The notes under the pieces: generated by a model
The model's database searches: none
The model's input: the letters and a program-made list of their open reading frames with translations, nothing else
Told to the model about the DNA's origin: nothing
Program-made: the position numbers and the translations under genes
Shown: piece by piece, positions 1 to 32,000 of the stretch
Numbering within the stretch: position 1 is the first letter of the stretch
How the letters are laid out: each line of letters opens with the position of its first letter
Origin: Labilithrix sp.
GTDB lineage: Bacteria > Myxococcota_A > Polyangia > Polyangiales > Polyangiaceae
Direction of reading: 5' to 3'
Assembly (NCBI GenBank): GCA_044227045.1
Contig: JBGAFW010000082.1
Location: 1 to 32,000, forward strand
Length of the DNA: 32,000 nucleotides

Positions 1-686
1 GTGGGGCACGTCGTGGCGGAGACGTAGAGGAAGTTGTTGAACGTCGTGTCGGTCGTGACGACCTGCATCGAGCCTGTCTTGTGCGCGACGACCTTGAACA
101 CGCGATCGGCTCCGGCCGCGCCGCTCGTCGGCACGTCGCCGGTCGCGCTGCCGCAGGTGGTCTTGACGGAGTGATTGCCTGCGCCCGAGTTCGTCGAGCT
201 CAAGGTCGGCTTGTGCGTGCCGCCCCAGACGTGGACCTCGAGGCCAGGGCATGAGTTCGAGGCGAGGGGAGTCGTGCCCGAGAGCTTGCACGACGTATCG
301 CAGCCGTCGTTCGGATCGCCGTTCTTGTCGTCGCAGTCTTCGCCGTTCTGGACGATGCCGTCGCCGCACGAGCCGTTCGGATCAGGCCCCGAGTCCAGCG
401 GCTTCTCCGAGCCTGCGTCTTGGTCGATCGGATCGCCCGGGCCGGGATCACCGGGCTCGAGCGGTCCTTCGGGGTTGGTGGACGACTCACACGGCTCGCA
501 CGGCCCGAACGACGCAGCGTCCTCTTTGCAAAGCTTCGTCCCTTCTTGCCGATCCTGGCAGCGACAGAACACGTACGCGCCGGGCGTGCACAGTTTGTCT
601 TGCTTCGTCGCGGTCGCTTGCGACGAGCACGCGATGATGCCGGCGAGGAGAAGAAGCGAGCAAGCGGCGAGCGTGCGAAGCGTCAT
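1..686 (-). CDS. Cys-rich secreted lipoprotein, N-terminal part only (gene runs off the window start); paralogue of 741..1994
   Basis: My own minus-strand translation from ATG 686..684 gives MTLRTLAACSLLLLAGIIAC/SSQATATKQDKLCTPGAYVFCRCQDRQEGTKLCKEDAASFGPCEPCE...SCGDGIVQNGEDCDDKNGDPNDGCDTSCK..., with no stop down to position 1. It has a signal peptide with a lipobox-like Cys. The block LCTPGAYVFCRC.DR.EGTKLCK is nearly identical to the neighbouring gene. It is absent from the ORF track because no stop codon lies inside the window. Confidence 0.7.
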   Translation of the reverse strand, partial: MTLRTLAACSLLLLAGIIACSSQATATKQDKLCTPGAYVFCRCQDRQEGTKLCKEDAASFGPCEPCESSTNPEGPLEPGDPGPGDPIDQDAGSEKPLDSGPDPNGSCGDGIVQNGEDCDDKNGDPNDGCDTSCKLSGTTPLASNSCPGLEVHVWGGTHKPTLSSTNSGAGNHSVKTTCGSATGDVPTSGAAGADRVFKVVAHKTGSMQVVTTDTTFNNFLYVSATTCP

Positions 687-740
687 GGAATTAAAGTCGG
701 TCTCGGTCGTGGGGTGCTGCGTACTGCGGACCAACCGACA

Positions 741-1994
741 TTATTGCAGCTTGAAGCTGATCGTGTAGTCGCCTTTGTTGCTGGTGATGCCGCCGCCGTC
801 GACGGCGACGAAGATCTTCTGATTTGCCGCCGCCGCGATGGTCATCGTCTCGACCGCCCCCGTGCTGCCGTCGTTCTTGCAGGTGGTCGTCGTCGCCGCG
901 TCCGCGCACGAGCTGCGCGCCGACAGCATGAAATTGGGCTTCGTCCCCGTGCCGGTCGGCGTCACGGTGACCGTGATTGTCCCGTTCGAGTGAGGCGTGA
1001 TCCCGTAGACGTGGTCTTGGTAGTTGTTCGTTCCGGTCTCATCGCAGGTCTGGTCGGGGCCGTTCCACGCGTTGCCGTAGCCGGCCGCCGTCGTCGAGCC
1101 GGTGCCCGTGATCGTCGTGCCCGCCCAGAGATCCACCGACTGACCGGGGCAGCTCGCGCCCGTCGTCGGGTTGCCGTCGATGTGCTTGCAGTCGTTTCCG
1201 CATCCGTCGCCGTCGACCTTGTTGCCGTCGTCACAGGCTTCGCCGGAGTCGATCTTGCCGTCGCCGCAGAAGGCGCCGGTGGTGAGCCTCGCGGTGACGG
1301 CGTACTTGCCGACGGTCGACGAGGCGCCGTCGACGACGAGGAAGTAGTCCTTGCCCGTCACGACGTTGACCTTGGCTTGCGCGAGTTGGTTCGGGCCGGG
1401 CGGTCCGCACGTCACTTGCGACTCCTTGTCGTCGCAGGTCGTGCGGATGTACGCGAGCGGGTTCATCGCGCCGATGCCTTGCACCTTCACCTCGAGCGAG
1501 CCGCTGCCGGACGGGATGAGGTGATAGACGTGATCGTTGGCGCCGGTTCCGACGGCGCATGCGCCTGTCTTGCCCGCGCGATCGTTCTTGGCGGAGGTCG
1601 TGTCGCCTTCCCATTTGACGTCCACGCCAGGCTGAATCGCGGTCGACTTGCCGGGGCATGACTCGATCGCGCCGGGCGGATCGGGCGTCTGGTTGTTGTT
1701 GTTCGGGTTCTCGCCGGTCGGGTTCGGCACTTCGGTGTTGGTCTGCGGGTCGGGGATCTCACCGCCGACGCACTCGCCGTCCGCGTTCGTCCCGCACGCT
1801 TCGAACGACTTGCCGTCCGCTTTGCAGAGCTTCGTGCCTTCGGTGCGGTCTGCGCATCGGCAGAAGACGTAGGCGCCTGGGGTGCAGAGGCGATCCTCTT
1901 TGGTCGCGCTGTTGTCGCCGCCGATGCATCCCTGCGTCGCGATGAAGAGAGACACCACGGACATTGCCGAGACCAAAATGCTTCCGAGCCTCAT
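741..1994 (-). CDS. Secreted (lipo)protein with a myxobacterial Cys-rich repeat and two PPC-like beta-sandwich segments
   Basis: The ORF-track frame is 741..2222. I place the start at ATG 1994..1992 (MRLGSILVSAMSVVSLFIATQGC...), which overlaps the upstream stop as ATGA. CGDGKIDSGEACDDGNKVDGDGCGNDCK matches the myxobacterial disulfide repeat (TIGR02232/DUF4215 type). Two segments (DHVYHLIPSGSGSLEVKVQG..., DHVYGITPHSNGTITVTVTP...GDYTISFKLQ) resemble pre-peptidase C-terminal domains. Confidence 0.8.
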   Translation of the reverse strand: MRLGSILVSAMSVVSLFIATQGCIGGDNSATKEDRLCTPGAYVFCRCADRTEGTKLCKADGKSFEACGTNADGECVGGEIPDPQTNTEVPNPTGENPNNNNQTPDPPGAIESCPGKSTAIQPGVDVKWEGDTTSAKNDRAGKTGACAVGTGANDHVYHLIPSGSGSLEVKVQGIGAMNPLAYIRTTCDDKESQVTCGPPGPNQLAQAKVNVVTGKDYFLVVDGASSTVGKYAVTARLTTGAFCGDGKIDSGEACDDGNKVDGDGCGNDCKHIDGNPTTGASCPGQSVDLWAGTTITGTGSTTAAGYGNAWNGPDQTCDETGTNNYQDHVYGITPHSNGTITVTVTPTGTGTKPNFMLSARSSCADAATTTTCKNDGSTGAVETMTIAAAANQKIFVAVDGGGITSNKGDYTISFKLQ

Positions 1995-2989
1995 CACACT
2001 TCTCCTCCCAGAGTTGCGTTTCGTCCACACTCGTCTTTTGCGTTCTTGCGCGCTGGAGCCGCGCGCCGCCGCGTCGCGCGCACCAGGATGCCCGCCGCGA
2101 GGAACATCCCGACCGCGCCAAAGGAGAGCGCGCTGGTGTTGCCCGGCTGCACCGAGCAGAGGCCGGTCTTCTCGGGATCGTCGCACGACCCGCTGAAGCC
2201 GCCACGAGGCGTCGTGTTGCACGCCGCGGTGCTGGTCGACGGATAGATCGCGCAGACGGCCTCGACGTCGTCGTCGGTGAGCTTTCGCTGCGCGAGCGAG
2301 CCCGGCGAGTACGACGCGAACATGACCGCGTCGGGGTTCGGCGAGTGCGCGATGCCGATGAAGTGACCGACCTCGTGCGTGAGGATGGCTTGGAGGTCGT
2401 AGTCGACCTTGGCGGGGTCATCGGTGATCGTCACGGTGTTGTTGGCCGTGTTCACCTCGATGTCCGCGTCGTAGATCTCTCCGGTGTCGTCGTTGTACGT
2501 GACGCTCGTCTTCGCGAGCGTCCCGTCGATGCCGCGATACTTCCAGTTGTCGTCCTGAAAGAGGACGACGTTAACGTTCGGGCCCGTCTTGTTGTATTCG
2601 CTCTTCTTGCACGAGATCGGCTCGAGCTCTTGAAAGGTCATCTTCGCCGTCGTGCCGTCGGGGCACTGCACGTCGCTCCAGGCGAGGAACGTCTTCTTGA
2701 TGACGGCGCGGGTGTCGCTCGGATCCAAATCCTGCGTGCCGAGCTTGTTGGTCGCGTAGCTGATACACGACGTCGGCCAGAACAGCTTCGCGCCCGACGC
2801 CGGGCAGCTATCTTCGTCGGTCGGGCACTCCTTGGTCGCGGTCGAGCGGCAGGTCGTCGAACGACAGAACGCGCTCGCCTCGCTCACGAACGCGAGCGAC
2901 ACGCCAAGCATCGCCACGCCGACCGCGAGAGGTCGACCGAGGCGGAGACCCCGCCCGAGGCGTGCTGTGAGCTTTGACGAGCGGCCCAT
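1994..2989 (-). CDS. Matrixin-like (M10-type) zinc metalloprotease with a MYXO-CTERM-like C-terminal sorting signal
   Basis: HEVGHFIGIAH is the HExxHxxGxxH zincin motif, followed by a Met-turn candidate (DAVMFASY). The signal peptide is MGRSSKLTARLGRGLRLGRPLAVGVAMLGVSLAFVSEASA, starting at ATG 2989 (the ORF-track start 3034 is also possible). The C-terminus GLCSVQPGNTSALSFGAVGMFLAAGILVRATRRR has the Cys/hydrophobic/Arg-cluster layout of MYXO-CTERM. Confidence 0.85.
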   Translation of the reverse strand: MGRSSKLTARLGRGLRLGRPLAVGVAMLGVSLAFVSEASAFCRSTTCRSTATKECPTDEDSCPASGAKLFWPTSCISYATNKLGTQDLDPSDTRAVIKKTFLAWSDVQCPDGTTAKMTFQELEPISCKKSEYNKTGPNVNVVLFQDDNWKYRGIDGTLAKTSVTYNDDTGEIYDADIEVNTANNTVTITDDPAKVDYDLQAILTHEVGHFIGIAHSPNPDAVMFASYSPGSLAQRKLTDDDVEAVCAIYPSTSTAACNTTPRGGFSGSCDDPEKTGLCSVQPGNTSALSFGAVGMFLAAGILVRATRRRAAPARKNAKDECGRNATLGGEV

Positions 2990-3298
2990 GTTCCCAGCAA
3001 GTTCCGCTGCACGACCGATGCCAGTGTAGGACAAGGTGCGTCAGTGATGGTACCCCGATAAAACAGGGCGGCGCGAAGGCTGGGCTCGAGCGATCCGCGA
3101 CCCATGGAGTCATGGCTGGTGCAGCCCCGATCCACCGCGACGCGGCCGCCAGACCCCTTTTCGCGCATCTCTTGGGCGGGCGCGCGCCTTTGGTCCAGCT
3201 ACCCACCGTGGTTGAGGGTGGACGCCCGAGCTCGAAGTCTACGGGCGTCCGGCTTCGCGCGGTTGCACGTCGTCCCGAGCCCCGCCCTCTCCGCACAG

Positions 3299-3365
3299 GC
3301 GCCGCGCGAAGAAGGCGCCGCGCGAAGAAGCGCCGCGCGAAGAAGCGCCGCGCGAAGAAGGCGCC
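3299..3365. repeat. Tandem repeat, about 4.3 copies of a 15-16-nt unit GCGCCGCGCGAAGAAG
   Basis: Read directly from the sequence: copies at 3299-3314, 3315-3330, 3331-3345 and 3346-3360, plus a partial copy. It lies in the ~0.9-kb divergent intergenic region. Confidence 0.9.
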
Positions 3366-3950
3366 ATGGGCTCGCGGGATCGCGCGAAGAAACATGAAGA
3401 ACAAAAAGAAGAAGGTTGCGAAGCCAGGCTCTTGGCGACGCAACCTTGGAAAAGCGGAGCAGGAGCACGGAAGCGGCCAAGCCCACGATCTCGTGAGGCG
3501 CGAACCGTTGCAAGCTCGAACGGACAACCGATCAAAGCGCGCGCACGAACGAACGATGACGTGATCAAGGCCACCGGCTCAGATGGCGATTGCATCACGC
3601 GTTCGTTCGTCGGTCGTTCTCTGATCGTTCGTCTCGATCGTCGCGTGCAAAGCTGAGTGGTTCGTGCCGTGAGACCGCGAAGAAGCGAGCGTCGAGTGAC
3701 TCAACTAGTCTCCGCAGAAAAATTAGCCATCGAGGGCGACGAAAATAACGCCGAGGAGAGGGGGAGCGGTGAGGCGTTAGCCTCGCCGCCATCGATGTCT
3801 GCTTGGAGTACTTGCTGGAGCTGTGCCGTCGTCGAGAGCCGTTCGCGCGACGCGAAGTGATGGGCCGACCACGCATGCCAAGGAACGCTCCCATGAAGAA
3901 ACACCGAGAGAAGCCGGGTGTGCCTTCGACTCGCGAAAAGCTGCTGAGTA

Positions 3951-4532
3951 TTGGTCTCAGGGATCATGAATGCTCAGGAGCCTGGTCGCCTTTTGCTCGG
4001 TCGGTCTACGATGACGATCATGGACGTTGTCGTCGTGCCACCGTCTTCCAAACGATTTGCGCGATTTGCGTCATCGAGCAGCGCACGAAGCTTGCCGATC
4101 ACGCCGTCCGCGCCGTCCGCGCCGTCCGCCGCCGCGCTCTCCATCGTGCTGATGCTGGCATCCACCAGCGCCTGCAGCCGAACGTCCTCGACGGACGCGA
4201 CCTCGAACGATGATGCGAGCCGAGCAACATCGACGACGCAGTCACCCTCACGCGTCGGCTCGTGCGACCGTGTAGTCGCAACGGGGACGTGCTCCGAGTA
4301 CACGGGCACCTACCTCGCCCAGAACGAAGTGCTCCTCACGTCCACGTGCGCCAAGCTCGGCGGCACGTGGGTCTACGCCGAGTGCCCAAACACCTCGGTC
4401 GTCGGCAAGTGCTCGCTCTCGACGACCGAGGTGCGCAAGTTCTACGGAACGGGCGCCGCCTCCTACGAGCCCGACAAGGCAAAGACCGAGTGCGAGACCT
4501 CGTTCCGCGGCACGTGGCAAGTCCACCGCTGA
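3951..4532 (+). CDS. Hypothetical small Cys-containing secreted/lipoprotein (start uncertain)
   Basis: ORF-track entry. It has a hydrophobic stretch ending in Cys (AALSIVLMLASTSAC) and then a compact Cys-containing domain (CDRVVATGTCSEYTG...CAKLGGTWVYAECPNTSVVGKCS...ECETSFRGTWQVHR). The competing antisense ORF 3974..4309 is less protein-like. Confidence 0.5.
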   Translation: MVSGIMNAQEPGRLLLGRSTMTIMDVVVVPPSSKRFARFASSSSARSLPITPSAPSAPSAAALSIVLMLASTSACSRTSSTDATSNDDASRATSTTQSPSRVGSCDRVVATGTCSEYTGTYLAQNEVLLTSTCAKLGGTWVYAECPNTSVVGKCSLSTTEVRKFYGTGAASYEPDKAKTECETSFRGTWQVHR

Positions 4533-4564
4533 ATGTGCCGCAGACGCCGAGAGAGCGCGGCACC

Positions 4565-5880
4565 GCTTCAACAAATGGCCGCGAAGCACCTTGGTCGACC
4601 AAGGTGACTCAAGCGAGCTCGCGGCACCCTTTTCAACAAATGTGTTCGTCGATTGGAGGTAAGCGTTCAGTCAAACGCGTACACGATAGCGACTGCCGAT
4701 CAGCCGCGCGCGTCAAGCGTGAGCCGGCGGAAGACGTTCGCGTTGAGGAGAGCGTGGACCTCGTTCAGCACGGAGGTCTTCTTCCATTCGCGAGCTCGAG
4801 CAGGCGGTGCGATGGCCACTTCGTCGATTGGAGCGGTGGCTCGCCGCTCGGTCGGGCGGCCACCGAGGTCACGCGCCGGACTCGTCGCCGGAGGAGCCGG
4901 ACGTGAAGCACCTTGGTTGACCAAGGTGAAACGGCGAGAGCTACCCTTTTCAACAAGTGTGATCCTCGATGCGGGTGGCACGCACGCTCGGCCGGGCGGC
5001 CACCGAGGTCACGCGCCGGACTCGTCGCCGGAGGAGCACGATGGACGCCGAGCACCTTGGTTGACCAAGGTGGTTTCGAAGTCGAGAGATCGCGGCACCG
5101 TTTTCAACAAGTGTGTTCGTCGAGTCGATCACGCGGGCCCGCGACGTCGCGTGCCAGATTCTCGCCAGACCACAACGGACGCTGAACACCCAAGGTAGCC
5201 GCCTTCTCAACAAGTGAGCTCGTACACGCGAGTGGCACGCCGCTCGGTCAGGCGGCCACCGCCATCACGCGTGAAGCACCTTGGTTGACCAAGGTAGCTC
5301 TGCACGTCGAGAGCTCGCGGGACGCTTCTCAACAAGAGGGTTCACCCTGCGGGTGGCACGCCGCACGGTCGGGCGGCCACGCGCGCCGCATGAAGCACTT
5401 TGGTTGACCAAGGTAGCTCTGCATGTCGAGGGCGAGGACGGCATACTCTTCAACAAGTGTGTTCGTCGATGATCATGCGGGTGGCACGCCGCTCGGTCGG
5501 GCGGCCACGCGGCCGCGTGAAGCACCTTGGTTGACCAAGGTAGCTGCACGTCGAGCGCGAGGAACGGCGATCTTTCTCAACAAGTGTGTTCGTGCCCGCA
5601 CGATCGAATCGGCGCGATCATCGTCCGGTCGCGCGCGAACGCGGTAAGCGTTCGGTCAAACGCGTACACGATAGCGACTGCCGATCAGCCGCACGCGAAC
5701 GCGTGAAGCACCTTGGTTGACGTAGCTCCGAACGTCGAGCGTCGCGCGCCATCACGAACGCGTGAAGCACCTTGGTTGACCAAGGTGGATCGCGCTCGAC
5801 GTTCGGCGGACGCAACCCTTCTCGACAAGTGCGTTCGTGATCGTGCGGGTGGCACGTCGCTCGCGAGCTCGGTCACGGTG
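4565..5880. repeat. Mosaic tandem array of 8-9 units of about 120-147 bp, each carrying a 20-bp palindrome plus two further conserved modules
   Basis: Module P is (GT)GAAGCACCTTGGT(T/C)GACCAAGGT(G/A), at 4583, 4903, 5050, 5271, 5391, 5517 and 5762, with truncated copies at 5183 and 5703. Module B is C(C/T)TTTCAACAAGTGTGTTCGTCGA, at about 4628, 4944, 5098, 5201, 5324, 5446, 5571 and 5816. Module C is GCGGGTGGCACGCCGCTCGGTCGGGCGGCCAC, at about 4834, 4971, 5231, 5349, 5477 and 5845. A 50-nt module (4658-4707 and 5643-5692) matches at 49/50. A block of at least 41 nt is identical at 4857-4897 and 4997-5037. No ORF is consistent across the units. Confidence 0.9.
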
Positions 5881-6015
5881 ATTGCGATCGTCGGCGACGT
5901 TCGTGCGATCGCGTTGCGCGGTCGGTGGGAGAAAGTGGAAGGGAAGGGTCGCAACGGTTGAAACGAGCGCTTTGGCGCTGCAGGCTTCGGTGGCTACGTG
6001 CAAGGAGGACGCGAC

Positions 6016-6726
6016 ATGGCAGACGGGCTCGTTTCGGCGAAGGAGCTTGCAGCGAAGAGGAAACCGCGGTTCGCGCGCGAGAGGTCCGCGTATGCGAAGG
6101 CTCGAGAGGCGCTGTTGGCGGAGGAGATCGAGGTGCGCCGGCATCTCGGGCGGCTTGCGCGACAGAACCGTGAGCTGCCCGAAGGGCCTGAGATGCCCGA
6201 CCACTGGAAGCTCATCGGAATGAACGGCGCGGAGGTTCGGCTCGCCGACATGTTTGGCCAGCACGACACGCTGGTCCTCTACCACTGGATGTTCGGTCCC
6301 GAGCGCAATCGACCTTGTCCGATGTGCACGAACCTCCTCGGGCCACTCGCCGCCAACGCCGCCGATCTCCAGCAGCATGTCGCGCTCGCGGTGGTGTCAC
6401 GCTCGAAGGTCGAGCGCATGGTCGCCTTCGGTATCGAACGTGGTTGGCGTGACCTGCCGTACTACCAGACCGTGTCCGATGAGCTGTCGGTCGCGATCGG
6501 AGGGCTCGATCCGGAGACGAAAGCGGAGGTGCCCGTGCTCATGGTGCTTCGGAAGAAGGGCGACACCGTACGCTTGCACTGGATGGGCGAGACGACGCTC
6601 GAGATGGCCGATCCGGGCGAGGACCCGCGCGGCGCCGTCGACCTCGCGCCGCTCTGGAACTACCTCGATCTCACGCCGGCGGGGCGCGACCCGAAATGGT
6701 ACCCGCGCCTCTCGTACGGTCCGTAG
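6016..6726 (+). CDS. DUF899-family thioredoxin-fold protein
   Basis: LVLYHWMFGP....CPMC...VSRS...GW..LPYY...LDLTPAGRDP.WYPRLSY follows the DUF899 (PF05988) pattern. ATG 6016 sits about 7 nt downstream of AAGGAGG (6002-6008). The ORF-track start is 5998. Confidence 0.8.
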   Translation: MADGLVSAKELAAKRKPRFARERSAYAKAREALLAEEIEVRRHLGRLARQNRELPEGPEMPDHWKLIGMNGAEVRLADMFGQHDTLVLYHWMFGPERNRPCPMCTNLLGPLAANAADLQQHVALAVVSRSKVERMVAFGIERGWRDLPYYQTVSDELSVAIGGLDPETKAEVPVLMVLRKKGDTVRLHWMGETTLEMADPGEDPRGAVDLAPLWNYLDLTPAGRDPKWYPRLSYGP

Positions 6727-6765
6727 CGCACCGACGTCAGGATCCAACTCGCGAACGGCCAACCT

Positions 6766-6898
6766 CGCGGATGGCCGCGGATGGCCGACCGACCGACGGC
6801 CGACGGGTGATCACCGTCCGCCTGCTCCGCCGCCGCCGACCGCTGACCGTCCGACCGTCCGACCGTCCGACCGTCCGACCCGCACGCACGCACGCACG
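6766..6898. repeat. Simple-sequence tract: GATGGCCG x2, GACCGTCC x4 (6845-6876), CGCA x4 (6881-6898)
   Basis: Read directly from the sequence. It lies between the convergent stops of 6016..6726 (+) and 6928..9141 (-). Confidence 0.85.
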
Positions 6899-6927
6899 GT
6901 CACTCGCCGCTCACGCGGCTTGCTGGC

Positions 6928-9141
6928 TCAGTGGCCGTGGAACTCGCGTGACTGCTTGATCACGAATTGGTTGTTCTCGAGGAACTTGAACTCGATGTCG
7001 AGGCTTCGCGGCTTCTGGTCGTCGATCCAGACCCAGTTGCAGTCGCCGTTGTAGTAGCCCGGCTTCACCTTGCAGTAGGCCTTCTCGACCGCTTTCCCGA
7101 GCTCGACGACCTGGCTCATCTTCGTGTCGTCGAGGACGCTCGAGGTGAGCTTCGGGCCGTTCGCGACCGGCGTGGCGTAGCGGACGAGCGTGAAGCGCGT
7201 CGGGCGATCGTCGCCGCTGAACGTCGCGAGCGTCATCTGTGAGATCGTGCCCGGGTCGGGGTTCGTGACCAGGTTGTTGTCTTTCTGCAGCGACAGCGTG
7301 TACGCGAGGACGTCGCTGTTGATGGCGCGGGTGATGAGTACGCCGTTGGCGGCCACTTCGCTCTCCGTGTCGTACGCGGGCACGATCGCGATGCCCATGC
7401 TGACGGTCTCGTGATCGAGGCGGGCATACGAGCGCTCTTCGATCGCGCGGGTGTTCCAGAGGCTCGCGAAGACGCCTTTGATTCCGCACTGCGGGGTCTT
7501 CGGCTTGATCTCGAGCTTCGTGACGACGCCGTCCGGCTCCTCTTCGATGTGACAGCTCATCTCGGGGTTGTCGACGCTCGAGAGCTTCACGCTGAAGCTG
7601 TCGTGGAGGCCTGCGCCGTCGAAGTTCGGGATGTCTTCTGCGTTCGCGCTCGAGCGGAACTTCATCTTCTCCATCTGCGGCTCGAGCTGCTTCAGCTTCG
7701 CGACCTGTGCGTTGACGGCGGCGAGCTGGGCGGCCGGGACCTTCGACGTGTAGAAGAGCTGCTGCACCGCGAGGCTGAGCGTCTTCCGCTCGTTCGGCGA
7801 GAGCGTGCCGGCCTTCTCCTTCGTGACGAGCTCGTCGATCTTCGCCTTGAGCGCGGTGTTCTCCGGCGCGTTGACGAAGTCGCGGTACCATTGCGTCGGG
7901 ATCGCGAAGCCGTTCGGCGTGAGGTCGTAGCCAACCTTGGCGCTCTGCGAGCCTGTTTGTGCCTTACGGCCGAGGACGCTGCGGTTCGAGAGGAAGCCGA
8001 GCATCGCCGCCTTGCCGCCGAAGCGGTTGCCGTTCTGCGTGCACGCCGTCGTGAGCGTCTTGCACATGTCGTCGTACCACACGAGGTTCGGCTCGTTGAC
8101 GGCGGGCAGGGGCTGCCAGGGCTTGTTCGTACGGTCGTGGAGCTTTTGCTGCACGATCGCGTCGGTGGTCGCTTCGATCGTGTAGCCCGACTTGCCGACG
8201 ACGAGGTGAACCGGCTTGTCCTTGAACGGCGCGAGCTGCGCGTTCGTCGGCGAGGCGTCGCGCATCACCATGTTCGGCGTGCCGCGCTCCTTCGACTTCA
8301 GGTTCACGTGCGACGTGACATCTTGGTAGACCTTCGTGATCGTGCCGGCGACGACGGACAGATCGAGCGGAAGCTCATCGAACACGACGATGTCGGTCGG
8401 GCGGATCTCGCCGAGGTCCGTCGGGAAGATACGGAGGTAGCCCCACGCCTCTCCTGGATTCAGCGGGAGGTACTTCACGCTGCCGAGCACCTGATCGATC
8501 GTGAGCGCGTCGTAGCCGAGGGTCGCCAGCTGCGGCTTCACCGTCGCGAACGTCTGCTGCGGACCGCCCGACACCCAGGCCATCTTGGCGTTCGGGATCG
8601 CGATCGCCGACTTCAGCGTCTTGATCAGCTCCAAGATGCCTTCTTCGTGCGCGACGTCGTCGGGATAGAGCTGCACCGCGTAGGTGAGCTGCCCGTTGAT
8701 CTCGTAGGTCTGGATCGTGCCGGCGTAGTAGCGCTTCGCGTCTTGGAAGTAGGTGACGTCGTTGAAGTCGCCGTTCGACTCCGTGATGCCGAGCTGCTTC
8801 TTGGCGAAGTTGTAGTGGTACTTCGCGTATTCGGGTGTCTCACCGCCAACTTTGTAGTTGCCGTTGATGAAGTACGGCTTCTTGTGCGCCGGATCGCGCG
8901 CGTCGATGAAGAACTTCATCAGCCGTCCGGCCTGACCAAAGCCGCCGCCTTCGATCGAGAGCGACTTGTACGTCGCGGCGCTCTTGATCTTCGTCACCGA
9001 GAGTTGCGTCGACAGCTCGTCCTCGGTGTAGTCCGCGTCTTCCTCTTCGGTGTCGGATGCACAACCGATCGAGAGAGCAGAGGCCGTGAGCGCGAGGCTG
9101 AAGGTGAGGAGAAGCGAGCGGAGGAAAGTTCGGGGAGCCAT
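6928..9141 (-). CDS. Lipoprotein with a PEP-utiliser mobile (phosphohistidine) domain and a PPDK_N/ATP-grasp-type PEP/pyruvate-binding domain
   Basis: I place the start at ATG 9141..9139 (MAPRTFLRSLLLTFSLALTASALSIGC/ASD, lipoprotein signal). VVAGTITKVYQDVTSHVNLKSKERGTPNMV resembles the TSH..ARE.GIP swivel-domain motif. GGKAAMLGFL and KFRSSANAEDIPNFDGAGLHDS resemble the GGKxxxL and RSSxxxED...F.G motifs of PpsA/PPDK/rifampin-phosphotransferase N-domains. Confidence 0.85.
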   Translation of the reverse strand: MAPRTFLRSLLLTFSLALTASALSIGCASDTEEEDADYTEDELSTQLSVTKIKSAATYKSLSIEGGGFGQAGRLMKFFIDARDPAHKKPYFINGNYKVGGETPEYAKYHYNFAKKQLGITESNGDFNDVTYFQDAKRYYAGTIQTYEINGQLTYAVQLYPDDVAHEEGILELIKTLKSAIAIPNAKMAWVSGGPQQTFATVKPQLATLGYDALTIDQVLGSVKYLPLNPGEAWGYLRIFPTDLGEIRPTDIVVFDELPLDLSVVAGTITKVYQDVTSHVNLKSKERGTPNMVMRDASPTNAQLAPFKDKPVHLVVGKSGYTIEATTDAIVQQKLHDRTNKPWQPLPAVNEPNLVWYDDMCKTLTTACTQNGNRFGGKAAMLGFLSNRSVLGRKAQTGSQSAKVGYDLTPNGFAIPTQWYRDFVNAPENTALKAKIDELVTKEKAGTLSPNERKTLSLAVQQLFYTSKVPAAQLAAVNAQVAKLKQLEPQMEKMKFRSSANAEDIPNFDGAGLHDSFSVKLSSVDNPEMSCHIEEEPDGVVTKLEIKPKTPQCGIKGVFASLWNTRAIEERSYARLDHETVSMGIAIVPAYDTESEVAANGVLITRAINSDVLAYTLSLQKDNNLVTNPDPGTISQMTLATFSGDDRPTRFTLVRYATPVANGPKLTSSVLDDTKMSQVVELGKAVEKAYCKVKPGYYNGDCNWVWIDDQKPRSLDIEFKFLENNQFVIKQSREFHGH

Positions 9142-9321
9142 GACGGTTGCGGTCAGTCTTGCAGCCAAGACGCGGCGCGCAACTACACAGGCGCACATTT
9201 GACGACCCTGGAATTTCGAAGCATCGCCCCGCCTAAAAACGCCGCAAAAATCGATGGATCGGCCAAATCCCTGGACGGCTCCGATCCAGGTTTTCGCGGG
9301 CTCCGCGCCGATTTTCGGGCG

Positions 9322-9926
9322 CCACTTCGGCAGAGGCCAAGTCACTCGCTCTGCCGAAGTCGCCTGCTACTTCGGCAGAGGCGAAGTCACCCGCTCTGCC
9401 GAAGTCGCCTGCTACTTCGGCAGAGGCGAAGTCACCCGCTCTGCCGAAGTCCCCCGCCACTTCGGCAGAGGCGAAGTGCTCTGCCGAAGTCGCCCGCTAC
9501 TTCGGCAGAGGCGAAGTCACCCGCTCTGCCGAAGTCCCCCGCCACTTCGGTAGAGGCGAAGTCAGCCGCTCTGCCGAAGTCGCCCGCTACTTCGGCAGAG
9601 GCGAAGTCAACCGCTCTGCCGAAGTCCCCCGCCACTTCGGCAGAGGCGAAGTGCCTGGGCCGAAGTCCCGCCACTTCGGCAGGCAGAGGCGAGTCGCCCG
9701 CTCTGCCGAAGTCCCCGCCACTTCGGTAGAGGCGTCAGCGCTCTGCCGAAGTCGCTCTCGCCGGCAGAGGCGAAGTCAACCGCTCTGCCGAAGTCCCTCG
9801 CCACTTCGGCAGAGGCGAAGTGAGCCGCTCTGCCGAAGGCCCGCAACTTGATCCTCTCGGGCGTCCACTTCGGCAGAGGCGAAGTCAACCGCTCTGTCGA
9901 AGTCCCCCGCCACTTCGGCAGAGGTC
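9322..9926. repeat. Tandem array of about 14 copies of a 45-bp self-complementary unit
   Basis: The unit is ACTTCGGCAGAGGCGAAGTCACCCGCTCTGCCGAAGTC(G/C)CC(T/C)GC(T/C)A. ACTTCGGCAGAG starts at 9324, 9369, 9414, 9459, 9499, 9544, 9589, 9634, 9673, 9720, ~9761, 9803, 9867 and 9912. ACTTCGGCAGAG and CTCTGCCGAAGT are exact reverse complements. Copies of 39, 40 and 47 nt break every reading frame. Confidence 0.95.
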
Positions 9927-9938
9927 GCGCTGCTGGTC

Positions 9939-10688
9939 TTACTTCACGATCGCGGCGACCGCTGCGGCGAGCGCCAACAGGATCGCGAGCACGATCGCGA
10001 GGAGCTTGATCGACGCCATCGTGCGCGGAGGGACCGCGCTCGACTGTACAGCCTTCGACTTCGTCTTCGCCTTCGGGCGCTCCTCGGCGATGTCGTCGGC
10101 GTCTTGCTCGCTCGCGTCGATGTCCTGCGACGTCGCGGCGATGCTGTCCGGGATCTCTTCGTTGTGCGCCTTCGCGCGCTTCTTCTTCTCTTCCGAGCGT
10201 GACGTGGCGGACGCAGGCGCCGCTTGAGGATTCTTGCGTGACGCAGGACCTGCCGCGCGGCCCTTCTTCGACTTCTGCTTCTGCCGCATCGCCGCGGCGC
10301 GCGGGCGCTGGCGCTGGCGCTTCGCCTCGAGCTTCGCGCGTTTCTTTTCTTTCTTCTTCGCGGCGCGTTCGTCGCGAGCCTTCTTCGCCTCCGCGAACGC
10401 GACGTGATCGAGCCGCTCGTCCGGGAGCTCCGGCTCGGGCTCGTCGTCGTCGTCGTCGTCGTCCTCCTCTTCACCGGGGAAGAGATCGTCGAGCCATCCT
10501 TCATCGAGCTCGTCGACGTTCGGATCGGAGGGCTCGGCGACGACGTTCGAAGCAGCGCCCGCGGGCTTGTCGTCCGTGGGATCGTCCGCTCTCAGCTTGG
10601 CGTTGGGCGGAGGTGGCGTGGCCCAACCATCCTCGAGCTCTTCGAGGAGGTCGCGTGAGCTATCCAGCCGGTTCCGTTCGGTCGCCAT
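9939..10688 (-). CDS. Highly charged, low-complexity protein with a C-terminal transmembrane anchor
   Basis: The ORF starts at ATG 10688. It has an acidic N-half (two E(D/E)GW motifs, a D8 run), a K/R-rich middle (AKKKEKKRAKLEAKRQRQR) and a C-terminal hydrophobic helix (IKLLAIVLAILLALAAAVAAIVK). It lies 38 bp downstream of the response regulator on the same strand. Confidence 0.7.
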   Translation of the reverse strand: MATERNRLDSSRDLLEELEDGWATPPPPNAKLRADDPTDDKPAGAASNVVAEPSDPNVDELDEGWLDDLFPGEEEDDDDDDDEPEPELPDERLDHVAFAEAKKARDERAAKKKEKKRAKLEAKRQRQRPRAAAMRQKQKSKKGRAAGPASRKNPQAAPASATSRSEEKKKRAKAHNEEIPDSIAATSQDIDASEQDADDIAEERPKAKTKSKAVQSSAVPPRTMASIKLLAIVLAILLALAAAVAAIVK

Positions 10689-10726
10689 GAGACGGGCAGG
10701 ACCGTACCGAAAAACGGGTGAAATTT

Positions 10727-11200
10727 CTATGTCGTGCTCGTGCTTCGTGGCGGATGCGTGAGCCGACCGACGATTCGGCGTACCAGCTCGGCGGGCAAGA
10801 TGGGCTTCACGAGAAAAGCATCGCAGCCCGATCTCCAGGCGTTCATGCGGTGCTGCTCTTCACTGAACCCCGTGATCGCCATCACGTAGATGTCCCGCGT
10901 CCGCGGATTTTCTTTGAGGCGGCGCGTGGCCGTCCATCCGTCGACGTTCGGCATCGCGAGATCCATGACGACGACCTCGGGTCCGGGCTCCTCGGCCTTC
11001 TTGATCGCCTCCGCGCCGTCATGGGCGACGATGACGCGAAAGCCCGCGAAGCGAAGGTAGTCGGCGTAGATGCGACGGGTGTCTTCGTAGTCGTCGACGA
11101 CGAGCACGAGCGGGACCTTGTTCGCGCTCGCGACCGGCGTCGCGGCGAGCATCGACGAGCTGGACCTTCTGTTTCGCAGGCGCGGCACTATCCCAATCAT
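10727..11200 (-). CDS. Single-domain CheY-like response regulator
   Basis: Receiver-domain signature: LVLVVDDYEDTRR..., VVVMDLAMPNVDGW (phospho-acceptor Asp), MAITGF, DAFLVKP. The start is ATG 11200 (or 11152); the ORF-track N-terminal extension is rejected. Confidence 0.85.
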   Translation of the reverse strand: MIGIVPRLRNRRSSSSMLAATPVASANKVPLVLVVDDYEDTRRIYADYLRFAGFRVIVAHDGAEAIKKAEEPGPEVVVMDLAMPNVDGWTATRRLKENPRTRDIYVMAITGFSEEQHRMNAWRSGCDAFLVKPILPAELVRRIVGRLTHPPRSTSTT

Positions 11201-11380
11201 GACGCTCGACGCGCGATCGGGAAATGAGGTTCTTCGCCGCGAGGAGAGGTGAGGAGAGGGTAGGCAGAGGTGAGGCCCCGCGGTGGTCCGCGATCTGAGG
11301 AGAAGACGTCGATCGCAGAGCCGCTGACCATGAACGGCACGAATGAGCGAGCCCTCGATAGCCACACCGCCGAGCGAGGC

Positions 11381-11455
11381 AGAAAAACAAAAAACAAAAA
11401 ATGCGGAAAAACAAAAAGCCACGAGGGCGAACCGGTCATCCGGTCGCCCTCGTGG
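11381..11455 (-). terminator. Rho-independent terminator for minus-strand transcription
   Basis: The hairpin at 11419-11455 is CCACGAGGGCGAACCGG-TCAT-CCGGTCGCCCTCGTGG (about 16 bp, one bulge). On the minus strand it is followed by CUUUUUGUUUUUCCGCAUUUUUUGUUUUUUGUUUUUCU (11418-11381). Confidence 0.8.
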
Positions 11456-13860
11456 GAGCTCGCTTTCCGTGGGGGAGCGTCTTAACCCATTGTGGATTCA
11501 TTGTCCGCCCCGTTGGACGTTGCACTGAGGAGGCCAATCCCGCCTGTGCCATCGTCGCATTCGTTGTTGGGTGCCTTCACTGCAATCCCGGTTATTCGCG
11601 TAACCAGAAGAGAGGAGGGTCGACGAAGCTATTCGCTGTCGTCAGCTTCAGCCGATCGCGATGTGGCGCACCTCTGGACCGGCGCCTTTTACGCGCCGAG
11701 GATGCTGACTCCCCGTGATCGTTCTCCGATCTTGTGGAGCCTTCACCAAACCGTGTCGACCTCTGACGTTCCCACTGTCGCCCGCAGGCACAGCCGAGTC
11801 GGAGTCCGTATCCGCCCGATCTGCTGTCCAGCAATCCAAAGCGTCTTGCGACGATTGAATTGAGGAGTTGACCTACGAGCCCGAGGACTTCTGCTTCGCC
11901 CGACCGGTGAAAGTCAGACGGGCATCAGCCCGAGAACGCCTTCTATCGTATTGAGAACCTGCAAGCCGAAACCTACAGGCCATGCACACGAAGACTTTTA
12001 AGAATCGTGCACACGCGCACTGTTTCGCCTTCTGCCCACTCACGATCCTCGTCAGAAGGATCTATGAGCTTCTTCCTGGCTAGCGCCCTCTCGTACCAAC
12101 AGGCCTTGCGACCTCCCGGTAGAAAAGACGCGCAATGCGTCCAACCGATGTCTGCCACCCAAACGACTTGCGTGCACCCGCACCTCGTGAGCTCCCAGCG
12201 TCTCTCCAGATTTTCACCTGGTGACCACCCCGCAGAGTCTTAGGCTCTGCGCAGTACGACTGGGGGACGGAACGTTTCACGGCGTTCCTCATGTCCGCTT
12301 CGGCGGATCGTCATCGCAACACTTCCTAACGGACTCGTGCTCGCTTGATCTTGCGATCCTCTGCGGCGCGAGCGTGGGCGTTTTCTTCCCACGGTGTTGA
12401 TGCGATCGAGCCTCTGACACTCCTGTCGTAATCTCCTCTGGTTCACCCTCCGCCTCGCTCGTCTTCACGAGCGCTGCGTCTTGGCCGTCCGTTCTTTCTC
12501 TCCCGATGCTGGGAGTTGAAAGGGTTCGTACGGGTCGGAGGATGCGGAGACCACCAAGACCACTCCTATCGCCATCTCGTGAAAGACGACGCTTCGTTGT
12601 GGCCCGGAATGCCTTCCACCGTTAGGGACTCTTCGTAGGATCCGGTGGTCCTTACAACCCCGGTCCCGCGACCCACTCACCACTTTTGGCGATGCGTGAA
12701 CCGCTGAATGACACTCTCGCGTCACCCTGAGCCTTCGTCGATTCTCTCCCGTCTTTACCGGTGAGATCGACTCGCGACTTCCTTTCACCCGACGCGCCCG
12801 CCGACGGTTTCACCCGCCGATTTTCGCTCCGAGCTAGATCCCTGTTCACTCGACCCTGGCCGCTCTTTTTGGAGCGCGTTTGCCGAGCTTATTCGAGACC
12901 AGTTATCGCCTAACGACTTCTGCAACTGCACTTCGACGTGCGGGCAACCTAACCCGGACTCTCTGATCCTCGCAGGGACGAAGGCCTCGACCTTCTTCCT
13001 TTTCTGAGCTCATCACGCCCTCTGCCTTGCGACAGCGGTGATGAGTGGCGAGCCGCGCTACGTCCGTTCGAGAAAACCCCAGTGTTGGTTCTTCTCGGTT
13101 ACCCGAGCTTGCCCAACCGTGATGCTCTCCCGCCCGCCCCACCATCTCGAGCTTGCGCCCGGGATGTGTAGTGAGGATTGACGTGCACGGGTCGAAGGAC
13201 CGAGCGAAGGACGCGTCCTCCGGTTCATTCGTACGATCTCTCGTGCGGATGCGGAGTGCATACGCTTTGTGGCGCATGCTGACGGCGTTCCCCTCCTCGG
13301 CGTCCTTCGGACATCCGCTGTCATCGGCGCGCCTGCTTGCAGAGGGGGATACCTCTGCCCGCATTCGGACCGACCAAGACCCTCTTTCCAACGACGACCC
13401 GCGAAGGTCGCCGCCTTTCAGAAGATCGGGATGCCTTTCCCCGTCACGACATACGAAGGAGTCTTTGATTGCGCGAAGAGGCTTGCACCTCTCCGGCCTT
13501 CGTACCGGCTCTCTCGCTCACGCCGCTCACACGTTGTTCCTTCTCGCGAAGGAGTCGTGCTTGTTGTTCGAGCATTGCAAGTGTCACGGTGCGGTCACCC
13601 GCTCCATCCGCGACTGTTCGAGAGTGCAGACGCCTTTGTGACTCGTTGGTACTTCCGCGCCTGGACCTGACGACCCAAGCACGCCACCGAGCTCGACCGA
13701 CTCAGCCGTCGACGGGAACAGATTGTCCCGCTCGCACTGATGCCAGTCGCAGCGCCTAGACGGCTTCTACGACCGAGAGCCCGCGGCCCGATGTGCCGCG
13801 AACTTCATGAGCGGTTTATGCCCGAACGCGTTTGGCCTCGCAACAAAATAAATCGCTGCT
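11400..13860 (-). ncRNA. Candidate large (~2.4 kb) structured non-coding RNA of unknown class; 5' end not defined
   Basis: No ORF exceeds 162 aa in any frame. Hand counts give ~60% GC, against ~67% in a coding sample. The + strand is ~62% pyrimidine in two 120-nt samples. Six GNRA-capped hairpins read on the minus strand, at 11842-11853, 12102-12113, 12347-12358, 13022-13035, 13478-13491 and 13538-13553. A sarcin-ricin-like GGUACGAGAGGG lies at 12086-12097. An intrinsic terminator marks the 3' end. I saw no universal rRNA motifs. Confidence 0.5.
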
Positions 13861-13871
13861 CAATCACTTTT

Positions 13872-13892
13872 TTATCCACAAGGTTATCCACA
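13872..13892 (+). promoter_or_regulatory. Two perfect consensus DnaA boxes (TTATCCACA) in direct tandem
   Basis: TTATCCACA at 13872-13880 and 13884-13892, separated by AGG. Confidence 0.75.
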
Positions 13893-13982
13893 GCGCGCGT
13901 CACATCGTGATCGCACGCGACGCACGCGGCGTCGTGTTTTTAGGCGAAATTCTGCGTGTGGCCGGTTCGGGATGCTGGCGCC

Positions 13983-14062
13983 TGTGGAAAACAATAACGT
14001 TTGATTGGTATCGCCAATCGAAACAATAGTGTTTGATTTTGATGATTGAAAACGTGATTGAG
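13983..14062. promoter_or_regulatory. AT-rich tract with an inverted DnaA-like box and GATTG iterons; possible promoter region or unwinding element
   Basis: TGTGGAAAA at 13983-13991 is the reverse complement of TTTTCCACA. GATTG occurs at 14003, 14044 and 14056, CAATC at 14015 and GATTT at 14034. GATTGG-N5-CCAATC is an inverted repeat. The stretch is far more AT-rich than its surroundings. Confidence 0.5.
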
Positions 14063-14234
14063 AGCGCGCGCCGTAACAAGACCGAAACAAAGCGCTAACC
14101 AAGAATTTTCAAGCGCTCACGCATGCACGCTGAGTCATGCGAACGACCCGCTCGAGGCCCACTGCGGCGGGTCACCTCTGCCATCTCGACACACGTGGAT
14201 CCCGCTTCGTGCGGTGGCGTGCGAGCGAGTGGGC

Positions 14235-14243
14235 TGTGGATAG
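14235..14243 (-). promoter_or_regulatory. DnaA-like box (CTATCCACA, 8/9 match)
   Basis: The + strand reads TGTGGATAG, about 90 bp upstream of the dioxygenase start. Confidence 0.35.
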
Positions 14244-14333
14244 ATGCCTCCGCGGGACTGTTCGCCGGGTGGAACAATCTGGTGCCTCTTGCGGCGCTTG
14301 TTTCAGAGGCGCCGAATCACCATCCTTGTCCTC

Positions 14334-15158
14334 ATGAGCAGCGAAGTGACGAAGCCGACGCGAATGCCGACGCTCTACATTCCGCACGGTGGCGGTCCGT
14401 GCTTCTTCATGGAGTGGACGATGGGCCCGCGCGACACGTGGGAAGAGATGGCGGCGTTCCTGCGCGGCATCCCCAGAGCGTTACCGCAGACGCCGAGGGC
14501 GCTGCTCGTCATCTCCGCGCATTGGGAGTCGCGCGTCCCGACCGTGATCTCGTCGAAGGCGCCGCCGCTGCTCTTCGACTACTACGGCTTTCCGAAGCAG
14601 ACGTACGAGCTCACGTGGCCAGCGCCCGGATCGCCCGAGGTCGCGGCGCGCGTAGAGGAGCTCCTCGCCAAGGCAGGCATCGAGACGAAGCGCGACATGG
14701 AGCGCGGCTTCGACCACGGCGTGTTCATCCCGCTGAAGGTCGCGTTCCCGAACGCCGAGATCCCCACCGTTCAGCTCTCGCTGCAGGAGGGCCTCGACCC
14801 GAAGACGCATCTCGCGATCGGTCGCGCTCTCGAGCCGCTTCGCGACGAGGGCGTGCTCATCATCGGAAGCGGCATGAGCTATCACAACATGCGCGGCCTC
14901 ATGCAAGGCGGCGGGCTCGGGCACTCGCAGCGCTTCGACGACTGGCTCGGCAAGACGGTGAGCGATCGAGACATCGCCGCCCGCAACGAGGCGCTCGCGG
15001 AGTGGTCGTCTGCGCCCTCCGCGCGTGAGTGCCATCCGCGCGAAGAGCACCTGCTTCCTCTCATGGTCGCCTGCGGCGCCGCCGGGGACGACGCGGGCGA
15101 ACGCGTCTTCCGCGACGAGGTGATGAACGCTGTCGTGTCCGCAGTCCGCTTTGGCTGA
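14334..15158 (+). CDS. Class III extradiol ring-opening dioxygenase (LigB/DODA/YgiD-type)
   Basis: MPTLYIPHGGGPCFF..., FDYYGFPKQTYEL, RGFDHGVFIPL and IIGSGMSYHNMR are typical of the 4,5-DOPA-dioxygenase-like family. The start is ATG 14334 (or 14364). Confidence 0.85.
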   Translation: MSSEVTKPTRMPTLYIPHGGGPCFFMEWTMGPRDTWEEMAAFLRGIPRALPQTPRALLVISAHWESRVPTVISSKAPPLLFDYYGFPKQTYELTWPAPGSPEVAARVEELLAKAGIETKRDMERGFDHGVFIPLKVAFPNAEIPTVQLSLQEGLDPKTHLAIGRALEPLRDEGVLIIGSGMSYHNMRGLMQGGGLGHSQRFDDWLGKTVSDRDIAARNEALAEWSSAPSARECHPREEHLLPLMVACGAAGDDAGERVFRDEVMNAVVSAVRFG

Positions 15159-15170
15159 TCGTGCAGACGC

Positions 15171-16382
15171 CTAAGGCGTGACGTTGGCGAACACCGCCGT
15201 CCTGCTCTCGGGCAGGCGTGTCCAGCGGAGGTTCGACTCGATGCTCGTCGCGTCGGCGGTGGACCAGCGGACATCGCTTCCGCTGTTCGCGACGGGGAGG
15301 AGCTGCACTTGACGGAGCTTCAAGGATTGAGGGTCGAAGAGCGCGCGGCCGATGAAGTTCTTGGCCTGCGCGCCGAGAGAAGGGTGGAGGAAGTTGCCGA
15401 GGCTCTCGAAGACGACGCCTTTGCCGCTTCCGTCCTTCTTGCGGACGACGCGGACGGGCTTCCACACGTGCGGGCCGCTCCCGTAGACGACGTCACCGCC
15501 GAAGTCTTCGACGAACCGCACGCCGGTGCGAACGAGCTCGTCTTGGTCGGTGGGACCCATCGAGTGGAGCGCGAGGATGCGTAGATCGGCCTGCGCGGCT
15601 CGAAAGCTGCGGAAGAGCGCGTCGGTGTCGCCGGCGCATCCCGCGCGCGGACAGTCGGGGCGGCCAAGGTAGAGGCTGCCGAGCGCGACGCGGACGGTGC
15701 GTCCTTTGATCGTGAAGGCGTGTACGCTGACGCGGCTCGCGTCGTTGCGGTCGGCGCTCGCGGAGATGCCCGCCGTCGCCCAGTCCATGTCACCGAGGGC
15801 GGCGAGGCTCTTCGCCGTCATGTCGGCGCTCGCGACCTCGCCGTGCTCGCTCGTCTCGTTCGACGCGTAGCAGTCGCGCGAGTGGTTGTTCGACATGCCG
15901 ATGAGGTTGAAGCCCCGTTCGTGTGCTTGGGTCAGGTTCTCCGGGCGCGAGACGAAGGCATACGACCTCCCCGGCGAGTACGCGGTGCCAAACTGCGTGC
16001 AGCCGTTGCCGACGACCGTCTCCCAATTGATGAAGGAGAGATCCCCTCGGTAACCTTCGCCGGTGCGATCGAAGCGATCGAGCGCGGCGCCGAACTGCGC
16101 AGCGATCGGGACCTTCTCGTGCGTCTTGCTCCAGCCCGAGTCACCGACGCCGCGGACGTCGATGAAGCTCACGTGCGCGTGATCGAGCGGCGCGGCCGCG
16201 AGCGAGGACGCAGGCGCCGTCTCATCCGGCTGCGTGATCGCGACGAGCGCGCTCTCGTTCTCTGCCGGCTCGCCGTCGGTTGGGTCGACCGCGTCGCTCG
16301 CGGGGTCCTCCGCTTCGTTCGCTCCGCACGCGACGCCGAGGAGAAGGAGAAGGAGAGTGGAGAGGGCGCGAGAGGGGTGCAC
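15171..16382 (-). CDS. CapA/PGA_cap-family metallophosphatase-like lipoprotein
   Basis: GTG start at 16382. The signal peptide and lipobox are LLLLLLGVAC. SFINWETV, MSNNHSRD, LHSMGP, VVYGSGPHV and FESLGNF correspond to CapA-family motifs. Confidence 0.8.
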   Translation of the reverse strand: MHPSRALSTLLLLLLGVACGANEAEDPASDAVDPTDGEPAENESALVAITQPDETAPASSLAAAPLDHAHVSFIDVRGVGDSGWSKTHEKVPIAAQFGAALDRFDRTGEGYRGDLSFINWETVVGNGCTQFGTAYSPGRSYAFVSRPENLTQAHERGFNLIGMSNNHSRDCYASNETSEHGEVASADMTAKSLAALGDMDWATAGISASADRNDASRVSVHAFTIKGRTVRVALGSLYLGRPDCPRAGCAGDTDALFRSFRAAQADLRILALHSMGPTDQDELVRTGVRFVEDFGGDVVYGSGPHVWKPVRVVRKKDGSGKGVVFESLGNFLHPSLGAQAKNFIGRALFDPQSLKLRQVQLLPVANSGSDVRWSTADATSIESNLRWTRLPESRTAVFANVTP

Positions 16383-16592
16383 AGGCTCGGTGCGAGCAAG
16401 ACCTACACCAGCACCAAGGCGCGGATTTTCCGCTTACCAAACAGGCACGTGGGGTTCGGCCAGCCCAAAACGACGGTACATTGATCCAGTAGAAGTACGC
16501 TGTGATTGGAATGATAGTCTGAAATTACTGCGAATTTCGATGAGCGACCTTGGAATACGTTTCGGCACATCGTATGCGGTGGGCCCACCATC

Positions 16593-17816
16593 ATGGCCTT
16601 CTCGCTTCGCGCGCTCCTCGCCCTTGGTTTGACCTCCCTCATCACGGTCGCGGCCGGCTGCAGCGCCGATCCGACGGTCGGCGAGGAGGGCGACGACAGC
16701 GACGACGAGCCCGGGCAGACCGAAGATCCGCTCTCGACGCCCGCGGCGACAGGCCCGATCAAGTTCAACGACGCATGCCGTGCAGGTACGAAGATCACGA
16801 TCGCCGCCGTCGGCGATGTGCTCCTTCACACCCCGCTTCAGAGGCAAGCCTACGAATCTGCCGAGGGCCACAGCAGCTTGTGGAAGAACGTGCAGCCGCT
16901 CTTCTCTCGCGCCGACCTCACGTACGCGAACCTCGAAGGCCCATGCGCGGACGGACACACGACGTCGGGCACCACGCGCGACCCCGGCAAGGTGTTCGAT
17001 GGACGCGTCTACTCGAGCTACCCGCAGTTCAACTACCACCCGTCGCTCGTCGGCGCGCTCAAGAACGCGGGCATCGACGTCGTCTCGACCGCGAACAACC
17101 ACGCGCTCGACCGCCGCGGCCACGGCCTCGATCGCACGATCGAGAACCTCGAGAGCGCGGGCTTGCCGTTCACGGGAACGCGCCCGAGCACGGACATGCA
17201 GCACAAGTGGTACACGATGACCGAGGCGAAGGGCGTTCGCGTCGCGTGGCTCGCGTGCACGTTCTCGACGAACGGCATCCCCGATCCGCAGAACCAGGTC
17301 CTCTCTTGCTACGAAGACAAGGAGACCGTGCTCTCGACGATCAAGTCGCTCAAGCAGCGTGGTGACGTCGACGCGATCATCGTGACCCCGCACTGGGGCG
17401 TCGAGTATCAGCACTCCCCGCAACAGCAGGAGAAGAACCTCGCCTACGCGATGCTCGACGCCGGCGCGACCGCGATCATCGGGGGCCACCCTCACGTCGT
17501 TCAGCCGATGGAAAAGCACGTCACGGCGGACGGCCGCGAAGGCTTCGTCCTCTACTCGCTCGGCAACTTCGTGAGCGGGCAGACGGGCCTCGACAAGCAG
17601 TCGTCGCTCATCCTCTACGTCGGCCTCACGAAGGGCTCGGACGGCAAGGTGACGATCAACGGCGTGCGCCATGCGCCGATCCAGATGAAGTCTTCCCCGA
17701 CGTGGACGGCGCAGTACGCGACCGGGGAGAGCCTCGCGCAGACGACGCGCCTGCTCGGTCAGTGGAACCGCATCGGACCGGACGAGGATCTGGTCACGAA
17801 CCCCGAGTGCCAGTAG
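16593..17816 (+). CDS. CapA/PGA_cap-family metallophosphatase-like lipoprotein (divergent paralogue)
   Basis: Lipobox LITVAAGC. AAVGDVLLH, TYANLEGP, STANNHALD, TPHWGVEY, IIGGHPHVVQP and LYSLGNF are canonical CapA motifs. Confidence 0.85.
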   Translation: MAFSLRALLALGLTSLITVAAGCSADPTVGEEGDDSDDEPGQTEDPLSTPAATGPIKFNDACRAGTKITIAAVGDVLLHTPLQRQAYESAEGHSSLWKNVQPLFSRADLTYANLEGPCADGHTTSGTTRDPGKVFDGRVYSSYPQFNYHPSLVGALKNAGIDVVSTANNHALDRRGHGLDRTIENLESAGLPFTGTRPSTDMQHKWYTMTEAKGVRVAWLACTFSTNGIPDPQNQVLSCYEDKETVLSTIKSLKQRGDVDAIIVTPHWGVEYQHSPQQQEKNLAYAMLDAGATAIIGGHPHVVQPMEKHVTADGREGFVLYSLGNFVSGQTGLDKQSSLILYVGLTKGSDGKVTINGVRHAPIQMKSSPTWTAQYATGESLAQTTRLLGQWNRIGPDEDLVTNPECQ

Positions 17817-18600
17817 CCAGGCGCACGAACGACGCGATCGCCTCGAGCGTGCGCTCCTTGCGATCGCGATGAGGGGAGTGGCCGCAGCGCTCGAGGATGA
17901 GCGCCTGCGCTTTGTCGGACCGCGCGCGTATCGCCTCGACCTGCGCGAGGGTGCCGTACTCGTCGTTCTGGCCTTGAATGACCAGGATCGGCACCTCGAC
18001 CGAGCCGACGACCTCTTCGATGTTCCAGGTGCGAAAGGCGGGCGAGAGCCACACGTCGTTCCATCCGCGGAAGGCGATGTCGACGTTCTTGCCATGGTGC
18101 TTCTCGAGGCGGGCACGCAGGTCGGTCTCTTCGTACGTCGCGCGCGCCCTCGTGATGCTCGCGATGCTCACGTCCTCGACGAACACGTGCGGCGCCATCG
18201 CGACCACGCCGCGGAGCCCCTTCGGTCGTGAGGACGCGTAGAGGAGCGCGATCGACGCGCCGTCGCTATGGCCGACCAGGATCACGTCTTCCCGAGCGCC
18301 GACCGCGTCGAGCACGCGAGGAAGGTCGCCCTTCGCCTCGTCGTGCATGAACGAGACGGGACGCGGGAGCGCGATCGGATCGGAGCCGCCGTAGCCGCGA
18401 CGGCTGTAGACGATCGTGCGAAGCCCCGTCTGCGCGGCGACGAGATCGGGGAAGTCGCGCCACAAGCTGATCGAGCCGAGCCCTTCGTGAAGGAAGACGA
18501 GCTGCGTGCGAAGGGCCGCGGGCGCGCCATGCGGTGGCTCGATCACGCGCACCTCGACCCGTGCGCCGCCGACATCGACGTGGGTGATCGCGGCGCTCAT
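17794..18600 (-). CDS. Alpha/beta-fold hydrolase
   Basis: I place the start at ATG 18600..18598, overlapping the upstream stop as ATGA. LVFLHEGLGS, the nucleophile elbow GHSDGAS and the C-terminal CGHSPH are typical. The 3' end overlaps the convergent 16593..17816 gene by 23 bp. Confidence 0.85.
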   Translation of the reverse strand: MSAAITHVDVGGARVEVRVIEPPHGAPAALRTQLVFLHEGLGSISLWRDFPDLVAAQTGLRTIVYSRRGYGGSDPIALPRPVSFMHDEAKGDLPRVLDAVGAREDVILVGHSDGASIALLYASSRPKGLRGVVAMAPHVFVEDVSIASITRARATYEETDLRARLEKHHGKNVDIAFRGWNDVWLSPAFRTWNIEEVVGSVEVPILVIQGQNDEYGTLAQVEAIRARSDKAQALILERCGHSPHRDRKERTLEAIASFVRLATGTRGS

Positions 18601-20147
18601 CAGGAGGAGATGCGGGCGCGAAGATGAAAGCGCTGGATCTTTCCGGTCGCCGTCTTCGGCAGCTCTTCGATGATCGTGATCGTGCGCGGGATCTTGTACG
18701 CGGCGAGGCGCTCGCGCACGAAGGCCTTCAGTATGTCCTCGAGGCCCTTTCGCTCGGTCGACTCTTCGCGCAGCGTGATGAAGGCGTGCGGCTTCGCGAG
18801 CCCGTCGCCGTCGTGCGCGCCGATGACCGCGCACTCGAGGACGAGCGGGTGCGCGATGATCGCGGCCTCGACCTCGACGGGGGAGACCCAGATTCCGCCT
18901 GCCTTGATCATGTCGTCGCTGCGGCCTGCGTGGAAGAAATAGCCGTCCGCGTCGCGGTGGTACTTGTCGCCGGTGCGGATCCACTCGCCCTGGATCGTGC
19001 TCCGTGTCAGGTCGTGCTTGTTCCAGTAGAGCGCCGCGGTCGAGTCTCCTCGCACGACGAGGTCGCCGATCTCGCCGGTGGCGACGTCGTTGCCTGCTTC
19101 GTCGACCAGCCGTAGCTCATATCCCGCGATCGGCTTGCCGGTCGATCCAGCGCGGCACTCCCCGGCGCGGTTCGAGAGGAAGATGTGACAGATCTCCGTC
19201 GAGCCGATCCCGTCGAGGATCTCGAGCCCTGTTCGCTCGCGCCATCGCTCGAACACCGCGGCCGGGAGCGCTTCCCCTGCGCTCGCGCAGCGGCGGACCG
19301 AGGAGAAGTCGTACGCAACACCGTTGTCCATCGCGGCGAGCATGTTGGCGTAGGCCGTGGGCACGCCGAAGAAGACGGTGGGGCGGTGACGGCGCACCTG
19401 GTCGAAGACGGCCTCGGGCAGGGGCCTGCCTGCGAAGAGCGCCGTCGACGCGCCGACGTGCTGCGGAAAGTAGAGCGAGTTGCCGAGCCCATACGCGAAG
19501 AAGATCTTCGCGATGCTGAAGCAGCGATCGTCGGGTGTGATCTCGAGGACGTCCTTGCCGTACGTCTCGCAGCAAATCCACATGTCGTGGTGGAGGTGCA
19601 CGACACCCTTCGGCTCGCCGGTGGTGCCGCTCGAGTAGAGGAAGAACGCGAACGCGTCACGATGCGTCGCCATGTACTCGATCGCCGGCGGAGTCGACGC
19701 GATGAGCGCGCTCACGTCGTCGACCGATTTGACGACGACGCTCTCCTCGGAGGGGGCGATCGCCGAGGTCGCCACCTTCGGGTCGATCACGACGAAGCGC
19801 GGGTCGCAGTCTTCGAGGATCTTCTGGTGGTCTTCGGGCTTGAGCAGCGTGTTGAGGGGGACGGCGACCGCGCCGGCCGCCAGCGCGCCCCAGAAACAGA
19901 TCGCGAGCAGCGGTCCGTCGAGCATGACGAGCGCCACGCGGTCGCCGCGATGGACCCCTGCGTCACGCAGGCATCGCGCGAAGCGGCGGACCCGCTCGTC
20001 GAGCTCCGCATAGGTGAGCGACACATCGTCGGTGACGATCGCGGTGCGATCGCCATGTCCTTCGGTGACGTGCCGCCGGACGAACCATTCGGCAGCATTG
20101 AATCGAGGCGGAAGATGTTCGGACGCTCGCATGGCGACGCGCATCAT
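18600..20147 (-). CDS. Benzoate-CoA ligase family AMP-dependent synthetase (aryl-acid CoA ligase)
   Basis: YSSGTTGEPKGVVH, AKIFFAYGLGNSLYFP, SAGEALP, DGIGSTEICHIFLSN, TGDKY and GRSDDMIKAGGIWVSPVEVE match the benzoate/4-hydroxybenzoate/2-aminobenzoate-CoA ligase subfamily. The start is ATG 20147 (MMRVAMRASEHLPPRFNAAEWF). Confidence 0.85.
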   Translation of the reverse strand: MMRVAMRASEHLPPRFNAAEWFVRRHVTEGHGDRTAIVTDDVSLTYAELDERVRRFARCLRDAGVHRGDRVALVMLDGPLLAICFWGALAAGAVAVPLNTLLKPEDHQKILEDCDPRFVVIDPKVATSAIAPSEESVVVKSVDDVSALIASTPPAIEYMATHRDAFAFFLYSSGTTGEPKGVVHLHHDMWICCETYGKDVLEITPDDRCFSIAKIFFAYGLGNSLYFPQHVGASTALFAGRPLPEAVFDQVRRHRPTVFFGVPTAYANMLAAMDNGVAYDFSSVRRCASAGEALPAAVFERWRERTGLEILDGIGSTEICHIFLSNRAGECRAGSTGKPIAGYELRLVDEAGNDVATGEIGDLVVRGDSTAALYWNKHDLTRSTIQGEWIRTGDKYHRDADGYFFHAGRSDDMIKAGGIWVSPVEVEAAIIAHPLVLECAVIGAHDGDGLAKPHAFITLREESTERKGLEDILKAFVRERLAAYKIPRTITIIEELPKTATGKIQRFHLRARISS

Positions 20148-20500
20148 AGCGTCAGATGGGCTCGCTCGAAGACGCAGAAAATCGAGGGATCGTCTGGCCT
20201 TAGCGGCGATGCGGAGCGCATGCGCAGGGCTTTCGACCGCTTGCTCGGCGACAACCCCGCAACATCTCGCAGGCGGTCGTTTACGCCGCGATCCGTCATG
20301 TGGTATGAGCCGCGGCACCTCCTTCGGTGGATCGATCAAATTCATCGAGAGAGGCGAGGCGTGCTGAAGCGCTCCCGCGGACCCGTTGCTCAGTCGAGCA
20401 CCGAACGCAGGGCGGCCAACCCCTCGAGTCGCTGGGCTCGATAGGGACAACGAATTTCTCTCCCTGCCGTGCTCACACAAACTCGGAGAGGACTCGGTCC

Positions 20501-23080
20501 ATGATGTCTCGTTCAAGTTGGGCGAATTGGCTCCTTCGAGCCACGGCGTTTCTCGCGTCGCTCATTGTTGCGTTCCCTGTTTTCGCGGAGCCCGAAGTCG
20601 GCGGCGCCGCACCCGTTCACCATGGTGGTGGCGAGGCCAACCTCGTCGTGCCGAACCTGAGCGACCCCAACGTCGCCAAGTTCCTCGGCAATGTGCCCGG
20701 CGGCACCCTGCTCACTGGCGGCATCGTCGTCTCGCTGCTCGGCATGGCCTTCGGGTTCATGATCTACACGCAGCTCCGGAACCTGCCGGTTCACAAGTCG
20801 ATGCTCGAGATCAGCGAGCTGATCTACGAGACGTGCAAGACGTACCTCGTCACGCAGATCAAGTTCATCTTGATCCTCGAGGCGTTCATCGGCGCGATCA
20901 TCGTTTACTACTTCGGCGTCGCCCAGCACTACTTCAGTGAAGGCAAGGCCGCGCAGGTGATGATCATCCTCGCGTTCAGCCTCGTCGGCATCGCGGGATC
21001 GTGCGCCGTCGCGTGGTTCGGCATTCGCGTCAACACCTTCGCGAACTCCCGCACCGCGTTCGCAGCGCTCAAGGGCAAGCCCTTCCCCTGCTACGCCATC
21101 CCGCTGAAGGCCGGCATGTCGATCGGCATGCTGCTCATCTCGGTCGAGCTCGTCATCATGCTCGCCATCCTCCTCTTCATCCCCGGCCAGTACGCCGGCC
21201 CGTGCTTCATCGGCTTCGCCATCGGCGAGTCGCTCGGCGCGTCGGCCCTCCGTATCGCCGGCGGTATCTTCACGAAGATCGCCGACATCGGCTCGGACCT
21301 CATGAAGATCGTCTTCAAGATCAAGGAAGACGACGCGCGTAACCCCGGCGTCATCGCCGACTGCACCGGCGACAACGCGGGTGACTCGGTCGGTCCGTCC
21401 GCCGACGGCTTCGAGACCTACGGCGTCACCGGCGTCGCGCTCATCTCGTTCATCCTCCTCGCGGTCAAGAACCCGACCGTTCAGGTTCAGCTCCTCGTCT
21501 GGATCTTCGTCATGCGTATCGTGATGGTGCTCGCGAGCGTCATCTCGTACTTCATCAACGACGTCCTCGCGAAGGGCAAGCACCAGAACAGCGACAAGAT
21601 GAACTTCGAGCAGCCGCTCACGCAGCTCGTCATCATCACGTCGGTCGTCTCCGTCATCCTCACGTTCATCGTGTCGAAGCAGCTCATCCCGGGCCTCTCG
21701 CCCGAGGAGCTCAACGCGGCTCGTCAGGCAGGCCAGGCGGTCGGCATCACCGACCCGTCGCTCTGGTGGAAGCTCTCGATCATCATCACCTGCGGTACCG
21801 CCGCCGGCGCGATCATCCCCGAGCTCATCAAGGTCTTCACGTCGGTCGAGTCCGGCCACGTCCGCGAGGTCGTCACGTCGTCGAAAGAAGGCGGACCTTC
21901 GCTCAACATCCTCTCCGGTCTCACGGCGGGTAACTTCAGCGCCTACTGGATGGGCATCGTCCTCATCTTCCTGATGGGCACCGCGTACATGGTGTCGAAG
22001 GAAGGCGTCGGGCAGATCATGATGATCGGCTCCTTCGACCCGTCCGCGGTCTTCGCGTTCGGTCTCGTCGCCTTCGGCTTCCTCGGAATGGGCCCGGTGA
22101 CGATCGCCGTCGACTCGTACGGTCCGGTCACGGACAACGCGCAGTCGGTCTACGAGCTCTCGGTCATCGAGGGCATCCCGGACATCAAGGAGAAGGTCAA
22201 GAAGGAGTTCGGGTTCGAGCCGGCCTTCGAGAAGGCCAAGCACTACCTCGAAGAGAACGACGGCGCGGGCAACACCTTCAAAGCCACCGCGAAGCCCGTC
22301 CTCATCGGCACCGCGGTCGTTGGAGCCACCACGATGATCTTCGCGATCATCGTCGCCCTCACGCAAGGCTTCAGCACGAACACGGACAAGATCTCGCTCC
22401 TCTATCCGCCGTTCCTCCTCGGCCTCATCGCCGGCGGCTCGGTCATCTACTGGTTCACCGGCGCGTCGACCCAAGCGGTCACCACCGGCGCCTACCGCGC
22501 CGTCGAGTTCATCAAGGCGAACATCAAGCTCGAAGGCGTCGAGAAGGCGTCGATCGAGGACTCCAAGAAGGTCGTCGAAATCTGCACGGTCTACGCGCAG
22601 AAGGGGATGTTCAACATCTTCCTCACGATCTTCTTCTCGACCCTCGCGTTCGCGTTCTACGACTCGTTCTTCTTCATCGGCTACCTCATCGGCATCGCCC
22701 TCTTCGGTCTCTTCCAAGCGCTCTTCATGGCCAACGCTGGCGGCGCCTGGGACAACGCGAAGAAGATCGTCGAAGTCGAGCTGAAGGCGAAGGGCACGCC
22801 GCTGCACGATGCCACCGTCGTCGGTGACACCGTCGGTGACCCATTCAAGGACACGTCGTCCGTCGCGCTCAACCCCGTCATCAAGTTCACGACCCTCTTC
22901 GGCCTCCTCGCCGTCGAGCTCGCCGAGCAGATGAAGGTGGGCGACAAGACGATGCCGCTCATCCTCGCGGCGGTCTTCTTCGGGCTCTCCGTCGTCTTCG
23001 TCTACCGCTCGTTCTACGGAATGCGCATCCAGAGCGGCAACGAAGCCGAGGCCGCTGGCGGCAAAGAGGCGAAGGCCTGA
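20501..23080 (+). CDS. hppA: Membrane-integral proton/sodium-translocating pyrophosphatase
   Basis: Multi-pass membrane protein with GGIFTKIADIGSDLMKIVFKIKEDDARNPGVIADCTGDNAGDSVGPSADGFETY and DAT(V)VGDTVGDPFKDTSSVALNPVIK, the hallmark V-PPase motifs. The start is ATG 20501. Confidence 0.95.
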   Translation: MMSRSSWANWLLRATAFLASLIVAFPVFAEPEVGGAAPVHHGGGEANLVVPNLSDPNVAKFLGNVPGGTLLTGGIVVSLLGMAFGFMIYTQLRNLPVHKSMLEISELIYETCKTYLVTQIKFILILEAFIGAIIVYYFGVAQHYFSEGKAAQVMIILAFSLVGIAGSCAVAWFGIRVNTFANSRTAFAALKGKPFPCYAIPLKAGMSIGMLLISVELVIMLAILLFIPGQYAGPCFIGFAIGESLGASALRIAGGIFTKIADIGSDLMKIVFKIKEDDARNPGVIADCTGDNAGDSVGPSADGFETYGVTGVALISFILLAVKNPTVQVQLLVWIFVMRIVMVLASVISYFINDVLAKGKHQNSDKMNFEQPLTQLVIITSVVSVILTFIVSKQLIPGLSPEELNAARQAGQAVGITDPSLWWKLSIIITCGTAAGAIIPELIKVFTSVESGHVREVVTSSKEGGPSLNILSGLTAGNFSAYWMGIVLIFLMGTAYMVSKEGVGQIMMIGSFDPSAVFAFGLVAFGFLGMGPVTIAVDSYGPVTDNAQSVYELSVIEGIPDIKEKVKKEFGFEPAFEKAKHYLEENDGAGNTFKATAKPVLIGTAVVGATTMIFAIIVALTQGFSTNTDKISLLYPPFLLGLIAGGSVIYWFTGASTQAVTTGAYRAVEFIKANIKLEGVEKASIEDSKKVVEICTVYAQKGMFNIFLTIFFSTLAFAFYDSFFFIGYLIGIALFGLFQALFMANAGGAWDNAKKIVEVELKAKGTPLHDATVVGDTVGDPFKDTSSVALNPVIKFTTLFGLLAVELAEQMKVGDKTMPLILAAVFFGLSVVFVYRSFYGMRIQSGNEAEAAGGKEAKA

Positions 23081-23121
23081 GATTGCAGTCAGGCTCCGTC
23101 CTAACGGCGGAGTGATAGAAA

Positions 23122-23167
23122 ACACCGGCCGGTGGCTCTTCGAGAGTCGCCGGCCGATGTGTTTTGT
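23122..23167 (+). terminator. Intrinsic terminator after hppA
   Basis: An ~18-bp stem ACACCGGCCGGTGGCTCT-TCG-AGAGTCGCCGGCCGATGT (one mismatch, two G-U pairs) is followed by GTTTTGT. Confidence 0.7.
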
Positions 23168-23225
23168 CGGCGTCGTTTGTCGTCGTGCTTTGTTCTGCGA
23201 ACGCGCGAAGGCGTAGCATTCGAGC

Positions 23226-24176
23226 ATGACGATCGAGCTCGTGATTCATCCGGGGCCGGCGCTGACGCGCGAGCAGTTTCTCGCGACGCATCCGCCCTAC
23301 AGCGTCGCGCTCGACGGCTACGTCTTCGGCGAGCCGTTCCTCGAGATGACGGAGGGCGGTCCTTACCGCAACTTCAACCATCACGAGACGGTGGATCGAA
23401 GCTGCACGTCGGCGACGTGCGAGCAGGTGAGGCGGGCCGTCGTGCTCGGCTTCTATGATCTGTTCCGGCACAAGGGGAATCGCACCGCGAAGATCTTCGT
23501 CAACGACTGCGACCAGGACGTGTGCACCGCGACGTGGATCCTGATGAACCCCGATCGCGCGTCCGAGCCGATGGTGCGCATGTTCAGCCAGATCGTCGAC
23601 CTCCTCGACATGTCCGCCGGCGCCTACCCGATGCCTCACGAGCGCGATCTCCTCGGCCAGCAGCGATGGGTCTTCGAGCCGTACCAGCGCGCGAGGCCCA
23701 ACCTCACGGGGATGAGCGGCGAGCAGATGCGGCAAGTGATCTTCGACGTGCATCACCGGATGGAGCAGTTCGTGATGGGGCGAGCCGAGAGCATGCCGCT
23801 CATCGGTGAGTACGAGCGCATCGGCGGAGGCGACGGATGGATCTTCGCGAGCGTGACGCATCAGAGCGCGCGCGAGCGGATGGTCTCTGCGGGCGTGCGC
23901 GCCGCGGTCGAGCTCTTCGGGCGCACCGCCGACGGCCGCTACATGTACACGGTGTGGCGACGATCGGAGTACGTGATCGGATTTCCGGTCAGCGAGATCC
24001 TCGCTGCGCTGAACGAGCGAGAGGGTTTTCTGCCGGTGGACGCGAACGGGTGGGGCGGGGCGGCGACCGTCGGCGGAAGCCCGCGCGGCCGAGGCAGCTC
24101 GCTCGCGCCGGAAGAGGTCGAGCGGATCGTCAACGAGGTCGTCGCCCAGGCGCGAGGCCCGAAAACGGCGCTTTGA
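23226..24176 (+). CDS. Hypothetical protein (family not recognised)
   Basis: A 316-aa ORF with an ATG start and normal GC-rich codon usage. Possible metal-ligand clusters (FNHHETVDR, VNDCDQDV) are suggestive only. Confidence 0.7.
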   Translation: MTIELVIHPGPALTREQFLATHPPYSVALDGYVFGEPFLEMTEGGPYRNFNHHETVDRSCTSATCEQVRRAVVLGFYDLFRHKGNRTAKIFVNDCDQDVCTATWILMNPDRASEPMVRMFSQIVDLLDMSAGAYPMPHERDLLGQQRWVFEPYQRARPNLTGMSGEQMRQVIFDVHHRMEQFVMGRAESMPLIGEYERIGGGDGWIFASVTHQSARERMVSAGVRAAVELFGRTADGRYMYTVWRRSEYVIGFPVSEILAALNEREGFLPVDANGWGGAATVGGSPRGRGSSLAPEEVERIVNEVVAQARGPKTAL

Positions 24177-24219
24177 TCCTGCGCCCCCGTCTGGCGAGAT
24201 TGATTGTAGAATCCCACCA

Positions 24220-24765
24220 ATGAGCTCCCGGACCACGATCCCGTTCTCGTCGACTGGCCAAGCACTGATCGCGGCGCTCGCCCTCACCGTTGTTGCCTGT
24301 CAGGCCAGCGCGAGCGCGAGCATGTCGGGCGGCAAGACCGAAGCATCCGCGTCGGCGAGCGGCAACGAAAACAGCTCGTCGTTCTCCGAGAACACGACGA
24401 CCTCCGCGCCGCCACCTGCGAACAGCGGCGGCACGTCCTCGCCGCCCGCGCCGCGCCCGGGCTGTCAGCTCGTCTGCACGAACGCACACAGCCGCGTGCG
24501 GCTCGCGCCGGCCGATGAGCAGAAGCTCACCTCCGCGCTCGCGAGCGAGCTCGACACGCTGCAGAAGTGCACGCCGCAGGGCCAGCCTCCGGGGCTCACG
24601 CTCCGCTTCGACAGCACGGGGACGCTCACCCACTTCGGCGTGGACGACGAGCGCCACAGCGCAGACGGTATGTGCGTGGACGGCGTTCGCTCGCACAAGC
24701 CGACGCTCTCGTTTCCAGGGCCATCCACCGTGCGATGCGGTGAGCGCTGCGGCCGAGTGCGCTAA
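24220..24765 (+). CDS. Hypothetical lipoprotein
   Basis: Signal peptide and lipobox (ALIAALALTVVAC), a Ser/Ala/Pro-rich linker, then a C-terminal Cys-containing domain. Confidence 0.65.
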   Translation: MSSRTTIPFSSTGQALIAALALTVVACQASASASMSGGKTEASASASGNENSSSFSENTTTSAPPPANSGGTSSPPAPRPGCQLVCTNAHSRVRLAPADEQKLTSALASELDTLQKCTPQGQPPGLTLRFDSTGTLTHFGVDDERHSADGMCVDGVRSHKPTLSFPGPSTVRCGERCGRVR

Positions 24766-24768
24766 GCT

Positions 24769-25221
24769 TTGGGAGTGAGACGTGTCCTTCGCTGGGGAAC
24801 GTTCGCGAGCCTGTCGGCGGGCGCGTGCGTGCTCGTCGCTTGCCAGCTTGGTGACGACAAGGATCCGCCGAAGTGCGAGAAGGGCTTTCACGTCGTGCTC
24901 GAGTCGTGTCAGCCGGACACGGTCGCGCAGATCCAGGTGACGATCACCGCAGCCGACGGCGGGACGTCGTGCACGGGTGACCCCGCTGCGCAGAGGCCGC
25001 CGACGCTCGAGCCGGAGACCGTGCACGTCAAGGTCGGCGAAGAGTTTCAGTTCACGAACCTCGACACGATCGAGCACGAGATTCGCGGGACTGACGGCAC
25101 GGCGTGGCTCAGCGTCAAGCCAAACGCGCGCTCGGCCTTCACGTCGATCACGAAGACCGGGAGCTTTGGCTACCGCGTGTCGGGTTGCGCGAAGGGCGGC
25201 ACCGTCGCGGTCGATCCTTGA
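24769..25221 (+). CDS. Hypothetical lipoprotein, possibly with a cupredoxin-like fold
   Basis: TTG start 3 nt after the preceding stop. The lipobox is ACVLVAC. VHVKVGEEFQFTNLDTIEHEIRG resembles the beta-strand/His pattern of cupredoxin-like domains; this is a weak inference. Confidence 0.6.
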   Translation: MGVRRVLRWGTFASLSAGACVLVACQLGDDKDPPKCEKGFHVVLESCQPDTVAQIQVTITAADGGTSCTGDPAAQRPPTLEPETVHVKVGEEFQFTNLDTIEHEIRGTDGTAWLSVKPNARSAFTSITKTGSFGYRVSGCAKGGTVAVDP

Positions 25222-25258
25222 TCCGATGGGGGCTTCACCCCCAAACCCCGATCAAGGA
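25215..25258. terminator. Compound inverted repeat at a convergent gene junction (possible bidirectional terminator)
   Basis: TCCTTGATC (25215-25223) and GATCAAGGA (25250-25258) are perfect 9-bp inverted arms that contain the stop codons of both convergent genes. They enclose GGGGG-CTTCA-CCCCC (25228-25242). There is no clear U-tract. Confidence 0.4.
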
Positions 25259-26151
25259 ACGCACGCGCCGTCGTGACAGCTCCAGCCGGCTGGGCACATC
25301 ACGTTTCCGCATCCACACTGCGTGGGGTCCGAGTTGTGGTTCGAGGTTGTACAGGCGCAGCCCGGCTTGAAGAGCCCTCCGCCAACGTCGGCGTTCACGC
25401 AGGCTGGCGCGTTGGCGACGAGGTTCGGGCAGTTGCAGACGCAGGTGCCGCTCGATCCGCAGGTGTCTGTCGCGCTCGGACACGTGGGACAGGCGAAGGC
25501 TTCGCCGCACGCGGCGGTGACGCTTCCGCAGCGCCCCACTTTGCAGACCTCCGACTGGAGCTCACAGCACTTGCCGCTCGCGCTGCAGATCTTGTTGCTC
25601 GCGCACTGGCCTTTGTTGGGCCCGCAGGCGACGACTTGGTTGCAGTTGTTCTGAACGGTGCCGCACTCCCGATCGCCGCACGCCTTGGCGTCATCCGGCA
25701 CGCAGCCGGAGCAATTGCCGACCGCGGGGCAGGGACCGCCATCGCAGCCGCCGCACTCCTTCGTCGTGCCGCAGTTCGTGGGGACGCTGCCGCATCGATT
25801 CTCACAGAGGGTTGGCAACTCGACGCACGTGCACTTGTGCGTCTCTCCGTTGCACGACCGTCCCTCACCGCACGAGGAGCAGTTGCGCGCGAGGCCGCAC
25901 TTGTCCGCGAGGCCAGCGCCGCATTTGTCGTCGCAGAAGGTCGGGTCAGCGCAGGCTGTGCTCCCGCTCGAGGCGCCCGCTTCGCTCACGGGCGCGCTCG
26001 AGACGACCGGCGCGGGATCTTCGCCGACGCATCGCACGAACGCGATCAGCGCTGTCACGGAAGCCACGATGGTGAGCGGCGCCCTCCATCGCTCCGATAG
26101 GGGCTTCACCCCCACACCCCGATCCCGACGCCACGTGTGCGGACGACCCAT
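25252..26151 (-). CDS. Cys-rich secreted protein with repeated CG...C modules
   Basis: The protein has dozens of cysteines (my estimate from reading, not counted exactly) in repeated motifs (KCGLARNCSSCGEG, RCGSVPTNCGTTKECGGC, RECGTVQNNCNQVVACG, RCGSVTAACGEAFACPTC). The N-terminal hydrophobic segment is APLTIVASVTALIAFV. The start is ATG 26151 or, more signal-peptide-like, GTG 26109 (MKPLSERWRAPLTIV...). Confidence 0.75.
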   Translation of the reverse strand: MGRPHTWRRDRGVGVKPLSERWRAPLTIVASVTALIAFVRCVGEDPAPVVSSAPVSEAGASSGSTACADPTFCDDKCGAGLADKCGLARNCSSCGEGRSCNGETHKCTCVELPTLCENRCGSVPTNCGTTKECGGCDGGPCPAVGNCSGCVPDDAKACGDRECGTVQNNCNQVVACGPNKGQCASNKICSASGKCCELQSEVCKVGRCGSVTAACGEAFACPTCPSATDTCGSSGTCVCNCPNLVANAPACVNADVGGGLFKPGCACTTSNHNSDPTQCGCGNVMCPAGWSCHDGACVP

Positions 26152-26257
26152 CCCGCGATCGTAAACGGCGATACCGAAAAAAACAGGACGACCACCTATC
26201 CCAAACGAGGGCCTCGCGCGTGCGACGGCAGGCGACCATCCCGACCTGCATCTCGCT

Positions 26258-27070
26258 ATGATGGCGCCGATGCGAACCTTCCGTGCCGCCACCCTCAACA
26301 TCTGGAGTCGCTTTGGTCCTTGGGAGGAGCGGCTCGTCGCGCTTCGCGCGGGCCTCGAGGCGCTCCTGCCCGACGTGATCGGGATGCAGGAGGTGCTTCG
26401 CTTCGACGGCTTCGATCAGGCGGCGCTCGTGAGCGAGGGGCTCGACTATCACATCGCGTGGGGCCGGGCGTCCGAGAACCACGGGTTCCCGACCGGCAAT
26501 GCGATCCTGTCACGATGGCCGATCACGCGCACGGAGGTCACGCCGCTTCCGACCGGCGGCAGCGACGAAGACCGATCGCTGCTCTTCGCAGAGCTCGACT
26601 CACCCTTCGGCAAGATCCCGTTCTTCACGACGCACCTCAATTGGAAGCTCCATCACGGACACATCCGCTGCCTCCAGGTGAAGGCGATCGCCGAGACGAT
26701 TCTACGCACGGCGCCCGTGGGCGACGGGTTCCCGCCGATCGTCGTCGGCGACTTCAACGCCGAGCCGGAGTCCGACGAGATCCGGTTCATGAAAGGCCTC
26801 ACGGGCCTCGGCGGGCCCTGCGTGTATTTTGCAGATTCCTTTGGCGTCGCCGGAGATGGCTCGCTCGGCTCCACGTTCTCGAAGACCAATCCGTTCGCAG
26901 AGCCCATTCGTGAGCCCGAACGTCGAATCGATTATGTCTTCGTGCGTGGTCCGGACGACGCGCTTCGCGGCGAGCCGCGCGACGCCCGCGTGTGCTTCGA
27001 CAAAGCGCACGACGGCGTATTTCCGACGGATCACTACGGCGTGGTCGCCACGATCACAGCCGGACGCTAA
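26258..27070 (+). CDS. Endonuclease/exonuclease/phosphatase (EEP) family protein
   Basis: ATLNIWS, GMQEV, NAILSRWP, VVGDFNAEP and RIDYVF...PTDHYGV follow the EEP catalytic motif order. Confidence 0.85.
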   Translation: MMAPMRTFRAATLNIWSRFGPWEERLVALRAGLEALLPDVIGMQEVLRFDGFDQAALVSEGLDYHIAWGRASENHGFPTGNAILSRWPITRTEVTPLPTGGSDEDRSLLFAELDSPFGKIPFFTTHLNWKLHHGHIRCLQVKAIAETILRTAPVGDGFPPIVVGDFNAEPESDEIRFMKGLTGLGGPCVYFADSFGVAGDGSLGSTFSKTNPFAEPIREPERRIDYVFVRGPDDALRGEPRDARVCFDKAHDGVFPTDHYGVVATITAGR

Positions 27071-27100
27071 TGCGCTGAAGATAGGTGGTTAGCGTCGCGC

Positions 27101-27676
27101 TCAGTTGCTGACGCAGACGCCGCCGCTGCCGCCGGGGATGCCGCCGCTGCCGCTCGTGCTGCTGCCGGGCAGACCTGCGTCCATTCCGGGGAGGCCGCTC
27201 GATCCGCCAGGGAGGCCGCTCGAGCCACCGGGGAGGCCGCCGCCGCCGAGACCGAGGTCGAGGCAGCAGTGCGTCGTGGGGTTGCACGTGGCGTCGCACG
27301 GGGCCTGCGCTTGAATCTCGGAGGCCTTCTCGATCATCTTCTGGAAGTCACCGGCGAACGAGCAGGCGGGGACGCCGCCGCTTCCGCTCGTGCTACCACC
27401 CGAGCTGCTCGTGCTGCTCGTGCTGCTCGACGACGAGGTGCTGCTCGACGAGGCGGGCGCGCCCGACGATGTCGACGACGAGCCTGACGCCTTTCCACCA
27501 CCTGTCGGTGCCGGGAGCGAGGCGCTCGGCTCTTGGGTCGTTCCGTTGCCGGAGCCGTTGCCGCCGTTGTCCGACGGGATGTCCGTCGAAGAATCGGCGC
27601 ACGCGGTGATGACCGACGTGGCGAGGAGGGCGCTGGCGAGCGTGACGGACGTGAGGAGGAGTGTGGCGGACTTCAT
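27101..27676 (-). CDS. Ser/Gly-rich low-complexity lipoprotein
   Basis: Lipobox LATSVITAC. It has long S/T/G tracts and a 7-aa GLPGGSS repeat encoded by three 21-bp tandem copies (about 27188-27250). Confidence 0.7.
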   Translation of the reverse strand: MKSATLLLTSVTLASALLATSVITACADSSTDIPSDNGGNGSGNGTTQEPSASLPAPTGGGKASGSSSTSSGAPASSSSTSSSSSTSSTSSSGGSTSGSGGVPACSFAGDFQKMIEKASEIQAQAPCDATCNPTTHCCLDLGLGGGGLPGGSSGLPGGSSGLPGMDAGLPGSSTSGSGGIPGGSGGVCVSN

Positions 27677-27789
27677 CGGCAGGCACCGTACGCCTCTGAA
27701 ATCGGGTCGAACAATCTCTTAATAGTCTCGCGACAGACAGTGAAAGACGCAGATCGGAAGCCCCGTGATCGGGTTAGGATGGCGCTCGC

Positions 27790-29787
27790 TTGCAAATGCA
27801 AAGCGGGTTGCGCTCCTTCGGTCGCTCCACCTCACGCGCGAGCGGCGTTTTGGCGCTGTTCTGCGCGCTGGTGTTGAGATCCGGCGATGCCAGCGCACAA
27901 AAGCCGACCTCCAGCACGACCGAGTATTCGCCCTACGAAAAAGAGGCGATCGACATCGCCCTCCAAGATCTGAAATTGGAGATCGACCCCCATCCGCAGG
28001 GAAAACGGGTCGGAAAGATCTGGACGGTGAGGCTCGATGTCCTCGAGCCGCGTGACCCAGGACCCGAGCTGCTGAAGCCGGTGCCGATCGTCTCGCCGGC
28101 GGGCAAGTACGTCACGAAGCCGATGCTCAACTGGATTCACGTCCTGACGAAGCCATACATCATCCGGCGTGAGCTGCTCGTCCGCGAGAACGAGACCTAC
28201 GAGCAGGTGCTCGTCGACGAGACCGCGCGCAACATGCGAAGCCGCATGCCGGTCTCGCTCGTCGTGATCGTGCCTGTGCGTCGCGCCGCGACGAAGGCCC
28301 CACCACCTCCACCACCTCCACCGGCTCCAGCTGCGGACGCGACGGGCGACGAGACGAGCGTCTCCGCCGCGCCTCCCGCCGAGCCGGACCGGCCCGAGCC
28401 GACGGTGGGCGCCGCGACGGAGGCGGACGCGGTCGACCTCCTCGTCATCACGAAGGACATCTGGAGCCTTCGTCTCTCGTTCGACACCGCCGTGACGAAG
28501 GGTGGCCTCGAGAACCTCCTCATCGTCCCGCAGGAGACGAACTTCCTCGGACTGCATCACGTCGCGCAGACGCGCTTTCAATTGCGCCCCGAGACGTATT
28601 CGCTCGGCGTCGGCTACAAGGTCCCGCGCTTTGGGTATTCGTGGATCGGAGCTGCGGCCGCGGCGTCGATCACGATCAACAAACGCGAGAGCTCACCGGA
28701 AGGATCCGCGATATCGATCAGCACCGGACAAAGCCTTTATTCGACGAAGGCGGAGTGGGCCTGGGACGCGGATATTGGATATGCCGTCGGCGTCGCTCGT
28801 CGCTATTCGAACGCGCAGGTCTTTCTCTACGACTCGCGCGCCACCCCGGGTGTTCGCGACAACATCCCTTGGCAATACAAGACGCGATCGCTCGCGGGAT
28901 CGGCGAGCGCCACGCGCTCGTTTGGCTGGGGCTTCAAGAACAACTTCTCGCTCAGCTTCAACGCGTCCACCGGCGACAACGAGACATTCGACTTATCACG
29001 TTATGATCCTCGCGCCGTGGCGGACTTCGTTCGACGAGCGCTCCCGACGAGCGAGTCGCGGGTTTATCCGGCGGTGTCGTGGCACACGTTTCGGACGGAC
29101 TTTCTCCGTACGCTCGACATCAACACGCTCGGCCTCCAAGAGGACTACCGCGTTGGGCACGACATCTCGGCGACGTTTTATCCGGTCTCGAAGGCGCTCG
29201 GATCGACCCGCGACATCATTGGTCTCAGCACCAAATGGGGATATTCGCAGGCCGTCGGCGATGGCCTCGTCGGGGCGAGCTTCTCGACGTTCGCCGAGGT
29301 CTCCGAGGGCGTGATCACGGACGGCGCGGTCGGCGGATCGTTCGGCGCAGTGACGCCGCGCTTCAAGGTCGGTCGCATCGTGATGAACACGTCGATCAAC
29401 AACCGCTATCGCAATTACCTCAACGCGCAGGCATTCCTCGGCGGTGAGGACCGCTTACGTGGTTATCCGACGGCGTTCTTCGTCGGCAAAGACACAGTCC
29501 TCTTCAATATCGAATACCGATCGCGCGCGATCGAGATCCTCAAGGCGCAAATCGGCGGCGTCCTCTTCTACGACACGGGCGACGCCGCGACGGGACTCGA
29601 CAACCTGCATGCGAAGCAGTCGGTCGGCTTCGGTCTTCGCACGCTGTTCCCGCAGGTGAACCGCCTCGTCTTTCGTATCGACTTTGCCTTCCCGCTCAAC
29701 CGCGGTCCGTTCCCCGAGTCGGGCGTGCCGGGGCTCGTCGATCCGTTCGGCTTCTTCTTCACGTTCGACCAGGCCTTCGCGCCGTAG
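27790..29787 (+). CDS. Omp85/BamA-family outer-membrane protein (surface antigen D15 type)
   Basis: Signal peptide ([17 protein letters not shown]). The C-terminal barrel motifs are [39 protein letters not shown] and RIDFAFPL. A Pro-rich insert reads [15 protein letters not shown]. The start is TTG 27790 or ATG 27796. Confidence 0.85.
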
Positions 29788-29805
29788 GTTCGAGCGGCTT
29801 AAAGG

Positions 29806-29837
29806 GCAAGGCCCCTCCTTTTTCGGAGAGGCCTTGC
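29806..29837. terminator. Hairpin between convergent genes (candidate bidirectional terminator)
   Basis: GCAAGGCC-C-CTCC-TTTTTC-GGAG-A-GGCCTTGC gives 12 bp in total. The flanking U-tracts are weak in both directions. Confidence 0.45.
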
Positions 29838-29892
29838 TTGCCAATCGACGGTCTGGGAGGCGGCACCCGAGAGGGGCTTCGTCGGGGCCGGA

Positions 29893-32000
29893 TCACACGG
29901 CTGTGTGTGCTCCGTCGTTGGCCGCCGCGGGCTTCGCGTCACCAAGGAGCGCGCCTGCAGCGTTCTTGTCCTCCGTGAGGGGTTCCTTCTCGAGGGCGGC
30001 GTCGATGACTTGGGACATGTCGTCGACGAGGATGACCTCGAGCTCGCTCAGCACCTCCTTCGGCACCTCATCCAGGTCGCGACCACACTTGGTCGGGAGG
30101 ATGACGCGCTTCAGGCCTGCGCGATGCGCGGCGAGCACCTTGGCCTTGATTCCGCCCACCGGGAGGACACGCCCACGGAGGGTGGCTTCGCCTGTCATCG
30201 CGGTGTCGGGGCGAACGCGCCGGCCCGTGAAGAGCGAGACGAGAGCCGTGAAGATCGTGACTCCGGCAGAGGGACCGTCCTTCGGGACGGCGCCAGCAGG
30301 CACGTGGATATGAACGTCTTGGCTTTGAACGCTCGCGGACGAGATCCCGAGGCGTTCGGCGTTGCTGCGCACGTAGGTGAGCGCGGCGCGTGCGGACTCC
30401 TTCATGACGTCACCGAGCTGTCCGGTGATCTCGACGCCGCCTTTGCCGGGCATGCGTGAGGTCTCGATGAACAAGATCGAGCCGCCAAACGGTGTCCATG
30501 CGAGGCCGGTGGCGACGCCCGCGATCGATGTGCGCTCTGCGACCTCGCCATCGAACTTCGGCTTGCCGAGATGCTTGACGAGATCGGGCTCGTCGATGGT
30601 CACGGCGGCGTCCTCGGACTCGGTGGGCTTGCCTCGCGCGACCTCGAGGGCCGCGGCGCGACAGAGCTTCTTGATCTCGCGATCGAGCTGACGAACACCA
30701 GCCTCGCGGGTGTAGTCGCGGACGATGCCGAGCAAGGCCTTGTCCGTGATGTCGAGCTTGCCCTCTTTGATCCCGTGCTCCTTCGTGCGCTTGGCGACGA
30801 GGTGACGGCGGGCGATGTGGACTTTCTCGTCGGAGGTGTAGCCGCTGAGCTCGACGATCTCGAGGCGATCGCGGAGCGGCGCGCTGAGCGTCTCGAGCGT
30901 GTTGGCCGTGCACACGAACATCACCTCGGAGAGATCGAACGGCAGCTCGAGGTAGTGATCGGTGAACGTCTTGTTCTGTTCGGGGTCGAGCACTTCGAGG
31001 AGCGCGGCCTCGGGTGAGCCACCCCAGCCGACGCCCATCTTGTCGACCTCGTCGAGGAGCACGACGGGGTTCTTCACCTTCGCCTTGCGGAGCGCGTGAA
31101 GGATGCGGCCGGGCAGGGCGCCGACGTACGTGCGGCGGTGACCGCGGATCTCGGCTTCGTCACGTACTCCGCCGAGCGCGACGCGAACGAACGGGCGGCC
31201 GGTGGCGTCGGCGATCGACTGGCCGAGCGACGTCTTACCGACGCCGGGCGGCCCGACGAAGCAGAGGAGCGTGCCCTTGGTGTTGCCCGAGAGCTTCAGC
31301 ACGGCGACGTGCTCGAGGATGCGCTTCTTGATGTCCGCGAGGCCGTAGTGATCGGACTCGAGCTGCGCGCTGATCTTGTCGAGATCGATCTCCGACTCGG
31401 AGCGCGCGCTCCACGGCAGGTCGGCGATGAGCTCGAGGTAGTTGCGAATGACATGGGTCTCGGCGCCTTGGCCGCCCATGCTCTCGAGGCGACGAAGCTC
31501 GCGATCGACCACCTTTTGCGCGTCTTCAGGCAGCTTCGCGTCGTCGAGGCGCTTTCGCAGCGACGCGAGATCGTCGTTGTCGCCGTCGCCGAGCTCACGC
31601 TTGATCGCGCGCATGTGCTCGCGAAGGACGGCCTCACGCTGGTTCTTGCCGAGCTCCTTCTTGACCTCGCCTTCGATCTTCGCGCGGACTTCGGCCTTCG
31701 CTTTTCCTTCGCCGATGCGCTTGACGAGCAAGCGAATGCGCTTGGCGACGTTGGGCTCGCCGAGGAGCTCGATCTCTTGCTCGGTCGGAAGATCGAGGAG
31801 AGAGGTGATGCGGTCGGCGAAGTCGCCCGGGTGCTCCGGATCGAGCTCTTCGATCGCCGCGAGCGCGCCGCCAGCGTCGCGAACGAGCTCGGCGACCTCG
31901 ATCGAGAGCGCGCGAGCGAGCTCTTTGGCCTCCGTCGAGTCGGTGTCAGTCTCGGAGAGATGCGCGACCTGGGCCTTGTAGAACGGCTCCGACGCGAGCA
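29893..32000 (-). CDS. lon: ATP-dependent Lon protease (LonA), N-terminus beyond the window end
   Basis: Walker [16 protein letters not shown], catalytic [10 protein letters not shown] and [14 protein letters not shown]. The frame stays open upstream of the ORF-track start 31731 to position 32000 (…[21 protein letters not shown]…), so the gene is 5'-truncated by the window. Confidence 0.95.

Follow-up and report, generated by a model that had tools for sequence, protein, structure and literature searches.

A same-orientation mosaic of hairpin-forming modules, possibly a repeated structured RNA, between two genes of a Labilithrix-like myxobacterium

In an uncultured Labilithrix-like myxobacterium, about eight tandem copies of a non-coding unit of ~120 bases occupy a 1.3-kb gap between a gene for a small secreted protein or lipoprotein and a gene for a DUF899 (thioredoxin-like) protein. 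The window, by which we mean the whole 32,000-nucleotide stretch of DNA that was analysed, has a GC content of 64.6%, and that of the array is 63.5%. Three kinds of module make up the array, namely the palindrome P (seven intact copies and two decayed by deletions), the segment B (eight copies) and the GC-rich hairpin C (six copies), all of them on the + strand, which is also the direction of both flanking genes, and in an unchanging P-B-C order (Table 1). The open reading frames that cross the array have flat GC1/2/3 values (0.57-0.75), while the flanking genes have GC3 values of 0.81-0.83. The array is a real, non-coding mosaic with a single orientation. The independent confirmation by short-read assemblies (L007 and L009), which is nearly exact, covers only positions 5663-5880, to the right of the array interior (4660-5663).

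A first-pass annotation of this DNA had described a tandem array of the three modules with no reading frame surviving across its units, and its sequence claims on both points hold, including the perfect 20-bp palindrome with a TCGA centre in the first copy of P and the two truncated copies, which we trace to deletions of ~10 nt at 5183 and of 4 nt (CAAG) at 5705. Other details have to be corrected. Although the count of eight to nine units agrees with the approximately eight copies found, the unit length of ~125 bp given for all of them does not, as a canonical form of ~120-145 bp is seen in only three to four units; the palindromes, which had been called evenly spaced, are in fact separated by 322, 144, 224, 119, 127, 186 and 59 bp. 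The duplicated block described as 50 nt long has the separation originally given, but extends over 55 nt at 96% identity. Similarly, the repeated block of at least 41 nt exists, and its full extent is 53 nt at 98% identity; judging by this near-identity, the pair marks a recent duplication.

Table 1. Positions of the modules, helices, duplicated blocks and flanking genes within the window.
Feature	Position	Strand	Remarks
Upstream small secreted protein or lipoprotein gene	3966..4532	+	stop codon 4530-4532
Whole mosaic array	4536..5880	+	starts ~10 nt past the lipoprotein stop codon, ends 136 nt before the DUF899 start
Outer helix around P copy 1	4578-4583 / 4620-4625	+	GCCGCG / CGCGGC
P copy 1	4583..4606	+	GAAG + perfect 20-bp palindrome, TCGA centre
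P copy 2	4905..4928	+	
P copy 3	5049..5072	+	
Decayed P	5183..5198	+	GAACACC-CAAGGTAGC; ~10 nt internal deletion between ACC direct repeats
P copy 4	5273..5296	+	H0: CGUG 5270-5273 with CACG 5303-5306
P copy 5	5392..5415	+	C-to-T change giving a U·G pair in the stem
H0 of P copy 5	5389-5392 / 5422-5425	+	CAUG with CAUG
P copy 6	5519..5542	+	
Decayed P	5705..5723	+	4-nt CAAG deletion
P copy 7 (last unit)	5764..5787	+	within a 36-bp extended inverted repeat, 5760-5795
Module B, example copy	5446..5469	+	YTTYTCAACAAGTGTGTTCGTCGA, ~43% GC
Module B, other copies	4629, 4946, 5100, 5203, 5325, 5573, 5818; partial 4565	+	
Helix H2, example copy	5457..5478	+	GUGUG 5457-5461 with CAUGC 5474-5478, closing a variable loop
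Module C, canonical copy	5477..5508	+	GUGGC(a)CGCC - 9-nt loop - GGCGGCCAC; RNA dG about -18 kcal/mol
Module C, other copies	4832, 4972, 5228, 5349, 5845 (variant)	+	
D10 block	4658..4712 and 5643-5697	+	55 nt, 96% identical, 985 bp apart
D7 block	4845..4897 and 4985-5037	+	53 nt, 98% identical, 140 bp apart
Convergent-gene 3′ remnant (...ALLNANVFRRLTLDARG*)	4700..4795	-	trapped within unit 1; protein-level conservation in contig L020
Downstream DUF899 (thioredoxin-like) gene	6016..6726	+	

The 20-mer of P is GCACCTTGGTTGACCAAGGT and its consensus may be written CACCTTGGT(YG)ACCAAGGTG, a perfect or near-perfect dyad with 9-2-9 symmetry. With up to three mismatches, the pattern CACCTTGGTNNACCAAGGTG is matched seven times (at 4587, 4909, 5053, 5277, 5396, 5523 and 5768), nowhere else in the 32 kb and not once in 100 shuffles under the same tolerance. 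The conserved left flank of the palindrome, (C)GTGAAG, is asymmetric; a GTAG stands on its 3′ side, in units 4-7 only. When the flanks are folded together with P, the + strand reaches -104.5 kcal/mol, compared with -87.6 +/- 7.8 kcal/mol for shuffled flanks (reached by 6 of 300 shuffles), while on the - strand they add no folding energy (-92.2 vs -90.1). An outer helix, H0, reads CAUG/CAUG in unit 5 and CGUG/CACG in units 4 and 6, a compensatory change from G-C to A-U. The stem of P itself is invariant and shows no covariation, which would suit recognition of its sequence at least as well as a purely structural role. B and C, like P, are absent from the rest of the window. A further short helix, H2, lies between B and C; of the 11 units with a B module that were examined, 9 have it.

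Conservation is strongly selective for the modules. Mean pairwise identity is 95% in P and 82% in B, while the spacer between them retains 58% (gapped), where shuffled spacers give 48%; with the spacers diverged and the modules conserved, the copies must be old and the modules nevertheless kept. Within the modules, substitutions tend to preserve pairing. For instance, across nine sequences, 88.9% of the cells of the nine pairs of hairpin C are paired, compared with 31-63% when the partners are slid; this hairpin shows a UA-to-CG double change in the sister lineage, and two one-sided changes give G·U pairs on the + strand. Among the five canonical C paralogues, the four substitutions are all confined to the loop or bulge, leaving the 18 stem positions unchanged. 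In H2, all five pairs vary, 88.6% of the cells are paired and two pairs show double changes, with a covariation score (0.439) that is reached by 4 of 500 shuffles for a helix partly picked from the same sequences. Two positions of H2 consist mainly of U·G and G·U pairs, so that the helix exists on the + strand only. Taken jointly, the three helices have 87.9% of their cells paired, a value that none of 500 shuffles reached (slid controls, 32-45%), although related sequences may beat shuffles in such a count without any structure. Double changes occur in three pairs of this joint set, and its covariation score is reached by 6 of 500 shuffles, on the basis of few independent events among the paralogues and two related contigs and with helices partly chosen from these sequences. 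None of the differences between units 4 and 5 breaks any of the four helices (H0, P, H2 and C). One-sided transitions in P and C combined favour neither strand (3 vs 2), and the folding z-scores of whole units are modest and alike on both strands (-0.9 to -2.8). The measurable constraints appear to act on single-strand base pairing, in C, H2 and H0, and not on double-stranded dyad sites.

The array is restricted, among everything searched, to one narrow, species-level Labilithrix-like lineage. Relatives recognised by their DUF899 protein (83-85% identity) or their lipoprotein (60-66%) have neither the array nor any of its modules, and their loci are syntenic on the left flank alone. The array sits at a synteny break; the 10-12-kb loci of the related MAGs hold no further copy of P, B or C. 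No Pfam family was found for the lipoprotein or for the gene remnant trapped in unit 1, even at E values up to 10. Within the lineage, turnover is fast. The sister lineage shares 95% DNA identity, but unit 1 and its counterpart in contig L020, whose P is degenerate, are only 73.5% identical across an alignment with 11 gaps; third codon positions reach 87% identity, from which it follows that orthologous positions of the array evolve faster than synonymous sites. The array pieces that adjoin the same gene remnant are different in L020 from those in the window; in L019/L020, the first P is degenerate and one further P truncated. In the last unit, the B segment differs in L017 and L018, with L017 carrying a recombinant unit, and the right half of P remains intact in the sister lineage though the neighbouring spacer has been replaced. 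Also in L017 and L018, CGGCGT or CAGCGT stands in place of TGGCAC in module C, with no effect on the hairpin. Several other tandem tracts are present in the window, concentrated at 3.3-10 kb, and a second hairpin array, unrelated to the one described here, lies at 9317-9947 and bounds the same DUF899/PPDK_N island.

Searches against larger collections returned no relative of the unit. Scans for the exact P pattern across representative genomes (185,579 species), JGI metagenomes and viral contigs yielded nothing beyond isolated palindromes, each a chance match in an unrelated context, and blastn of three units against plasmids (72,556) and phages gave no match. Protein searches aimed at array copies mis-called as genes were equally empty, both when six-frame translations of the units were compared with 5.8 billion proteins and when an array-spanning open reading frame was compared with 1.84 billion cluster representatives. 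A profile HMM of the unit found no additional copies in the window or in any fetched locus. With Rfam 15 at gathering thresholds, the whole window had no match (Pxr and other sRNAs included); at E values up to 10, positions 4400-6100 gave two chance-level matches, CC3513 with 15.8 bits (cut-off 40) and P17 with 12.1 bits (cut-off 45). The tRNA and tmRNA scans gave nothing. In agreement with the first-pass annotation, a scan of positions 4300-6200 that was limited to promoters of the sigma-70 type found none of these and no intrinsic terminator on the + strand (sigma-54 promoters were checked separately, see below), and Pfam scans of the open reading frames and of six-frame translations of unannotated stretches found no gene for ParB, ParA, RAYT, a GIY-YIG nuclease, a transposase (Y1 included) or an HTH protein in the window.

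We propose, with a probability of roughly 0.4, that the array is a new structured unit of ~120 nt in tandem, which is read on the + strand, probably in one transcript with the lipoprotein gene ahead of it, and expands and contracts by unequal recombination. Each unit would start with a long 5′ stem-loop, formed by the outer helix H0 and the 8-10-bp helix of P with a UUGA loop, followed by a variable linker, a conserved and presumably single-stranded pyrimidine-rich segment (YUUYUCAACAAG), the short hairpin H2 and, finally, the GC-rich hairpin C. Transcription would most likely be by read-through from the lipoprotein gene, as the array starts 10 nt past its stop codon and neither a terminator nor a per-unit promoter was found. 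Two outcomes may be envisaged. The transcript could be a multi-copy structured RNA whose units are freed by processing, like the sRNA clusters derived from 3′ UTRs, with the conserved single-stranded segment possibly acting in trans; alternatively, it could be a chain of cis-acting stem-loops between the two genes. In a seed-target search with the B segment within the window, the best six duplexes per seed all involved the antisense strand of the array itself. Copy number and unit composition would shift through unequal recombination and slippage among the repeated modules. If transcribed, the array would give Polyangia, whose genomes are very large, a multi-copy structured RNA that has not been described before, and it would be a compact natural example of modules held by base pairing while the array around them reshuffles between strains that are 95% identical. 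The evidence for this comes from a single locus in one narrow lineage, and hairpins of single-stranded DNA recognised by a transposase or nuclease would impose similar pairing constraints.

The latter possibility, in which the array is a selfish or structural mosaic of DNA hairpins, of the REP/BIME or NIME/NTS type, with only incidental effects on its neighbour genes, is rather unlikely in our judgement, but it accounts for much of what was observed. P (with its 5′ flank CGYGTGAAG) and C would be recognised as single-stranded DNA by a Y1 transposase or small nuclease encoded elsewhere, or would merely provoke replication slippage, the units then amplifying in tandem and shuffling. The invariant stem of P is expected under sequence-specific recognition, and the geometry of the NTS hairpin, a stem of 8 bp, a loop of 4 nt and, upstream, a conserved flank by which it is oriented, is shared (PMC11893778), as is the NIME-like alternation of a 20-bp palindrome with mosaic segments of ~100 bp and several types (PMC1797815). 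The decay of P through deletions typical of palindromes, the fast strain turnover (a recombinant last unit in L017, different pieces at the gene remnant in L020), the synteny break and the second hairpin array at the same island also fit. However, no extra P, B or C was found in the remaining 30 kb or in the loci of related MAGs, the exact P gave chance single matches only in the genome, metagenome and viral collections, and the published SRM and dRS3 patterns have no match anywhere in the window, which also lacks a RAYT, GIY-YIG or transposase gene. Moreover, the 5′ GTAG and the alternation of REP and iREP are missing, and H0 and H2 depend on G·U pairs, whose DNA equivalents (G·T) are weak. 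Were this reading correct, the architecture known from BIMEs and NIMEs would extend to Myxococcota, and the array would mark a hot spot of gene-content change, with the DUF899/PPDK_N island between two different hairpin arrays. A neutral minisatellite, the product of slippage and of unequal crossing-over at an unstable site between genes, and with module conservation due to gene conversion only, would explain the near-identical blocks (53 nt at 98% and 55 nt at 96%) as recent duplications, and it agrees with the clustering of the other tandem tracts at 3.3-10 kb, with the absence of the array from related Labilithrix MAGs whose left-side synteny is conserved and with the faster-than-synonymous change at orthologous positions. 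We give it little credence, though, as uniform decay or conversion of whole units cannot give a P conserved at 95% beside a spacer at ~58% only 1 nt away, and the loop-only substitutions in C and the compensatory changes in C, H2 and H0 are left unexplained.

A different kind of explanation places the function in double-stranded DNA. A dimeric protein encoded elsewhere, be it a regulator, a nucleoid-associated protein or one like ParB/SopB, could use P as its operator, and the eight sites ahead of the DUF899 gene would then act as a cluster of the cooperative, decoy or centromere-like kind. The 9-2-9 dyad, whose conservation is 95% between copies with near-random spacers beside it, argues for this, as do the right half of P kept by the last unit of the sister lineage despite its replaced spacer and the short distance (136 nt) from the array end to DUF899; myxobacterial enhancer-binding proteins use tandem palindromes, and PexR binds CACCG-N6-CGGTG repeats (PMC12754779). 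Yet the spacing of 59-322 bp is irregular and without helical phasing, the left flank of P is conserved asymmetrically, no partner gene lies in the window and the core of P matches no published operator that we could find. Two copies of P have decayed in the window, and in L019/L020 the first is degenerate and another truncated; neither B, H2 and C nor their pairing-preserving changes would be explained. We consider this reading improbable, and a repeated structured RNA or hairpin-repeat element is likelier than a protein-docking array. Module C also partly resembles a sigma-54 promoter. The units could be enhancer-promoter cassettes, in which C is a -24/-12 promoter (TGGCACG-N4-TCGG/TCGC), P an enhancer ~58-77 bp upstream and B a bending site, and the transcript starting just after C would be the RNA of the next unit, or the DUF899 mRNA where C belongs to the last unit. 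A palindrome, an AT-richer patch and TGGCAC follow the classical order of enhancer, bend and promoter, and Pxr of Myxococcus is reported to be a sigma-54-dependent sRNA. In the window, on both strands, only the C modules at 5233, 5482 and 5850 score at least 10 of 12 against TGGCACG-N4-TTGCW, and the predicted start, 24 nt past the GG, coincides with the final base of C and immediately precedes the 5′ strand of H0. TGGCACG is perfect in five of the six C copies (TGGCTCG at 4835). Nevertheless, GC at -12 occurs only at 5850, whereas canonical copies (TGGCACG-N4-TCGG) carry GG in place of this near-invariant GC, and the paralogue changes strike critical positions (TGGCTC at 4835, an insertion of 1 nt in the spacing at 4972 and a T-to-A change at 5362) while sparing the hairpin stems. 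Likewise, the hairpin-neutral replacement of TGGCAC in L017 and L018 removes the motif, the distance from P to TGGCAC (58-77 bp) shows no phasing and no activator gene lies in the window. Such cassettes are very improbable, and we rate just as low a dual role that would make each unit a self-contained small-RNA cassette, in which C would serve both as terminal hairpin of one RNA and as -24/-12 promoter of the next, P as enhancer for an activator protein and apical RNA stem, and the last promoter would also feed DUF899.

Several known systems help to place the candidate RNA. The NsiR1 array of heterocystous cyanobacteria likewise consists of direct tandem repeats in one orientation by a protein-coding gene, each a small structured RNA unit, and each of its repeats has a terminator as well. 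Twelve copies are present in Anabaena PCC 7120, each with a HetR-dependent promoter and a 60-nt RNA (PMC4030482; Ionescu et al. 2010), and the array is apparently found in all available genomes of heterocystous cyanobacteria (PMC4030482). By contrast, the candidate Labilithrix unit is ~120 nt long, no promoter or terminator was found per unit, and the array is confined to one species-level lineage among everything searched. In Rhodobacter, the 'cuckoo' RNAs CcsR1-4 are homologous stem-loop RNAs that follow one another head to tail immediately 3′ of a gene for a small protein; lacking promoters of their own, they are freed by processing, but their units are shorter, with conserved CCUCCUCCC loops, while the single-stranded motif in Labilithrix would be YUUYUCAACAAG, no sequence similarity exists and processing is purely our inference. 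The suggestion of a processed multi-copy sRNA precursor, made in the first-pass annotation, fits better than its centromere-like one, and what can be said is that the unit behaves as a structured single strand co-oriented with the flanking genes.

REP-like elements had also been suggested, and these too fit better than a centromere, although strict membership fails for lack of a 5′ GTAG and of alternating orientation. Like REPs and BIMEs, the array is made of extragenic palindromic hairpins and linkers in variable intergenic tandem mosaics with strain-variable copy number (PMC3333891). One type of BIME linker holds an AT-richer protein-binding site, and REPs have a 5′ GTAG, a stem mismatch, REP/iREP alternation, hundreds of dispersed copies and a RAYT gene (PMC3333891); the Labilithrix modules, however, are all direct, with two unrelated hairpins per unit and neither dispersal nor a RAYT gene seen in the window. 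The NIMEs (dRS3/NTS) are similar in that a 20-bp palindrome alternates with mosaic segments of ~50-150 bp from several families, in the oriented and conserved 5′ hairpin flank and in arrays that lie beside variable genes and differ between strains (PMC1797815, PMC11893778). NIMEs are dispersed in hundreds of copies, and the Ssn nuclease is a small GIY-YIG protein (cd10448) whose gene the repeats flank (PMC1797815, PMC11893778). Neither ATTCCC-N8-GGGAAT nor the SRM pattern HGTCWYN(0-2)YYVSBRHN(0-5)WNVSBRGN(0-2)RNCYNB matches either strand of the window, and in Labilithrix the segments between palindromes themselves hold conserved covarying helices, with no GIY-YIG gene in the window. Nothing on the palindrome core or on REP-like elements in myxobacteria turned up in a search of the literature.

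The plasmid partition centromeres sopC of F and parC of R1 have short, nearly identical and regularly spaced units beside genes of the parA/parB type. Although the array shares with them tandem units that each contain a short inverted repeat with a 2-bp centre, its spacers have diverged (~58%), its copies decay and it is chromosomal. The reading as a dimeric-HTH, centromere-like or iteron array put forward in the first-pass annotation is not supported: the palindromes are irregular and out of helical phase, three of about ten copies of P have decayed, the first is degenerate in a sister strain and no par or rep gene was found in the window. An iteron origin (17-22-bp direct repeats in helical phase, beside a rep gene and an AT-rich region for unwinding) was rejected in view of the ~120-bp unit, the GC content of the array, the missing rep gene and the lack of a match among the plasmids. 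ToxI-like antitoxins of type III toxin-antitoxin systems are repeats of ~34-45 nt that lie immediately 5′ of a gene for an endoribonuclease toxin; here, the unit is ~120 nt and the downstream gene thioredoxin-like. A CRISPR array, in which unrelated spacers part short identical repeats near cas genes, was discarded, as the segments between P copies are mutually homologous (they carry B and C) and no cas genes were found, and so was an integron attC site, as the centre of P, GTTGACC, resembles GTTRRRY but is accompanied by no separate R″ core and no intI gene. Resemblances of B to LexA, Cheo-box or IHF-like sites and of P to GntR/FadR-like or PexR-like sites are partial matches to degenerate consensuses, and were dropped as leads only. 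An ECF-type promoter on the - strand of B was set aside owing to its inconsistent spacing (15-21 nt). A mini-ORF of five codons (GTG/ATG AAG CAC CTT GGT TGA), likewise set aside, recurs in six units, mostly without a Shine-Dalgarno sequence.

A 1.3-kb tandem mosaic (array 1) fills the gap between the gene for a small secreted protein or lipoprotein and the DUF899 gene; it is an array of a composite hairpin-forming unit that is real, previously undescribed and lineage-restricted. Its ~120-nt units are built of three modules, in the order P-B-C and with every module on the + strand: the palindrome P (CACCTTGGTNNACCAAGGTG; seven copies at <=3 mismatches in the window), the AT-richer module B (YTTYTCAACAAGTGTGTTCGTCGA; eight copies plus a partial one) and the GC-rich hairpin module C (GGTGGCACGCCGCTCGGTCGGGCGGCCAC; six copies). 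No copy of P was observed outside array 1 in the 32 kb, nor in 100 shuffles. The first-pass annotation had described evenly spaced palindromes, two of them truncated, and two pairs of near-identical blocks. Small deletions have indeed broken two additional P copies (5183 and 5705), and both block pairs are real (55 nt, 96% identity, 985 bp apart; 53 nt, 98%, 140 bp apart) and apparently derive from recent duplications; the array is not evenly spaced, as P-to-P distances are 322, 144, 224, 119, 127, 186 and 59 bp. Codon-position GC is flat (0.57-0.75) in the ORFs over the array, so array 1 must be considered non-coding, as had been proposed; the GC3 of the genes flanking it is 0.81-0.83. A tRNA scan detected none in array 1, and Rfam gave no family match to it, even with E up to 10. 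The claimed lack of per-unit signals was also confirmed, since neither sigma-70-type promoters nor + strand intrinsic terminators were found.

The measurable constraints on array 1 appear to be those of base pairing. In hairpin C (nine pairs, nine sequences), 88.9% of the cells pair, compared with 31-63% for slid partners. The five canonical C paralogues differ by four substitutions, each located in the loop or bulge, so that the 18 stem positions are untouched. In two sister-lineage contigs (L017 and L018) TGGCAC is changed to CGGCGT, which combines a compensated replacement of U-A by C-G with a bulge change and a C-to-U change leaving U·G. RNAalifold indicated another helix (H2) between B and C, where GUGUG in the 3′ half of B pairs with CAUGC, the five bases immediately 5′ of C. 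Over nine units, all five pairs of H2 vary, two of them with double changes, 88.6% of the cells pair and the covariation score is matched by 4 of 500 shuffles. As U·G and G·U predominate at two of its positions, H2 would form on the + strand only. In unit 4, the whole H2 segment is replaced by AGGG-UUCA-CCCU, a different hairpin at the same site. P, in turn, tops a longer stem, whose outer helix (H0) is formed by the conserved left flank of P and a portion of the “variable” spacer: GCCGCG/CGCGGC in unit 1, CGUG/CACG in units 4 and 6, GCGUGA/UCGCGC in unit 8 and, in unit 5, the compensatory pair CAUG/CAUG. On the + strand, the folding energy gained from the P flanks exceeds that of shuffled flanks (6/300 shuffles match); on the - strand, there is no gain over them (123/300 match). 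When the P, H2 and C helices are combined, 87.9% of the cells are paired, a value matched by 0 of 500 shuffles, although all these pairing tests include few events and use helices partly chosen from the very sequences tested. The P stem has no covariation at all, and whole-unit folding z-scores are modest and similar on both strands.

The modules are also far better conserved than the intervening sequence, a pattern that uniform neutral decay after duplication is unable to yield. Copies of P share a mean pairwise identity of 95% and copies of B one of 82%, while the P-B spacer has a gapped identity of 58% (shuffled spacers, 48%). Module-selective conservation and compensatory changes both contradict a purely neutral minisatellite. 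Array 1 is also unstable. Copies of P have been lost through deletions between short direct repeats, the last unit of L017/L018 joins a unit-6-type left part to a unit-8-type right part, and identity between unit 1 and contig L020 of the sister lineage is just 73.5% (11 gaps, degenerate P), which is below the identity of synonymous sites. Additionally, unit 1 encloses what is left of a convergent gene, a 3′-terminal remnant with no Pfam match. From the protein-level conservation of this remnant in L020, where another array piece abuts the same point, array 1 has grown over and mostly deleted a former neighbour gene.

Two contigs assembled from short reads, L007 and L009, belong to the same species, their DUF899 coding DNA being 99.7% identical to the window; they reproduce 5663-5880 and then end inside a repeated block. 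The 136 nt 5′ of DUF899 (5880-6015) are just 91% identical while the coding DNA is nearly invariant, which suggests local hypervariability or recombination beside array 1. In the sister lineage (DUF899 at 95% nucleotide identity, 87% at third codon positions), L017 and L018 begin inside the last P, while in L019 and L020 the lipoprotein gene is followed by B'-P(degenerate)-B-P(truncated). With related units at both flanks there, the element is older than the split of the two lineages. Elsewhere, the exact P pattern gave chance single matches only (representative genomes of 185,579 species, JGI metagenomes and viral contigs), plasmid and phage collections had no match to array units, translated units matched nothing in two large protein collections, and a unit profile HMM, applied to the window and to all retrieved loci, detected no additional copy.

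The flanking proteins identify the host as a Labilithrix-like member of Polyangia, phylum Myxococcota; for instance, DUF899 shares 83% identity with a protein from a Labilithrix MAG. Labilithrix MAGs keep the left gene order (DUF4215, DUF4215, M10 peptidase, lipoprotein), followed 3′ of the lipoprotein gene by an ordinary intergenic region of 109-290 nt with no P, B or C modules. From the lipoprotein gene to a response regulator, the segment is non-syntenic with two Labilithrix MAG loci (L021 and L025), which hold other genes in its place, and looks like a variable island. Array 1 comes first in it, then DUF899 and a PPDK_N-domain gene, then a second array and lastly a low-complexity gene.

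Features of the window around array 1
Feature	Position	Strand
ORF, K/R-rich small basic protein	2974-3564	+
15/31-nt tandem repeat inside the basic ORF	3297-3365	
Small secreted-protein or lipoprotein gene, left of array 1	3966-4532	+
Non-syntenic island	4532-10748	
Array 1	4536-5880	+
Remnant of convergent gene's 3′ end, ~30 codons, inside unit 1, ends ...ALLNANVFRRLTLDARG*	4700-4795	-
DUF899 gene, right of array 1	6016-6726	+
Short-period tract	6784-6898	
Second tandem array	9317-9947	
ORF, low-complexity acidic/basic protein, hydrophobic C-terminal helix	9939-10688	-
Receiver-only response regulator, conserved	10748-11107	-
Low-GC region (~2.4 kb)	11800-14200	

Array 1 belongs to a broad known kind, the intergenic structured-repeat arrays (tandem sRNA clusters, BIMEs, NIMEs), and lies outside every defined family tested. 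The pattern suggests a molecule that is structured and single-stranded, presumably read on the + strand, the orientation of both flanking genes. As array 1 begins 10 nt past the upstream stop codon, without a terminator or per-unit promoter, read-through transcription would be the simplest mechanism. Its products could be RNAs of ~120 nt released by processing, every one of them containing YUUYUCAACAAG as a conserved single-stranded segment, or else a series of stem-loops that act in cis between the lipoprotein and DUF899 genes.

The main rival is a REP/BIME- or NIME/NTS-like mosaic, in which single-stranded DNA hairpins are used by a transposase or nuclease, because such hairpins would leave traces similar to those of RNA. 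Although the geometry of P is NTS-like, with a stem of 8 bp, a loop of 4 nt and a conserved, oriented flank on the 5′ side, and the 20-bp palindrome alternates with mosaic segments as in NIMEs, the published SRM and dRS3 patterns are unmatched and the REP hallmarks examined (5′ GTAG, REP/iREP alternation) are absent. Similarly, rapid turnover and the location at a synteny break, near a second hairpin array, would fit such a mosaic, but there is no other copy in the window and the helices depend on G·U. A plain operator array for a dimeric regulator, involving P alone, is possible, but leaves the asymmetric P flank, B, H2 and C unexplained. The centromere-like or iteron array suggested in the first-pass annotation is not supported, given the irregular spacing, chromosomal context, decaying copies and lack of par/rep genes in the window. 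A sigma-54 promoter within C has a low probability: across the window, only C modules reach >=10/12 against the consensus, with the predicted start exactly at the end of C, but canonical copies lack GC at -12, substitutions between paralogues hit positions that are critical for a promoter and leave the stems intact, and the sister lineage has lost the motif.

A 5-codon mini-ORF (GTG/ATG AAG CAC CTT GGT TGA) lies over the left half of P in six units (e.g., 5270-5290) and is probably a coincidence. A Shine-Dalgarno-like GGAGGAG motif is found a few nt 5′ of it at two junctions of D7, the 53-nt duplicated block (4885-4891 and 5025-5031), and unit 3 has an upstream in-frame ATG instead of GTG.

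The second array, unrelated to array 1, has ~14 units of 40-45 bp, each ACTTCGGCAGAG-N13-CTCTGCCGAAGT, with a 12-bp stem (RNA dG about -23 kcal/mol); its first unit is identical in L007. On one side it is bounded by the stop codon (9939) of the minus-strand low-complexity ORF, an ORF that immediately follows the response-regulator gene, and on the other by the PPDK_N-domain gene, which starts at ~9141. Both arrays share a “gene, array, gene on one strand” layout and bracket the DUF899/PPDK_N pair. The gap between these two convergent genes is filled by a tract of short period, first (CCGACCGT)n and then (CGCA)n. A region of lower GC (52-60% vs 64.6% for the window) yielded no Pfam match in six frames and no Rfam match. 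Finally, the small basic protein, (RRAKK)n, has no Pfam family, and its ORF is likewise called as a gene in L019.

Follow-up and report, generated by a model that had tools for sequence, protein, structure and literature searches.

What does a 2.4-kb stretch of a Labilithrix chromosome encode when no protein gene can be recognized in it? For positions 11381-13860 of the 32-kb stretch of DNA that was analysed (the window), the original prediction, made from sequence alone, was a giant structured non-coding RNA (ncRNA) on the minus strand. This prediction held, and none of the refutation tests, run as far as possible, refuted it: no frameshifted protein remnants were found by a six-frame Pfam search and no period-3 signal was present, sequence and structure proved strongly conserved with massive covariation, Rfam gave no match, and a minus-strand transcript is represented only by environmental contigs with transcript-like ends, whose RNA origin is deduced. 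The boundaries needed adjusting, since the block conserved end to end with syntenic loci spans 11411-13894 and the RNA proper approximately 11458-13798 on the minus strand (~2341 nt; 2247-2422 nt in full-length homologues). We consider it very likely that 11458-13798 represents a previously undescribed class of structured ncRNA. The fuller reading, a single-copy chromosomal structured ncRNA gene of ~2.3 kb with the mechanism proposed below, is likely, its identity being given more weight than the mechanism, which is inferred.

The region 11458-13798 is non-coding. As predicted, the longest open reading frames (ORFs) listed as overlapping 11381-13860 are two of 162 aa, and the GC content of that stretch is lower than that of the whole window (0.594 vs 0.646). 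The predicted purine richness of the minus strand also held, but at 55.6% overall, the claimed value of ~62% being only local (plus-strand purine content is 0.38-0.45 over 12000-13800). GC3 periodicity is flat (≤0.15) over 11100-14400, whereas it reaches 0.3-0.6 in neighbouring genes, and the period-3 power of column variability is 2.9-3.3 in the RNA locus against 67 in the neighbouring LigB gene. Pfam searches of six-frame translations with stops masked detected no protein remnant or domain in the RNA stretch, no small ORF is common to all the homologues compared, and a scan of the window for tRNA and tmRNA genes found none. A 13-codon ORF at the RNA 5' end (AUGAAGUUC...) was ruled out, as the homologous locus L006 has AUC in place of AUG. 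The locus is present in a single copy, at a constant position flanked by complete genes, and interrupts no gene; no transposase or reverse transcriptase genes were found near it. Other non-coding-looking stretches occur in the window at 2850-4050, 4500-6000 and 9000-10050; these flat stretches lack conservation in both L004 and L006, unlike the RNA locus.

Eight other genome-derived sequences, from Labilithrix metagenome-assembled genomes and metagenome contigs, carry the locus at one syntenic site, six in full length and two partially. The site is anchored by a divergently transcribed gene:
14334-15158, plus strand: LigB-family extradiol dioxygenase gene (Pfam PF02900), the synteny anchor

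Nucleotide identity to the genome-derived homologues is 72-83%, on par with the flanking genes; it is 74-79% over ~2.5 kb at the same syntenic site in L004, L006, L009, L015 and L140, and 98% in L001 (95% when the neighbouring LigB gene is aligned together with it). The RNA locus is thus as strongly conserved as the adjacent protein genes. Its distribution is narrow, the RNA being specific to Labilithrix-type soil myxobacteria (Polyangia, Labilitrichaceae). In a search of genomes by exact 20-mers, L. luteola, the type species in culture, did not come up, and three of the six matches of this kind (Cellulomonas, Gemmatimonadetes and Flavonifractor) were discarded as chance. Other LigB loci (L003, L008, L010-L012, L139, L142 and L143) are non-syntenic, have no gene-free gap and do not match the RNA, and no match to it was found in viral contig, phage and plasmid collections.

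At least 120 further environmental contigs carry the RNA sequence. The 120 analysed were selected with a 21-nt key, CGUGGGAAGAAAACGCCCACG, so that their identity at the key is by construction. All are 2484 nt or shorter, with clustered ends: 56 of 120 start within -2 to +6 columns of 13798, 46 stop within ±3 columns of 11458, and at the terminator described below 22 end inside the 5' arm or loop of the hairpin and a single one beyond it. Many environmental assemblies contain the RNA as a molecule whose ends are constant. The contigs look like assembled transcripts; this RNA origin is deduced from lengths and ends, the sample type being unverified, and it is on these transcript-like fixed ends that the suggestion of a discrete, abundant RNA rests.

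A consensus fold computed with RNAalifold from 37 sequences contains 789 base pairs (94.3% canonical), and compensatory changes are found in 435 of the 789. Compensatory cells number 2068, compared with 551±24 in shuffles and 347-451 in slid controls, and 45 of the top 50 pairs ranked by APC-corrected mutual information, calculated on a separate 119-sequence alignment, fall inside the fold. It must be noted that the fold was derived from the same alignment used for the pair counts, which inflates the percentage paired; this circularity bears less on the compensatory counts and on the mutual-information test. The score first used to scan for helices let through many spurious long-range ones as well, suspected to arise because purine/pyrimidine-variable columns and G.U pairing inflate it, and was replaced by compensatory-only counts and APC-corrected mutual information. 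About 68% of the RNA nucleotides lie in helices backed by compensatory changes, and together these helices make up three large domains, each with its own long-range closing helix:
12951-13788, minus strand: Domain I, ~826 nt, closing helix 13788-13775 / 12963-12951 (13 bp)
12174-12948, minus strand: Domain II, ~749 nt, closing helix 12948-12934 / 12187-12174
11556-12172, minus strand: Domain III, ~618 nt, closing helix 12172-12156 / 11573-11556
11466-11549, minus strand: 3' tail with two conserved hairpins, 11549-11522 and 11517-11466

Support for the closing helices is uneven. That of Domain I is moderately supported (three pairs with compensatory changes, 87% canonical cells), that of Domain II has 13 bp, 98% canonical, with five such pairs, and that of Domain III has 16 bp with 11; a further helix closing the 5' and 3' ends is invariant and cannot be supported by covariation. 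Domain III comprises 212 pairs (95.4% paired), 114 of which changed on both sides against 56.7±3.9 in shuffled alignments, and 543 cells changed on both sides against 140±11.7, neither value being reached in 500 shuffles. Its minimum free energy is -269.4 kcal/mol, with z = -5.36 on the minus strand and -0.20 on the plus strand. G.U makes up 13.9% of cells and A.C 1.6%; this asymmetry, the folding energy and the orientation of promoter and terminator establish the minus strand as the structured one. Unpaired positions are 44% A.

The loops of this fold are also under constraint. Ten GNRA loops are conserved in most copies, one more loop is of this type in roughly half of them, and there is a single UUCG loop. 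When strict Watson-Crick stems of at least 4 bp were required, six GNRA-capped hairpins were counted on the minus strand and none on the plus strand, with 0.63±0.85 in dinucleotide shuffles (0 of 300 reached six). Of the six hairpins originally listed, some of which need a G.U pair, five have loops that stay GNRA in 23-36 of 37 homologues. At the sixth (13538-13553), compensatory changes preserve the stem in homologues, whose loops are not of the GNRA type. Two other stems that had been pointed out, 12231-12251 and 12457-12472, are conserved. The principal hairpins and blocks are:
11842-11853, minus strand: GCAA/GCGA-capped hairpin, first of those predicted (GNRA in 30/37)
12102-12113, minus strand: GCAA-capped hairpin, second of those predicted (36/37)
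12347-12358, minus strand: GNRA-capped hairpin, third of those predicted (28/37; GUGA, GCGA, GCAA)
13022-13035, minus strand: GCAA-capped hairpin, fourth of those predicted (23/37)
13478-13491, minus strand: GCAA-capped hairpin, fifth of those predicted (30/37)
12706-12727, minus strand: GAGA-capped 9-bp hairpin (37/37)
12373-12393, minus strand: 21-nt hairpin CGUGGGAAGAAAACGCCCACG, the search key, invariant in five full-length genomic copies
13748-13779, minus strand: 5'-proximal block of 32 nt, CUCUCGGUCGUAGAAGCCGUCUAGGCGCUGCG, invariant in five full-length genomic copies

An unbiased scan for helices gave its highest score to the GAGA-capped hairpin (99% canonical, with variation at all nine pairs). 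The five full-length genomic copies were found independently of the key; a 25-nt block of the 3' tail, UAAGACGCUCCCCCACGGAAAGCGA, is also invariant among them, and part of the CUCUCGGUCGUAGAAGCCGUCUAGGCGCUGCG block contributes to the closing helix of Domain I. A recurrent motif consists of an unpaired RAA followed by a helix starting with GGC: GAAGGC occurs seven times where 1.4 are expected (mean 7.4 in 37 homologues), with most sites more than 90% conserved. It sits at helix junctions and not in exposed loops, which makes it look like a structural module. A Shine-Dalgarno-like block, AGGAGGGGAACG, is at least 95% conserved across 37 copies.

Signals that may govern transcription flank the RNA on both sides:
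13815-13843, minus strand: putative sigma-70-type promoter (-35 TTGCGA at 13843-13838, 17-nt spacer, -10 CATAAA at 13820-13815)
13799-13823, minus strand: leader/promoter-core block GGGCAUAAACCGCUCAUGAAGUUCG, directly upstream of the mature 5' end
13872-13892, plus strand: two perfect DnaA-box sequences, TTATCCACA-AGG-TTATCCACA, 82-94 nt upstream of the RNA 5' end
13983-13991, minus strand: third DnaA-box-like site, TTTTCCACA, ~193 nt upstream (TTATCCACA in L004 and L015)
11419-11455, minus strand: intrinsic terminator hairpin, 16 bp, G+C-rich, with one bulged U and loop AUGA

Transcription is predicted to start near 13808. Measured from the mature 5' end, the pattern TTGnnn-N17-CATAA lies at -45 to -47 in 7/7 genomic loci, and it recurs in contig L107; and the GGGCAUAAACCGCUCAUGAAGUUCG block has one variable position among genomic copies. 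A generic promoter scan returned nothing at its threshold and left the sigma-70-like promoter uncalled, so that promoter function is inferred; a sigma-54 reading of the conserved -25 block was ruled out by eye, the GG-to-GC spacing being 2 nt short. The terminator, which had been predicted, is present and conserved: U5-G-U5 follows the hairpin directly at 11417-11407, and the structure is kept with compensatory changes in L004 and L006. A simple terminator scan missed it, the bulged U in the stem being the suspected cause. The 32-kb window has four DnaA-box-like sites where 1.1 would be expected, all of them in a single intergenic region, and the positions of the three DnaA-box sequences are fixed in 7/7 genomic loci. 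The cluster adjoins an AT-rich stretch with direct repeats. Being non-coding, conserved and covarying, with a defined strand and with its own promoter and terminator (the function of these signals is inferred), the locus satisfies an operational definition of a structured ncRNA gene.

None of the 4227 models of Rfam 15 matched in the window at gathering score or at E≤10, where only noise was seen; eight divergent homologues gave no match at E≤5, and no description of such an RNA was found in the literature searched. The original prediction could assign the RNA to no class known to its author and expected it to exceed OLE, GOLLD and ROOL in size; both points held, the RNA being ~3 times longer. 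These RNAs top out at ~600-800+ nt (PMC12286853), and the covariance models of OLE, GOLLD, ROOL, HEARO and raiA in Rfam 15 gave no match above noise. OLE (RF01071) is likewise a large, ornate, highly conserved bacterial ncRNA, stand-alone and abundant, as is proposed by inference for the Labilithrix RNA, and its core function remains undescribed. OLE is known to be membrane-associated via a dedicated membrane protein (the OapA RNP). The Labilithrix RNA adjoins a gene for a conserved tail-anchored basic protein, contact between the two being hypothetical; however, OLE is ~600 nt and belongs to extremophilic/anaerobic Firmicutes, whereas the present RNA is ~2340 nt and belongs to Labilitrichaceae. 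Neither sequence nor structure matches OLE, the oapA operon context is absent, and the neighbouring protein has no Pfam or NCBIfam match. GOLLD (RF01998) and ROOL (RF03087), also "giant, ornate" multi-domain ncRNAs from comparative and metagenomic analysis, are abundant and not known to have a protein partner; they are ~660-800+ nt, occur in phages and prophages near tRNA islands, and form homo-oligomeric cages by cryo-EM, such RNA-only nanocages being unexpected biology (PMC12286853). By contrast, the Labilithrix RNA is ~3 times longer, chromosomal, without tRNA neighbours and absent from phage, viral and plasmid collections; the contexts of HEARO (IscB) and of GOLLD and ROOL (prophage, tRNA island) are not met at its locus. 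Neither does it show the covarying palindromic kissing loops of the GOLLD, ROOL and OLE assemblies: no palindromic loop covaries across homologues, and homo-oligomerization is left without support, the only such loops being invariant CGCG loops (13403-13400 and 11600-11597) that are uninformative either way.

Bacterial 16S and 23S rRNA are of a similar size class, and with them the RNA shares several domains closed by long-range helices, GNRA loops, A-rich unpaired positions and, by inference, high cellular abundance. It differs in being single copy, outside an rrn operon, without tRNA or 5S neighbours and restricted to one bacterial family, and the SSU and LSU rRNA models (including RF02541) gave no match at gathering score or E≤10 in the window and none at E≤5 in eight homologues. 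One claim of the original prediction failed here: the match to the sarcin-ricin loop (AGUACGAGAGGACC) at 12086-12097, GUACGAGAGG, exists in the window only, L004 having GUCCACGAGGG and L006 CUCGAAGAGGG, and homologues keep just GAGGGCGCUAGCC; the resemblance is attributed to chance. Group II introns are similarly large multi-domain RNAs, with GNRA tetraloop-receptor contacts, but the Labilithrix RNA is single copy at a fixed syntenic site and interrupts no gene; no group II intron model (domain V/VI, D1-D4) matched in Rfam, and six-frame Pfam searches revealed no reverse-transcriptase ORF.

As to how such an RNA might work, it would be transcribed alone from the sigma-70-like promoter TTGCGA-17-CATAAA and stop at the intrinsic terminator, both ends would possibly be trimmed, to ~13798 and ~11458, and the product would accumulate to high levels; all of these steps are inferred. 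By analogy, it would act as a folded particle and not as a message or antisense regulator, building a large ribonucleoprotein (RNP) or RNA-only assembly via tetraloop and A-minor contacts. This architectural or RNP mode of action rests on analogy only, and the balance tips slightly against it. The RNA is neighboured by the LigB gene, a response regulator gene and the gene of a basic membrane protein without a family match:
9939-10688, minus strand: gene immediately downstream of the RNA, its 249-aa product tail-anchored and K/R-rich

By the same analogy, this protein might tether the RNA to the membrane. Its gene lies beside the RNA in the window, L004/L005, L006, L009 and L140/L141, and is absent from every LigB locus without the RNA. 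The protein belongs to a small family, of 67 members at E≤1e-6, which has conserved motifs in its alignment and no Pfam or NCBIfam match. The linkage is seen only in one narrow clade, in which general synteny is also conserved; in the absence of RNA-protein contact data, the idea that the protein is the RNA's partner is speculative and unlikely to be correct.

Several other explanations must be weighed against a structured ncRNA of architectural or RNP type. One alternative is catalysis, either by the RNA itself as a ribozyme or by an RNP whose catalytic core it forms, on the model of RNase P, group II introns or rRNA, with an active site positioned by the conserved multi-domain fold. The RNA's size, its three domains and its invariant blocks in loops and junctions are features of a kind found in large catalytic RNAs, and the conserved GNRA loops and A-rich unpaired positions also favour this view. 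Catalysis is nevertheless unlikely, as there is no similarity to any Rfam catalytic RNA family and no substrate context (no interrupted gene, tRNA neighbours or processing site), and OLE, ROOL and GOLLD have no described function so far, cryo-EM showing assemblies (PMC12286853). A decoy or sponge RNA like CsrB or 6S, titrating copies of a protein or ribosomes via repeated motifs, would fit the excess of GAAGGC in the RAA/GGC motif (7 vs 1.4 expected), the strongly conserved Shine-Dalgarno-like block and the high abundance, itself inferred. This too seems improbable, since sponges do not need long-range helices, three closed domains and some ten tetraloops under strict covariation, and the repeated motif is at helix junctions instead of exposed loops.

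There is very little room for the view that the RNA belongs, in highly diverged form, to a known family (23S rRNA as a fragment, group I or group II introns, OLE, GOLLD, ROOL or HEARO). The 10-nt match to the sarcin-ricin loop core and the GNRA-rich multi-domain folds shared with rRNA and introns speak for it, but no Rfam model out of 4227 matches, the sarcin-ricin-like string is unconserved, intron-encoded protein and flanking exons are lacking, and taxon and context are unlike those of the phage-borne GOLLD and ROOL. Equally hard to sustain is the view that DNA is the selected element, a replication-origin-like or DnaA-titrating locus whose transcription is incidental. The four clustered DnaA-box-like sites beside an AT-rich stretch with direct repeats would suit it, but the boxes are outside the 2.3-kb unit, conservation inside the unit obeys RNA pairing rules, including strand-specific G.U pairs, and dnaA, dnaN and other genes linked to replication origins are missing from the window. 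The remaining candidate, a protein gene in decay or the remains of a mobile element with incidental hairpins, for which it can be said only that other non-coding-looking stretches occur in the window so that long gene-free DNA is not unique, is all but excluded by the empty six-frame Pfam search, the lack of a period-3 signal in variability, the full-length 72-83% conservation across species (the other flat stretches are unconserved in L004 and L006), the massive compensatory changes, the single copy and the absence of transposase or reverse transcriptase nearby.

A structured ncRNA thus remains the preferred reading. Its ~2.3 kb, with rRNA-like domains, hundreds of covariation-backed pairs and an apparently high abundance in soils, make it ~3 times longer than OLE, ROOL and GOLLD, the large non-ribosomal bacterial RNAs compared, which suggests that complex RNA machines are still being overlooked in poorly studied phyla with large genomes. 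A bolder reading, no more than a possibility, is a megadalton-scale, rRNA-like RNA machine, catalytic or self-assembling, with a dedicated tail-anchored basic protein and DnaA-wired transcription; if true, it would be the largest non-ribosomal structured bacterial RNA known and a new class of RNP. The case lends itself to testing: the ends have been located, as have the putative promoter and the terminator, structure modelling can draw on more than 100 natural variants, the genus is in culture, and the locus offers a candidate protein partner as well as a candidate regulator, DnaA. With regard to the synteny anchor, the product of the LigB gene also matches a 4,5-DOPA-dioxygenase-like NCBIfam model, at a score below the family cut-off.

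The locus on the minus strand at 11458-13798 is, very likely, a real gene whose product is a giant structured RNA of a new class. Using the divergently transcribed LigB-family dioxygenase gene (14334-15158) as anchor, contigs encoding LigB homologues were fetched. LigB is preceded by a gap of about 3 kb without genes in the window's relatives, namely L004/L005 (an 891-kb JGI contig and a nearly identical contig from Logan), the two Labilithrix sp. MAGs L006 and L009, and the genome-derived sequences L140/L141. This gap aligns end to end with window 11411-13894, over about 2500-2600 columns and with 74-76% identity; LigB loci that lack the gap showed no match to the element. Identity of the element equals or exceeds that of the flanking coding genes (LigB 73-77%, response regulator 73%), and in the near relative L001 it reaches 98% over the alignable part (95% for the combined alignment including LigB). 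Scanning GTDB, one genome per species, with an invariant 20-mer gave six matches, three of them Labilithrix MAGs (Myxococcota, Polyangia, Labilitrichaceae), one of which, L015, carries the full-length element at 79% identity; the matches in Cellulomonas, Gemmatimonadetes and Flavonifractor were rejected as chance. The five full-length genomic copies share 72-83% pairwise identity, with invariant blocks of up to 32 nt. A separate observation concerns L001, the closest relative (about 95-98% identical): there, at L001 2496-5165, a Ser/Thr protein kinase-TPR gene of 2.7 kb is inserted between LigB and the PGA_cap gene, and the window has no such gene at the corresponding point, 15159-15174.

The original prediction had described 11381-13860 as free of long ORFs and purine-rich on the minus strand, and both claims held: the longest ORFs are the two overlapping ones of 162 aa already named there, and the minus strand is 55.6% purine overall, reaching about 62% at most, locally. 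GC content is 0.594 over this stretch against 0.646 for the whole window. Real genes of this 65%-GC window show a GC3 excess of 0.3-0.6, whereas over 11100-14400 the frames are indistinguishable (<=0.15). The period-3 power of column variability across homologues is 2.9-3.3 times the median in the RNA versus 67 in the adjacent LigB of the same genomes, and the longest stop-free stretches in the homologues are comparable to those of shuffled sequence. A decayed protein gene is effectively ruled out by the lack of any Pfam match in the six frames of 11200-14400 (stops masked), of three-base periodicity and of an ORF common to all 37 full-length homologues, the best being a 47-aa ORF in 28 of 37. 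Codon periodicity is also missing at 2850-4050, 4500-6000 and 9000-10050; in contrast to the RNA locus, these stretches are unconserved in the syntenic L004 and L006, the sole match (about 4282-4517) falling inside a small gene in L004, and they appear to be variable spacer or inserted DNA.

Folding of a 37-sequence non-redundant alignment (A2) with RNAalifold gave a consensus of 789 pairs in 173 helices with 41 hairpin loops, 68% of positions being paired. The fold divides into three domains with long-range closing helices, followed by two hairpins:

13788-12951, minus strand: Domain I, long-range closing helix
12948-12174, minus strand: Domain II, closing helix with 5 compensatory pairs
12172-11556, minus strand: Domain III, closing helix with 11 compensatory pairs
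3' of Domain III, minus strand: two 3' hairpins

Pairing and compensatory change in the consensus fold were compared with shuffles and with partners slid by 1-3 columns.

Table. Support for the consensus fold (measure: observed; shuffles; partner slid 1-3 columns)
Whole fold, canonical cells: 94.3%; 87.0%; 38-43%
Whole fold, pairs with compensatory change: 435; 221+-8; 167-216
Whole fold, compensatory cells: 2068; 551+-24 (maximum 611 in 200 shuffles); 347-451
Domain III (212 pairs), paired cells: 95.4%; 88.7%; 38-43%
Domain III, pairs changed on both sides: 114; 56.7+-3.9 (0/500 reach the observed value); 32-42
Domain III, cells changed on both sides: 543; 140+-11.7 (0/500 reach the observed value); 66-84

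As a check independent of structure, APC-corrected mutual information was computed for an alignment of 119 sequences that had been built separately; among about 2.7 million possible pairs, the predicted fold contains 45 of the 50 highest-ranked and 74 of the 100 highest-ranked. The helix joining the 5' end to the 3' region is invariant, and so is beyond test by covariation. The strand is also indicated: G.U makes up 13.9% of paired cells versus 1.6% for A.C, and because of this excess the fold is 94.3% canonical on the minus strand against 82.0% on the plus strand, while for Domain III the minus strand has a folding energy of -269.4 kcal/mol (z = -5.36) and the plus strand one of -201.5 kcal/mol (z = -0.20).

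Six GNRA-capped hairpins had been predicted from sequence alone, and the claim held: when only stems of 4 bp or more with strict Watson-Crick pairing are counted, the minus strand has six and the plus strand none (0.63+-0.85 expected from dinucleotide shuffles, 0/300 reaching six). Of the six hairpins named in the prediction, five are kept as GNRA loops in homologues; in the other one only the stem persists, through compensatory changes. Two additional predicted stems are conserved; the proposed likeness to the sarcin-ricin loop failed, GUACGAGAGG being unconserved in homologues and a chance match. Across the alignment GNRA tetraloops cap ten hairpins in the majority of sequences (three of them in at least 36/37, two of those three in 37/37), an eleventh is capped in this way in about half, and one hairpin bears a UUCG loop. 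A accounts for 44% of unpaired positions. A module in which unpaired RAA precedes a helix that begins with GGC recurs 7-11 times at junctions, with 11 sites in window 11578-13637 (minus strand), and GAAGGC is found 7 times versus 1.4 expected, about 7 copies being kept in homologues. An invariant CGCG (37/37 sequences) was also observed in two hairpin loops of different domains (13400-13403 and 11597-11600, minus strand), as was an invariant GCUAGC at a junction (12079-12084, minus strand). These might form kissing contacts within or between molecules, for which no covariation is available as a test; no covarying palindromic loops were found in the RNA.

A metagenome collection was scanned with an invariant central 21-mer and yielded at least 120 contigs. 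All 120 retrieved contigs contain the element, and none exceeds 2484 nt. In the joint alignment 56/120 start within -2 to +6 columns of 13798, typically with CGGCACAUCGGGCC, and only 7/120 extend further upstream; at the other end 46/120 finish no more than +-3 columns from 11458, the usual ending being ...CCCCCACGGAAAGCGAAC, another 22 stop within the 5' arm or loop of the terminator, and one passes it. That terminator, as predicted, closes the unit with a 16-bp G+C-rich hairpin (11455-11419, minus strand) followed by U5-G-U5; a simple terminator scan did not call it, possibly, we would guess, because of a bulged U in the stem. Since the ends cluster unlike those of random genomic fragments, and genomic contigs continue into neighbouring genes, the 120 contigs are likely to be assembled transcripts of a discrete, widespread RNA, an inference from contig ends made with sample types unchecked. 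Full-length molecules measure 2247-2422 nt (median 2322), and clustering of the 125 sequences yields 84 groups at 90% identity and 16 at 80%, the lowest pairwise identity being 51%.

No Rfam 15 family matched the window or eight divergent homologues, the RNA was not found in viral, phage and plasmid collections, no tRNAs lie near it, and a literature search found no description of it. GOLLD, ROOL and OLE, of about 600-800+ nt, are all homo-oligomeric, and the first two are phage-borne (PMC12286853); the present RNA is about three times longer than these three and, unlike GOLLD and ROOL, chromosomal. An architectural or RNP role is judged the most likely function, yet it is inferred and may well prove wrong. 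Two alternatives remain live, both considered unlikely: that the RNA is a ribozyme, or that it serves as a protein sponge.

Two genes follow the RNA on the same strand:

10727-11227, minus strand: stand-alone receiver-domain response regulator, between the RNA and the 249-aa protein gene
9939-10688, minus strand: 249-aa protein gene, just downstream of the RNA

The 249-aa protein gene is a constant neighbour of the RNA, which it follows closely and in the same orientation in the window, L004/L005, L006, L009 and L140/L141, and is missing from all LigB loci without the RNA. The protein matched nothing in Pfam or NCBIfam and belongs to a small, previously unannotated family, for which a search of 5.8 billion proteins found 67 members at E<=1e-6. 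Shared within the family are two ...(E/D)GW motifs, an acidic stretch, a conserved K/R-rich helix about 50 residues long, and a C-terminal transmembrane tail. Owing to these features the protein is a candidate RNA-binding membrane tether, RNA binding being inferred; such an arrangement would recall OLE and OapA. As synteny in the Labilithrix clade is generally conserved, the link to the RNA stays a mere lead. The response regulator occupies its intervening position in the window, L004 and L015, and is missing there in L006, L009 and L140.

Upstream, 7/7 genomic loci have TTGnnn-N17-CATAA near position -45 relative to the mature 5' end, from which a promoter of sigma-70 type is inferred, its activity being untested and transcription being predicted to start near 13808. 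Two TGTGGATAA boxes (DnaA-box consensus) lie at about -94 and -82 in 7/7 loci, and a third near -193 in 6/7. The 32-kb window has four sites that differ from TTATCCACA by at most one mismatch, where 1.1 would be expected, and every one of them sits in the 370-bp RNA-LigB intergenic region (13872-14243); three are positionally conserved across related genomes. Control by DnaA, or by another protein recognising TGTGGATAA, is a possible inference, binding being untested. The intergenic region is AT-rich (GC 0.49 over 13801-14100), and in this part a direct repeat, AACAAT-N3-GUUUGAU, occurs twice at 13990-14039 and is kept in L001, L004, L006 and L009 (alignment A3), perhaps as a site bound by some unknown factor. 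An inverted repeat, ACTGTTC-N8-GAACAAT (14257-14278), conserved in all five genomes, lies a short way ahead of the LigB start and resembles an operator of the dioxygenase gene.
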